Source: Gammaproteobacteria bacterium
GTDB taxonomy: Bacteria; Pseudomonadota; Gammaproteobacteria; Magnimaribacterales; AG-339-G14
Direction: 5' to 3'
Assembly (NCBI GenBank): GCA_019652555.1
Contig: BPAJ01000002.1
Location: 257,747-321,746, forward strand
DNA length: 64,000 nucleotides
The position numbers and the translations under genes were made by a program. Positions within the stretch are counted from its first letter, which is position 1, and every line of letters starts with the position of its first letter. Positions 1-64,000 of this stretch are shown here, piece after piece. The notes beneath the pieces were generated by a model. That model searched no databases. It worked only from the letters and a program-made list of their open reading frames with translations, and was not told where the DNA came from.

Positions 1-294
1 ATCAAAAACTTTTTCATTTGTTTCTTTTATATCTAAGGAGCCTTTAAAATATTCTTTCGTAACTTTAAAGTAATCTCCACCAAAAAATATCCAGCAGTCC
101 AGCATTGCTTCTTCTTCTAAAGAAGTGTCTAAACCAAAAATTACGTGAGTCGCATCGTGACAAGAATATTTAATTTTCTGCTTCAGAGCAATTTTCACCC
201 AAAACATGACGGTTATTTTTTTTAAATAATCACGATATTCATCAATGCCTTCTCTAAGGGTTAGATCGCAGAATTCATTTTGATAACTCAACAT
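1..294 (-). CDS. Coq4-like (HDxxH...E) protein, 3'-truncated by the window edge; paralog of 310..837
   Basis: Not in the ORF track; read manually from ATG at 294: MLSYQNEFCDLTLREGIDEYRDYLKK...CHDATHVIFGLDTSLEEEAMLD..., open to position 1 and clearly alignable with the neighbouring ORF. Confidence 0.75.
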   Translation of the reverse strand, partial: MLSYQNEFCDLTLREGIDEYRDYLKKITVMFWVKIALKQKIKYSCHDATHVIFGLDTSLEEEAMLDCWIFFGGDYFKVTKEYFKGSLDIKETNEKVFD

Positions 295-309
295 TTCAAT
301 GAGTTTAGT

Positions 310-837
310 TTATTTGGGATTTTTCACGGCCCCAGACCATTTAATGAATTTTTTTGGTCTTTGATCTACTGAAAGTATTTGTATTCCATATTCTTCTCTG
401 AGGTCGCAAATTTTTCTTTTTAAGTATGATTCTGGAACTTTAAGTGGCCATTTTTTTTTCATTTTAAATCTCATTTTTAAAATGCCTAAAAGAGATTTAT
501 AGATATGAAACATTGAAATAATTGTTTTTTTTAGCCCTACTTCTTTCCATAAATATTTCATGTGATTTTTTAAAAAGGGATCTTTAAAGTAGGCGAGATA
601 GTCGTGCCACTTGTAAGAACACAAAATAAGGCCATGCAGGTCATTAATCGTCTCTTCTTCAAAAGTCACACCATTGCCAAAAATTACATGGGTGCAATCA
701 TGACATTGCCAGATTTTATAGTCATCGTCTGAGCCGTCAGTACCAATTTTTTTATTATTTTCTTTCAAATAGCTTAAATAAATCTCCAGACCCTCAGCCA
801 GAGTTAGTTCGCAGTTTTGATTTTTAAAAGCCAACAT
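310..837 (-). CDS. Coq4-like putative metal-binding protein
   Basis: HDCTHVIFGNGVTFEEE motif and C-terminal ICDLREEYGI resemble the Coq4 family HDxxH-x11-E signature. Confidence 0.6.
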   Translation of the reverse strand: MLAFKNQNCELTLAEGLEIYLSYLKENNKKIGTDGSDDDYKIWQCHDCTHVIFGNGVTFEEETINDLHGLILCSYKWHDYLAYFKDPFLKNHMKYLWKEVGLKKTIISMFHIYKSLLGILKMRFKMKKKWPLKVPESYLKRKICDLREEYGIQILSVDQRPKKFIKWSGAVKNPK

Positions 838-852
838 TATGAAAATTATACC

Positions 853-2091
853 TTACAAAGATTGATGTTTGCCTAATTCGTATCTCGCTACTGTGCGTCT
901 ATGTACTTCGTCAGGACCATCGCCAATTCTCAAATACCTCACGGAAGCATATAAACTCGCGAGAGGTGTATCTTGAGAAACGCCTGCACCTCCATGAATC
1001 TGGATGGCTTTATCAATTACTCTGGTCGCCATCAAAGGTATGGCAACTTTGATCTGGGCAATTTCACTTTTAGCAATTTTATTTCCTGCGGTATCCATCA
1101 TATGAGCCGCTTTAAGCGTCATTAATCTACACATTTCAATTTCGATCCTGCAGTCTGCTATAACATCATAATTTCCACCAAGTTCTGCCAGAGGCTTTCC
1201 AAAAGCTTTCCTGCTGAGTGAACGTTTGCATAAGAGGTCTAAAGCTCTTTCTGCAACTCCAATGATTCGCATACAATGATGTATTCTTCCTGGACCAAGC
1301 CTTCCTTGAGCTATCTCAAAACCTCTACCTTCTCCTAAAATTAAGTTTTCTTTTGGAACTCTTACATTTTTAAGTTTAAGGTGAGCGTGCCCGTTAGGGG
1401 CATGGTCTGCACCATAGACAGACAACATCCTGAGATTTTCAATGCCTCTGGCATCTGTGGGAATAAGGATTTGTGATTGTCTTTGGTGTTTAGGGTTTTC
1501 TGGATTTGTAACACCCATAAAAATCATTACTTTACAATCAGGCCTGCCAAATCCGGAGGTCCACCATTTCTCTCCATTGATTACATATTCATCTCCGTCC
1601 TTTTCGATCTTGCTTTCTATGTTGGTGGCATCAGAAGAGGCCACGTTGGGCTCTGTCATAGCAAAAGCTGATCTGATTTCGCCATCTAAAAGGGGTTGTA
1701 ACCATTTTTGTTTTTGAAAATCTGAACCAAATTTATCAAGAACCTCCATATTGCCTGTGTCTGGCGCAGAACAATTAAAAATTTCAGAAGCAAAACTTAC
1801 TTTTCCCATCATTTCTGCAAGTGGCGCATACTCTAAATTAGTTAAGCCAAAACCACTTCAGGCAAGAAAAAATTCACCTCTTTCAGGCAAGAAAAAATTC
1901 CACAAACCCTGATCTTTTGCTTTTTGCTTTAATTCATTTAAAACCTTAGGGATCTGCCAAGGGTTACCAGCATCACGAAAAGCTTTCATCTCGGCAGTGT
2001 ATTTCTCTTCAGCAGGATAAACATTTTCATCCATGAACAGAGAGACTTTTTGAATTAATTCTTTTGTCTTAGGAGAATGTTCAAAATTCAT
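853..2091 (-). pseudogene. Acyl-CoA dehydrogenase, interrupted near 1857-1900 (real lesion or assembly error)
   Basis: ORFs 1858..2109 and 853..1812 are consecutive parts of one ACAD ([56 protein letters not shown]). Confidence 0.9.
1857..1900. repeat. 19-bp direct repeat that breaks the acyl-CoA dehydrogenase frame
   Basis: ttcaggcaagaaaaaattc at 1857-1875 and 1882-1900. Confidence 0.95.
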
Positions 2092-2184
2092 AAAATTATG
2101 ATAAACCAATGATAATCAAACCGTTATTTATTTTAGTGCTAAACGGATTATCTTTTATAATAGCTTTTTAAATATAGGGGGAAT

Positions 2185-3273
2185 ATGAGAGCACAAAACC
2201 TTTTTTTAATTTTACTATTTTCTACCGGTCTTTTTTCTGATTATAAATTCGAAACCATTCTTAGTGATCTGGATGATGCTTGGAGCTTTGAATTTTTAAG
2301 TGAAGATAAAATCATTTATACCGAGATGCCGGGAAAATTAAAGATCGCAGATTTTTCAAACGGATCAACTATTGATATAAAAAATGTTCCAAAAGTTCAA
2401 TACAGCAGCCAAGGAGGTCTTTCAGAAGTTGTCCTGGATCCAGATTTTTCTTCCAATAGAACTCTTTATCTCAGCTATTCAGCGCGGAATGCTGATGGAA
2501 AATCAACTTTGTATTTGATGTCTGCTGAATTAAATGAAGATTCACTTGAGAATAATAAAGTAATTTTTGAAGCTCAAGCTCCAAGAAGAGTTCCCGTCCA
2601 CATTGGAGCAAAAATTGCGTTTTTAGATGATGGCACCATACTTCTAGCAAGCGGAGACGGATTTGATCATCGTGAAAAAGCTCAAACTTTGGATAATCAT
2701 TTTGGAAAAATAATAAGAATAAATAAAGATGGAACAATCCCTAAAGATAATCCATTTGTAAATGTTAAAGATGCTTTACCAGATATCTATTCGTATGGGC
2801 ATAGAAATATGCAAGGCTTGATTGTTACGAAGAATGGGCAAATTTATGAACATGAACATGGACCTCGAGGAGGAGATGAAATGAATCTCATAGAACCTTC
2901 TATAAATTATGGCTGGCCTGCAATAACTTACGGTATAGATTATTCCGGCGCTGTGATTAGTCCTTTCACGGAAAAAGATGGCATGCAACAGCCTTTGTTG
3001 CATTGGACGCCATCGATAGCTCCTTCCGATATGATTTTTTATGAAGGGAATAAATATCCTGAACTAAACAATAGTTTCTTGGTTACTGCTTTGGTTTCAA
3101 AAGATGTAAAGAAAGTAACATTTGCAGAAAGTGGTAAGGATATTCAAGAAAGTCTTTTTGGAAGTTTGAATTCTAGATTAAGAAATATTCAAGCTTCTCC
3201 GAGCGGTTTGATTTATCTTCTTACCGACGGGCCTAGAGGAAAATTAATTAAAGTTTTACCGGAAGAATTATGA
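2185..3273 (+). CDS. PQQ-dependent sugar dehydrogenase (glucose/sorbosone dehydrogenase family), exported
   Basis: Signal peptide; QGGL, YSYGHRNMQG, EHGPRGGDE, NYGWP motifs. Confidence 0.9.
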   Translation: MRAQNLFLILLFSTGLFSDYKFETILSDLDDAWSFEFLSEDKIIYTEMPGKLKIADFSNGSTIDIKNVPKVQYSSQGGLSEVVLDPDFSSNRTLYLSYSARNADGKSTLYLMSAELNEDSLENNKVIFEAQAPRRVPVHIGAKIAFLDDGTILLASGDGFDHREKAQTLDNHFGKIIRINKDGTIPKDNPFVNVKDALPDIYSYGHRNMQGLIVTKNGQIYEHEHGPRGGDEMNLIEPSINYGWPAITYGIDYSGAVISPFTEKDGMQQPLLHWTPSIAPSDMIFYEGNKYPELNNSFLVTALVSKDVKKVTFAESGKDIQESLFGSLNSRLRNIQASPSGLIYLLTDGPRGKLIKVLPEEL

Positions 3274-4106
3274 AAATAGCAAAGTATCCATTCGCTGTCC
3301 TATCTGCAGCTCTTTTTACAGTTATGCTAATAACACCCATTTCCTCGTTATCCAATTTGATTTGGCTTGCCTCTGTTGATATGCCTGTTGGCTTGTTTTC
3401 TTCTTTAGAGGTTATTTTGTTTGATTTTCAGAGGTTAGGAATAGTTTTATTAGGAGTGGTCAGTATTGGCTTCACAGTAGCTTTTGTCGTGGCTGGACTT
3501 ATCTCAAGATACAGCAGTTTAGGAGGAAAGTATCTTTATGCTGTAGCTGGTTCTGCAGCAATTGGAGTATCTCTGATTTTAATGGTGGAATTATTATTTC
3601 AAACTCAATTACTGGGTGGAAACAGAACTTTGATTGGTACTATCTTGCACTGGGGAGCGGGCTTTTTTGGTGGATATTTTTTTTATAAATTAATCTCAGA
3701 AGAAAAAAATTACACTTTCATCATTAGGTTTTTGGGAGTTTTCTACGCTTACTTTATTTTAGGTTTAGTGCTCAACTGGGTGTTTACCCCAGTCAGTGCA
3801 GCTGCAGAATTTGGCTTTGCCTTGTATGAACTTAACTCAGCTGCCCAAAATGCTCTTTTACGAGACTTCACTTCTTTCTTTGTGGCAACATTTTTATTTT
3901 CCATTTTAGGGGTAATAACCCTAAATCCAGTTTGGTTTTTTTCAGCTGGGATAATTTACATAGGTGCAGGCATATTTAATCTTGTTGCAATATACGCGCA
4001 TGGGACTGACTTTAACCAGATTTTTGTTGGTGAATTTGTTTTAGGTAGTTGGCCAATCGCATTGGGACTTGTAATAAATCATCAACAAAAGAAATTAAAA
4101 GAGTAA
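3270..4106 (+). CDS. Polytopic membrane protein of unknown function
   Basis: About 8 hydrophobic segments; ATGA overlap with the upstream gene. Confidence 0.8.
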   Translation: MKIAKYPFAVLSAALFTVMLITPISSLSNLIWLASVDMPVGLFSSLEVILFDFQRLGIVLLGVVSIGFTVAFVVAGLISRYSSLGGKYLYAVAGSAAIGVSLILMVELLFQTQLLGGNRTLIGTILHWGAGFFGGYFFYKLISEEKNYTFIIRFLGVFYAYFILGLVLNWVFTPVSAAAEFGFALYELNSAAQNALLRDFTSFFVATFLFSILGVITLNPVWFFSAGIIYIGAGIFNLVAIYAHGTDFNQIFVGEFVLGSWPIALGLVINHQQKKLKE

Positions 4107-4114
4107 ATTTGGTT

Positions 4115-4921
4115 ATGAATTCTTGGCAAGCAACTGCTCTGAATACAGCTCCAGATTCTGAAAATCAAATTCACAGCGATGAACTTGCAAAAGAGTATGG
4201 TTTCAAAGGAGGTTTAGTTCCAGGCGTTACCGTTTCAGCCTATTTACTTCATCCGGTAATTGAATCATTTGGCGAGGCATGGCTGGCAGATGGTTACGCC
4301 AATTGCAAAGTTTCTTCACCTCTCTATGATGGAGAAACATTTACAGTTTCGTCCGAAATCTTGAAGGAAGGTTGCCATAACACATTTTTAAAAAACCAAG
4401 AGGGAAGAATCATTGCCAATGCCGAATCAAAACTCATTAAAAATAAACACCCAGAACCAAAATACAGGGGCGATCCTTTAGTTCAAGAGAATTTCAAAGC
4501 ACCTAAAGCCTCCTTTGCTATTTGGGATGAACTTAAAAAAGAAGGTTGTCGAGCATTTGAGTTTCATTGGGGAGGGAAGGACCCTCTAATTTACCTTTCT
4601 GATGAGGGACTTTTACCGGAAATTTTACAACCCAAAGGAGGAGGTTTTGCAAACCTATGTTTTCTTTTAGGATGTTCAAATTGGATATTAGCTGGCAATG
4701 CTTTTATGAATCCTTGGGTTCATTTACAAACTAAATCTCAAAATTACAAGCCGGTCCCTTTTAATACCTCTCTCATTGCAGAGATGTCGGTTGAAGATTT
4801 CTATGAAAAAAAGGGCCATGAATTTATTGAGGTAGAAGTAAATTTGTTTGAAAGTAAATCAAAGTCATGCGTTATGAGTATCAACTTACTAGCAATTTTT
4901 AAACTCAGAAATAATGAATGA
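4115..4921 (+). CDS. Double hotdog-fold, MaoC-like dehydratase/hydratase
   Basis: NQIHSDELAKEYGFKGGLVPG resembles the MaoC hydratase motif; ATG 4115 preferred over 4049. Confidence 0.65.
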   Translation: MNSWQATALNTAPDSENQIHSDELAKEYGFKGGLVPGVTVSAYLLHPVIESFGEAWLADGYANCKVSSPLYDGETFTVSSEILKEGCHNTFLKNQEGRIIANAESKLIKNKHPEPKYRGDPLVQENFKAPKASFAIWDELKKEGCRAFEFHWGGKDPLIYLSDEGLLPEILQPKGGGFANLCFLLGCSNWILAGNAFMNPWVHLQTKSQNYKPVPFNTSLIAEMSVEDFYEKKGHEFIEVEVNLFESKSKSCVMSINLLAIFKLRNNE

Positions 4922-4958
4922 TTAAAAAGTATCTGCTGGTTTTACCGAATGCAAAAAA

Positions 4959-5117
4959 TTATCTGATTAATTCACTAGCCAAACTTCCTAAGACAATAAT
5001 TGTTACAACAAACCATATTGACCAACCATAAGGTTTAAGAGGACTTCCTTTCATTCTAAGAGAAAACAAAGCCATATAAGAGGCCATAATCCATGCTATT
5101 AATAGAAAATAAAACAT
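4959..5117 (-). CDS. Small two-TM membrane protein (52 aa)
   Basis: Manual translation MFYFLLIAWIMASYMALFSLRMKGSPLKPYGWSIWFVVTIIVLGSLASELIR; starts 10 nt after the DUF1330 stop and fills the gap. Confidence 0.65.
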   Translation of the reverse strand: MFYFLLIAWIMASYMALFSLRMKGSPLKPYGWSIWFVVTIIVLGSLASELIR

Positions 5118-5127
5118 AATAGATTTT

Positions 5128-5430
5128 CTAATATCCCTCTACAACGGCATAGAGTCTTTTCGCTCCGCCATCTAATACTTTTAATGCTTGCTGATACTCT
5201 TCACTTTCATAAGCACTTATTGCTATTTCATACGAAGGAAATTCAACAACAACATTTCTTGAATATTCGTCTCCCTCCTTAGTTTCTTGACGACCGCCTC
5301 TTACAATGAATTTTCCGTTAAATTTTTTTACTACCTCTTCAGCAAGTTTTCCATATTCCTGTTGTTTATCAGACGAGATTACATTTGCTTTTGCAACCCA
5401 ATATCCTTTTTTTAAATTATTTTCAGTCAT
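5128..5430 (-). CDS. DUF1330 family protein
   Basis: KFNGKFIVRGG...EG...RNVVVEFPSYE...YESEEYQ pattern. Confidence 0.85.
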   Translation of the reverse strand: MTENNLKKGYWVAKANVISSDKQQEYGKLAEEVVKKFNGKFIVRGGRQETKEGDEYSRNVVVEFPSYEIAISAYESEEYQQALKVLDGGAKRLYAVVEGY

Positions 5431-5451
5431 GATTTTTATTAATTAATTATT

Positions 5452-6153
5452 TTAAACAAGCATAATTTTTCTAAACTTTTTTTCCACAATCTCTTTCTTT
5501 TCTAGGAAAGTTCTATAGCTTCCTTTATCTTTTCTAAATACTACGGATTTAAATTCTTTCTCATCTTTTATGTGCAACGCCACACCTCCATCAACTGCAT
5601 ACACATCTTTAATTTTTCCACTCATGAGGAACTTTTTAACTGCAGGTTTTCTTTCCGGTTCCTCATCATAATGAGGGCAACATGTTCCTTTAACAAAATT
5701 TAAACAAGACATGATTTTTAAATCCGAAGACCAAGAATCTGTTACTCCTTGCTGAAACCAGCAGATCGCTCCAGCGCTTACGCCGCTCATCACCACTCCA
5801 TTTCGATATGCTGTTCTTAAAATTTTATCAAGTCCCCAATCCTTCCATACAGCCAACATACTCTTTGTATTGCCGCCACCTACAAAGATGGCATCTTGAT
5901 TTAAAATGAGTTTTTTAAGGTCCGGAGTTCTTTTAAAAAAATCTAAATGCGTGGGTTCACAATCTAGTTTTGTAAAAGTGCTGTAATAATTTACTTTATA
6001 AGCCTCGTTATCACCGGTTGCTGTGGGAATAAAGCATATTTTTGGCTTTTTCTTTTTTGTTTGTTTCAAAATATATGCTTCTATTATTCCTTGACCCGGA
6101 TTGGCGCCAAATCCCCCACCTCCAATCGCAATGATATTTCTTGATTTAGGCAT
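5452..6153 (-). CDS. Peptidase E-like (S51 family)
   Basis: FIPTATGD, VGGGNT, GVSAGAICW nucleophile elbow, CPHYD. Confidence 0.85.
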   Translation of the reverse strand: MPKSRNIIAIGGGGFGANPGQGIIEAYILKQTKKKKPKICFIPTATGDNEAYKVNYYSTFTKLDCEPTHLDFFKRTPDLKKLILNQDAIFVGGGNTKSMLAVWKDWGLDKILRTAYRNGVVMSGVSAGAICWFQQGVTDSWSSDLKIMSCLNFVKGTCCPHYDEEPERKPAVKKFLMSGKIKDVYAVDGGVALHIKDEKEFKSVVFRKDKGSYRTFLEKKEIVEKKFRKIMLV

Positions 6154-8584
6154 CGACTCCTCTCAAAACATCTTTAGGCGTTTTTGCGGTCAAATAAAAA
6201 GTAAATAAAGCAGCAATAATACCGATCACCAAAATAGATCCTAATGCGCCAATTAAAATTACATCCCAATAAATTTTAGGATTAATTTCAAATACTATTT
6301 CTTCAATGAAAAAAGTTGTAACAACGGCAAGCAAACTGCCAAGTACTCCAGCAAAAAATCCAATAGATAAATATTCTAAGAAGGTATTTTTTTGCATTGT
6401 TTTTTTATCTAATCCTAAGGTTTTTAAAATAGCATTTTGCTTTTCTCTTTGTTTAAAGCTTTCTTGAATTGTAGCCAGCATCAAGAATAATCCTGCTACT
6501 AATGTTAGTCCAAGAATTAGTTTTAAAGCTTGAGAAACTCTTGAAATGATGGATTGCACCTCTGAAATAATAGCTTCTAAAGAAATAAATGAAATAGTCG
6601 GGAAGGTTTTTACCAATTCAACAGCAACGGCTTCCTTTTCTTTAGGAATATGAAAAGAGGTAATGTAGGTAGATGAAATTTCTTTAAAATCATCTGGGTA
6701 TCCGATTGCAAAAAAATTAGGACTAAAATTTTCCCAATTCACTTCTCTAATACTTTGTATGTAGCTATCAATTTTTCTGCCAGACACATCGATAAGAATT
6801 TCATCATTAAGCTTTAAATCATATCTTTCTGCAATCTCTGAAGAAATAGATATCCCATTTCCTGACTCTTGGAACCAGCTTCCAGCTACCAGCTCATTTC
6901 CTTCTGGAAGATCCTTCATCCAGGTGAAATTGAATGTACGGTCTATTTCTTGCCCGGATAATTTTCGAAAGAATCTTGCACTCGTTACAGGAAAGATTGG
7001 CTCGGCACTTATTTCATTAAGCTTTAGAAATTTTTTTAGATTTTCTTTTTGACCTTCATAAATATTAAATAAAAGATTGTTAGGAGCTTTATCAGGTAAG
7101 GAGTTTTCCCAAGAAGAAACTAAATTTGTGGAGGCCGAATAGGCTACCAAACTTAAAGCAATTGCCACGGTAACTGAAACGATTTGCATTGAATTGAAAA
7201 GTTTTCTGCGACTCAATTCGAAGGCAAGCATTTTCATTGGTTTTAAAGGATTCAATCCTAAAGGCTTAATGAAATTAAATGTGGTGTAGATCAAGAAAAA
7301 AATTAGGCCAGCAAAAGTTAAAATTGCGAAGAAAATAATATTTGTAAGTGCAAAGTCTTTAATAAAGAATATTAAAAGAACGTAAAAACTGCTTAGACCT
7401 CCAATTAAATAGAATGAAGAATTTAACTTATTTAAATTTCTTTCTGAGTTTCTCAAGATTGCATTTGGCGAGAGATTAAAAAGATTTCTTAACATTGGAT
7501 AAGCAAACCCAAGCAAGCACAAAAAAGCAGTAACAAAAGAAATGAAGTAAGGCTCTGCTCCGGGTAAGGGTAGATTAGTTGGAAAGTAATCTTTCAAAAG
7601 CTCTGTGAAGGACAGTTGTACAGTCCAGCCAATTGAAATTCCAGCAACAAAGGAAAAAAAGGCTATAAAACAAAAAATTAAAATATAAGTATTTCTAATC
7701 TGTGAAGGAGACAAGCCCAAAGCTTTAAAAACAGCTACGTAATCGACGTGTCTCCTAGTAAATTGCAGTGAACAAATTGCTATCGCCAAGGAAGATAAAA
7801 TTATTGCAAGCAAGGCTCCCAGTAGAAAGAAATTTGAAGCTCTTTCAATGGCTCTGCCAAGAGGACTAGCTTCATTATCAGGAGATGAGATTTCATCTCC
7901 AGGTTTTTTAATTGACTGAAAAAAAGTTTCCAGTTCAGATATGCTCTCTGGAGGTGCTAGAAAAAGATATGAGTATCTAACTCTGGAACCAGGCTGAATC
8001 ACATTAGCGCTAACAAGGTCTGCAGAATTCATGATTGCCTTTGGAGCAAAGGCAAGAGATCCAGCACCTCTATCAGGTTCGGAAATAATTATTCCTTTTA
8101 CAAGAAAATCCTTCTCGCCAATATTAATTTTTTCTCCCACCGCAGTAGATAGCAGATTGGACAAACGAGCATCCAGCCACACTGTTCCAGCTTCAGGAGG
8201 AGTTTTCTTTATTTCTCTAATATTCTCATGATTAGCTAATTCGATTTCACCCACCAAAGGATAGGGCGAAGAGATAGATTTTATAGAGGCAAGTTGAAAT
8301 TTTTCTTCAGAAGCTAATACAGATCCAAATTCATAAATTACCGTATAAGCATAATTTCCTTCAGGGAATTGCGTCTCATCCAAAGCCGAGCTAGATTCAA
8401 ATTTTAAATCTCCTCCAAGGAACTGTTTGGATTCAAACATGAGAGATCCATCGAGTCGGTCAGTAAAAAAAGTTATTGAAGCAACTATCCCAACAGCCAA
8501 AGACAGAGATAAAAACATCAGAAGTAACTGTCCCGATTTGAACTCTCTCAAAAAGATTCTTGATGCCAAAAATAAAATTTTCAT
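6146..8584 (-). CDS. ybbP: FtsX-like ABC transporter permease (YbbP type)
   Basis: FFTDRL...LGGDL, QPGSRVRY, IREVNWENFSPNFF motifs; follows ybbA; start placed at the ATG overlapping the ybbA stop. Confidence 0.85.
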   Translation of the reverse strand: MKILFLASRIFLREFKSGQLLLMFLSLSLAVGIVASITFFTDRLDGSLMFESKQFLGGDLKFESSSALDETQFPEGNYAYTVIYEFGSVLASEEKFQLASIKSISSPYPLVGEIELANHENIREIKKTPPEAGTVWLDARLSNLLSTAVGEKINIGEKDFLVKGIIISEPDRGAGSLAFAPKAIMNSADLVSANVIQPGSRVRYSYLFLAPPESISELETFFQSIKKPGDEISSPDNEASPLGRAIERASNFFLLGALLAIILSSLAIAICSLQFTRRHVDYVAVFKALGLSPSQIRNTYILIFCFIAFFSFVAGISIGWTVQLSFTELLKDYFPTNLPLPGAEPYFISFVTAFLCLLGFAYPMLRNLFNLSPNAILRNSERNLNKLNSSFYLIGGLSSFYVLLIFFIKDFALTNIIFFAILTFAGLIFFLIYTTFNFIKPLGLNPLKPMKMLAFELSRRKLFNSMQIVSVTVAIALSLVAYSASTNLVSSWENSLPDKAPNNLLFNIYEGQKENLKKFLKLNEISAEPIFPVTSARFFRKLSGQEIDRTFNFTWMKDLPEGNELVAGSWFQESGNGISISSEIAERYDLKLNDEILIDVSGRKIDSYIQSIREVNWENFSPNFFAIGYPDDFKEISSTYITSFHIPKEKEAVAVELVKTFPTISFISLEAIISEVQSIISRVSQALKLILGLTLVAGLFLMLATIQESFKQREKQNAILKTLGLDKKTMQKNTFLEYLSIGFFAGVLGSLLAVVTTFFIEEIVFEINPKIYWDVILIGALGSILVIGIIAALFTFYLTAKTPKDVLRGVDA

Positions 8585-9240
8585 AGGATTTTTCCATCCA
8601 TCAACTCTATTTTTTGATCGCATCTATTTGCTAAAGAAAGGTCGTGAGTGACAATTATGAGAGCGCTTGAAGATTCTTGGAAAGCATCAAAGATAAGATC
8701 TGCAATCATTTCACTATTATTCGAATCTAAATTTCCAGTTGGCTCGTCACAAAAAAGTACTTCTGCTTCACAGGCAAATGCTCTTGCGATGGCAACACGT
8801 TGTTGTTCTCCTCCTGAAAGATTTTGAGGATAATGCAGCAGTCTGTTCTGCATACCTACTTTTTCAAGATAATTAATCGCAATATTTTTTGCGTCTTTTT
8901 TATTTTTGAGCTCAAGAGGCAGCATTACATTTTCAAGTGCATTAAGACCTGATAAAAGTTCAAAATTTTGAAAAACAAACGCCACAGATTCTTTTCTGAT
9001 AGCAGCTCTTTCTTCTTCTGATAATAAATGCAGAGGTTTTTGATTTATGAAAATTTCTCCTGAGGTGGGTGAATCTAGTCCTGCTAAAATTCCAAGAAGA
9101 GTAGACTTCCCAGAACCAGAGGGACCAACGACTGCTAAAGAGGAAGCTGCCTGTAAATTTAAACTTATATCGTCTAGTATGATAATTTCTTGATCGTTAA
9201 AAATTACCTTTTTAGACAAATTTCTTGCTTCTATAATCAT
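8581..9240 (-). CDS. ybbA: ABC transporter ATP-binding protein (YbbA type)
   Basis: GPSGSGKST, LSGGEQQR, DEPTGNLD; divergent from tesA. Confidence 0.9.
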   Translation of the reverse strand: MIIEARNLSKKVIFNDQEIIILDDISLNLQAASSLAVVGPSGSGKSTLLGILAGLDSPTSGEIFINQKPLHLLSEEERAAIRKESVAFVFQNFELLSGLNALENVMLPLELKNKKDAKNIAINYLEKVGMQNRLLHYPQNLSGGEQQRVAIARAFACEAEVLFCDEPTGNLDSNNSEMIADLIFDAFQESSSALIIVTHDLSLANRCDQKIELMDGKIL

Positions 9241-9243
9241 CAA

Positions 9244-9870
9244 ATGAATTTTTTAGAAAAAAATGGATTAAAAATATTTATTTTTTTATTTTTAACTTTT
9301 TTCTATTCTATCACTGCCCATACAAAGACGCTTTTGATTTTAGGAGACAGTATCTCTGCAGGCTATGGAATAAAAGAATCTGATAATTGGGTTAGGTTAT
9401 TGGAAACTTCAGTTAACTCTCTTGGAACCAAATTAAATATAGTGAATTCCAGTGTCTCCGGGGATACAACAATTGGTGGTTTATCAAGAATCCAAAGCGA
9501 CTTGAAAGAATACAAACCCGATTTCGTCTTAATAGAGCTTGGTGGAAATGATGGAATGCGAGGCTATCCAATTGAAAATATTAAATCCAATCTTTTGCAA
9601 ATATCCGATGCCGTCATTGAAGCCAATGCTATGCCTTTGATTATGCAAATTAGAATTCCACCAAATTATGGAAAAAGATATGTTGCCGCTTTTGAAAGCA
9701 TTTACTCTCAGATAGCAGAAGAAAAAAATCTTGTAATGCTATCGTTCTTATTGGAAAAGGTTGCATTGGATGAAAACCTTATGCAGCGTGATGGGATTCA
9801 TCCTAACAGCAAAGCTCAGCCAATTATTGCCAATCAAGTGCAAGAGGAACTTTTAAGAATCATCAAATAA
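9244..9870 (+). CDS. tesA: Arylesterase / acyl-CoA thioesterase I (GDSL/SGNH)
   Basis: LGDSISAGYG, ELGGNDG, IPPNYG, DGIHPN. Confidence 0.92.
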   Translation: MNFLEKNGLKIFIFLFLTFFYSITAHTKTLLILGDSISAGYGIKESDNWVRLLETSVNSLGTKLNIVNSSVSGDTTIGGLSRIQSDLKEYKPDFVLIELGGNDGMRGYPIENIKSNLLQISDAVIEANAMPLIMQIRIPPNYGKRYVAAFESIYSQIAEEKNLVMLSFLLEKVALDENLMQRDGIHPNSKAQPIIANQVQEELLRIIK

Positions 9871-9893
9871 AAACTTCTTTAATAAAGAATTAT

Positions 9894-12800
9894 TTATTGC
9901 ATTTTGTAATTAAAACCAACCTTGATAAATCGTCCCAAAGGATTATGAGTATTAGGGTCGTAACTCATATCCCAATAAACAAATGGAGGTTTTTTATCGG
10001 TCAAGTTATAAACCGAAACAGAAAAATCAAAAGTTTTATCCCAGTTATAGGTATAAGTTGCATCCAAAGTTGTATGTGAAGTGCTTTGATTTCAGAAGAC
10101 ATTCTTCTACATCTTCATAAGCAGAAATATAATTTAGAGCCCCATAAAAGTTATGCTTGCTAGTTTTGTAATTTATAAAACCTTTTGCTTTTGTATTTGG
10201 CATTGAGCGACAACTATTAGATATATTGAAGAAGCCGTTGCAAGATAATGGATCTACTACTTGAACACCATTTTTGAGGTAAGCAGCTACCTTATAGTCA
10301 ATTATATAAGCTGCTTCCAGACCTGTAGAGATGGTACCAGCTCTGTAATCATCTTCATATTTAACAAAAATATCCAAACCATCTGTCTCAGTTTTGGGCC
10401 CGTTTACAAATAAAGTAGTAATTCTGTTGATTTCTGAAGCATCAAAAGTTCCGTCATTTATACCGCCTGGACCAAATACTTGTGTTCTTACTGCTGTCCT
10501 AAGGTCACCTCCAGCAGCATAAGCAGCTGCAAGTTTTGGAGCACTCTCTACAATGATTGGATTATCGAAAACAAAATTATAATAATCAAAAGTTGCCTGC
10601 CAGTTATCGGTACCAAAATCCGTGATTAAACCTAGATTAAATGTTGTTGCCTCTTCTGGATCTAAATTTGTATTACCCGTTTTATCCACTGCTTTGAAAG
10701 CACCAGTCTGACCAATAAACTCTAGTTCTGTATACCTTTTATTCCATATTTCATCTGGGTGGGGCGCTCGAAATGTAGTTTGGCCAGTAAACCTGATCGT
10801 TAGGTCATCTGTAGCAATCCATCGCATGACAATCTTGGGATCTAATGAATTTACTTTATCGTAATCTTCGTATCTAAGTGCCAACTGCAAATCAAAATTA
10901 TCAAGAAGAGGCAGAGCAAATTCAGCAAACAAAGAATCTATTTTTTGGTTGTCATCTCTACCAAAAGTTGGAGGTAAAAACATGAAAAGGCCGGTGGGAT
11001 TATTGTTTAAACAATTTTCTCTTGAAGCTGTATTAGCGTTTAATGACGGCAGGTTACATGGATACAGGTCCCCATCAAAAATATTTTGCCGAGCATTATA
11101 TGAATTCAGACCAGGTAACGCAGGAGAGGATTGTTTGATATTGTAGTCACGTCTTTCATAACCAAATGCCCAAGCACCATCTCCTCCAGAAAAATTTCCC
11201 AAAAATCCTTGCAGGGTGAAATCTAAAGTCAACAAAGTAGATTCAGCTTCCACTCTTCCTGTATCAACTAACCAGGCTAAAAGCTCCTTGGAGTTAGCAA
11301 AATTAGAATCGTAATTCGGGTTTGGTCCCACTCGATCTCCAATAACATTTCCAACTTGATTATCATTTGTAAGACTATTTTGATTATCAAAAAAAGGCTG
11401 CTGAGCTTGTTCAACAGCATTGGAAAAGACATTTAAAAACTCACATCCATTGGGTCTAGAATCGGATGCAATATCAGCAATTATTGTATTATTCCCATCT
11501 GACAAAGTTGGGATGGGATCATTGTTATTTGCGTTTCCAAAATCAGTAATTGTGTAACCACAATTTGGCCCGCCATAGCCAAATAATGCAGCTGTGTATT
11601 TATGTGCTTGTGTATCGGAAAAGGTAAGCGCACTTTCAGACATTGAATAATTAAGACTTGCTGAATAATCAATTTCTGAATTCAGTTTTCCTCGAAATCA
11701 AAGGCGAACCTATAGGTATCGTATTTTCTCATCTCAACTTGGGCACCATTTACGTTTCCATTTGGGTTACCCGACGCTGCAAAAGGTCGCGTTCTCATTC
11801 TGTGATAGGAAGCTGGATCAGTGCCGTCAGCCCCCGTGAATTCAACGTTGTCCATCAGACCTTCAAAATCAGGAAATTGTGCAAACAGTCTTTGTAGTCC
11901 AGGGTGAATGTTTGGTACGTAACTTGAGTTGGGATCATTTGGCGGATAAGCAGGAGAGGTTGCATAACGGGGTACATCCGTTTTGCCATATGCAAATTCG
12001 ACGTGAAAATCATGTTCATCAACTGATCCATTGAATTCCATCCAAAGTTGTGAGTTGGTTTGTCTCTCTTGAACGTTGTCGAAATAAGCGTAATTGAACC
12101 GGCATTTCCCTCCATGTCCCAATAGGTTAATTGTACTAGCGCCATTGACGCTATCGGTATAACTAAAGTTTTGATCACTCTCGGGTGTATGGTATCCACC
12201 TGCAGCGTTACATCCTGGATCACCCAATTCAACTTGAGACGTAGAATTATTTAGAGGCATGATAAAAGTTCCAGGATTTCCAATCGTAGACCAACCGCCA
12301 TAAGGATTTTGACTCACACTTTTTTTGGTGAAGTCGGTATTTTTTGAGAAGAAGTCCGGTTTGTGTTGTTGTCCAAGTGATAAAAGAAAATTTGTACCAT
12401 CATCAAGCTCGCTTCCATAAGTTATAGAAAACTCTTTTGCTTGATTTTCTGCACCAGGCATTCCTTTCGCAGCTAGGTTTACCTTTAAACCTTCAAAGTT
12501 AGAGTCGGTAATAAAATTTACCACACCAGCAATGGCATCTGAGCCATAAGTCGCTGCAGCTCCCTCTTTTAAAATTTCAATTCTACTCAAAGCAGCCATG
12601 GGTAAGTCGTGAAGGTTTACCGATCTGCCTGCACCTGTTCTAGAAGGCACTGTCACCTGTCTTTTGCCATTTATCAAAACCAAAGTTCTGTTGGTTCCTA
12701 AGCCTCTTAAATTGATATTTGCGATTCCTTCAGCTTGGTTTGCACCAAACTGATTGGCTTCACCATCCATTCCAGAACTTCCCGGGACCATTTTTATGAG

Positions 12801-12986
12801 TTCAACAATATTTAAGTTTCCTTGAGCTGAAATTTCTTCTGCACTGAAAGTAGAAATTGGAGAACCAGTATCAATTGGGGTTCCTTTTATCAAAGAACCC
12901 ACTACTGTAACTTGCTCGTCTTGGGCAAAGCTATAATTTGCTAGCAGAGCAATATTAAGAAAAGCAAATATAATTTTTTTTGTCAT
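9894..12986 (-). pseudogene. TonB-dependent receptor interrupted by frameshifts near 11690 and 10075-10105
   Basis: Plug motifs NLRGLGTNRTLVLINGKR and YGSDAIAGVVNFIT; the frame resumes as GKLNSEIDYSASLNYSM; the C-terminus HTTLDATYTY...VYNLTDKKPP...LGRFIKVGFNYKMQ is in another frame ending at 9894. Confidence 0.88.
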
Positions 12987-13130
12987 TTTAAAATCAATTT
13001 TTTACTGAAAATAATATTATCTCAATTTTTTTCACAAAGATAAGTTAATTAAATTTAATTTATAAAATCTTAAAGAAATAATTATTTGCTAGATAAGCTT
13101 ATATCTTTGACGATATCGTTTATTGAAATA

Positions 13131-13151
13131 ATAATGAGAATCGTTATCATT
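13131..13151 (+). promoter_or_regulatory. Fur box upstream of the FTR1 permease
   Basis: ataatgagaatcgttatcatt; 7-1-7 core TGAGAAT-C-GTTATCA has 2 mismatches to TGATAAT-N-ATTATCA and overlaps a candidate TTGAAA-N16-TATCAT promoter. Confidence 0.85.
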
Positions 13152-13179
13152 AAACTAATTAATACTTAGTTTAATTTTA

Positions 13180-14079
13180 ATGAATGAATTCATAATACTC
13201 TTTAGAGAAACTCTGGAAGCAGCTTTAATTGTTGGAATAATATATCTATTTCTTACCAATAATAATGCTCCAACCCAAAAACTTTGGCTTGCAGTATTGT
13301 CGGCAATATTTGCGAGCATAGTAGTAGCTTATTTTATTTACTCCGCCCAAGAAGCATTGGGTAATACGTCTTTGAAAGCTCTTTTTGAAGGTATCTTTAT
13401 GTTTATCACTGCTATCTTTATCTGGTACGTAATTTTTTGGCTCTCAAAACATGTAAGTGACAGAAAACAGCTAGAAGAAGGAGCAGCCATTGCAATGAGT
13501 TCATCCTGGGGAGTATTTTTCTTAGTATTCTTCTCGATTATTCGAGAAGGTTTTGAAACCGTTGTCTTTTTACTTGCAAGTTTTTCAATGACTAAAAGTT
13601 TCTCCTATCTGGGATTTTTTGGAGGCATGTTTGCAGCATTGTTCTTAGTATATTTACTGATTATTCAAGGTCGAAGATTCAACATTAGAGAGTTTTTTAA
13701 ATACACTACTTTATTATTAGTATTTTTAGCATCAGGAATGATTGCTTACGGAACACATGAAGTAGAAAGTTATTTCGTAAAATCAAATAACCTGGAAGTT
13801 CTTGGCCTAGAAGATAAAAGTGATATTTCAAGACCATGGGACATTTTAAAGCCCAAAGATAAACTTCAAGAATCAGATATTTCAATTTTTTATTCTTATA
13901 ATGTGAAAGGGGAGAATAAGTACACTCATATATTGCATGATAGCGGCAGTATAGGATCTTTTCTTAAGGGATTTTTTGGGTACAACAGCAATCCAAATTA
14001 TGTAGAACTTTATGCTTGGATTACTTCTTTGATCATAGGTTTGTTTTTCTGGAGAAGATTTTACTTCACAAGCTCATAG
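13180..14079 (+). CDS. FTR1/EfeU-family iron permease
   Basis: Two RExxE motifs (FRETLEA, IREGFET); multiple TM segments. Confidence 0.92.
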   Translation: MNEFIILFRETLEAALIVGIIYLFLTNNNAPTQKLWLAVLSAIFASIVVAYFIYSAQEALGNTSLKALFEGIFMFITAIFIWYVIFWLSKHVSDRKQLEEGAAIAMSSSWGVFFLVFFSIIREGFETVVFLLASFSMTKSFSYLGFFGGMFAALFLVYLLIIQGRRFNIREFFKYTTLLLVFLASGMIAYGTHEVESYFVKSNNLEVLGLEDKSDISRPWDILKPKDKLQESDISIFYSYNVKGENKYTHILHDSGSIGSFLKGFFGYNSNPNYVELYAWITSLIIGLFFWRRFYFTSS

Positions 14080-14095
14080 GATGTTTATTTCTTAT

Positions 14096-14146
14096 TGAGA
14101 ATGAAACTCATTTGTATTGACAATGCAAATGATAATCATTATCATT
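14096..14146 (+). promoter_or_regulatory. Sigma70 promoter overlapped by a perfect Fur box, with a weaker site upstream
   Basis: TTGACA (14117-14122)-N17-TATCAT (14140-14145); palindrome AATGATAAT-C-ATTATCATT (14128-14146); weaker TGAGAATgAAACTCA (14096-14110). Confidence 0.92.
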
Positions 14147-14179
14147 AAAAGCTAACTATCGTTTAAGGAGATATTTCCT

Positions 14180-16348
14180 ATGAAAAAAATAATTTTTTTA
14201 GTTGCATTAGTTGTTTCTACTTCTGCAATTTTTGGACAAGATGAGGAGCTTGAAGTTAAAGGTAACGTTCTTTATAAGGACCAAGTCAACTCCATGAAAC
14301 CTCCAGCGCCAATTTTAAATGTGCCTCAGTCTGTATCAATCATCACAGATGAAGATATTTTGAACCAAGGCTTTAGAGCTCTCGGAGACATAGTTCGTTA
14401 TGTTCCTGGAATACACTCAACTCAAGGTGAGGGACATAGAGACGCCATGGTAATTAGAGGTATTAGAACTACATCTAGTTTTTACCTAGATGGTCAAAGA
14501 GATGATGTGCAGTATTACAGATCTCTTTACAACGTTGAGCAAGTCGAAGTTCTCAAAGGACCTAACGCACTTCTCTTTGGAAGAGGTGGTGAAGGAGGTC
14601 TGATTAATAGAGTAACTAAGAAAGCAAAGCTTGGTGAGACTTTCACAAACCTGAATCTCGGTTACGATACTTTTACCGCTAATGATTTTGCTATTGATAC
14701 AAACATGCAACTTAACGATACAGTTGCATTGCGTTTAATGGCGCACTCAGATACTTTAGCCAATCACAGAGATCTTTACGATGGCACGCGTTCTGGCATA
14801 AATCCAACTTTCACTTTTTCTCTTAATGAAGCAACTGAGCTAAACATTTCCTTAGAATACCTAGATCACGAAAGATTCATTGATAGAGGTATTCCAACCA
14901 CAGGAGCATTAGTAAATGAGGCTTTAAATGAGGTCGTCTATGGAGACCCAAACAAAAACCTTCACACAACGGAAGGAACTATTTTAAAAGCAAACTTAGA
15001 GCACAACTATTCCGATAATGGAAAAATCAATTTATCCATAATGGGCAACAACTTTAATAAAATGTATCAAAACATTTACGTAAAAGATGTTACAAATGGA
15101 ACCACAGGATGTGAGACTAGTGCAACCATAACTACTGTAGCTTGTGTGGAAGGTTATAGAGATACTACATTTAGAGAATCCTCTATTTTGAATCTAACGA
15201 ATGTCAACACATTCGATCGAGCAACTCTTACTGTTGGATTGGATCTTATTGACACCGATAATGATAACGAACGTTATCATTCTCACTTTAGCAATGAAGC
15301 AGCCGATACTGCTGGAGCTGGTGGTGCAACTTTAGGTGCATCTGGAATTAGAAATAATTTTAATTTAGCAAATCCAGGAGATTTCAAAGTTGACGCTTTC
15401 GGAAACCGCACTGTTTTGGATTTCACTACCGATGTTAAAGTCAAAAGTGAAACAGAAATTAAAGTTGAATCAGTTTTCATTACCGCTGACATAGATCTTG
15501 CTGATCAATGGCAAATGATTTTGGGAGCACGTTACGAAGAAGTTGATACAACAATCACTAAATATCGTCCTGATGAAACTGGAACTGGTTTTAACGCCAC
15601 ATACTTAGCTTTAGCGGCAACTGATACTCTTCAAAGAAAAGACAGCCTTACGTCACCTCGTCTGGGTTTAATTTTCAAACCTCAAGAAAATATGTCGCTT
15701 TACTTAAGTTACAGCGAATCTTTCTTGCCTAAATCAGGTGATCAGTACAAAGCTTGGAGTGGTGTTGTAAACAACGTAGCTGCTACTGATCCTGATGTCT
15801 TTGAAAATACTGAGCTTGGCTTCAAATACAATACTGTTTCTGGTATAAATCTTTCAGTAGCCTATTTTGATCAGGAAACTGTAAAGGGTCAGGCAGATGG
15901 TACCGGTGGTGCTGAAATCATAGATTTTGATATTCAAGGTATCGAACTTACTGTTGGTGGACAAATCAATGATGCAAACTCAATTGATTTCTCACTTTCT
16001 TCAGTAGATGCAACAAACACCGATACTGGTGCAGATCAGAAAGAGATTCCTGAGCTAACTTGGTCACTTTGGTACACGCACCGAGCTAGTGACTTGTTCT
16101 CAGTAAGTCTTGGAGCTGTTTATCAAGATGAGCAGTGGATTAGTTCTACTTCAGCAGGAGCTCCTAAACTACCTGATTACACTAGATTTGACATGGCTAT
16201 GTCAATTACACCAAGTGAAACTGATACGATTAGAATTAATATCGAGAATTTATTGGATGAAGATTATTATCCTTATTCTCATTCTACTCATCAGGTAACA
16301 GTTGGTGAGTCTGCTAACTTAAGACTTTCTTACAGTAAAAGTTTTTAA
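14180..16348 (+). CDS. TonB-dependent siderophore-type receptor
   Basis: Signal peptide, VPQSVSII, EQVEVLKGPNALLFGRG, NIENLLDEDY, terminal Phe; AAGGAG RBS; Fur box. Confidence 0.92.
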   Translation: MKKIIFLVALVVSTSAIFGQDEELEVKGNVLYKDQVNSMKPPAPILNVPQSVSIITDEDILNQGFRALGDIVRYVPGIHSTQGEGHRDAMVIRGIRTTSSFYLDGQRDDVQYYRSLYNVEQVEVLKGPNALLFGRGGEGGLINRVTKKAKLGETFTNLNLGYDTFTANDFAIDTNMQLNDTVALRLMAHSDTLANHRDLYDGTRSGINPTFTFSLNEATELNISLEYLDHERFIDRGIPTTGALVNEALNEVVYGDPNKNLHTTEGTILKANLEHNYSDNGKINLSIMGNNFNKMYQNIYVKDVTNGTTGCETSATITTVACVEGYRDTTFRESSILNLTNVNTFDRATLTVGLDLIDTDNDNERYHSHFSNEAADTAGAGGATLGASGIRNNFNLANPGDFKVDAFGNRTVLDFTTDVKVKSETEIKVESVFITADIDLADQWQMILGARYEEVDTTITKYRPDETGTGFNATYLALAATDTLQRKDSLTSPRLGLIFKPQENMSLYLSYSESFLPKSGDQYKAWSGVVNNVAATDPDVFENTELGFKYNTVSGINLSVAYFDQETVKGQADGTGGAEIIDFDIQGIELTVGGQINDANSIDFSLSSVDATNTDTGADQKEIPELTWSLWYTHRASDLFSVSLGAVYQDEQWISSTSAGAPKLPDYTRFDMAMSITPSETDTIRINIENLLDEDYYPYSHSTHQVTVGESANLRLSYSKSF

Positions 16349-16355
16349 TTAATTT

Positions 16356-16591
16356 TTTGGGAGAGCAAAAAAAATGAGCAAACTGTCGAAGCTAAGAAAC
16401 ATCAAGGATGATGTTTTTAAGACAGATTGCTCACTCTCCAAACTGATAAAGACTAAAGTTGAAATACTACGATGATTTTTAGAGAAGCCTTTTCATTTCA
16501 TCTCATGGCCAATCTACTAAAGATCTCCCCCTAGGTAAATCAATAATAGTTTTTTTGGAGAGAAAGAAATCCCGCTTAATAGCGGGATTTC
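16356..16591 (+). ncRNA. Candidate structured sRNA / 3'-UTR RNA of the Fur-regulated receptor
   Basis: Long multi-stem hairpin 16356-16442, pyrimidine-rich stretch 16489-16506 complementary to the ALAS start region, terminator at the end; no expression data. Confidence 0.5.
16566..16591. terminator. Probable bidirectional intrinsic terminator
   Basis: gaaatcccgct-taat-agcgggatttc perfect 11-bp stem between convergent units. Confidence 0.85.
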
Positions 16592-16594
16592 GTC

Positions 16595-17855
16595 TTAAAG
16601 ATCAATAAATTCTCGAAACTTGATTTCTAAATTTTGGGCATCAACTGACTCTCTTCGAAGAGAAAGCTTTGTCCATACTTTATCCAAAGAAGACAAGAAT
16701 CTCTTAATATCTTCAGCTTGATGCTTTGGAGTGATTGTTACTCTAAACCTTTCATCTCCTTTAGGCACTGTTGGATAAAAGACGGGTTGGATGTAAATTC
16801 CGTGTTCTTCAATTAAAACATTTGCTGCCTCTTTACAAAGCCTTGGATCTTCAACATGAATAGGAATAATGTGACTGTCATTATCCAAATGAGGGATTTC
16901 TAAATCTCTCAATCCTTCACGAATTAAATTTGAATTCTCTCTAATATCTTCTCTAAGATTTTCCGATTCCTTTGCAATTTCTATGGCTTTTATTGAAGCG
17001 GCTGCAATACTTGGATTGGCTGACGAGGTAAAGATAAAACCTGGCGCAAAACTTCTGATGAAATCAATTATGTCAGCGCTGGCAGCTACGTAACCACCCA
17101 TTTGACCAAAAGCTTTAGATAACGTGCCATTGATGATATCTATTTCATCAGAAATATTAAGTTCATCTGCAATTCCTCTTCCTTCAGAGCCATAAAGACC
17201 AACCGAATGAACTTCATCAAGATAGGTTAGACAATTAAATTCTTTAGCCAGAGAAACGAATTTGCTTGAGAGGCGATCTCAAACCTTCCATAGAATAGAG
17301 TGATTCCAAAACAATGATTTTAGGAACACTTGCATTTGATGTATTTAATAATTCTCTTAAATGATTAACATCATTATGACTAAAAATGTGACAAGGGACG
17401 TTTGCATTTTTGATTCCTTGAATCATTGAAGCATGGTTAAGTTCATCTGAGAAAACTTCAATACCTTCCAATTTTTTACATAAGGTCCAGAGAGTTGACT
17501 GATTTGCGGTATAGGCAGAAGGGAAAATAAGACTAGACTCTTTGTTATGCAGTTTTGCAATAGTTCTTTCAAGATCAGCATGATAAGAAGAAGTACCTGA
17601 AATGTTTCGCGTACCTCCAGAGCCTGTTCCTAGTTCTTGAATAACTTCAACAGACCTTTGGATTACTTCTGGATGTTGACTTAGATTTAGATAGTCATTA
17701 CTACACCAAACTTCAACAGGCCTTTCAGCACCTTCAAATCTTTCAGTAGCTTTTGGAAAATGCTTCTTGTCTCTGTTGATTTCTCGAAACTTTCGATAAA
17801 GACCTTGAGACTTCAAAGATGTTAGCTCATCCGAAAAATATTTTTTGTAATTCAT
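16595..17855 (-). CDS. hemA: 5-aminolevulinate synthase (ALAS, Shemin/C4 pathway); one extra base near 17260 splits the frame
   Basis: VWCSNDYL, GSGGTRNISGT, SDELNHASMIQGI, ESLYSMEG; after the shift LTYLDEVHSVGLYG, PLP-lysine GTLSKAFG, GFIFTSS, YPTVPKG. Confidence 0.9.
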
Positions 17856-17964
17856 TTCATCCCCAAATAGGTATAAGCATTACTATAGACGTAAAAGCGT
17901 TGAAACTAAATAATTAAAACCTATAGAATTATAATAATATAGTTGTTTAGAAGGATTGGTTATA

Positions 17965-19461
17965 ATGGACGAGTTAAAAATCATCTCTAGAAAAAGTGTT
18001 TTAGCACGACTTCAAGCTATAGAAGTTTCTGATGTTATCAAAGACAAATATCCTGATATCAGAATTAAATTTATCACCAAAGAAACAAAAGGAGATTTAG
18101 ATTTAAATACGCCGCTTCACAAAATGCCTGAAATGGGCGTATTTACCTCCGACATAAGAGAAGAGCTAATCTCTGGGAAAGCTGACATTGCAGTGCACTC
18201 TTGGAAGGATCTTCCTGTGGAGCTTGAAGAAGGAACTGAAGTTACCGCAACGATCAAAAGGGCTGATTTAAGGGATGTTTTAATTTTTAAAAGAAGTTCG
18301 TTTAATAAGAAAAAAATCAACATTTATACTTCTTCACCTAGGCGAAAAGAAAATTTATCTAAGTTTTTACAAAAAGCTTTTCCTTTTGAAATCGATTCTT
18401 GCAGCTTCCATGACATCAGAGGAAATATTTTGACCAGAATAAAAAAACTTAAAGACTCAGATAAAGATGGGGTGGTAATTGCCAAAGCTGCAATAGACAG
18501 ATTGTTATCAAATAGATTGGAAGACAAAGAGTTGATTGCATTTCAAAATGATCTGGAAGCATTTTCATGGATGGTAATTCCCGCTTCACAAAATCCTTGT
18601 GCTCCCGGTCAAGGTGCACTTGCTTTGGAAGTAAAAACAGGAAATAGAGAGATCGTTGAATTGCTCAATAAAATCAATGATTTACAAGTATTTAATAATG
18701 TTCAGCAGGAAAGAGAGAAGCTCAAGAAATACGGTGGAGGCTGTCACCAAAAGATTGGAGTAAGTATAGAAGACCATCCTCTAGGAAAAGTCATTACTGA
18801 AAAAGGTTTAACTCCTGACAGTGAGGAAATTGATGAAAGGACTTTTGTTCCCTTCAAAGAAGAACTATCAAGACTCGAAAGAAGAGTGGAGAATTTTTTT
18901 CCGAAATCAAAAAAAGACTTTAATTTGTTTTCACGATTAAAAATTGATGATGGCATTTCTAAAATAGAGGCATTAAAAAACTCTGGTCTATATGTCTCAA
19001 GAGCGAGTTCTTTGGAACAAGGAGCATCAATTGACCGGTCAAATATAGTTTGGACAAGCGGTATCGAAAACTGGTTTAAATTGGCAAAAAAAGGCATCTG
19101 GGTAAATGGTTCATCCGACAGCTTAGGAGAAAATCAATCAAAGCCAGAATCTTTGGGAAAACAAGTAAAGTGGTTTCTTGTTTCTCATGATGCTTCGTCT
19201 TCGAAAGATAAGACGCTTTTAGCCACATACAGCCTTAAGCCAGAGAAGGAAATAGAAGATTTATCAAAATACTCGCATTTTTACTGGATGTCTATTAGCT
19301 CTTTCAAAGAAGCTCTAAAAAGGTTTCCCTCTTTACAAAATGCTGAACATTCATGCGGTTTGGGGAAAACATTTGATGAACTGAACGATATTTATCCTAA
19401 TAAAATTAAAGCTTTCTTAAACTTTGAAGACTGGCTGGAAAAAGTAAAAGAAGCAAAGTAA
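17965..19461 (+). CDS. hemC: Hydroxymethylbilane synthase with a long C-terminal domain (probable HemC-HemD bifunctional)
   Basis: SRKSVLARLQA, DIAVHSWKDLP, TSSPRR, IRGNILTR, PCAPGQGAL, GGGCH; about 200 extra C-terminal residues. Confidence 0.9.
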   Translation: MDELKIISRKSVLARLQAIEVSDVIKDKYPDIRIKFITKETKGDLDLNTPLHKMPEMGVFTSDIREELISGKADIAVHSWKDLPVELEEGTEVTATIKRADLRDVLIFKRSSFNKKKINIYTSSPRRKENLSKFLQKAFPFEIDSCSFHDIRGNILTRIKKLKDSDKDGVVIAKAAIDRLLSNRLEDKELIAFQNDLEAFSWMVIPASQNPCAPGQGALALEVKTGNREIVELLNKINDLQVFNNVQQEREKLKKYGGGCHQKIGVSIEDHPLGKVITEKGLTPDSEEIDERTFVPFKEELSRLERRVENFFPKSKKDFNLFSRLKIDDGISKIEALKNSGLYVSRASSLEQGASIDRSNIVWTSGIENWFKLAKKGIWVNGSSDSLGENQSKPESLGKQVKWFLVSHDASSSKDKTLLATYSLKPEKEIEDLSKYSHFYWMSISSFKEALKRFPSLQNAEHSCGLGKTFDELNDIYPNKIKAFLNFEDWLEKVKEAK

Positions 19462-19483
19462 GCTACGCACCTGTTTACCGACT

Positions 19484-20479
19484 ATGGCAAATTTTAAAAG
19501 AAAATATCCTCTTTCTAGGCTAAGAAGGCTAAGAGCTAACAAATCCATCAGGAATCTCGTTGCTGAAAATAAATTATCAGTCGATGACTTGATTCAGCCT
19601 ATTTTCGTAAAGGAATCTTTAAAGGAAAAAGAAGAAATAGAATCTTTACCTGGAATTTTTAGACATTCGGATAAAAGTATTCTTAAAGAGGTAGAAGAGC
19701 TCTTAAGTTTAGGCATAAAAGCGGTAGCCATTTTCCCTGTAATCGATGAAGACAAGAAAGATGAGGAGGGCTCTGAGGCAATAAATGAAAATAATTTTTT
19801 AAATAATATCATTAAGACAATAAAACAAAATTTTCCAGAGATTCTAGTTGTTGCTGATGTTGCTTTAGATCCATACACAATTCATGGACACGATGGTGTA
19901 TTAAATTCTGACGGTGATGTTGATAATGATAGGACGCTCAAAATTCTAGAAGATCAGGCATTGAAGCTAGCTCTAGCAGGTACAGACATCATTGCTCCAT
20001 CTGACATGATGGATGGCAGAGTTGGAGTCATAAGGAAAGCCCTTGAAGAAAAGGGCTTTAAAAATACTATGATTCTAGCTTACTCAGCAAAATACAGTTC
20101 TAAGTTCTATGGTCCTTTTAAGGAAGCAGTTGAATCAGCAAAATTTTTTGGAAATAAAACAAAAGACTCTTATCAAATGGCTGTTGCAAACATTGATGAA
20201 GCTCTTCACGAGGTTGCCTTAGATATAAATGAAGGCGCTGATATTGTTATGGTAAAACCAGGTATGCCTTATCTTGATGTGGTAAAGGCAGTTAAAGAAA
20301 AATTTCAAATGCCAACCTTTGTTTATCAAGTAAGCGGAGAATACGCTATGTTGAAGGCAGCAATTGAAAAAAACTGGCTAAGTGAGGAAGTAATATTTGA
20401 ATCGCTTCTTTCATTTAAGCGAGCTGGTGCGGATTGCATCTTAACTTATGCCGCAAAAGAGATAGCAAAAAATCTATAA
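19484..20479 (+). CDS. hemB: Porphobilinogen synthase (Zn-independent type)
   Basis: APSDMMDGR, FYGPF, MVKPG, YQVSGEY; DVALDPYTIHGHDG replaces the Cys-rich Zn site. Confidence 0.97.
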   Translation: MANFKRKYPLSRLRRLRANKSIRNLVAENKLSVDDLIQPIFVKESLKEKEEIESLPGIFRHSDKSILKEVEELLSLGIKAVAIFPVIDEDKKDEEGSEAINENNFLNNIIKTIKQNFPEILVVADVALDPYTIHGHDGVLNSDGDVDNDRTLKILEDQALKLALAGTDIIAPSDMMDGRVGVIRKALEEKGFKNTMILAYSAKYSSKFYGPFKEAVESAKFFGNKTKDSYQMAVANIDEALHEVALDINEGADIVMVKPGMPYLDVVKAVKEKFQMPTFVYQVSGEYAMLKAAIEKNWLSEEVIFESLLSFKRAGADCILTYAAKEIAKNL

Positions 20480-20487
20480 TTTCTGAT

Positions 20488-21507
20488 ATGCGTAACTCCA
20501 GGTTTCAAAATGCTTTGAATCGGGTTCCTCAGGAAATTCCGCCGATATGGTTTATGCGTCAAGCTGGCAGATATCATGATCATTATCAAAATCTCAAGAA
20601 ATCTCACTCTTTCGTTGAGCTTTGTAAAATTCCAGCCTTGTCAGCTCAAACTGCTTTAGGTCCAATAGAAGAATTTGACTTTGATGTCGCTATTTTATTC
20701 AGCGACATTCTTTTTCCCTTGGAGTCTTTGGGTATGGATTTGATTTATGACCCCGGTCCAATATTCAAAGAACATCTATTAGAAGAAAATGCTTCTAGAA
20801 TCCTTGTCAATAAAAATCCTATTGCTTCTTTGGAATTCCAAGGGGAGGCAATAGAAAGAACTTTGGAATTACTTCCAGACGATAAGTCTATGATTGGCTT
20901 TATTGGCGGACCATGGACATTGTTATCTTTTGCCTCAGCTAAAAATAAATTAGATAAGATTGGAAAAATAGAAAGTTACCAATGGGCAATTTTGGAAGAG
21001 TATATCTATCCTCTTTTACATAAAAACATTTCTTTGCAATTGCAGGCTGGAGCTGAACTTGTAATGATTTTTGATTCTTGTGCACACCAGCTTGCTAAAG
21101 ATGATTTATCTATTTACCTCAATAAAGTTTTAAATGAGTTAGTAAAGTCTTTTCCAAATCAAGTTGGCTACTATGCAAAAGACGGAATTTCTTATGATGA
21201 TATCTTTAAAGCATCTGATAGTTTCGAAGTTCCTTTTGCAGGAATTGGGGTAGATTCAAATGTCAGCATTCAAGATATTTTTGCAAAAAGGAAAGATGGG
21301 TTCATCCAAGGCAATTTCAGTGAAAAAATCATTACTCAGGATTTCAACGAATTTGATAAAGCTTTAAATTTATTTCTAGAAGATATTTCCTCTCTTTCAA
21401 TAGAGGATAGAAAAGGATGGGTATGTGGGTTAGGTCATGGCGTTATCAAGACCACACCTCAAGAAAATGTTAAACATTTTGTGAAAAAAGTAAGGTCTTA
21501 TTTATGA
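20488..21507 (+). CDS. hemE: Uroporphyrinogen decarboxylase
   Basis: PIWFMRQAGRY, AILFSDIL, GFIGGPWTL, LGHGV. Confidence 0.95.
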   Translation: MRNSRFQNALNRVPQEIPPIWFMRQAGRYHDHYQNLKKSHSFVELCKIPALSAQTALGPIEEFDFDVAILFSDILFPLESLGMDLIYDPGPIFKEHLLEENASRILVNKNPIASLEFQGEAIERTLELLPDDKSMIGFIGGPWTLLSFASAKNKLDKIGKIESYQWAILEEYIYPLLHKNISLQLQAGAELVMIFDSCAHQLAKDDLSIYLNKVLNELVKSFPNQVGYYAKDGISYDDIFKASDSFEVPFAGIGVDSNVSIQDIFAKRKDGFIQGNFSEKIITQDFNEFDKALNLFLEDISSLSIEDRKGWVCGLGHGVIKTTPQENVKHFVKKVRSYL

Positions 21508-22520
21508 GTTTTTTAGGCGAAGAGAATTTTTCCCACGAAGACAAACAAAAAGTTGGTGTAATTATCTGCAATCTTGGTTCGCCAGATAGTTACTCTACAA
21601 AAGATGTAAGAAAATACCTTAGAGAATTTTTATCAGATACGAGAGTCATAGAAGTGCCAAAAATAATCTGGTGGTTGGTACTTAATCTCTTTATTTTGCC
21701 TTTTAGACCCAGAAAATCAGCAGCCCTATATAAATCAGTATGGCTTGAAGAAGGCTCGCCGTTGCTGGTTTATTCAAAGAGATTTTTAAGCAAGATAAAA
21801 AACCTGAATGAAAATTCTGAATCTATAGAATTTGAATTAGCCATGCGCTATGGAAATCCAAGCATTGAAAAAGCTTTGTTGAGTTTGAAGGAGAAAAATT
21901 GTCGTAAAATTTTACTTCTACCTTTGTTTCCTCAATATTCTGCAGTAACTGCTGCAACAATATTCGATAAGGTGAGCGCAATTCTTTCAAGATGGCGCTG
22001 GGTTCCTAGTTTGCATTTTGTGAGCGGCTACCACGATAATTCTGAGTACATAAATTCATTAGCTAACACAATTAAAACTCATGAATTTTATGGAAAACAA
22101 GACAAGGTAGTTTTTTCTTATCATGGCATTCCAAAAAAATATTTTGATGAGGGAGATCCTTACCATTGTTTTTGTCAGAAGACTTCTCGCTTGGTTGCAG
22201 AAGCTTTAGGGCTTGAAGAAAATCAGTACATTACTAGTTTTCAATCGAGATTGGCAGCGGCTGGAAGAGAGTGGTTAAAACCCTATACAAGTGAACTGAT
22301 GGAAAAATTACCTGAAGAGGGAGTAAAAAAAATCTTAATTTTATCGCCTGGGTTTAGTATGGATTGTTTAGAAACCATAGAAGAAATCGATGAAGAAAAT
22401 AAGGAAATATTCCTAGATTCTGGTGGTGAGGCTTTCCATTACATAGCTTGCTTAAATGATAACGACGAGCATGTGGAAGCTATCAATAATTTAATTGCAA
22501 ATAAAATATCCCAACTATGA
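21504..22520 (+). CDS. hemH: Ferrochelatase
   Basis: NLGSPD, AMRYGNPSI, LFPQYS, FSYHGIP, GDPY, WLKPYT, DCLETIEEI. Confidence 0.96.
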   Translation: MSFLGEENFSHEDKQKVGVIICNLGSPDSYSTKDVRKYLREFLSDTRVIEVPKIIWWLVLNLFILPFRPRKSAALYKSVWLEEGSPLLVYSKRFLSKIKNLNENSESIEFELAMRYGNPSIEKALLSLKEKNCRKILLLPLFPQYSAVTAATIFDKVSAILSRWRWVPSLHFVSGYHDNSEYINSLANTIKTHEFYGKQDKVVFSYHGIPKKYFDEGDPYHCFCQKTSRLVAEALGLEENQYITSFQSRLAAAGREWLKPYTSELMEKLPEEGVKKILILSPGFSMDCLETIEEIDEENKEIFLDSGGEAFHYIACLNDNDEHVEAINNLIANKISQL

Positions 22521-23335
22521 TCAGCAGTTTAGATGAAAAAAAAGATTCAGCATCTCAATGGTTTAGATCTTTGAGAGACCAATTTTGCACTGCCTTTGAA
22601 GAATTAGATGGCGGAAAGTTTGAAAGAAAAAAATGGAATCATAAAGGTTCTGGCGGTGGCGAAATAAGTATTCTAAAGGGCGAGGTATTTGAAAAGGTTG
22701 GGGTAAATATTTCAACTGTTGCAGGTGAATTTTCTGATGATTTTAAATCTCAAATCAAAGGAACAGAAAAATCTGCAGAGTATTGGGCTTCTGGGATCAG
22801 TTTGGTTGCTCACATGCAATCGCCCAAGGTGCCGGCTTTTCATTTCAATACGAGATTTTTAGCTACCGGTGAAAATTGGTTTGGAGGCGGAACAGATATG
22901 ACTCCATCAATTCCAGACGATAAAGAAACTAAACTTTTTCACGCTAAGTTAAAAGAAGCATGTGATAAATCAGACAATAACTATTACTCGGATTTTAAAA
23001 AAAATTGTGATGAATATTTCTATCTTGCTCATCGAGATGAACCCAGAGGAGTTGGCGGCATTTTTTTTGATCATTTGAATACCGGCAACTGGCAAGACGA
23101 TTTTGATTTTGTAAAAGAGCTTGGTTCAACCACTCTCAATATTATTAAAGAAACCGTATCTAGCAAAAAAGACTTAGACTGGACTGAAGAAGAAAAAGAA
23201 CAACAATTGATCAAAAGAGGGCGTTACGTAGAATTCAATTTGATTTGGGATAGAGGTACTTTGTTTGGTTTAAAAACTGGAGGATCTACAGAAGCTATCC
23301 TGATGTCCATGCCGCCGTCAGCGAAGTGGAAATAA
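22517..23335 (+). CDS. hemF: Oxygen-dependent coproporphyrinogen III oxidase
   Basis: FEKVGVN, WFGGGTD, RGVGGIFFD, RGRYVEFNL..DRGTLFGL. Confidence 0.96.
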   Translation: MISSLDEKKDSASQWFRSLRDQFCTAFEELDGGKFERKKWNHKGSGGGEISILKGEVFEKVGVNISTVAGEFSDDFKSQIKGTEKSAEYWASGISLVAHMQSPKVPAFHFNTRFLATGENWFGGGTDMTPSIPDDKETKLFHAKLKEACDKSDNNYYSDFKKNCDEYFYLAHRDEPRGVGGIFFDHLNTGNWQDDFDFVKELGSTTLNIIKETVSSKKDLDWTEEEKEQQLIKRGRYVEFNLIWDRGTLFGLKTGGSTEAILMSMPPSAKWK

Positions 23336-23336
23336 G

Positions 23337-23861
23337 ATGAGAAATACTCTTGTAATATATTCTTCTGTAGATGGTCATACTCAAAAAATCTCGAGCAAAA
23401 TTGCTGAACATATCAAGCATCACGCAAACGTTGACTTAACTTCATTAGTTGACGCTCAATCGCTGAGCTTAAAAAATTATCAACAAGTTATTATTGGGGC
23501 CAGCATCAGATATGGTAACTATCGAAAAGAACTTTTTGAGTTTATTGAAAAAAACCTTGATGAGCTCTCAAGCAAAGAAAACGCTTTTTTTAGTGTAAAT
23601 GTCGTTGCTAGAAAGCCAGAGAAAAATACTCCCGATACTAATCCGTATGTTGCAAAATTTCTCAAAGCAACAAAATGGAAACCAAACAAAATGGATGTTT
23701 TTGCTGGCGTTGTTGATTACCCAACATATAATTTTTTCGATAGATTTATGATTAGACTTATCATGTGGATCACCAAAGGCCCTACAGACGCCAAGGCTAG
23801 ATTTGAATTTACCGACTGGAAAAGAGTAGAGGATTTTTCCAAATCATTAATTAAGAACTAA
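23337..23861 (+). CDS. hemG: Flavodoxin-type protoporphyrinogen IX dehydrogenase
   Basis: YSSVDGHT, IGASIRYG, FFSVNVVARKPEK, EFTDW. Confidence 0.93.
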   Translation: MRNTLVIYSSVDGHTQKISSKIAEHIKHHANVDLTSLVDAQSLSLKNYQQVIIGASIRYGNYRKELFEFIEKNLDELSSKENAFFSVNVVARKPEKNTPDTNPYVAKFLKATKWKPNKMDVFAGVVDYPTYNFFDRFMIRLIMWITKGPTDAKARFEFTDWKRVEDFSKSLIKN

Positions 23862-24991
23862 AGCTCAGTAGCGAGCTCAATAAATTTATTTTTTAGAAAA
23901 GTTAGTTTATTCGTAAGACTAAAAGCATGATTTCTAATGAGTCTTATCCAGATATTTTTTTGCTCGAAACCTCTTTTGAAAGCTTCCATAGCAGCTGCTA
24001 GGGCTAAATTGATTGGAATTCTTTGTCTATTATATTTATCTTCAATTTGTTTAACTTGAAGCAAACTTTCAGGAGTAATTAAATCCGATAGAGATTTCAC
24101 ATCACCGATTCCTGCGTTTAATCCCAATCCTGCTAACGGATGAATATGGTGCGCAGCATCTCCCACAAGAAAAACATTACCTCTGGCAAAAGTTTTTGCA
24201 GAGAGGTGTTTTAGGGGAAATGACTGCCTTTTGGCTGAGAATTTTATTTCTGGAAGTTTTTCCCCGAAAGATTGATGAATTTCATTTATGAAGTCATCTT
24301 CATTCATACCTAAGTAATCATAGGCCTGGGTATCGTCAATGGACCATATCATAGTAAGTTCAGTCTCATTCATTGGCAGCAAAGCAAGCGGTCCCACCGA
24401 GGTGAAAGTTTGTCTAATGCATGAGTCTGTTTGGGGTACAGAAAAGTTAGCAACTATTGCTGTCTGATTGTAACTCCAAGTTCTTGAAGAAATCGAAGAA
24501 AGGTTTCTTACACTTGATTGAATGCCATCTGCACCTATTAAAATTCTTGTCTCCAACTTTCCCTTTGATGTTTCGCAATGAATATCTCCGTTAATTTTCT
24601 CTATTTTTTCTAAATTACAACTCCACAAAAGATTTTTTGAATCGGAAACGAGAGATAACAGAGAATTTTGAATGTCTCCTTCTTTGACTATGAAGCCAAT
24701 ATTCGGAATATTTTTTTCCAATTCATTTACATTGAAATCTATGAATCCAGTGCCTTCTTGATCCCAAACCTTTATCTGGTTGTATTCAAAAGCATTTTTA
24801 CTTATGACATTCCATGCATCTAGCTCTTTAAGAAATGTCATACTTTTGTTATTCAATGATAGATGGCGGTAACTATTTGGGGCTTTATCTCGACCGTCTA
24901 TTAGACCGACATTTATATTTTTATTCTTCAATGCAAGAAAAAGGAGGGCACCAGTTACGCCAGCACCAACAATGAGGACATCATATTTCAT
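23858..24991 (-). CDS. ubiI: FAD-dependent ubiquinone-pathway hydroxylase, UbiI/VisC-like
   Basis: IVGAGVTG, GADG, GDAAHHIHPLAGLGLNAG; IKVWDQEGTGFIDF resembles UbiI more than UbiH. Confidence 0.7.
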   Translation of the reverse strand: MKYDVLIVGAGVTGALLFLALKNKNINVGLIDGRDKAPNSYRHLSLNNKSMTFLKELDAWNVISKNAFEYNQIKVWDQEGTGFIDFNVNELEKNIPNIGFIVKEGDIQNSLLSLVSDSKNLLWSCNLEKIEKINGDIHCETSKGKLETRILIGADGIQSSVRNLSSISSRTWSYNQTAIVANFSVPQTDSCIRQTFTSVGPLALLPMNETELTMIWSIDDTQAYDYLGMNEDDFINEIHQSFGEKLPEIKFSAKRQSFPLKHLSAKTFARGNVFLVGDAAHHIHPLAGLGLNAGIGDVKSLSDLITPESLLQVKQIEDKYNRQRIPINLALAAAMEAFKRGFEQKNIWIRLIRNHAFSLTNKLTFLKNKFIELATEL

Positions 24992-26271
24992 TAACTCGCC
25001 ATCAGTTGTTGAATGTCATCAAGCTCTTTAATGGCTGAACTAAGAACTTTTGGCTGATTGTTTTCAACTAACACATCATCTTCGATTCGAATTCCAATTC
25101 CTTTAAATTTTTCAGGTACGTTTTCTTCATTACTGATGTAGATTCCTGGTTCGATAGTGGTAATCATCCCATTTTCATAAGACCTTACTTTGCCATCTTT
25201 TTCATAGCCACCGACATCGTGCACATCAAGACCCAACCAATGACCGACGCGGTGCATATAAAACTTTGAATAAGATTGAGTTTCAATGACTTCTTCTTTA
25301 GAGCCTTTTAACAAACCCAAGCTTAATAGTCCTTCAACAATGACTTCTAAAGATTTTTTATGCGTCTCAAGAGGATTAGATTTTTCTGAAATGCTTTCAA
25401 TAGATTGCTTTTGAGATTCCAAAACGATCTCGTAGATAAGTTTCTGTTCTGACGAAAATTTTCCATTAACAGGAAAAGTTCTAGTGATATCGCTCGCGTA
25501 GCCCTTGTATTCGCAGCCTGCATCAACCAGAACCAAATCACCGTCTTTTAGCAAATCTGTATTCTTGCTGTAATGAAGAATGCATGCATTTTCTCCTCCT
25601 CCCACGATAGAAGGATAGGCACACTCCTTTGCTCCATTGACCATAAATTCATGCAGATATTCTGCTTCAAGTTGATATTCGTACATATCTGGTTTTACAG
25701 CTTTCATTGCTCTTTCATGAGCCGAAGATGAGATATCACATGCTTTTTGAATAATACTGATTTCTTCTTTAGATTTTAAAAGTCTTAATTCGTGTATTAA
25801 AGAATCAACACTCTTAATGTTTTTTGGATTTAAATCAAAGTTGATCTTTTTACCTTTTAGCCCTTTGGTTAATGCAAAGAATAATTTTTTTTGACTTTTG
25901 TTTTGACAAAATAAATGATCTGCACCTTCAAGAAATTCAGTGGTTTTTAAAATGAGATCGTCTATTTTAAAACCGCTTTCAAAACCCAGTTGGGTCACAT
26001 TTTCAGGACCCAATCGAGGTCCCTCCCATTTTTCTCTTACTTCATCTTTTTCCGCACAGAGGAGATGAAAAATCGTACTCCCTTTTTTTTCAATAACTAA
26101 TGCAGCATCGGCTTCATTAAAGTTAGTTAAGTACAAAAAATCGCTATCTTGTCTGAAAGAATAGTCAGTATCACCATTTCTGATTTTTTGATTGGCTGAA
26201 TGAATGACTGCTACCGATCCATCAGGCAACAGATCAGCTAATTTTTTTCTTCTTTCTAGAAAAATGTCCAT
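24991..26271 (-). CDS. pepP: Xaa-Pro aminopeptidase
   Basis: FRQDSDFLYLT, DAGCEY, SDITRTFP, HWLGLDVHD, TIEPGIY, GIRIEDD. Confidence 0.96.
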   Translation of the reverse strand: MDIFLERRKKLADLLPDGSVAVIHSANQKIRNGDTDYSFRQDSDFLYLTNFNEADAALVIEKKGSTIFHLLCAEKDEVREKWEGPRLGPENVTQLGFESGFKIDDLILKTTEFLEGADHLFCQNKSQKKLFFALTKGLKGKKINFDLNPKNIKSVDSLIHELRLLKSKEEISIIQKACDISSSAHERAMKAVKPDMYEYQLEAEYLHEFMVNGAKECAYPSIVGGGENACILHYSKNTDLLKDGDLVLVDAGCEYKGYASDITRTFPVNGKFSSEQKLIYEIVLESQKQSIESISEKSNPLETHKKSLEVIVEGLLSLGLLKGSKEEVIETQSYSKFYMHRVGHWLGLDVHDVGGYEKDGKVRSYENGMITTIEPGIYISNEENVPEKFKGIGIRIEDDVLVENNQPKVLSSAIKELDDIQQLMAS

Positions 26272-26338
26272 ATGTTGATTTTACTTCAATATAAAGTCTT
26301 TATAGAAACGTTATTGATATAAGAATAAAATAATATCT

Positions 26339-26527
26339 GTGTCGCAGAAGGAATTAGAGAAAAATCTAAAGGAGCTTTTAGAACTTTCTAAAAAACTTAG
26401 AGAGGCAAATAAAGATTTAAGAAACAAAAATTTAAGACTTAAAAAAGAGAATAATCGTCTAAAAGATAATATAGAATTATCAAGAAATAAGTTAGAAATA
26501 TTGATTTCAAAATTAGAAGCTTTATGA
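26339..26527 (+). CDS. Short coiled-coil protein (TIGR02449/ZapB-like) upstream of zapA
   Basis: Heptad pattern; conserved position between pepP and zapA; GTG start. Confidence 0.75.
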   Translation: MSQKELEKNLKELLELSKKLREANKDLRNKNLRLKKENNRLKDNIELSRNKLEILISKLEAL

Positions 26528-26892
26528 GTGAAGACGATCAAGACATAGTAACCCTTAAAATAGCAGGCATCGAGTATCAGTTATATTGTCCTCCTGAGGA
26601 ACAATCCACCTTGATCGAAGCCGGTGAAATCTTGGATAAGCGAATCAAATCCATCAAACGCAAAACAAGAAATCTTCCAATTGAAAAAGTTGCCGTATTA
26701 GCAGGCCTTGACGTAGTGAATGAATTCCTCTCAAACGAAGGAGCTTCATCAATCGAGGCAAATGATGAATCATCGGCAGCTACAGATGAAAAATCAGCCG
26801 CAAATGTTTCAGAAGAAAAAGTCGATTCATCTGAAGAAGAAAATTTAAGTCTTAAGTTAGTAGACGAGATTTCTGAATTATCTAAGCTTTAA
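26524..26892 (+). CDS. zapA: Cell division protein ZapA with acidic C-terminal tail
   Basis: IAGIEYQLYCPPEEQSTL...EKVAVLAGL; upstream of 6S RNA. Confidence 0.85.
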   Translation: MSEDDQDIVTLKIAGIEYQLYCPPEEQSTLIEAGEILDKRIKSIKRKTRNLPIEKVAVLAGLDVVNEFLSNEGASSIEANDESSAATDEKSAANVSEEKVDSSEEENLSLKLVDEISELSKL

Positions 26893-26897
26893 AATAT

Positions 26898-26906
26898 TGC
26901 TATAAT
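26898..26906 (+). promoter_or_regulatory. Extended -10 promoter of 6S RNA
   Basis: TGcTATAAT about 7 nt before the closing stem. Confidence 0.75.
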
Positions 26907-26912
26907 TTTCAA

Positions 26913-27083
26913 TGCTTCCTGGCTTATTTGCTAGTTATATAACACTTCGAGCCGATGCAAAATAAATAGGGAATTTGATACTTCTCTTGTTGAGCGCCCT
27001 TAGGGCAGCCTGATAGATGGTGATTCTTCCCGACCTGAACTATACGGTTCGGGTTTTATTTAACGGCGATAACTTGGGAAGCT
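26913..27083 (+). ncRNA. ssrS: 6S RNA
   Basis: Canonical zapA-ygfA position; closing stem gcttcc (26914-26919)/ggaagc (27077-27082); cctgaac...ggttc element; about 170 nt. Confidence 0.85.
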
Positions 27084-27092
27084 CTCTTAAAT

Positions 27093-27644
27093 ATGAATAA
27101 AACTGAAGCAAGAGAGTTAATTTCAAAAGGCTTCAAAAGCTTAACTGCCTCCTCTAAAAGTTACCAAGAAAAAGTCCACTTAGATTTTATAAAAGATCAT
27201 TTGGAGAAAAAAAATTTTTCACACGTTGCAAGTTATATGTCTCTGCCTCATGAAGTTTCAACTGAGAAAATAAATAAATTTCTAGCAGATTCCAAAAATC
27301 ATTTTTACCTACCAAAAATCAATTCCAAGAGCAATAAATTGGAATTTGTACTTTGTAACAAAAAAACTAAATTTAGAAAAAATTCTTTAAATATCCTTGA
27401 ACCCATGAGTGAGGAAACCATTGAGCTCGAGAAATTAAATGCGGTTATTGTTCCTTTACGCGCTTTCAATGAGAACTTTCAAAGATTGGGATTCGGAGGA
27501 GGTTTCTATGATAAAACTTTTTCAGGAGTCACCGAACCAGAATTTATTGGCTTGGCTTATGAGTTTCAATTCATAAAAAAATTAATACTTGAAGACTTTG
27601 ACTTGAAGTTAGATGTAGTTTTTACAGATAAGCAATTACTTTAA
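27093..27644 (+). CDS. ygfA: 5-formyltetrahydrofolate cyclo-ligase
   Basis: IVPLRAF, RLGFGGGFYDK, GLAYEFQ. Confidence 0.92.
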   Translation: MNKTEARELISKGFKSLTASSKSYQEKVHLDFIKDHLEKKNFSHVASYMSLPHEVSTEKINKFLADSKNHFYLPKINSKSNKLEFVLCNKKTKFRKNSLNILEPMSEETIELEKLNAVIVPLRAFNENFQRLGFGGGFYDKTFSGVTEPEFIGLAYEFQFIKKLILEDFDLKLDVVFTDKQLL

Positions 27645-29168
27645 AAAAGCTTGGTAACCTTGGTTTTCAGTCTCTCTGGTAAAAGGATAGGAAATCCTTA
27701 GGAGATCTCTTTCCAGACTTTTTACTTGCTTCTGTCTTATTGTAAAACCTACTAAAGCACCACCATAGATTGCACCTTGATTTTTATAATGAAAAAGGGA
27801 GATATCCCATTTGTCTTTAAGCAAAGTTAAAAAATTGAGAAGGGCACCTGGTTTTTCAGGGAAATCTACACTGTAAACTTCTTCTACGAATTCACCTTCT
27901 AGTTGGGGTCCTCTACCACCATGCATGAATTTAAGATGTTTTTTAGAGATTTCATCGTTGCTTAAATCTGTAAAAGAGTACTTTTTATTTCTTAAGGCTT
28001 TTAAAAAAATATCTTTGCTTTTTTTTGAATCTTGAAGTTCCAATCCCAAAAGAATTTTTGCTTTAGAACTGCCATCTTTTCTATAACTAAACTCGGTGAT
28101 ATTTTTTTGGCCGATGTCTCTGCAAAGTTTTCTAAACGAACCCTTTTTTTCGTCTATAGCTATACTTAAAATAATTTCCTTTTTTTCTCCAATTTTGGAT
28201 CTTTCAACAATATGTCCCAAAGACTCAAAATTGAGATTTGAGCCGCAATAAGTTGCGATAAGATTTTTATTCTTAATTCTTTTTTGGCTTATGTATTTTT
28301 TTAATCCTGCAAGTGCTAATGCTCCAGTTGGTTCAGGAACAGTCCTAGTTTCCAAGAAAGTATCTTTCACAGCAGCACAAATTTCATCGGTATCAACGGT
28401 TATTGAATCATCTAAGAAATTTTTTATAAGTTCGTAGTTATTTTTTCCTATTTGTTTTGCCGCAGCTCCATCAGCAAACAATCCAACTTCTTTGAGTTTC
28501 ACTCTTTTACCTGCCTTCACAGAGGCATGTAATCCTGCTGAATCCGCTGCTTCAACACCTATTATTTTTACATTGGGATGAACTTTATTTAAGTAAGCTC
28601 CAATTCCAGCAATCAAACCACCACCACCAACGGCAACGAATACAGCATAAAGATTTTCAGGAAATTGTTCTGAGATTTCCATGCCAACCGTACCTTGTCC
28701 TGCAATTACTAATGGATCATCAAATGGATGGATGAAATTTACTTTATTTTTTTTACAGAATGTTTTCGATTCTTTAAGCGCATCATCAAAGTTATTACCT
28801 ACCAAAACTACCTTAGCTTTCAAATCTCTCACTGCGTTAACTTTGATCAAAGGCGTGGTCTTTGGCATGAAGATAGTGGCCTTGATGCCTAGCTCTTTTG
28901 CCGAATAAGCTACTCCTTGGGCATGATTTCCCGCGGATGCTGTTGCCACTTCAGTAATCTTTTTGGATTGATAAAGGTGAGCAATCTTGTTGTAAGCACC
29001 CCTAATTTTAAAAGAGTGGGTAGGCTGCAAATCTTCTCTTTTTAAGAAAATACTATTTGCCAGTTCTTTTGATAAATTATCAGCCTTAGTTAGAGGTGAA
29101 ATACTAGCAACCTCATAAACTTTAGAGTTCTCTATTTTTTCTATGTAGTTTTTGATTACTTTTTTCAT
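27636..29168 (-). CDS. ilvA: Threonine ammonia-lyase, biosynthetic
   Basis: LKREDLQPTHSFKIRGAYN, SAGNHAQG, two C-terminal regulatory domains. Confidence 0.96.
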   Translation of the reverse strand: MKKVIKNYIEKIENSKVYEVASISPLTKADNLSKELANSIFLKREDLQPTHSFKIRGAYNKIAHLYQSKKITEVATASAGNHAQGVAYSAKELGIKATIFMPKTTPLIKVNAVRDLKAKVVLVGNNFDDALKESKTFCKKNKVNFIHPFDDPLVIAGQGTVGMEISEQFPENLYAVFVAVGGGGLIAGIGAYLNKVHPNVKIIGVEAADSAGLHASVKAGKRVKLKEVGLFADGAAAKQIGKNNYELIKNFLDDSITVDTDEICAAVKDTFLETRTVPEPTGALALAGLKKYISQKRIKNKNLIATYCGSNLNFESLGHIVERSKIGEKKEIILSIAIDEKKGSFRKLCRDIGQKNITEFSYRKDGSSKAKILLGLELQDSKKSKDIFLKALRNKKYSFTDLSNDEISKKHLKFMHGGRGPQLEGEFVEEVYSVDFPEKPGALLNFLTLLKDKWDISLFHYKNQGAIYGGALVGFTIRQKQVKSLERDLLRISYPFTRETENQGYQAFLK

Positions 29169-29222
29169 AAAAATTCTGGAAAGCGAGGTATTATACGTAG
29201 AGTTCTCTTATAAGCCATAGAC

Positions 29223-29900
29223 ATGGAAAATTCTAACTCAGAAACCAAACAAGCTGTTGCGCGCAAAGCCTATGAGTATCTGGCCACAAAGCTTCATAAA
29301 GATTGTATTTTGGGTATTGGTACAGGAAGTACTACTAATTTTTTTATCCAAGAATTGATTAATCAAAAACCTGAAATCAAAGCCATCGTATCTAGTTCAG
29401 TTGCAAGCACGAAATTATTGGAAGAGGCAGGTTTGGAAGTGTCCGAGTTAAATGACGTTGGCTCCCCGGATTTTTATATCGATGGTGCTGATGAAATCAA
29501 TGATCGTTTTGAAATGATCAAAGGCGGTGGTGGAGCATTAACTCGAGAAAAGATAATTGCCTCAGCATCTAAAAAATTTATCTGCATTTGCGATTCTTCT
29601 AAAAAAGTAAAACTGCTTGGAAAATTTCCAGTTGCTATTGAAGTCATTCCAATGGCAAGAAGTTATGTCGCACGACAGATGGTGGTAAAGGGTGGAACCC
29701 CAGAATACAGAGTAGGATTTGTGTCTGATAACGGTAATCAAATAATAGACGTCCGTAACTTAAAACTTAATGTACCGTATGACTTTGAAAACGAAATCAA
29801 TAATATTCCCGGAGTTGTAGCCAACGGTATATTTGCTGCAAGAAAGGCAGATTGTTTAGTTGTAGATAAAAATGGAGTTCCGGAAGTTTTAGAGCAGTGA
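29223..29900 (+). CDS. rpiA: Ribose-5-phosphate isomerase A
   Basis: GIGTGST, DGADE, KGGGGALTREK. Confidence 0.97.
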   Translation: MENSNSETKQAVARKAYEYLATKLHKDCILGIGTGSTTNFFIQELINQKPEIKAIVSSSVASTKLLEEAGLEVSELNDVGSPDFYIDGADEINDRFEMIKGGGGALTREKIIASASKKFICICDSSKKVKLLGKFPVAIEVIPMARSYVARQMVVKGGTPEYRVGFVSDNGNQIIDVRNLKLNVPYDFENEINNIPGVVANGIFAARKADCLVVDKNGVPEVLEQ

Positions 29901-30485
29901 TTCGATAGCAGAAATTATTTCTTCGCTATCAGGCTCTATATTCTTGGAGAAAGGTTTTAAGACTTCACCATCTTTGGATATCAAATACTTGGTGAAATTC
30001 CAATCAGGAGATTTTCCAGTAATCATTGCAAGGTTTTGATAGAAGCTGTTGGCCTTTTTTCCTTTGACACTTGATGTAGCGAACATGGGAAAGGTCACGC
30101 CATACTTAGAATTACAAAACTCTTTTACTTGGCCTTCATCACTATATTCCTGAAACATAAAGTCTCTAGAAGGGAAGCCTAGAATCACAAAATCTTTTCC
30201 TTGGTAGTTTTCAAATAATGTTTGCAAAGCTTCGTACTGATAGGTGAAACCGCATCGACTGGCAACATTTACTGCAAGCACCACTTTGTCTTTGTGTTCG
30301 CACAAATTGATGATTTCTTTTGAATCAAGCACACGGATGTTGTGATTTAAAATGGCAGGACAACCTTCTACAGGGATTTTGTTTAGATCAGGTTGAAAGT
30401 TCATTGCATTAAAATTTTCTATTTCTGCGTTTCCTTGAGAGCAACTGACGACAAAGAAGGAAAATAAAATTAAAGCAAATCTCAT
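29889..30485 (-). CDS. Cys-type glutathione peroxidase family protein, probable lipoprotein
   Basis: VNVASRCGFT, LGFPS, WNFTKYL; lipobox VVSC. Confidence 0.9.
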   Translation of the reverse strand: MRFALILFSFFVVSCSQGNAEIENFNAMNFQPDLNKIPVEGCPAILNHNIRVLDSKEIINLCEHKDKVVLAVNVASRCGFTYQYEALQTLFENYQGKDFVILGFPSRDFMFQEYSDEGQVKEFCNSKYGVTFPMFATSSVKGKKANSFYQNLAMITGKSPDWNFTKYLISKDGEVLKPFSKNIEPDSEEIISAIESLL

Positions 30486-30508
30486 AATGTTAAATTAAAT
30501 AATAAAGT

Positions 30509-31117
30509 TCAGTAAATCAATACCTGTGTACCTTTTCTCACTCTATTGAATAACTTTATAACGTCTGTATTCTTCATTCTGATGCAACCCAAGCTGGCAG
30601 GCTCACCAATAAGACCTTCTTCGGCAGTGCCATGAATGTAAATGTATCGACTTTTTGAATCTACATTTCCTCCTTTGTTTTTTCCAATTTCCAAACCATC
30701 CAACCATAGAATCCTAGTAGTGATGACATCTTCTTTGATATCAATTTTTTCTGTAATTGGTACCACTATTTCCCCGGTAAATTTTCTGGCCTTGAAAACT
30801 GAACCTATTTTTGCTCCCTTACCGATTTTTTCAGAAATTATATGCGCACCAAGAGGAGTTTTTAAACTATCTCGAACGCTACCGATTCCATAAGCAGAAG
30901 ATGAAATCGGGTAAGTCTTACTTGAATATGGAGTTTTTATAGTAAGCTCCTGTTTAGCTAAATTTATCAAAACGTGAGTTCGGTTTTTATTCATTTCACC
31001 AAATTCTTGAAAATTGATATTTTCATAAGATGAATAATCCAAAGGAACTGAACTACAACCATAAAAAAAGGCAGAACTAAAAATCACAAAAATTAAATAC
31101 TTAAATAAAGTTTTCAT
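30509..31117 (-). CDS. L,D-transpeptidase (YkuD-like), probable lipoprotein
   Basis: TPLG, YIYIHGT, ASLGCIRM; lipobox FYGC. Confidence 0.9.
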   Translation of the reverse strand: MKTLFKYLIFVIFSSAFFYGCSSVPLDYSSYENINFQEFGEMNKNRTHVLINLAKQELTIKTPYSSKTYPISSSAYGIGSVRDSLKTPLGAHIISEKIGKGAKIGSVFKARKFTGEIVVPITEKIDIKEDVITTRILWLDGLEIGKNKGGNVDSKSRYIYIHGTAEEGLIGEPASLGCIRMKNTDVIKLFNRVRKGTQVLIY

Positions 31118-32627
31118 CTCTTTTAAATTTTAATATCGCCGATATAAAAAAGATAATAACCAATATGAATAAGAAAGGGTTTTTCCCAAAATATGCATAA
31201 GGAGTTTGACCTGACTTAAGAATCACATCTTCTTGAAAACTCTTTAATTCATTTTTGTCAGTAGAAGTTTCAATTTTTTTTATGATCTGTCCGTGATGGT
31301 TAATTAAGGCGCTGATACCAGTTGATGTCGATCTCACCAAATATTTTTGGTGTTCAGCCGCTCTAAATCTTGCAATTTGCAAATGTTGATGAGGGCCTAA
31401 GCCAGTTCCAAACCAATTGTCGTTGCTGGCATTGAACAAGATATTGGTTTTTTTGCTATTGGATAAAAATATATTTTGATAGGCAATCTCATAACATATT
31501 GCTGAAGATATTTTTATCAAATCATTCCCAATAAGTTCGCTTTTGTTACCTGAAAATATTTGTGGCCTATTGAAATTAAAAAAATCAAAAAATACACTGA
31601 AAAGTCCTGAGAGAGGAACGTATTCGCCAAAGGGGACTAAAAACTTTTTGTCGTAAATGCCTGAGATATTGCCAATTCCAATTAATGAATTATTTATTTC
31701 TTCTGACTTATTTTCTGATAACGCACCTATGACCATTCCGAGCACATTATTTTCGTCGAGAATATTATTTCTGAATTCATTTATTTTGTCCTTTTGAATC
31801 AATGAGGTGAGAGTTACCTCTGGCCAAAATATGACAGAGGATTGAGTTAGATTTTGCGGTGGATTTTGATTTAATTTCTTTTCTATCGCGCTTTGTATTT
31901 TTTGCAATCCTTTTTGCGTCCATTTTTCTTTAATATCAATATTAGGCTGAACAACTGTTGCCGAGATCTTCCCAGTTGACTCAGTCCAGTTGAAATTTTT
32001 TAGCGGTTGATTGCCGATAAAAACAATTATTAAGACTAGGCAAGATAAATATAAAGATTTGCTTTGGGTAAAGTCTCTTAAGCTGTCTAGCAAAGCAAGA
32101 AATATTTGAGAGATCAAAACAATGAGAAAACCCATGCCAAAAATACCAAGGATAGGAATGTAGCCCTGTAACAGGCTGTTATCTACAGCGGTATAACCTA
32201 TATACAACCATGGAAAACCAGTAAAAAGAAACTCTCTCAACCATTCGCTCAATACCCAAGCAGCTGGAAAAAGAAGAAATATTTCATGAGTTTTTCTTTG
32301 GCTGCTAACAAGTTTAAATGCGGTAAAACTGATAGCCTGAAACAAGCTTAAAAAAGCTGCCAACAATAATGTAAGAAAACTTCCCAATATTGGTGAGGCA
32401 CCTCCATAAACAGTTATGCTATTTTCTATCCAGAATATTCCAAATGCCCAAAGGCCGAAACCAAAAAAATAGGAAATAAAAAAAGTATTTTTTACACCTT
32501 CAGTCTTAATCAATTGATATAAAAGCCCCGGAATGAGAAAAGTTACAAACCAATAATTAAAGGGCTGAAAAGCTAAGACAATTAAAGAACCTAAAAAAAA
32601 CCCAGCGAAAAATTTAGAAAAATTCAC
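31101..32627 (-). CDS. lnt: Apolipoprotein N-acyltransferase
   Basis: TGFPW, QPNI, WPE, YDKKFLVPFGEY, ICYE, SNDNWF. Confidence 0.95.
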   Translation of the reverse strand: MNFSKFFAGFFLGSLIVLAFQPFNYWFVTFLIPGLLYQLIKTEGVKNTFFISYFFGFGLWAFGIFWIENSITVYGGASPILGSFLTLLLAAFLSLFQAISFTAFKLVSSQRKTHEIFLLFPAAWVLSEWLREFLFTGFPWLYIGYTAVDNSLLQGYIPILGIFGMGFLIVLISQIFLALLDSLRDFTQSKSLYLSCLVLIIVFIGNQPLKNFNWTESTGKISATVVQPNIDIKEKWTQKGLQKIQSAIEKKLNQNPPQNLTQSSVIFWPEVTLTSLIQKDKINEFRNNILDENNVLGMVIGALSENKSEEINNSLIGIGNISGIYDKKFLVPFGEYVPLSGLFSVFFDFFNFNRPQIFSGNKSELIGNDLIKISSAICYEIAYQNIFLSNSKKTNILFNASNDNWFGTGLGPHQHLQIARFRAAEHQKYLVRSTSTGISALINHHGQIIKKIETSTDKNELKSFQEDVILKSGQTPYAYFGKNPFLFILVIIFFISAILKFKRDENFI

Positions 32628-32652
32628 ACTTTATTTTATCTGAATTAAAAAG

Positions 32653-33318
32653 TTATTGATTCAACCAATAGCCAATATTCTTTTCTTTAAAAATCTTACA
32701 AGTCTCAACGACCGGCAACCCTACAACGTTGCTATAGCTGCCTTCCAAAGATTCAACAAATAAACCACCATAACCTTGAATGCCATAAGCACCGGCTTTG
32801 TCTTTTGGTTCATTGGTTTCCCAATATTTTGCACATTGATTAGCAGTTAAGTTTGCAAATTGAATTTCAGTTCTGACTAGATCAAACATCATGCTTACTT
32901 CAGTATCAGATTGCGGGTCGGTTTCACCAAAACAGACACAGGTCATGACCGAGTGTCTTCTTCCGGAGAACTCAAGGAGCATGGCAATGGCATGATCTTT
33001 GTTTTCAGGCTTTCCAAATATTTTGCCATCCAAGGCAACAATGGTATCAGCTGTTAAGATTGGCTTATTGGGTAACTTCTTTTGTTGTCTGATTGCATGA
33101 GCAGCGAGACATTTTTGCTGGGTATTTTTGACAACGAAATCCTCAGGACTTTCATCAGTAAAGTTGGACTCATCGTAATCGCATTTAAGGATTTCAAAAT
33201 TAACTTTAAGATTTTCAAGGATTTCGGCTCTTCTAGGTGAACTAGAAGCAAGATAAATATCGAAATTATTTGATTTTTTCTTCTTTGTAGATGACGTGTT
33301 TTTTGACTCTAGGGTCAT
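32653..33318 (-). CDS. maf: Maf-family nucleoside triphosphate pyrophosphatase
   Basis: [32 protein letters not shown]. Confidence 0.93.
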
Positions 33319-33421
33319 ATTTTTTAAATTCTATTTTGTCTGGAGTTTTGGTCTTATTTTTATCTGTAGTATAGAAGTGACCCGTTCCAGCAGAGGAGAC
33401 TAGTTTAATTTTTTCTCTCAT
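33266..33421 (-). CDS. rpmG: 50S ribosomal protein L33
   Basis: Missing from the ORF track; manual translation [51 protein letters not shown]; ATGA overlap with rpmB. Confidence 0.97.
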
Positions 33422-33654
33422 ATCTTTTCACCTCTATCTCTTATTTCTTTTAAAACAACATCAATCCCTTTTTTATCAATGATTCTCATGCCCTTAGCAG
33501 AAAGAGTTAGAGTCACATATTTGTTTTCAGACTCTACCCAAAACTTATGACGATGCAAATTAGGCATGAACTTTCTTTTAGTTTTGTTAACTGCCTTAGA
33601 AACGTTGTTCCCTGCCATTGGCGTTTTACCTGTTACTTGACACTCTTTGCTCAT
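33418..33654 (-). CDS. rpmB: 50S ribosomal protein L28
   Basis: [32 protein letters not shown]. Confidence 0.97.
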
Positions 33655-33728
33655 AATATTCCTTTGCAAGAAGAGCTTTATACCAGAATCCTAAGTTCAA
33701 AGAAACCTATCTGAGTTATAATTTTTGT

Positions 33729-34931
33729 ATGGAACAATTAGCTAATAGACAAATTTTGCTTTGCGTCACAGGAGGTATTGCGGCATATAAAGCGGCTGAG
33801 TTAATAAGGCTATTTAAGAGCTCAGGCTCCGAAGTTCGTGTGCTTATGACTGAAGCAGCAAAAGAATTCATTACGCCGCTTACCATGCAGGCTTTGTCTG
33901 GCAATGAAGTTCACTCAGATCTTTTAGATACCAACGCCGAATCAGCTATGGGGCATATAGAATTAGCAAGATGGGCTGATGCTATTGTCATTTCTCCTTG
34001 TTCGGCAGATAGCCTTGCAAAACTTGCTGCTGGAAGAGGCGATGATTTAATGTCTGCGGTATGTCTTGCTGCAGACTCTAAAATATTTTTTGCCCCAGCA
34101 ATGAATCAAGGCATGTGGAAGGACAAACGTACAAAGAAGAATCTTTCATTGCTTAAAAAACCTGTTTTTCACCAAATCGGGCCTAATGAGGGCGATCAAG
34201 CTTGTGGTGATGTGGGTCCTGGAAGAATGTCAGAACCTAAGGAAATTATTGAAGAGGTAGCAAAAGAATTTTCTTCTGGATTGTTAGCTGGTAAAAAAGT
34301 GCTCATCACTGCTGGACCCACAAGAGAGAAAATTGATCCTGTTAGATACATCTCCAACAAAAGTTCTGGAAAGATGGGCTTTTCGCTTGCTAAAGCTGCT
34401 GTTGATGAATCCGCAATAGTGACTTTGATTTCTGGCCCAGTTACTTTAGAGACACCCGAAAGGGTCAAAAGAATAGATATCGAATCTGCAGAGGAAATGA
34501 AAGAGCACGTCACAGCAAATTTATCCGATATCGATTTATTTATATCAACGGCTGCAGTTGCAGATTTCAAAATGAAAAATGCTGAATCTCAAAAAATTAA
34601 AAAAGATCAATCCAAAAACATGAGTCTGAGTTTAGAAAAAAATGAAGACATTTTGAAACACGTTTCTGATAATAATCCTGATTTAAAAATAGTCGGTTTT
34701 GCAGCAGAAACGGAAAATATGATTGATAACGCTAGAAAAAAATTATCTTCAAAGAATTTGAATCTAATTGTCGCCAATGATGTATCAGACAGTTCTATAG
34801 GTTTTGATTCAAACAATAATGAGGTGACATTAATTACTGAAAAAGAAGAATTAAAAATACTCAAAACCTCAAAAGAAAAGGTTGCTAGAAAAATAGTTCA
34901 ATTTATTTCAAAAAACATCCTTAATGATTAG
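33729..34931 (+). CDS. coaBC: Phosphopantothenoylcysteine decarboxylase/ligase
   Basis: [52 protein letters not shown]. Confidence 0.97.
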
Positions 34932-35475
34932 ATGGATTTTGCTCAAATTAGTAGGAATTTTCCTGCCTTCTTTGATATCAAAAGCGGTTAGTCCTGGACA
35001 ACAAGCAACTTCAAATATCGCACTTAACGTTGAATTTAAAATTCTTGATAACGAACTTGGCGACAAAATTCCCTTACCTAAATTCAGTACTGCAGGATCC
35101 GCAGCCTTAGATTTGAGAACCAATATCAAAGAAAAAAAAATTCTTCAGCCCGATGAGACTTTTCTTTTTACCACTGGATTTTCAATACATATTAAGGATT
35201 CTAAATATGCAGCCTTAATTCTCCCCAGGTCAGGCTTAGGGCATAAATACGGAATTGTCCTAGGAAACCTTGTGGGCCTTATTGATTCAGATTATCAAGG
35301 AGAAATCATGGTTTCTTTGTGGAATAGATCCAAAGAATCATTCGAGGTTCTCCCTGGAGATAGGATTGCTCAGATGATGTTTTTTGCAGTTACTTCACCC
35401 AACTTCAAGTTGGTTTCTGAATTCGATTTCTCGGAAAGGGGCTCCAAGGGCTTTGGTTCATCAGGTACCAAATAA
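34924..35475 (+). CDS. dut: dUTP diphosphatase with N-terminal extension
   Basis: [37 protein letters not shown]. Confidence 0.95.
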
Positions 35476-35476
35476 A

Positions 35477-37264
35477 TTAAAATCTGAAAGCTTTTTTTCT
35501 CAATCTAATCGCCGAAGGCGTTACCTCCACTAATTCGTCCTCTTCGATAAATTCCAATGCCTGTTCTAAAGAATGTTCAATATGGGGAACCAAGATAAGA
35601 TTTTCGTCAGTGCCTGAGGCTCTGATATTGGTTAATTGTTTTGCTTTGGTTGGATTGACCGGTAAGTCGTTGTCTCTGGAATGTAAGCCAACAATTTGAC
35701 CTTTATAAACGTTCAATCCATGTCCGACAAAAAGCTTTCCTCTGTTTTGTAGGTTGAATAACGAATAGGCTAAGGTTTTGCCTTCAGCCATAGAGACCAA
35801 GACCCCATTTTGACGTGTAGTAATCTCACCTTTTTTTGCAGGACCGTAATGATCGAAGATACTAGTTAGAATTCCGGTGCCGCTGGTTAAGGTAAGAAAC
35901 TGCGACCTAAATCCAATCATGCCTCTGGAAGGAGCGATAAAATCCAATTTTATTCTTCCCGTTTCGCTGGGTTCCATATTTTTCAGTTCTGCTTTTCTTG
36001 AACCCATCTCTTCCATTACAGGTCCCTGATGTTGTTCCTCGATATCAATTACTATTTGTTCAAAAGGTTCATGAATTTCGCCATTCACTTCTTTTTGAAT
36101 GACCTCAGGTTTTGAAACTCCCAATTCGAACCCATCTCGACGCATGTTTTCTATCAAAACCGATAAATGCAATTCACCACGCCCAGAGACTTTGAATTTA
36201 TCAGCACTTTCACCTTGCTCAACTCTTAAAGCAACATTACTTAGTAATTCTTGTTCAAGACGGTCTTTAATATTTCTTGACGTTACAAACTTACCTTCTT
36301 TACCAGCAAATGGGGAATCATTCACTTGAAAGGTCATACTCACAGTCGGCTCATCTACAGAGAGAGGAGGAAGTTGTTCTGTATTCTCTGGGTCACATAA
36401 AGTATCTGAGATATACAATTTTTCAATACCAGTCACACAGACAATGTCACCCGCTTCAGCTTTGTCGACTTCAACTCTTTCCAAACCTTCATGACCTAAA
36501 ACTTGGAGAATTTTTCCTGCTTTTTGTTCTCCTTCAGCATCGATCACTACAACTTGATCGTTTGGTTTGACGTTTCCACGAGATATTCTGCCGATGCCAA
36601 TTACACCCACATAGCTATTACTATCTAAAGCGCTGATTTGCATTTGAAAGGGTTCTTCCAAACTTACAGCGGGTTCATTCACTTTACTTATAATAAGGTC
36701 TAAGAGTGGCGACATATCTTCTTCAATTTTCTCCAAATCCAAACCAGAGGTTCCATTCAATGCAGAGGTATAGATTGTAGGAAAATCCATCTGTTGATCA
36801 TTTCCACCTAATCTATCGAAGAGATCAAAAACTTGATCTTGCACCCAATCAGGTCTGGCACTTGGACGATCAATTTTATTTATGACCAGAATGGGATTTA
36901 GTCCTTTTTCAAAAGCTTTTTGAGTCACAAATCTAGTTTGTGGCATGGGCCCATCGACGGCATCAACTAGCAATAAAACCGAATCTACCATAGACAAAAC
37001 TCTTTCCACTTCCCCACCAAAATCAGCATGACCGGGAGTGTCTACGATATTGATTTTGTGATCTTTCCACTTGATGGCAGTATTTTTAGAAAGAATCGTT
37101 ATTCCTCTTTCTCTTTCTTGATCGTTGGAATCTAAGATTCTCTCCGAGCCAATATTTTTTCTATCTAAGGTACCGGAATGTTCTAGTAATTTATCGACTA
37201 AAGTGGTTTTCCCATGATCGACGTGTGCAATGATGGCGATATTTCTAATAAATTCAGGATTCAT
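35477..37264 (-). CDS. typA: Translational GTPase TypA/BipA
   Basis: [40 protein letters not shown]. Confidence 0.97.
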
Positions 37265-37306
37265 ATGAGTGACTGATTAGGAGTCTAAAAAATCAAGTAT
37301 GAAAAT

Positions 37307-37789
37307 TTATTTTTCTTCTGAAGAATTAGAAGATTCATCACTAGCTTCTTCAGCAGAAGTTTCCTCTTGAGGAGCATCAGAAGGAGCTACTTCAACGGCT
37401 TCAGCGGTTTCTTCAGCTATGGCTTCAGGAGCCTCTTTTGTAACTTCTTCAGCAGGAGCTGAAGCTTTTACATCTTCTTCTTTTTCTTCTACTGGAGGAG
37501 TTTCTTCTTTAGGACTTTCTTCAACAGGAGCAGCCTTTACAGCAGCTTTCTTTGAAAAACGTTTTTTGAACCTTTCAACTCTTCCACCAGTATCGATGAT
37601 TTTATTCTGACCTGTATAGAAAGGATGAGAGGCTGAAGATACATCAAGAGGACAGTAAGGATAAGTATTACCATCTTCCCATTCTTTAGTTTGGTCAGTT
37701 TCCAATGTTGATGGAATGAGATAGTACTTATCTACACTCACATCATGAAATAAAACCGTTCTGTATTCTGGATGAATTTCTTTTTTCAC
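37307..37789 (-). CDS. rpmE: 50S ribosomal protein L31 type B (Zn-independent) with acidic tail
   Basis: [31 protein letters not shown]; GTG start; divergent from priA. Confidence 0.93.
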
Positions 37790-37859
37790 TATTCTTCTTG
37801 ATTAAAAAAATATGCTGCCGCACTATACCAGAAGACTATTTATTCTCAAATAAACTTAA

Positions 37860-40025
37860 ATGGAAAATTTATATTATGAAGTAGCGCTTCCTTTACCATT
37901 AAGAAACTCTTTTACTTACAGTTCAAACATCAAGATTTCCAATGGCTCCAGAGTTCAAGTTCCATTTAGAAACCGAGAAATTGTCGGATACGTTTTAAAA
38001 AAACAATCCAGCCCAAATGTAAAATCTATAAAACCCATAACTAAAGTTTTAGATAGAAATTCTCTAATCGATAAGCCCTCATACGACCTCATTCATTGGA
38101 TAGCTAATTACTACAAGGCACCTATTGGAGAAATTTTTAAATCCTATTTCCCACCTTTCTTGAGAAAAGGCAAAGAAATAAAGGATTCCATAGAGGTGTA
38201 CGCAATTACAAACTTGGGTAAATTAGCAAGCAAAGAATCCTTTGGGCGTGCAAAAAAGCAATTTGAAGCCCTAGAAGTTTTTCAGCAAAAATTAGAGTTA
38301 TCCCGTCCAGGTTTAAAAGCAAACAAAATCTCTAAAGCCATCTTGGATGCTTTAATTTCAAAAGGTTATCTTGAGAAAAAAAGCCGCAATCGAAATGAAT
38401 TGAAAACTAACAAGGAACTTAACTCAGAAGCTTTTTTTGAATTGAATGATGAGCAAAATAAAATTTATAAGTCCATTAAAAATTCATCAGCCAATCTTAC
38501 GCATCTAATTTTTGGTGTTACGGGAAGTGGTAAAACCGAAATATATTTTCATCTCATTAGAGACTTCATAGAAAAAGGTAAACAAGTTCTGATCCTGGTT
38601 CCAGAAATTGGTCTGACTCCAAATCTAAAAGCTGAAATCGAAAGGAGATTTGGTGAAGACAATGTCGCTCTTTTGCACTCGGAAATGTCAGAAAAAGATA
38701 GAGCTCACGCTTGGAATGATATTAACAAAGGCTTTAAATCTATTTTGATTGGAACAAGATCAGCAATTTTTACGCCGTTCAAGGATTTAGGCTTGATAGT
38801 GGTAGATGAAGAGCATGATTCTTCATACAAACAAATTGATGGTTTTAGATATTCAGCAAGAGACGTTGCAGTCTATCGAGCAAATCTTGAAAAAATTCCT
38901 GTCATCATGTGCTCAGCAACGCCAAGCTTGGAAAGTCTTAAAAATTGTCAGGATAAAAAATACTGCTTACATAAACTAACTCGAAGGGTAAAAGATGCCA
39001 GACAGCCTAAGTTTGAAATCTCTGATTTAAGATCATCTGAATTAAAGTCAGGTTTAACCGAATACAGTCTTAATGAAATTTCCAAAGAATTGAGTAAAGG
39101 CAATCAAGTTTTAGTCTTCCTCAACAAAAAAGGCTATGCACCAATGGTCTTTTGTAACAAATGCGGCTGGACCCCGGAATGCAGTAATTGCGACGTATCA
39201 ATGGTTTATCACATCAATCCCAAAAGATTAGTTTGTCATCATTGTGGTACCAAGCATCCTATGCCTGTTGCTTGTCTGAACTGTAACGAAGAAAGTTTGG
39301 AATTTTTTCATACAGGAACCGAGAAACTCGAAGAATTTTTAAAAGAGTATTTTAAAAATACTTCTGTTATTAGAGTTGATCGAGAAGCTCTGGGTAAAGA
39401 GCAATTAAGATCCAACTCGGTATTACCGGATTCCAAAGAGCCTCTGATCTTGGTGGGAACACAGATTTTAGCCAAAGGTCATCACATGCCCAATTTGACT
39501 TTAGTGGTAGTAGTAGACGCTGACAGCGGTCTTTTTTCAGTTGATCACAAAGCTTCTGAAAGGTTGGCTCAGTTATTGATTCAGGTTTCAGGAAGAGCTG
39601 GCAGGGAAGATAAAGAAGGCAGAGTCATTTTGCAATCGTTTGTTCCGGAACATCCTTTTTTAGAAAAAATTTCTTCTTTTGATTACGATAGGATTGCCAA
39701 CGAAATTTTAGAAGAAAGACAAACGAGCAAGCTTCCGCCTTTTGTTTATCAAATCAACATTCATGCGGAGTCCCTAAAACGACCCCTACCTGAGAAGGTT
39801 TTGATGGAAATTTCTCGTTCATTAAACTTAAATGATGATGAATTTATAGGGCCTAAACCAGAACTTATCGAAAAGCGAAAAAATTACTTTCGATGGGTCT
39901 TAACTCTAAAATCTGAAAATCGAAAAAAAATACATGCCCTTGCAAATCAAGTTATCAAGATGATCGATCAAAGCGATTATTCAAAAAATGTCAGAGTTGG
40001 AATTGATGTGGATCCACTCAACTAG
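37860..40025 (+). CDS. priA: Primosomal protein N'
   Basis: GVTGSGKTE, VPEIGLT, DEEHD, SATPS, four CxxC pairs, QVSGRAGR. Confidence 0.97.
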   Translation: MENLYYEVALPLPLRNSFTYSSNIKISNGSRVQVPFRNREIVGYVLKKQSSPNVKSIKPITKVLDRNSLIDKPSYDLIHWIANYYKAPIGEIFKSYFPPFLRKGKEIKDSIEVYAITNLGKLASKESFGRAKKQFEALEVFQQKLELSRPGLKANKISKAILDALISKGYLEKKSRNRNELKTNKELNSEAFFELNDEQNKIYKSIKNSSANLTHLIFGVTGSGKTEIYFHLIRDFIEKGKQVLILVPEIGLTPNLKAEIERRFGEDNVALLHSEMSEKDRAHAWNDINKGFKSILIGTRSAIFTPFKDLGLIVVDEEHDSSYKQIDGFRYSARDVAVYRANLEKIPVIMCSATPSLESLKNCQDKKYCLHKLTRRVKDARQPKFEISDLRSSELKSGLTEYSLNEISKELSKGNQVLVFLNKKGYAPMVFCNKCGWTPECSNCDVSMVYHINPKRLVCHHCGTKHPMPVACLNCNEESLEFFHTGTEKLEEFLKEYFKNTSVIRVDREALGKEQLRSNSVLPDSKEPLILVGTQILAKGHHMPNLTLVVVVDADSGLFSVDHKASERLAQLLIQVSGRAGREDKEGRVILQSFVPEHPFLEKISSFDYDRIANEILEERQTSKLPPFVYQINIHAESLKRPLPEKVLMEISRSLNLNDDEFIGPKPELIEKRKNYFRWVLTLKSENRKKIHALANQVIKMIDQSDYSKNVRVGIDVDPLN

Positions 40026-40026
40026 C

Positions 40027-40479
40027 TTAGAGGTTTAAGCCTAAAGAAGTTTGAACTTCACATTTTCTTGTAGTTTCACCATGGTGATCTAATGAAATGG
40101 CAATGTCAGGCTCTTTTAAAAAACCAGATCCTTTTTCCGGCCATTCAATAAAGCTGATGGAATTCGCTTCTTGCAGATATTCTTCTAAACCGATTGCGCT
40201 AAGCTCGGTTATTTTTTCTACACGGTATAAATCGATGTGGAAGATTTTCAAATCATTGATTTCATAAGGTTCAATCAAAGTAAAGGTTGGACTATTGATG
40301 AAATTTTCTATACCCAGACAATTTAAAACTTCTTTTACCAAAGTGGTCTTTCCTGTGCCTAAGTCTCCAGAAAGATGAATGGAAATCGGAAGATTATTTT
40401 CTTCAGTTAGAAAAGAGGCGATTTTTTCGGCAAGCTGTTTTGTTTCATCTAGACTCGATAAGACAAGTTCTTTATTCAT
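40027..40479 (-). CDS. tsaE: tRNA t6A biosynthesis ATPase TsaE
   Basis: GDLGTGKTT, SPTFTL, HIDLYR, IEWPE. Confidence 0.95.
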   Translation of the reverse strand: MNKELVLSSLDETKQLAEKIASFLTEENNLPISIHLSGDLGTGKTTLVKEVLNCLGIENFINSPTFTLIEPYEINDLKIFHIDLYRVEKITELSAIGLEEYLQEANSISFIEWPEKGSGFLKEPDIAISLDHHGETTRKCEVQTSLGLNL

Positions 40480-41347
40480 TCTTCATTTTGATAAAGTTAA
40501 ATAAATCAGAAGGCATCAACGATTTCATATCATGTTTTTCAACAAAGCTATCTGCTGCGCTTGCATGCATATCAACTCCCAAGCAAGCGGCATCTATAGA
40601 CGATAAACCTTGAGCTATTAATCCAGAAACTAGTCCAGAGAGTACATCGCCCATGCCACCTACAGCCATGCCAGCATTACCTTTTTTACACACAAATGAA
40701 GTTCTTTTGTTACCAACCAATGTTTCATGACCTTTAAGAATGACCGTTGCATTGTATTTATCGCAAAGCTTAGCTAATGCTAGTGATCTATTTTTTTGAA
40801 TCGTCGAAACCTTTGTCTTAAGCAATCGTGCTGCTTCTCCTGGATGAGGTGTGAGGATTAATTTTTTTGGTAACTTAATTTTTAGTCTATTTTCAGAGAG
40901 GATATTTAATCCATCTGCATCAATCAAAATCGGTAGATTTTCTTTTGCTGCAAAGTTTGTTGTTTTATAAAGCATCTGATCAGCCCAGTAATTTCTACCC
41001 AATCCTGGACCGATACAAATGACTGTTTTATTAGGTAAGTGATTTTCTAAGTCAGATATGCTTTCCACGGTTTTTGACATAACTTCTGGACAATATGCCA
41101 AAGCAGCTGACAGATGGTCTTTTCTCGTTGCCAAGGTCGCCAAACCTGCACCACTTGCAAGAACTGCCTTTGAGGAAAGAAGGGCAGCACCACCAAAACC
41201 AAGATTTCCTGCAATGACTAAAACATGACCGTAGTCTCCTTTGTTGGAATTAGGGTTTCTGACGAGCTTTTTTTCGATATTTTTAGATTTAAATTCTTTG
41301 ATTTTCAATTTGTATAAAAATTTATTAAATATATTATGTACAAACAA
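40472..41347 (-). CDS. nnrD: ADP-dependent NAD(P)H-hydrate dehydratase, stand-alone; start may be TTG 41308
   Basis: NKGDYGHVL, GPGLG, DADGL, TPHPGEAARL, GGMGDVLSG. Confidence 0.92.
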   Translation of the reverse strand: MFVHNIFNKFLYKLKIKEFKSKNIEKKLVRNPNSNKGDYGHVLVIAGNLGFGGAALLSSKAVLASGAGLATLATRKDHLSAALAYCPEVMSKTVESISDLENHLPNKTVICIGPGLGRNYWADQMLYKTTNFAAKENLPILIDADGLNILSENRLKIKLPKKLILTPHPGEAARLLKTKVSTIQKNRSLALAKLCDKYNATVILKGHETLVGNKRTSFVCKKGNAGMAVGGMGDVLSGLVSGLIAQGLSSIDAACLGVDMHASAADSFVEKHDMKSLMPSDLFNFIKMKNE

Positions 41348-41367
41348 TCCTGAAATCTAAAATTTAT

Positions 41368-42237
41368 ATGTCAGAAAAAGATTCCAAAGATATCAAAGTA
41401 GAGAGAAATCCTAAGATCAACATTCAAGAAGCTGATCCCTCTTTACCGCCTTCAGAACCTAAACCTGCAGCTACGGTGTTGCTGGTTAGAACTATCGAAG
41501 AAGCAGTAGAAGTTTTCATGATACAAAGATCAATCAAAACAAATTTTGGCGGTGCGTGGGTATTTCCTGGCGGGAAGCTCGATGAATATGATTTAAAAGA
41601 TGACATCAACAATTACTGTCGTGGATTGACTGACGAAGTCGCATCTCAATTATTAGGTGTTAAATCAGGCGGACTCAACTATTGGATAGCTTGCATCAGA
41701 GAATGTTTTGAGGAATGTGGCGTCTTGCTTGCTTATAGAAGCAGTGGCGAAGTCTTTGGCTCTTCAGACGAAAGTGAAAAAGAAATTCTTAAAGAGTATC
41801 GAGATAAATTAAATAAAGGGGAGCCGGTTTTATTGGAATTGTGCCAAAAGTTGGACTTGCAACTTGCTGTTGATCGCCTCGCTTACATCTCACATTGGGT
41901 TACACCAAAATCCGAAGCTAAAAGATACAGCACGCATTTTTTCATTGCGTTATTTCCGGAAGGTCAAATTGCAAAGCACGATGGCAGCGAAGGCGTAAAA
42001 AGTATTTGGATCAAACCTGAGGATGCTCTCGCTCAGGGAGAAAAGGGCGAGTTTCCAATAATTTTCCCAACCATCAAGAATTTAGAATCCATTAGAGGTT
42101 TCACTGACACTGAAACACTGTTAAAGAATAAAGTGGAAGACCAAAATAATATTGTGACTGTGGAGCCAAAAATATTTATGCAGGATGGAAAAATGGTCTT
42201 GCTTATGCCAGGAGATGAAGGTTATGACGATCACTGA
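41368..42237 (+). CDS. NUDIX hydrolase (NUDT19-like)
   Basis: PAATVLL, VFPGG, IRECFEECG, HWVTP..KRYSTHFF. Confidence 0.85.
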   Translation: MSEKDSKDIKVERNPKINIQEADPSLPPSEPKPAATVLLVRTIEEAVEVFMIQRSIKTNFGGAWVFPGGKLDEYDLKDDINNYCRGLTDEVASQLLGVKSGGLNYWIACIRECFEECGVLLAYRSSGEVFGSSDESEKEILKEYRDKLNKGEPVLLELCQKLDLQLAVDRLAYISHWVTPKSEAKRYSTHFFIALFPEGQIAKHDGSEGVKSIWIKPEDALAQGEKGEFPIIFPTIKNLESIRGFTDTETLLKNKVEDQNNIVTVEPKIFMQDGKMVLLMPGDEGYDDH

Positions 42238-43039
42238 GTTATCGCCATTAGTCAGAAGAATTACAGCAGGTAATTCCAGCGTCTTTACCGGTCCTGGAAC
42301 GAATACTTATCTTGTAGGTAAAGAAGAAATCACGGTTATTGATCCAGGTCCTGCAATGCCAGAGCACATTGAAAATATTGCTAAAGCTTGTGGTGATGAC
42401 ATCAAGCAAATACTAGTGACTCACACTCATCCCGATCATTCTCCTGGAGCTAAGTTACTGCACCAAAGAACAGCAGCACCGGTTATGGGTATGTATGCCC
42501 TTCATAAACAAACTCAGGATAAAACTTTCAAAGCCAATAAAGTTTTAGAGGATGGAGATGAAATTAGAGAAATTGAGTACACCTTGAAAGCTATTCATAC
42601 TCCAGGACATGCTTCAAATCACCTTTGTTATCTCTTAGAAGAAGAGAAAATGATCTTTACAGGCGATCACATTATGGAAGGCTCCACAGTAGTCATAGGA
42701 CCACCTGATGGCAATATGAAGCAATACATTGAGTCCCTAGAAAAACTCAAACAATTTGATATCTCCATGATTGCACCAGGGCATGGAAATCTCATGAAAG
42801 ATCCTAAAAGCGTTGTAGATTGGATTGTCAGTCATAGAATGTTTAGAGAGAAGAAAGTTGTAGACGCTCTGACAGAATTTTCAAAAGCCAACTTAGATCA
42901 ATTGGTTGAAAAGGTTTACGATGATGTCGATGAAAGGCTACATGGTATTGCAAGAGCTTCTCTATTGGCTCACTTGAATAAATTAATTGAAGAAGATAAA
43001 GCTGTAAGCAAAGGTGAAGAGTTTCACTGGAAAGGTTAA
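42224..43039 (+). CDS. Metallo-beta-lactamase-fold hydrolase (LACTB2-like)
   Basis: GPGTNTY, THTHPDH, TPGHASNH, FTGDH, PGHG, LLAHL. Confidence 0.88.
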   Translation: MTITELSPLVRRITAGNSSVFTGPGTNTYLVGKEEITVIDPGPAMPEHIENIAKACGDDIKQILVTHTHPDHSPGAKLLHQRTAAPVMGMYALHKQTQDKTFKANKVLEDGDEIREIEYTLKAIHTPGHASNHLCYLLEEEKMIFTGDHIMEGSTVVIGPPDGNMKQYIESLEKLKQFDISMIAPGHGNLMKDPKSVVDWIVSHRMFREKKVVDALTEFSKANLDQLVEKVYDDVDERLHGIARASLLAHLNKLIEEDKAVSKGEEFHWKG

Positions 43040-43665
43040 TCTTTAAACCTTACTCCACAACCGCCATGTCCACAGTAGCCATTAGGATTCTTCGCCAAAT
43101 ATTGTTGGTGGTAATCTTCAGCATAGAATTCTTCTGAAACGGGTAAGATTTCCGTGACAATTTCACCAAAGCCATTGGCGTCTAATTTTGCTTGATAAAT
43201 TTCTTTGGTTTTGAGGGCCAGTTCTTCTTGAGCTTTATCAAAAAAATAAATTCCAGAACGATATTGCGTGCCTACATCACCACCTTGGCGCATGAATTGG
43301 GTAGGATCGTGTCCCTCCCAAAAGACTTGCAACAATTCTTCTAAATTGGAAGCATCTTCATAAGTCACAAAAACAATTTCAGAATGTGCAGTTAATCCTG
43401 AACAAACTTCTTCATAAGTAGGGTTGGGCGTGTGTCCAGCAGCATAGCCAACACCGGTAACCTTGACACAATCCAAATCCCAAAACATTTTTTCTGCTCC
43501 CCAAAAGCAGCCCATACCAAAAAGTATTCTGGGACTATCTTGAGACATGCACTCGGACATAGGCGCACCTGTCACAAAGTGATTTTCTGGATTGTAAATT
43601 GCCTGAGTCCTACCAGGCAGACAATCTTCTTTTATAGGTATTTCTAAACTTTTAAATCCAAACAT
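43036..43665 (-). CDS. msrA: Peptide methionine sulfoxide reductase A
   Basis: GMGCFWGAE, NPTYEEVCSG, GTQYRSG, AEDYHQQYL. Confidence 0.97.
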   Translation of the reverse strand: MFGFKSLEIPIKEDCLPGRTQAIYNPENHFVTGAPMSECMSQDSPRILFGMGCFWGAEKMFWDLDCVKVTGVGYAAGHTPNPTYEEVCSGLTAHSEIVFVTYEDASNLEELLQVFWEGHDPTQFMRQGGDVGTQYRSGIYFFDKAQEELALKTKEIYQAKLDANGFGEIVTEILPVSEEFYAEDYHQQYLAKNPNGYCGHGGCGVRFKD

Positions 43666-45594
43666 TTATTTATTTAATCTTTCTTTGATCAAGATGTCTA
43701 CGATACTGGGATCAGCAAGGGTAGTGGTATCTCCCAAATTGTCCAATTCGTTTTCTGCAATTTTTCTTAAAATCCTACGCATGATTTTTCCTGATCGCGT
43801 TTTAGGTAAATCGTAACAGAATTGAATGGAATCCGGTTTTGCAATGGGACCAATTTCTTTAACGATGAGTCCAATTAATTCTTGATGGATTTCATCCGAA
43901 GCTTGTGCTTCTTTCATAAGGTTCACATAACAATAAATTCCTTGTCCCTTGATTTCATGTTCAAAACCAACTACCGCAGCTTCTGCGACTGCTTCGTGCA
44001 AAACCAAAGCACTCTCTATTTCTGCAGTACCCAAGCGATGCCCAGAGACATTTAAGACATCATCAACTCGTCCTGTGATTCTATAAAAACCATCCGCATC
44101 TCGCTCAGCGCCATCTCCTGTGAAATAAAAACCTTTGTAAGTTGAATAGTAGGTTTCAACACATCTTTGATGATCTCCATAAACCGTTCTGATTTGTGAT
44201 GGCCAAGAACTTTTGACAACCAGATTGCCTTTACCCGGTCCTTCGATTTCATTGCCTTCTTCATCCACAAGCGCAGGATTTATTCCAAGGAAAGGTTTAC
44301 CTGCACAACCAGGTTTTTGATCAGAAAATCCTGCCAAACCGGAAATCATGATACTGCCAGTCTCGGTTTGCCACCAAGTATCGACTATTGGACATTTGCC
44401 TTTGCCAACCTCATGGTAATACCACTCCCAGGCTTCTGGATTTATAGGTTCTCCAACCGTACCCAATACCTCCAAAGATTCTCTCGAAGAGGATTGCAAA
44501 GGCTCATTGCCATGGGCCATAAGCGCTCTAATCGCAGTAGGAGCGGTGTAGAAAATATTAACTTGATGTTTATCAATCACATTCCAGAATCTGGAAACAT
44601 CGGGGAATGTCGGTATACCCTCAAACATCAAAGTAGTTGAGGCATTTGCTAAAGGACCATAGACAATATAAGTATGACCTGTAACCCAGCCTACGTCAGC
44701 GGTGCACCAGTAAATACTGTCTTCTTTTAAATTGAAAATGTATTTGTGACTCAAGGCTGCACCCAACAAATATCCTCCGGTGGTGTGGAGGACTCCTTTG
44801 GGTTTTCCTGTCGAACCTGAAGTATAAAGAATGAAAAGCGGGTCTTCGGCATCCATCTCTTCACAAGGACAATCTGCATCAAAGTTTTCAATGTCTTGGT
44901 AATAGTCGACATCCACTTCATTTTCTTTGTTAAGAGCTCTTTCCGTTCGATTTACGACAATTACGCTGTGCACATTAGGACAGTCCTTCAGAGCTTCATC
45001 CACATTATTTTTTAGCGGGACAAGTTTTCCTCCTCTGATTCCTTCGTTTGCGGTTATGACTGCGGTGCAATCCGAGTCTAAAATTCTATCTTTCAGGGAT
45101 TCGATGGAAAATCCTCCAAAAACCACTGAGTGAATCGCACCAATTCTGGCACAAGCCAACATCGCATAAGCCGCCTCAGGAATCATAGGCATGTAAATGC
45201 AAACTCGATCACCTTTTTTTATATTTCTGGATTTTAAGAGGTTGGCGAACTGACAAACGTTCTTATGCAACTCTTGAAAGGAAATTTCTTTACTATCATT
45301 AGGATCATCGCCTTCCCAAATGATTGCAGTTTTGTTCGCATGATTTTCCAAGTGACGGTCAACACAATTAAAACAAGCATTCAATTTTCCTGTTTTGAAC
45401 CAAGCTACTTCGCCGGCTTCCAAATAAGATGCAGTCACTTCATCCCAATTTGAAAACCAGTCCAAGGTTTCTTCAGCTTTTTTTTGCCAGAAGCTCTCTG
45501 GATTATTTATTGACTCTTGATATTCAGTATTGAAATCTTCTTCAGAGATTATGGAATTTTTCTTTTTTGCTTCGCTTACCGAATAAGTCTTCAT
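43666..45594 (-). CDS. acs: Acetyl-CoA synthetase
   Basis: [32 protein letters not shown]. Confidence 0.97.
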
Positions 45595-45617
45595 TAAATA
45601 ATTCTATCTTGAAAACT

Positions 45618-46058
45618 TTAGTCAAAGCTAAAGTTTTTAAATTCTTGAGCTTGGCAATTTATTTCTTTGAGCGGGTTTATGAAAAAGTCTCGGTTTTGCC
45701 AATCATAGTGCGGCACTTTTAAAAGAGGCGTTTCTATTGTTTCATCATCAAAAAATACAATATCGATATCAATGGTTCGAGGTTTCATGTGAGAATCTTT
45801 TTCGCGTTTGAGTTTCGTTTCAATTTTTTGTAGATGCTCAAGAAGCACCAAAGGCGAGAACTTCGTTTCAACTTCCAAAGCTAGATTGAAAAAAAATGGC
45901 TGGTCAATTGGACCGTAAGCAGGAGACTTATAGATTTCGCTTTCTTTTAGAATTTTTGTTTCAGAAAGTGCTCTTATTTCTGTCTTGGCATTTTCGAGAT
46001 TTGTTGACCGATTTCCTAAGTTTGAGCCTAAAACCAAGTACGCAAGATGCAACGACAT
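45618..46058 (-). CDS. folK: 2-amino-4-hydroxy-6-hydroxymethyldihydropteridine diphosphokinase
   Basis: LGSNLG, PRTIDIDI, VPH. Confidence 0.93.
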   Translation of the reverse strand: MSLHLAYLVLGSNLGNRSTNLENAKTEIRALSETKILKESEIYKSPAYGPIDQPFFFNLALEVETKFSPLVLLEHLQKIETKLKREKDSHMKPRTIDIDIVFFDDETIETPLLKVPHYDWQNRDFFINPLKEINCQAQEFKNFSFD

Positions 46059-46666
46059 TAACCGAACTGTTGTTTCTCTTTAATTTCGTCGACGGTTTTG
46101 CAATCGATGCATTTGGTTGCAGTCGGTCTGGCTTCCAGTCTTTTGATACCAATTTCAACACCACAGGATTCACAATAACCGTAGAGATTATCCTCTAAGT
46201 CCTTCAGAGAAAGATCAATCTTTGCTATGAGTTTTCGTTCTCTTTCTCTTTTTCTTAATTCCAGCATAAATTCTTCTTCTTTTGCAGCACGATCCAAAGA
46301 ATCTGGAAAATTACTTTGATCTTGTTGAATTAATTGTTCAGTTTTTTCTTGTTCTTCAATAAGAGCTTCTTTCCAAGCGGTCAGCATTCCAAGAAAATGC
46401 TTCTGCTGATTTTTGTTCATGTATTTTTCTGATTTTTTTGACCTATAAGGTTGGAAATTCTTTAAGAAAGCTGAAAAATCCGTTGGAGAAGCGCTGACTT
46501 TAGCTGCCGCTTTTTTTGGTGCTTTTTTTGCAGCAGCTGCTTTTTTTACTGGTTTAGCTGGTTTCTTCGCAACGGTCTTTTTTACTGGTTTTTTTTGTAC
46601 CTTAGTTACTTTTTTAGCTGCAGGCTTTTTTGCTTTGGTTGGTTTTTTGGAATTTTTAGTAGCCAT
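46058..46666 (-). CDS. dksA: RNA polymerase-binding factor DksA with Lys/Ala/Pro-rich N-terminal extension
   Basis: FPDSLDRAAKEEE, YGYCESCG..IG.KRLEARPTATKCIDCK. Confidence 0.95.
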   Translation of the reverse strand: MATKNSKKPTKAKKPAAKKVTKVQKKPVKKTVAKKPAKPVKKAAAAKKAPKKAAAKVSASPTDFSAFLKNFQPYRSKKSEKYMNKNQQKHFLGMLTAWKEALIEEQEKTEQLIQQDQSNFPDSLDRAAKEEEFMLELRKRERERKLIAKIDLSLKDLEDNLYGYCESCGVEIGIKRLEARPTATKCIDCKTVDEIKEKQQFG

Positions 46667-46720
46667 AATTTTGAAGAGCAGAATTTATCAAAAGAAGATG
46701 AAAGTATCCAGTTAATTTTT

Positions 46721-47701
46721 TTATTTTTTAGAGAACTCCTTTAAATGTTCCATGTACTTATTTTTTTTAAGTCTTGGTCCAATTTCAGCAACCCCTTTTG
46801 AAGCCAGAAAGTTACCAAATCTTACTGATTCTGCGTTTTCCCAGCCTTCACTTAAACCGTGAATTACGCCACCCGCAAACATATCTCCAGCACCATTAGT
46901 GTCAACTGCCTTAGCTTCATAAGCGGATACCTCATAGGTTTGATTTTCTTCAAGAACCATAGTTGGGTTTACTCCGTTAGTGATAAAAATTGTTTTTGCA
47001 TAGTTTCGTAAGTCATCGAACTCATTGGCATCACAAAAAGTTTTTGCTTCTTCATGGTTACAAAATACGTAATCTATTTTCACGTTCATCCAAGATTTCA
47101 GTTCATCTTTGAAACCGGCCACAATTCCAGGATCAGAAAGACTCAAAGCTATTTTGATATTGGATTCGTGACAGCTTTTGATGAGTTTCTTTGCGGTATC
47201 TTTTGTATCAGGTGAAGTAACTACATAAGCTTCCATAAAGAGCAAATTTGTTGCAGAAACTTGCTCGAAATTTATTTCAGAAAATTTTGTTTCAGAACTC
47301 ACTCCTAGATAAGTATTCATTGTTCTTTCTGCATCCGGAGTAATTAAAACAATACAGTTACCGGTTTTACCATTTGATGATGTGATGCAGTTTGATATTT
47401 CAATGTTATTGTCTTTCAAATCGGCATTATAGATTGCGCCATCTTCATCTTCTGCAACTTTACCAATGAAGCCAGAACTGGTTCCCAAAGCTGCAGCTGC
47501 ATAAATACTATTAGTTGCTGACCCGCCACACGAAGATATTTGATCGTAATTTTGATTTTGTAGAAAAGTGAGTAGCTCATTCTGCTCCTCTTCAGAATTT
47601 AAAGTCATTAAACCTTTTTCAATACCTAGCGCATTTAGCGCATCATCTTTTATAAGAAATTGCTTATCGACTAGTGCTGCGCCAAAACCAATAACTTTCA
47701 T
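46721..47701 (-). CDS. PfkB-family kinase (adenosine kinase-like)
   Basis: GGSATNS, TPDAERTMNTYLG, DTNGAGDMFAGG. Confidence 0.88.
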   Translation of the reverse strand: MKVIGFGAALVDKQFLIKDDALNALGIEKGLMTLNSEEEQNELLTFLQNQNYDQISSCGGSATNSIYAAAALGTSSGFIGKVAEDEDGAIYNADLKDNNIEISNCITSSNGKTGNCIVLITPDAERTMNTYLGVSSETKFSEINFEQVSATNLLFMEAYVVTSPDTKDTAKKLIKSCHESNIKIALSLSDPGIVAGFKDELKSWMNVKIDYVFCNHEEAKTFCDANEFDDLRNYAKTIFITNGVNPTMVLEENQTYEVSAYEAKAVDTNGAGDMFAGGVIHGLSEGWENAESVRFGNFLASKGVAEIGPRLKKNKYMEHLKEFSKK

Positions 47702-48324
47702 AACCTTTTATACTCATTTAAAACATGTTGAGGATTTTTAAAGAGGGCTTCACTTAGAGCAAAACAAGAATAGCCTAAACTCCTAACTTCCCCGATGTTT
47801 TTTTTATTGATACCTCCAATAGCCACGAGAGGCTTATCAGTATAGCTTAGGAATTTTCTTTTTACGCTCTCATTTGTCTCCGGAATAGTTGACTTAGTAT
47901 TGGATGGATAAAAAGACCCAACTGCCAAATAAGTCCATTTGATTTCATTTTCAGGAGGATTGACCACCAACTCCTTATTCCATTTGCAAGATAAGCCGCA
48001 TATCAAATTTTTTGAAATAAATTCTTTATTCTTTTTTAAGAGGTCTACGTTTCCTTCAGATGAGTAATCCTCTAAACCCAGGTGAAAGCCATCGGCACTT
48101 ATTTCCAAGCAAATTTCAACGTGATCATTGATAACTAACTTGGCTCCATATTTTTTGGTCAATTTCAAAAGCGCATGAGCTTTTTCTTGAAGAGTCTTTT
48201 TATCAAGAATTTTGTCTCTGTACTGAATGAGTTTAATTCCTTCTTTGAGCAAGACTTCGGTTTTAGTAAGCAAATCGTTTTCTTCCAAGCCAGAAGGTGT
48301 AATTGCATAAAGTCCTTGGATCAT
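47698..48324 (-). CDS. thiE: Thiamine-phosphate synthase
   Basis: GLYAIT, IQYRDK, INDH, DGFHLG, FYPSNTK, VAIGGI. Confidence 0.9.
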   Translation of the reverse strand: MIQGLYAITPSGLEENDLLTKTEVLLKEGIKLIQYRDKILDKKTLQEKAHALLKLTKKYGAKLVINDHVEICLEISADGFHLGLEDYSSEGNVDLLKKNKEFISKNLICGLSCKWNKELVVNPPENEIKWTYLAVGSFYPSNTKSTIPETNESVKRKFLSYTDKPLVAIGGINKKNIGEVRSLGYSCFALSEALFKNPQHVLNEYKRL

Positions 48325-48326
48325 TA

Positions 48327-49088
48327 TTAGATTTTAAGAATATTCTGATGAATATGATTTCTTGAGTTTTTTACTAAAACTCTCATGAGGTTTTGTGATT
48401 TCGAACAAGCTTCCTTCAAACTTTTTTTATTTGCCAAAAAGCATAGGATGGATGTTGATAAAGCACACCCGCTACCATGAATGGTAGTTTTAATCTTAGG
48501 AACTTCATCGATATTTACTAACTCGCCTTTTGAGTAGAGATGATTTCTAATTTTTCCTTTTTTTAATTCTCCAGTTACATAAACATTTTCAATGCCTTGA
48601 TTCAGTAAAAATAAAATACCATCAAAAATATTTTTTTTGTTTGTGAGTGTTTTCAATTCGTAAATATTTGGCGTTAATAAAGTCGCTTTCCTATAGAGCT
48701 TTTGCATGAGTAGATTCAGATCTTTTTTCAAAAAAAGTTTTTTTCCAGTTCCTGTTTTTAAAATGGGATCAATGACTACAAATTCAGGTTTGTTTGAAGC
48801 AATTAAGCTACCCAATTTATGAGCTATTTTGATGTTTGGGACCAAGCCAATCTTGAAATACTTCAGTGAAAAGTTTTTTAAAAGATTGTTAAAAGATGCT
48901 TGAATATATTTTTCCTCTTGAGGAATAATTTTTTCAAAACTTTTTAAATTTTGAATAGTCTCACAAGTGAGAATTGAGAGACAATGCTTGCCGTGATGAT
49001 TTGCTATTTGCGCATCAACTTGAATTCCAGCTCCACCCGTGGGGTCGTGTCCGGCAATAGATAGAATTAGGTTGTCATCCTTGATCAT
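48327..49088 (-). CDS. thiD: Hydroxymethylpyrimidine/phosphomethylpyrimidine kinase
   Basis: IAGHDPTGGAGIQVD, IDPI, TPN, HGSGC. Confidence 0.9.
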   Translation of the reverse strand: MIKDDNLILSIAGHDPTGGAGIQVDAQIANHHGKHCLSILTCETIQNLKSFEKIIPQEEKYIQASFNNLLKNFSLKYFKIGLVPNIKIAHKLGSLIASNKPEFVVIDPILKTGTGKKLFLKKDLNLLMQKLYRKATLLTPNIYELKTLTNKKNIFDGILFLLNQGIENVYVTGELKKGKIRNHLYSKGELVNIDEVPKIKTTIHGSGCALSTSILCFLANKKSLKEACSKSQNLMRVLVKNSRNHIHQNILKI

Positions 49089-49129
49089 GCAATAAAGTAT
49101 AATGTTTTTGCAAAATTAAAAATAAATAA

Positions 49130-50110
49130 ATGTCTTTAAATATTGGAATAGTTGGCGCTACAGGCTATGTGGGAGAGGAGCTTGCTTCGATTATCGAATC
49201 TAGGGAAGATTTAAGTCTTGCCTTTGTCTCTTCTTTTTCGCATGAAGGAAAGAAATACAAAGAGATCTATTCAAAAACGAATAGTAAATTAGTTTTACAA
49301 CCTATAGATCAAATGCCTGACAATCTTGATTATGTTTTTTTTGCGACCAAACATGACTACTCAATGGACTATGTTCCGGAGATTTTAAAAAAAGGTGTAA
49401 AAGTTATTGATCTATCAGCAGATTTTAGACTATCAAATGGAAAACTTTGGCAAGAAACTTATGACAGCAAACATAGGGCAGATGATCTTCTGCCTCAAGC
49501 TATATATGGCTTACCTGAACATTCTGCAGAAAAAATTAAAGCAGCAAATTTAGTCGCAGTACCTGGATGTTATCCAACTGCTTCCATACTTGGATTACTT
49601 CCAGTCATTCCATACTTACAACAAAATTCAAAAATTATTTTGGATGCTAAATCTGGAATAAGTGGGGCTGGCAAATCTTCCGTAGAAAATGGTCTTGAAG
49701 AGGATATCAAAGAAAATTTTAAATCTTATAATGTTGGTTTTCATAGACACCAACCGGAAATAAAAGACTTCTTAAAAACAGAATTCAATCTTGATCATGA
49801 GATCATTTTCATCCCACATCTTTTACCGCTTTTTAGAGGAGAATACGTGACGCTTTATTGTGAAGTCAGCCAAAATGATTTAGACCTAAATGAATTGTAT
49901 GAAAGTTATTATGAGAAGCATAAATTAGTGAGGGTCAAAGAAAAGGGAGAAATTGCTGAAATCAAAGAGGTAATTAATACATTCTATTGTGATATATCCG
50001 TTTCATATGCTTTTCAAAGTAATACAATTGTTGTTAATTCGGCAATTGATAACCTTTTAAAGGGTGCCGCAAGCCAAGCTATACAATGTTTGGATATAAT
50101 GAGTAGCTGA
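49130..50110 (+). CDS. argC: N-acetyl-gamma-glutamyl-phosphate reductase
   Basis: [42 protein letters not shown]. Confidence 0.96.
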
Positions 50111-50111
50111 T

Positions 50112-50459
50112 ATGGTTGAAAAATTTGTTCCAAAAGAACTTAACATTACTGAAAATGCTGTTTTAAAGGTTAAAAACCTAATAGCTGAAGAAAACAAAAA
50201 AAATCTTCACCTCAGGGTTTTTGTTACCGGAGGAGGCTGTTCAGGTTTTCAATATGGTTTTAAGTTAGATGATAATGCTGAAGACGATGATACGGTCTTG
50301 AAAGAAGACGAAGTATCGGTATTGATTGATTCTCTAAGTATTCAATACCTTTTTGGATCAACTTTGGATTATGTAGAAAATTTAGAAGGATCTAAATTCA
50401 TCATTGAAAATCCAAATGCGACTACAACCTGCGGTTGTGGAGCTTCTTTTTCAATTTAG
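50112..50459 (+). CDS. erpA: A-type Fe-S carrier ErpA
   Basis: [23 protein letters not shown]. Confidence 0.93.
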
Positions 50460-51577
50460 TTTATTACTTCGCCCATCAAACAAGGTTTAGATCCGGTAAC
50501 GCTTGTTAGCTTAATTTTTTGTTTTTCTAGTCTTTTCTTTGCCAACCAGGCAAAAGTCATAGCTTCCACATCAAGCGGGTCAATTCCTAAATCTGAAGTT
50601 TTAAAGAATTGCAGATTTTCTATATGGAGTTCATTAAATCTATCCATTAAATAATTATTTTTTGTTCCACCACCACAAAAATAAATCTCATATTTTTTAT
50701 TACAGTATTTCTTTAGGTCTCTCAAAATTGATTGAAATGTAATCTCGGTTAAGCCTGAAATTAAGTCTTCGTCTTTAAGCTTCTTTATTTCTAATGGATC
50801 AAATTTAAATTTTCTTAAATCATAGTTTTCAACTGTCTGACTTTTAGGAATGGGTCTTTTAAAGTAACTCTCATTGAGAAATTTCTTGATGGTATTTTTC
50901 AATACATGAGGATTTCCTTTTTTTGCCAGGAATCCCTTGTTATCAAATTGCTTTTTTCCATTAGTAATATTTTTCATAGCTTGATCTATGAGGCAATTTC
51001 CAGGTCCAATGTCCCATCCAAGAACTTTTCCTTTTGCAGGCAGCAAAGTTACATTCGTTATTCCGCCAATATTGACAATTGCTCGATTAACTTTTGCTTG
51101 AGACATATACTCATTATGAAAAGCTGGTGTCAGGGGAGCACCCATTCCCCCGTTTGCTATATCGCTTTGTCGGAACCCATAAACTACTTTGATGCCTGTA
51201 AGCTTTCTGACTAACTCTGGATTTCCAATTTGCAAACTAAAAGGATTTTTTCTCGATGAGCTGTGTTTTATGGTCTGCCCATGACTTCCAATGGCTTTAA
51301 CCATTTGCTTATCTATCTTGGTTCTTTTAATAAGTTGGTTAACAGATTTACCTATAAGTTCACCTAGAATGTCATCTAACTCCGTTTGTCGCTTAGCGTA
51401 TTTAGTAATTTTTTTATTTAGGACAAGTTCAAATATTTTATTTTTAACTGCTTTAGGTATTTTTTTTGAAAAACGATCAATAACTTCAATCGAGTTTGAA
51501 AAATCAACTAATAAAGCATCTATAGAATCTGCTGAAGTTCCAGAGAGAACTCCAATATATAAATCAGACTTCGGCAT
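50456..51577 (-). CDS. anmK: Anhydro-N-acetylmuramic acid kinase
   Basis: [39 protein letters not shown]. Confidence 0.94.
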
Positions 51578-52850
51578 AAAATTTGAGGAATAGCTCATCA
51601 AGCCGATTGATCATTTTAATGGCATGATCAAAAAATTCTTTTTTTTCAACTTCCGATATTGGTTTCGCATCCGGTAGCTTCACGGTCAAGGGATTAGTGT
51701 GATTACCTCCAACTCTAAATTCATAGTGTAAATGTGGTCCGGTTGCCAATCCTGTTTGGCCAACGTATCCAATAGTCTCGCCTTGCTCAACCTTTGAACC
51801 ATTGCTCAGTCTCGGATTGAATTTTGATAAGTGTGCATAGCGAGTTGAGTAGTCTTCGGAATGCTTTACCTCGATTAGCTTCCCATATCCACCTTTGTTC
51901 CCAATGAAAGATACTGTTCCTGAACTTGTTGATCTTACTGGAGTTCCAGTGGGCGCTGCATAATCTACTCCTGTATGAGCTCTAATTTTATTCAGTACCG
52001 GATGCTTTCTTTTGAGGTTGTAACGAGAACTTATGTAAGAAAATTCGACAGGCGTTCTTAAAAAAGCTTTTTTAACATTTTCTCCTCTAGTTGAAAAATA
52101 CTCTTTTGTTCCTGACACGTTGGAAAAGAATCTTATCGCTGAAAAAACTTTTTTTCCTCTTTTAAATCTTGCAGCTTTAATGTCTCCATTTTTGATTTTT
52201 TCTCCTTTATAAAAATATTCTTCATAAAGAATTTCAAAACTATCTCCTGATCTAATATCAAAAACAAAATCTATGTCCCAGCCGAATATAAAAACTAAAT
52301 CCATAATTACGCTATCTGATATTCCTTCTTTCAAAGCAGATTGATATAAAGATTCATCAATGGTCACAGATGCAAATCTTTCAATAACTTCTGGAATTCT
52401 TTCGTGATTTTCGATGGAGTAAGTTTTGTCCTTGAATTCTGCCAAAACTCCCTTCAAACCATTTCTGGTTACAAATATTTCTTTAGGTATTTTGTTTTCA
52501 GTGAATGAAATTTCTACAATATCGCCGGTTTTTATATTGGCAAGCTTCTCAGAACCTTTGGTTTTTATTAAGGCTTTTATGTACTTACTTTCTACTTCAT
52601 TAGAGCTTAATATCTTTATTAAAGTGTCATTTTTATCTACTTTTATTTTTTTTGATAAGGCTCCTTTAAAGATTTGCTCACTTTGATTTTCTTGAAGAGT
52701 TATTTCGTCTCTGAAGGATGCATCTGCAATTATTTCTGGAGAGAAATTCTTATTGAAATTCATTCCAAAATTTAAATACAAATAAAACGCTGCTAATACA
52801 ACTAATAGAAAGAGCAAATAATACTTTATATCAAGAATTAAATTTTTCAT
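51564..52850 (-). CDS. M23-family peptidoglycan DD-endopeptidase
   Basis: HTGVDYAA, YAHL, ATGPHLHYE; N-terminal TM anchor. Confidence 0.92.
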   Translation of the reverse strand: MKNLILDIKYYLLFLLVVLAAFYLYLNFGMNFNKNFSPEIIADASFRDEITLQENQSEQIFKGALSKKIKVDKNDTLIKILSSNEVESKYIKALIKTKGSEKLANIKTGDIVEISFTENKIPKEIFVTRNGLKGVLAEFKDKTYSIENHERIPEVIERFASVTIDESLYQSALKEGISDSVIMDLVFIFGWDIDFVFDIRSGDSFEILYEEYFYKGEKIKNGDIKAARFKRGKKVFSAIRFFSNVSGTKEYFSTRGENVKKAFLRTPVEFSYISSRYNLKRKHPVLNKIRAHTGVDYAAPTGTPVRSTSSGTVSFIGNKGGYGKLIEVKHSEDYSTRYAHLSKFNPRLSNGSKVEQGETIGYVGQTGLATGPHLHYEFRVGGNHTNPLTVKLPDAKPISEVEKKEFFDHAIKMINRLDELFLKFYAEV

Positions 52851-52915
52851 TTACATTTTTAGAGTATCATTTCAGAGAAATATATAAATTTTTTGAGAAA
52901 TAAATAATTACATTC

Positions 52916-54139
52916 ATGAGTTTATCAACTTCAGAAAAATTAGAAATATTAAAACGCGGGGTAGAAGAAATCATCCCTGAAAAAGGTTTAGAAAAAAAAT
53001 TAAATAAAAATAAACCTTTAATTATCAAAGCTGGATTTGACCCAACTGCTCCTGACTTACACTTAGGCCATACTGTTTTGATCAATAAATTAAAACAATT
53101 TCAAGATCTTGGACATCAGGTTGTCTTTTTAATTGGAGATTTCACTGGAATGATAGGCGACCCTTCGGGTGTTAGCGAAACTCGTCCAATATTAACGGTA
53201 GAGCAACTTAAAAAAAATTCTGAGACCTACCAAGAACAAATTTTCAAAATTTTAGATAAGAAAAAAACAAAAATTGAGTTTAATTCCACATGGTTCAAAA
53301 AAATGACTAGCGCTGAGCTCATTAATTTAAGCTCAAAGATGACAGTTGCTCGCATGCTTGAAAGAGATGATTTCAGCAAAAGATATAAAGGGAACAAACC
53401 CATCTCAATTCATGAATTTATATATCCTCTGGTTCAAGGATATGATTCTTTTGAACTCAAATCAGATGTAGAGCTCGGTGGAACTGACCAAAAGTTTAAT
53501 CTTTTAGTAGGCAGAGATATTCAAAAATCTTTCGGCATGGAAGAGCAGATCATTATGACTCTGCCAATTCTGGAAGGGACGGATGGTGTCAAGAAAATGT
53601 CAAAATCTTTAAATAATTATATCGGCCTGAAAGAAAGTCCAAATGATATGTTTGGCAAAATTATGTCAATATCAGACGACTTAATGTGGCGATACTTCGA
53701 TTTATTAAGTTTCAAGTCATCTGTTGAGATCAAAGAACTAAAGAAAAAAACTGAACAAGGTTTAAATCCTATGGAAGCAAAAAAAATGCTTTCAGCAGAA
53801 ATTGTGACAAGATTTCATGGCGAAGAAAAAGCGCTTCTTGCTGAAAAAGAATTCACAAATAGATTTTCTAAAGGAAATGATCCAGCAGAAATTAAATTGA
53901 TTAAGCTTTCTATGAAAGCATCTTCAATATCTATTTTAGACCTATTGTCTAGTGAGGAACTGGGAGACTATAAACTTTGTAAAAGTAAATCAGAAGCAAG
54001 GAGAATGATCGCTCAAGGCGCAGTAAAAATAGATGGAAAAAAGATTTCGGACGAAGCTATTTCCGTTCAAAATCCGTCTGAAAACACCTATCAAGTAGGT
54101 AAGCTGAAGCACTTAAAAATAAAGCTAAAAAAAGGCTAA
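52916..54139 (+). CDS. tyrS: Tyrosine--tRNA ligase
   Basis: [24 protein letters not shown]-terminal S4-like domain. Confidence 0.97.
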
Positions 54140-54169
54140 ATCTTCGCTTTCTTATTATTCAAAGCCATG

Positions 54170-54220
54170 TATAATCGCTCGCTCGTGCCTATAAAAAATA
54201 GGCTCGGGTGTTCTTTAAAA
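54170..54220 (+). promoter_or_regulatory. rrn promoter -10, GC-rich discriminator and leader boxA
   Basis: TATAAT 54170-54175 followed by cgctcgctc; tgttctttaaaa 54209-54220. Confidence 0.7.
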
Positions 54221-54345
54221 CTATTAACAAGTAATTCGTGCGGGCACTTACCATTTTAATAAAGGTTAGTGTCAATTTTTAGATTATCAAAATTTGATAG
54301 TCACCCATTTTTTATTATTTTTTTAAAAAAAATAATCGTTTAATT

Positions 54346-55879
<1,534 letters not shown>

Positions 55880-55955
55880 ACAAATTACACGACTTTTATT
55901 GTGAGTGTCCGTTCGAATTACTTGTCTTACTATTTTCATAGGAAAATAAGTGATG

Positions 55956-55967
55956 TGTTCTTTAAAA
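55956..55967 (+). promoter_or_regulatory. Spacer boxA antiterminator
   Basis: tgttctttaaaa, identical to the leader copy. Confidence 0.8.
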
Positions 55968-56128
55968 GTATTGTTGATCCAGTAACTAAATTTATTTAGT
56001 TACGACACTAATAATTAATGTTATCAATTATTAGTGCACCAAGTTTTAAGATAATTATCTTAAAATGCTAATGGCAAATTTTGGCGCTTATTATTCGAAA
56101 GACTTAACTTTATTAATTTAAAGTATTT

Positions 56129-59033
<2,905 letters not shown>

Positions 59034-59103
59034 ATACTTTATATTAATAAAGTTTAATAACGCTGAAATTAAACAAAGGATCTACAATACGAAACTAGAA
59101 TTT

Positions 59104-59220
59104 TGCCCGATGACATTAGCAAGTGTGTCCCACCTGATTCCATCCCGAACTCAGAAGTGAAACCACTTAGCGCCGATGGTAGTGTGGTGCGTCCATGCGA
59201 GAGTAGGACATCGTCGGGCT
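59104..59220 (+). rRNA. rrf: 5S rRNA
   Basis: gcccgatga/tcgtcgggc closing helix, ccgaactcagaagtgaaa, gccgatggtagt, gagagtagg. Confidence 0.97.
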
Positions 59221-59225
59221 TCTAG

Positions 59226-60029
59226 TTAACCTTCTAAAGTACCTAATGCTGTAGCGAATTCTCTATTTTCAGGATAGACCACTTCTAATCCTGAGAACTC
59301 GATCCATTTTGTAAGAATTTCTTTGTATAAAGAATAATTGGGAGATCTCCCTACAACTACTATTTTATTTAATTTGGCTGCCAGAGCTGTAGTGGCAGCT
59401 AGCCTTGCAATATTTGTTGCAACAAGATAAATGATAGATCTACAAATATCTTCTTTTTCTAGTTTATCCATCATGTCTAAATTTCCAAGATGAACAGCAA
59501 TACTATCTTCTGGTAAATTTCCTATAGGCCCTGATATCACGTCTTTTAAAGTATAGTCTCCAATTTGGCTCCCTTTTTTAGAAAGATCATCAATTTCATC
59601 TGGATCATCTATTTGAGCTGCTAACTTGCATAACCCTCTAATTGTGCCACCTCCTAGACCGGTTCCTCCAAGATGAGTAGCAGTTTCATTTTCATAAGCG
59701 ACACATGCAGTTCCTGATCCACAGCTCAAGACTAAAAAATTTGAATCTAGCTGAGATATTTTCTTTGCTCCGAATCCAATGCAATCTATCTCATTTTTCT
59801 TTACTATCTTTTGGCCATCAAAATTATCAGGAAGATCTAAATGTTTCCCTCCCGTTACTGAGATACTTTTGATTTTTGACTCTTCTTGGACGGTTTTTAT
59901 GATGTTATTTAAAGATAAATGGATGTTTTTTTCACTTCTTAGAGATTTATAAGAAAAATTATTATTGGAACAAATAACAACATCAGAATTAGTTATTCCA
60001 AAATCAATTCCTATATCGACATTATTCAT
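59226..60029 (-). CDS. Type II (fumble-family) pantothenate kinase
   Basis: GIDFGITNSD, VTGG, NEIDCIGFG, SCGSGT, HLGGTGLGGGTIRGL, ATALG. Confidence 0.75.
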   Translation of the reverse strand: MNNVDIGIDFGITNSDVVICSNNNFSYKSLRSEKNIHLSLNNIIKTVQEESKIKSISVTGGKHLDLPDNFDGQKIVKKNEIDCIGFGAKKISQLDSNFLVLSCGSGTACVAYENETATHLGGTGLGGGTIRGLCKLAAQIDDPDEIDDLSKKGSQIGDYTLKDVISGPIGNLPEDSIAVHLGNLDMMDKLEKEDICRSIIYLVATNIARLAATTALAAKLNKIVVVGRSPNYSLYKEILTKWIEFSGLEVVYPENREFATALGTLEG

Positions 60030-60117
60030 TTTGAATGAACTATTTTTTAAAGAATATAGATTGCATCACTTTGAAAAAGTAATTATCCAAAGTGATGAAA
60101 AATTTATTCTTTAGAAA

Positions 60118-61266
60118 CTAGTGATTTTGAAACATTTCCTTAATCACTTCAGCTTGTTCTTCTGCTTGAGATTCTATCTCATCAGATGATTCTAAAGGTT
60201 TGGAAATTTCAGCCCAATCAATTTCAAAGTCACTCGGAGCAACTTCATATTCTAATAAGCCCAACTCGTCATAAAGAGGGCGAACAGATTCTGTTAAGAG
60301 GCCAATCTTCTTTAAATTTGGCATAACTCTATTAAACAATAGACCTCTAAAGTCATCGTTAACACCAGATTTTAGAATTGCTTCTCTTGCTTCTTGTTCA
60401 GAGTATCCAAAGAATTTCTTACCTAATTCGTAATTTTGAATTCTGTCTCTCATGATTACGCATGCTTCATAGGCAAATCTAGCTCGATCTTCAATCTCAT
60501 CTTCAGATAAAGTCTTATTGAAATCTTCTAAGTAATTTATACCAAAGGTTACGTGTCTTGCCTCATCACGAATTACATAATGAGTTAAATCTCTAAGCAA
60601 AGGACAACTTGTGCTCATCTTGGTTGATTGAAAAGCTGCAAGAGCTAAACCTTCAATGATTATTTGCATTGCAATAAATTTAAGATCCCATCTAGGATCT
60701 GTTAGACCTTTGTCTAAGAGCGCTTTAAGGCTCGGTGAGATAGGGTAAGACATGCCCATTACATCTTGTAAATACCTATTGAAGACTTCTACATGCCTGG
60801 CTTCATCGAAACATTGAGAGGCGGCATATAGTTTTGCTTGATAAGTAGGTGCACAAGATACAAGTTGAGAAGCAACCAAAAGAGCCCCTTGTTCTCCATG
60901 TAAGAATTGGCTTAAGCCCCAAGCAGAAGCGTGCCAGCTGACTTCCCTTTTTTCATCTTCTGACATGTCGTTATATTCAGGATAAACATTCCCTAAATCA
61001 TCAAACTCAGGTTTTACCGGAAGATCGCCACGTTTTATGTGATTAGACCAATCAAGATCTATTGATCCATTCCAATTAAGCTCTTTTCCTAATTCGTAAA
61101 GCCTTTTGATTCTGTTATCGGCTACAGTGTAATCCCAGTTATAAGATCCAGTTAGTGGGGTGTTGAAGATTTCTCTAACATCTTCAACATGCTCTGAAGT
61201 CATACGATCTTCGATATCATCAAACTCCTTAAATCCAGGAGGTCCGTCTACATTTGTAATTTTCAT
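60118..61266 (-). CDS. Ferritin-like diiron protein (AurF-like superfamily), function unknown
   Basis: HGEQGAL, DEARH, IIIEGLAL, second DEARH give an E..ExxH..E..ExxH diiron ligand pattern. Confidence 0.85.
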   Translation of the reverse strand: MKITNVDGPPGFKEFDDIEDRMTSEHVEDVREIFNTPLTGSYNWDYTVADNRIKRLYELGKELNWNGSIDLDWSNHIKRGDLPVKPEFDDLGNVYPEYNDMSEDEKREVSWHASAWGLSQFLHGEQGALLVASQLVSCAPTYQAKLYAASQCFDEARHVEVFNRYLQDVMGMSYPISPSLKALLDKGLTDPRWDLKFIAMQIIIEGLALAAFQSTKMSTSCPLLRDLTHYVIRDEARHVTFGINYLEDFNKTLSEDEIEDRARFAYEACVIMRDRIQNYELGKKFFGYSEQEAREAILKSGVNDDFRGLLFNRVMPNLKKIGLLTESVRPLYDELGLLEYEVAPSDFEIDWAEISKPLESSDEIESQAEEQAEVIKEMFQNH

Positions 61267-61303
61267 AAGTAAATTATAAGCCTCTTTTCTAGAATTCCAA
61301 ACC

Positions 61304-63055
61304 TTATTTCTCTTGAAATAAGTCCGTTAATTGTTCCAACATTACGTTTCCAAGTTCTTCAGCCCTATGGATTGTTACAGCTTTTTTATAATACTTTGTA
61401 ACATCGTGTCCAATCCCTATCGCTATTAATTCTAGTTCGGTTCGATTTTCAATTTCAGAAATCACTTGTTTCAGATGATTATCCAAATAACTGGTTGAAT
61501 TAGTGGATAAAGTGCTGTCGTCCACGGGAGCTCCATCCGAAATAACCATGAGTATTTTTCTTTGTTCTGGCCTTTTCATCAATCTCGAAGAAGCCCATAA
61601 AAGAGCTTCACCATCAACATTTTCCTTAAGAAGACCTTCTCGAAGCATCAAACCTAGATTTTTTTTAGCTCTTCTCCAGGCTAGGTCGGCAGGTTTGAAT
61701 ATAATATGTCTCAAGTCATTAAGCCTGCCAGGAGAACTTGGTTTCCCGCATTCAACCCAAAGTTTTCTACTGTCTCCACCTTTCCAATGCTTCGTTGTAA
61801 AACCAAGTATTTCAGTTTTGATATTACATTTATCCAAAGTTGACCCAATAATATCAGCAGATATCGCAGCAGTGGTCATTGATCTTCCTCTCATTGACCC
61901 AGAACTATCAACCAACATTGTTAACACAGTATCTTTAAAGGATGTCTCTTTTTCTGTTTTAAAACTAAGGGGTGTTAGTGGATCCGTAATGATTTTGTGC
62001 AGTTTAGAAGAATCCAAAATACCTTCTTCCTTATCAAATTCCCAAGAACGTCTTTGTTGAGCCAGAAGCAATCTTTGCAGTCTATTTGCCAATTTTGCTA
62101 CTACAGATTTTGAGGGGTCAATTAATTGATCCAATCTATCTCTCAACCTTTTTAATTCTTCTGAAGAGCATAAGTTATCCGCATCTACCACTTCATCAAA
62201 ATCTCTACAAAATACCTTGTATTCTTGATTTTGATTGAGTGCAATTAATTCTTCTAGTTTAGATCTGTTTTCAACCCAGTCTTCTGTATCGTCAACATCT
62301 CCTTCTTCAATCTCAAAATCTTCAATTTCAGTCTCACTCTCGTCATCTACTTCTGAGGCATCGTTATCAGGCTGATCTTCTTGTTCTTGGTCAGAAGTAC
62401 CATCCTCTTCATTGTCTTCATTTTCTTCTTCGGTATCAGATTTAGGCTCTTCTTGTTCAGGCTCTTCAAATTCAAAACCTAATTTTTTAAATAAGGAAAT
62501 TAAATACTCATTAAATTTTTCTTTGTCTGTTAGATATTTTTCTGCAAGCTTAAAATCCGACTCCACTTCAGAAAGAGCTTTTTCCCAAGGTTTTAAGAAA
62601 ACCTCCTCCAGCTTATTATTCTTTTGTTTTAAAAGTTTATTTTTTAAACTTATCTCAACAGCTATTTTTAAGGCATCTTGCTTGCTTTCAATCGTTTGTT
62701 GAGAGAGATTTTTTAAAAATAAATTTCTAAGGTTTTGTTTTACTCCCAAAAATTCTTTTGATCCTAAAATTTCTGATCTTACGGCTTCGAAATCTTTAAG
62801 GAGAAAATCCAGCTCAGAAATTCCAGTTCTTTTTAGAGGTTTCTCGAGTAATTTATATTTTTGTAAAAGAGCTTGTCTGTCTGCATCGCCTCTTGAAAGT
62901 TGAATGGATTCAATATTTTCTTGAAGATTGTGTCCAGGTTCAGCAACTTGCTGGAGATAATTTACTTCTAGATTAAGATCCTTATCTTTAGATATTGCTC
63001 TACTGGAAGCATTTATTACATCTTTGACGTTTTGTTCAGTAGATTTTTGGCTCAA
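61304..63055 (-). CDS. cobT: CobT-type VWA protein
   Basis: Acidic linker, [50 protein letters not shown]. Confidence 0.92.
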
Positions 63056-64000
63056 GCTTGTTCAACTAAATTTAAAATAGAATCGCTGGTTTCTGAATCA
63101 AAGCATCTTTGAAAGTACTCTGCAATTATTGATTTTTCAGTTTCATCACATTTATTCAAGAAACTTAATTCAAATGAATTCCCAATATCGTTAAAAATAG
63201 AAAAGTTCTCTGCCCAACTAATAACAGTTCTTGGTGACATCAGATTAGAAATGTCTCCATTTTTAAAACCTTCTCTTGTTAAATTAGCAAGTGAAATCAT
63301 TGCTTTTACAGTAGATTGACCTTTTTTGTTATTTAGATCTTTAACTTTTGAAAGAATTACTTTAAGTTCCAAATCCTCAGAAAGATAATTTAGCGGCGAA
63401 ACAATGTGCCATCTATCCATTTGGCCCTGATTAATTTGTTGAGTCCCATGATAAAGACCTGTGCTATCTCCCAAGCCTACAGTGTTTGCTGTAGCAAAAA
63501 GTCTAAAATAAGGATGAGGGGTAAGAACCCTGTTTTGATCTAAAAGAGTAAGTTTACCTTCGACCTCTAAAACTCTTTGTATGACAAACATTACATCTGG
63601 TCTACCGGCATCGTATTCATCAAATACCAAAGCAACGGGATTTTGGATAGCCCAAGGTAGAATACCTTCTTGAAATTTTGTTATTTGCTTACTATCTTCA
63701 ATAGCAATCACATCTTTACCCAATAAATCTATTCTGCTGATATGACTATCTAAATTGATTCGAATACAAGGCCAATTTAATCTTGCTGCAACTTGTTCAA
63801 TATGAGTTGATTTTCCTGAACCATGAAGTCCTTGGACCATGACTCTTCTATTATTTTGAAAACCAGCAAGAATAGAAAGAGTAGTAGCCTTATCAAAACA
63901 GTAGTCAGCATCCAACTTTGGAACATATTCATTGCTTTCTGAAAAGGAATCTACTTTTAAATTTGAGTCTATTTCAAAGGTATCTTTGACCTTAACATTT
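63052..64000 (-). CDS. cobS: CobS-type AAA+ ATPase, 5'-truncated by the window edge
   Basis: [45 protein letters not shown]; frame stays open to the window end. Confidence 0.93.

What the first reader, a model, noticed from the sequence alone, without database searches (positions are those of the whole stretch)
16489..16515. Candidate iron-sparing sRNA seed complementary to the ALAS ribosome-binding site and start codon
Seen: plus-strand ttcatttcatc occurs at 16492-16502 and again at 17851-17861, where the minus strand is the ALAS initiation region 5'-GGGGAUGAAAUGAA-3'. An RNA made from the plus strand (5'-UUCAUUUCAUCUC-3', 16492-16504) can form 13 consecutive pairs, one G-U, over the SD-like GGGA and the AUG. 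It lies between a large hairpin and a terminator, downstream of a promoter with a perfect Fur box, with no obvious terminator in between. Known: RyhB and PrrF are Fur-repressed sRNAs that silence iron-using genes. The local CUUUUCA..AUCUCAU.GGCCAAUC loosely recalls the PrrF core as I remember it. Inference: a 3'-UTR-derived sRNA that shuts off the first heme step when iron is low, a circuit I do not know to be described. An 11-mer match in AT-rich DNA could be chance.
Basis: partly seen in the sequence, partly recalled or inferred. Interest (0 to 1): 0.85.

Follow-up and report, generated by a model that had tools for sequence, protein, structure and literature searches.

The report
SAR86 RNA matching ALAS start site
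A short, almost unchanging RNA element at the tail of an iron-receptor gene in the abundant ocean bacterium SAR86 carries an exposed loop that matches the start site of the neighbouring first heme-synthesis gene, so it is probably an iron-saving regulatory RNA, a known kind of switch not yet described for this organism.

Summary
The 246-nt spacer between a TonB-dependent receptor gene and the convergent 5-aminolevulinate synthase (ALAS) gene holds a structured element found in 14 of 17 genomes of one SAR86 genus. It was found in 0 of 138 genomes of 20 other genera of the order. Its roughly 60-nt core is nearly invariant, although ALAS DNA is only 77-81% identical between these species.

It pairs with 13 nt over the ALAS Shine-Dalgarno region and AUG in all 14 genomes and 19 metagenome contigs that carry it. 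The only changes seen in the site are A-to-G changes that keep pairing as G-U. Sister genera without the element lack this ALAS start-site motif. One of two genus members that lost the element lost the motif too.

The receptor promoter carries a conserved Fur box in 16 of 16 genomes. Other good matches are the leader of ETF-QO (electron-transfer-flavoprotein:ubiquinone oxidoreductase; 19 nt perfect), KatG and AcnB. No Hfq was found.

Not shown: the transcribed strand, a discrete small RNA, or repression. The PrrF likeness is not supported. The circuit logic is already known from IsrR in Staphylococcus aureus.

The parts
14117..14146 (+). Receptor promoter (TTGACA 14117-14122, TATCAT 14140-14145) overlapped by a Fur-box-like site at 14128-14146
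   Evidence: Promoter scan scores 11 of 12. The site AATGATAATCATTATC is conserved upstream of the receptor gene in 16 of 16 genus genomes, at 15-18 of 19 consensus positions.
14180..16348 (+). TonB-dependent receptor gene, the presumed parent mRNA
   Evidence: Pfam Plug plus barrel domains. NCBIfam TonB-siderophore 214 bits against a cut-off of 223.5. Only 47-56% amino-acid identity between species, except G002 at 95%.
16359..16365 (+). GGGAGAG, the 5' copy of a direct repeat (TTTT-A/G-GGAGAG) that brackets the element
   Evidence: GGAGAG is invariant in 14 of 14 carriers. Genomes without the element keep a single copy in front of the terminator.
16375..16433 (+).
   Evidence: RNAalifold pairs at columns 27-36 with 83-92; 7 of these 10 pairs show changes on both sides. 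Absent in 3 of 14 carriers: G012, G009, G006.
16474..16525 (+). Hairpin 2: stem GAUUUUUA-AG-GCC / GGC-CU-UAAAGAUC around the seed loop
   Evidence: Consensus fold. Sequence nearly invariant in 14 genomes and 26 metagenome copies, with no compensatory change in the stem. A U-G pair kept in 25 of 26 copies fits the + strand only.
16490..16506 (+). 17-nt loop UUUUCAUUUCAUCUCAU holding the seed (16492-16504)
   Evidence: TCATTTCATCTCATGGC is invariant in 14 of 14 carriers. Mean predicted unpaired probability 0.89-1.00, against 0.39-0.49 for the whole RNA.
16525..16532 (+). Conserved C-rich single-stranded stretch CUCCCCCU, a possible second anti-Shine-Dalgarno module
   Evidence: Near-invariant columns. 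Predicted unpaired probability 0.43-0.99. Function inferred only.
16557..16562 (+). GGAGAG, the 3' copy of the direct repeat
16566..16591 (.). Two-way terminator hairpin shared by the receptor/element and ALAS
   Evidence: 11 pairs, 6 of them G-C. Compensatory changes at 2 pairs.
17851..17863 (-). Predicted target: ALAS Shine-Dalgarno region and start codon, GGGAUGAAAUGAA
   Evidence: 13 consecutive pairs with the loop. Rank 3 of 1239 reading frames. Pairing kept in 14 of 14 genomes and 19 of 19 contigs.
16595..17855 (-). ALAS gene, split here into two frames (17244-17855 and 16595-17101)
   Evidence: Both halves hit TIGR01821 best, at 262 and 171.6 bits. RNA-library contigs lack one letter at 17258/17259. 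Relatives have one open frame of 413-457 codons.

Best explanation
The spacer encodes a genus-specific regulatory RNA on the + strand. It is made as the 3' untranslated tail of the Fur-controlled receptor mRNA and may be cut free between hairpin 1 and hairpin 2. When iron is scarce, Fur repression lifts and the receptor mRNA is made together with its tail. The 17-nt loop of hairpin 2 then pairs with the Shine-Dalgarno region and AUG of ALAS mRNA and blocks ribosome entry. This lowers heme synthesis at its first step. It probably also lowers a few iron-cofactor proteins: ETF-QO, AcnB and KatG. It would act without Hfq. Shown here: the element, its conservation and fold, an accessible loop, conserved complementarity, co-occurrence with the ALAS motif, and the conserved Fur box. 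Inferred: the strand, co-transcription, any processing, iron dependence, and repression.
For: (1) Conservation. Model R1 scores 113-155 bits in 14 of 17 genus genomes, one copy each, always between the receptor gene and ALAS. It found 0 of 138 genomes of 20 other genera of the order. Only 13 of 40 records with the exact 17-mer among species-representative genomes are true hits: 12 titled SAR86 cluster and one Gammaproteobacteria MED-G81. The core is invariant while ALAS DNA is 77-81% identical. (2) Fold. The whole spacer folds at -81.7 kcal/mol, z = -8.7, on the + strand, against -75.6, z = -6.1, on the - strand. The structure was predicted on the + strand; 499 of 515 of its pair cells pair on +, against 463 on -. 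(3) Seed accessibility is 0.89-1.00. (4) ALAS ranks 3 of 1239 frames. With 67 shuffled loops its best rank was 30 and its median rank 544. It is also the adjacent gene. (5) In the 13-nt site of 14 genomes plus 19 contigs, the only variants are two A-to-G changes that keep G-U pairs. (6) All 13 genomes of three sister genera lack the motif at ALAS. G007 lost both the element and the Shine-Dalgarno part of the site. The two losses are separate on the ALAS tree. (7) The Fur box is conserved in 16 of 16 genomes, and Fur is present. (8) The ETF-QO leader holds a 19-nt perfect complement. KatG ranks 8, AcnB 11 and an NfuA-like gene 19. (9) RNA-library contigs cover the element, and one joins the receptor's 3' end to it (X5 record 30). 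(10) No Hfq in 17 of 17 genomes and no ProQ; an RNase E/G homologue is present.
Against: There are no stranded reads, so the strand, the RNA ends and a discrete small RNA are unproven. One contig also spans the element and half of ALAS (record 31). DNA in the RNA libraries cannot be excluded. Hairpin 2 has 0 of 13 pairs with changes on both sides in 26 copies, so its fold rests on energy and invariance alone. G008 lacks the element yet keeps the ALAS site. The katG and ETF-QO motifs also persist in G007 and G008, so these sites do not depend on the element. An energy of -17.5 kcal/mol is not exceptional: shuffled loops reach -18.1 on average on some start site. The iron-gene set was picked after seeing the ranking. 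sdhC ranks 66, sdhA 250 and the ferritin-family gene 453. The ALAS site is also a ribosome-binding site plus two codons, which are constrained anyway. No promoter or cleavage site was identified.
Confidence: 0.5

Rival explanations
1. The element is a cis-acting 3' tail of the receptor mRNA, serving stability, termination or localisation, and has no trans target. On this reading the match to ALAS reflects common descent or chance among A/U-rich start sites.
For: It lies inside the receptor transcription unit with no promoter of its own found. Hairpins at 3' ends commonly stabilise mRNAs (established knowledge). Shuffled loops also find start sites near -18 kcal/mol.
Against: A stabilising hairpin does not need an invariant 17-nt loop. 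The receptor protein itself evolves fast, at 47-56% identity. The ALAS motif occurs with the element across genera. A 19-nt perfect complement in the ETF-QO leader is not chance.
Confidence: 0.15
2. The functional strand is the minus strand. An RNA downstream of ALAS, made by read-through or as its own transcript, carries a copy of the ALAS and ETF-QO start-site sequence (CCAUGAGAUGAAAUGAAAA). It would act as a decoy for a factor that binds those start sites.
For: The minus strand repeats the start-site motif in the same sense. It also folds well, z = -6.1. An 802-nt contig joins the element to ALAS (record 31).
Against: The ALAS terminator lies between ALAS and the element and is the better-scoring direction. 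39 G-U cells on the + strand become A-C mismatches on the - strand, though that structure was predicted on the + strand. The hairpin 2 lower stem is not recovered in the minus-strand consensus fold. No candidate binding factor is known.
Confidence: 0.12
3. It is a + strand small RNA with its own promoter, not under Fur. Its main targets are genes other than ALAS.
For: Many sRNAs in 3' regions have internal promoters (established knowledge). The strongest complement in this genome is the ETF-QO leader, not ALAS.
Against: No conserved -35/-10 pair lies upstream of hairpin 2, and short-form spacers leave only about 40 nt there. ETF-QO complementarity drops to 8 nt in most relatives, whereas ALAS keeps 13 nt.
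Confidence: 0.12
4. It is a small protein gene, or a protein-binding site acting at the DNA level.
For: Open frames of 33 and 20 codons exist on the + strand. Whole-block invariance, stem included, could mean that a protein reads the sequence.
Against: The start codons are not conserved, and single-base length changes in the T-run shift the frame in G016 and G001. A spacer between two converging genes has no promoter to regulate. Hairpin 1 and the terminator covary as RNA.
Confidence: 0.05

Closest known systems
IsrR (Staphylococcus aureus), a Fur-repressed iron-sparing sRNA
   Same: IsrR is Fur-controlled. It is predicted to pair with the ribosome-binding site of hemA, and it binds hemA mRNA and lowers a hemA translational reporter; hemA encodes the enzyme of the first committed heme step. 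It also binds katA mRNA (PMC12607789, abstract and section 9 read). I recall that it uses C-rich motifs and acts without Hfq. Here the predicted targets include the first heme enzyme and a catalase-peroxidase, there is a C-rich stretch, and no Hfq was found.
   Different: No sequence relation was found. The heme target here is ALAS (the C4 route), not glutamyl-tRNA reductase. This RNA sits in the tail of a receptor mRNA rather than being a free-standing gene. Nothing here has been tested at the bench.
RyhB (Enterobacteria) and PrrF (Pseudomonas)
   Same: They are Fur-repressed RNAs that silence mRNAs for iron-using proteins. The review PMC13501541 (passages seen) names sodB and iscSUA as RyhB targets. 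I recall that aconitase and succinate dehydrogenase genes are targets as well. AcnB is among the best predicted targets here.
   Different: Rfam models give no hit on the element. RyhB is assisted by Hfq, and Hfq was not found in 17 of 17 genomes here. Those RNAs have their own Fur-box promoters.
3'UTR-derived sRNAs such as CpxQ, SdhX and NarS (names recalled, not looked up here)
   Same: The regulator lies between the stop codon and the terminator of a parent mRNA, shares its promoter signal, and cross-regulates related functions. RNase E often releases it, and an RNase E/G homologue is present here.
   Different: Release of a small RNA is not shown here. I know of no case in which the parent is a Fur-controlled TonB-dependent receptor mRNA. 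The searches listed none, but they cover open-access text only.

Membership tests
PrrF RNA (Rfam RF00444) | Match to the family covariance model at its gathering score (90 bits) | tested here: not met
   cmscan of 13000-19000 at E up to 10 gave no PrrF hit on 16349-16594. The only PrrF row is 20.2 bits at 13123-13161.
Any Rfam 15 family (including RyhB) | Match at the gathering score over the element | tested here: not met
   The best rows over 16349-16624 score 15-24 bits against gathering scores of 37-130, and all fall on the terminator region.
Fur-controlled iron-sparing sRNA (functional class) | A Fur box at the promoter that drives the RNA | tested here: inconclusive
   The Fur box at the receptor promoter is conserved in 16 of 16 genomes, and no strong terminator precedes the element. 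That the element is transcribed from this promoter is inferred. One RNA-library contig joins the receptor's 3' end to the element.
Fur-controlled iron-sparing sRNA (functional class) | An accessible seed complementary to start sites of mRNAs for iron-using proteins | tested here: met
   In silico only. Loop unpaired probability is 0.89-1.00. Ranks among 1239 frames: ALAS 3, KatG 8, AcnB 11. The ETF-QO leader has 19 nt.
Fur-controlled iron-sparing sRNA (functional class) | The RNA accumulates under iron limitation and represses its targets | not testable with these tools
   All 24 runs offered are stored as contigs, which carry no strand or level.
3'UTR-derived sRNA | Lies between the parent gene's stop codon and its terminator on the same strand | tested here: met
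   16349-16591 follows the receptor stop at 16348 and ends at the hairpin 16566-16591. The + strand is favoured by G-U pairs and fold energy.
3'UTR-derived sRNA | A discrete small transcript with a defined 5' end, from processing or an internal promoter | not testable with these tools
   Contigs only. No conserved promoter was seen.

The most novel reading that the evidence does not exclude
One SAR86 genus evolved its own Hfq-independent iron-sparing riboregulator inside the tail of a Fur-controlled siderophore-receptor mRNA. Matching start-site motifs arose on ALAS and ETF-QO in the same lineage. Iron uptake and the shut-down of heme and Fe-S protein synthesis would then be issued as a single transcript. 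The RNA would be a ready-made marker of iron stress in ocean metatranscriptomes of one of the most abundant marine bacteria.
Probability: 0.35. Interest if true: 0.7.

Novelty: new member of a known kind. Interest (0 to 1): 0.58.

Why it matters
SAR86 is among the most abundant bacteria of the surface ocean, where iron often limits growth, and almost nothing is known about its gene regulation. I found no iron-responsive RNA described for it: search listed 4 papers, and the one SAR86 genome paper (passages read) mentions only an unrelated non-coding RNA in a sugar-use region.

If the reading holds, three things follow. It would show how a streamlined genome without Hfq couples iron uptake to heme and Fe-S economy. 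It would be a case of a regulator and its target site arising together within one genus. It would also provide a sequence marker that can be followed in existing metatranscriptomes. The circuit logic itself is known from RyhB, PrrF and IsrR.

Tried and rejected
- Rfam scan at E up to 10: nothing near any gathering score.
- tRNA/tmRNA scan: none.
- Small proteins: frames of 33, 30 and 20 codons were rejected. Their starts are not conserved and length changes in the T-run shift the frame.
- Own promoter: no conserved -35/-10 pair upstream of hairpin 2. The best in-gene candidate, at 16242-16270, scores only 9 of 12.
- Covariation in hairpin 2: none, even with 26 metagenome copies. Those copies were found with the invariant 17-mer, so the loop's invariance among them is by design.
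- The first duplex ranking used the loop plus its closing pairs and many false starts. I discarded it.
- The idea that the 7-mer G(A/G)GAUGA marks only iron genes was rejected: about ten plausible starts carry it.
- Classical iron-sparing targets: no Fe/Mn superoxide dismutase found. sdhC ranks 66, sdhA 250 and the ferritin-family gene 453, so they give no support.
- Self-pairing with the receptor's own start site: GGAGAUGAA occurs in G005 and G011 (AAGAGAUGAA in G001) but is not conserved across the genus.
- Depth in RNA-library contigs: high over the receptor gene and 16278-16545 and low over ALAS in X1 and X2. Per-contig depths cannot rank parts, and the conserved element also collects contigs of other species. 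X3 has no cover over 16278-16545.
- Earlier scan notes: none on this place or sequence.
- Supplementary files of the papers were not opened. Supplementary Figure S5 of PMC3358033, which shows the other SAR86 RNA, was therefore not compared.

Full report
**Setting.** The window is part of a 1.24-Mb, 3-contig genome with 34-36% G+C. Earlier notes of this scan call it SAR86. I checked this only in so far as every true copy of the element among species-representative genomes lies in a record titled SAR86 cluster bacterium, or in one case Gammaproteobacteria MED-G81.

Around the finding the genes are:
- an FTR1-type iron permease (13180-14079, +);
- a TonB-dependent receptor of the siderophore type (14180-16348, +);
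- a 246-nt spacer (16349-16594);
- the convergent ALAS gene (17855-16595, -);
- then, diverging from ALAS, hemC, hemB and hemE.

The 11-mer stands at both places. The + strand 16492-16504 forms 13 consecutive pairs, one of them G-U, with GGGAUGAAAUGAA over the ALAS Shine-Dalgarno region and AUG. Rfam gives nothing, and the PrrF model does not touch the element.

**The spacer is a conserved element.**
- BLAST, and then a covariance model (R1, built on 14 sequences), find one copy per genome in 14 of 17 genomes of the genus. It always lies between the receptor gene and ALAS.
- G007 and G008 have spacers of 52 and 45 nt that hold the terminator only. G015, which is 59% complete, gave no hit.
- In other genera of the family there were 0 of 8 and 0 of 16 hits, and 2 of 9 weak hits that match the terminator only.
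- In a 151-genome draw of the order, 0 of 138 genomes outside the genus matched at E up to 1e-4.
- Among 185,579 species genomes, 40 records hold the exact 17-mer and 13 of them are true hits.
- ALAS DNA is 77-81% identical between G000 and the others, and the receptor protein is 47-56% identical except in G002. Yet the block from GAUUUUUAGAG to CUCCCCCU is nearly invariant. TCATTTCATCTCATGGC is identical in all 14 carriers.

**Anatomy on the + strand.**
- A GGAGAG box lies just after the receptor stop codon.
- Hairpin 1 is optional: it is absent in 3 of 14 carriers, and 7 of its 10 pairs show changes on both sides.
- An A/U-rich linker follows.
- Hairpin 2 has a 17-nt loop that holds the seed.
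- Then come a C-rich stretch, a second GGAGAG box, and the terminator, which covaries at two pairs.
- The two GGAGAG boxes form a direct repeat. G007 and G008 keep one copy, which fits deletion between the repeats. On an ALAS tree the two losses are separate: G008 is nested with support 0.999.
- The spacer RNA folds at -81.7 kcal/mol (z = -8.7) on the + strand and -75.6 (z = -6.1) on the - strand.
- The consensus structure, which was predicted on the + strand, pairs in 499 of 515 cells on the + strand and 463 on the - strand.
- Hairpin 2 shows no compensatory change, so its fold rests on energy and invariance.
- The seed is predicted to be unpaired, with probability 0.89-1.00.
- It is not a protein gene: the starts are not conserved and length changes shift the frame.

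**ALAS as target.**
- I ranked 1239 reading frames of 100 codons or more, with 3148 candidate starts and the window -30 to +15. ALAS ranks 3 at -17.5 kcal/mol; the mean is -7.7 and the sd 2.8.
- By their sequence context, ranks 1 and 2 look like in-frame codons inside longer genes. That is my reading and was not checked by a family search.
- With 67 shuffled loops ALAS never came under rank 30, and its median rank was 544. Shuffled loops do find some start site at about -18 kcal/mol, so the energy alone proves nothing. What counts is that the hit is the neighbouring gene and that it is kept.
- All 14 carrier genomes have a pairing-competent site: 12 have GAGAUGAAAUGAA, G000 has GGGAUGAAAUGAA, and G002 has GAGAUGAGAUGAA.
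- So do 19 of 19 metagenome contigs that hold both the element and the ALAS start: 12, 5 and 2 of the same three forms. The other 7 true hits did not include the ALAS start. These contigs may come from the same populations as the genomes.
- The only variants are A-to-G changes opposite a loop U. The bases just upstream of the site vary freely.
- In 13 genomes of the three sister genera, which lack the element, ALAS has no such motif.
- Inside the genus, G007 lost the element and has UUUAAAACGAAAUGAA at the site. G008 lost the element and keeps the site.
- In terms of events this is one joint gain, one joint loss and one recent unmatched loss. That is suggestive, not proof.

**Other candidate targets.**
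- The strongest complement in the genome is a 19-nt perfect match in the leader of ETF-QO, a 4Fe-4S protein. There it covers the start of a 15-codon upstream frame whose stop abuts the ETF-QO AUG.
- In relatives this match is 13 nt (G012, G015, G005), 11 nt (G010), 9 nt (G014), or 8 nt over the Shine-Dalgarno region in the other seven, including G007 and G008.
- Five genomes of other families lack it.
- KatG (rank 8) has UAUGAGGUGAAAU, identical in 15 of 15 genomes.
- AcnB (rank 11) keeps 8-11 nt in 17 of 17 genomes, in two registers.
- An NfuA-like gene ranks 19.
- Four iron-related genes in the top 20 was never reached by the 67 shuffles: 57 gave none, 8 gave one and 2 gave two. The four were chosen after seeing the list.
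- sdhC (rank 66), sdhA (250) and the ferritin-family gene (453) give no support.

**Control and cofactors.**
- A Fur-box-like site over the -10 element of the receptor promoter is conserved in 16 of 16 genomes, at 15-18 of 19 positions. Most genomes have a second box over the -35 element.
- A Fur gene is present.
- Hfq was not found in 17 of 17 genomes, six of which are at least 90% complete. ProQ was not found in G000. An RNase E/G homologue is present.

**Expression.**
- Thirteen runs on record as RNA hold parts of the stretch, but all are stored as contigs.
- Four runs were laid. Contigs cover the element. One (X5, record 30) joins the receptor's 3' end to the element in a short-spacer relative. 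Another (X5, record 31) spans the element, the terminator and half of ALAS.
- Contigs give no strand and no level, and DNA may be present in these libraries.

**Comparison with known systems.**
- Fur-controlled iron-sparing RNAs are textbook: RyhB and PrrF (review PMC13501541, passages seen).
- IsrR of S. aureus binds hemA and katA mRNAs and lowers hemA translation (PMC12607789, abstract and section 9 read).
- What is new here: a non-homologous RNA family in SAR86, its place in the tail of a Fur-controlled receptor mRNA, ALAS as the target, and the apparent joint birth of regulator and site in one genus.
- Searches of open-access full text for an sRNA acting on ALAS, or for a Fur-linked 3'UTR sRNA of a TonB-dependent receptor, listed none (listings only).

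**Verdict.** This is a real, functional, genus-specific RNA element (about 0.9). The + strand is likely (about 0.75). The full iron-sparing model with ALAS as a direct target has about 0.5.

Noticed in passing
window 17101-17260 (ALAS): ALAS is split into two frames. RNA-library contigs leave out one letter at 17258/17259, and relatives have one open frame of 413-457 codons. The break is therefore most likely an assembly error or a strain-specific lesion. ETF-QO (C1:455284-456802) and the RNase E/G gene (one internal TGA) look broken in the same way.
   Followed up: partly
whole genome G000; window 16595-21507: This gammaproteobacterial lineage makes 5-aminolevulinate with ALAS. No glutamyl-tRNA reductase was found above its cut-off: TIGR01035 gave 27 bits at best in a genome that is 90% complete. 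ALAS sits in a cluster with hemC, hemB and hemE.
   Followed up: partly
window 17956-19461: The hemC frame has 501 codons, but the HemC families cover only residues 6-272. The C-terminal 230 or so residues have no hit and may be a fused HemD-like part.
   Followed up: no
window 13130-13148: A second Fur-box-like site, AATAATGAGAATCGTTATC, overlaps the promoter-like site of the FTR1 permease gene. By eye it matches 16 of 19 positions.
   Followed up: no
window 11682-12986 (-): A frame of 434 codons with only the Plug domain of a TonB-dependent receptor, probably another broken or truncated gene.
   Followed up: no
G000 C1:455236-455283: The ETF-QO leader of this genome holds a 15-codon upstream frame (MKNIHFEKNAEIKVF) whose stop abuts the ETF-QO AUG. 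G012, G015 and G005 have a different, longer insert at the same spot.
   Followed up: partly
genus-wide: Hfq was not found in 17 of 17 genomes, ProQ was not found in G000, and no Fe/Mn superoxide dismutase was found in G000.
   Followed up: partly
window 2873-2885 (+): A third perfect 13-nt complement to the loop lies inside a reading frame that reads ...HGPRGGDEMNLIEPSINYGWP.... From memory this looks like a PQQ-dependent sugar dehydrogenase. It is internal, so it is an unlikely target.
   Followed up: no
loci L089-L120: katG and acnB of G000 are 97-98% identical in DNA to G003 and G011, whereas the ALAS region is closest to G010 and G004 at about 80% and its spacer to G002 at 94%. This points to mosaic ancestry or a mixed assembly.
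   Followed up: no
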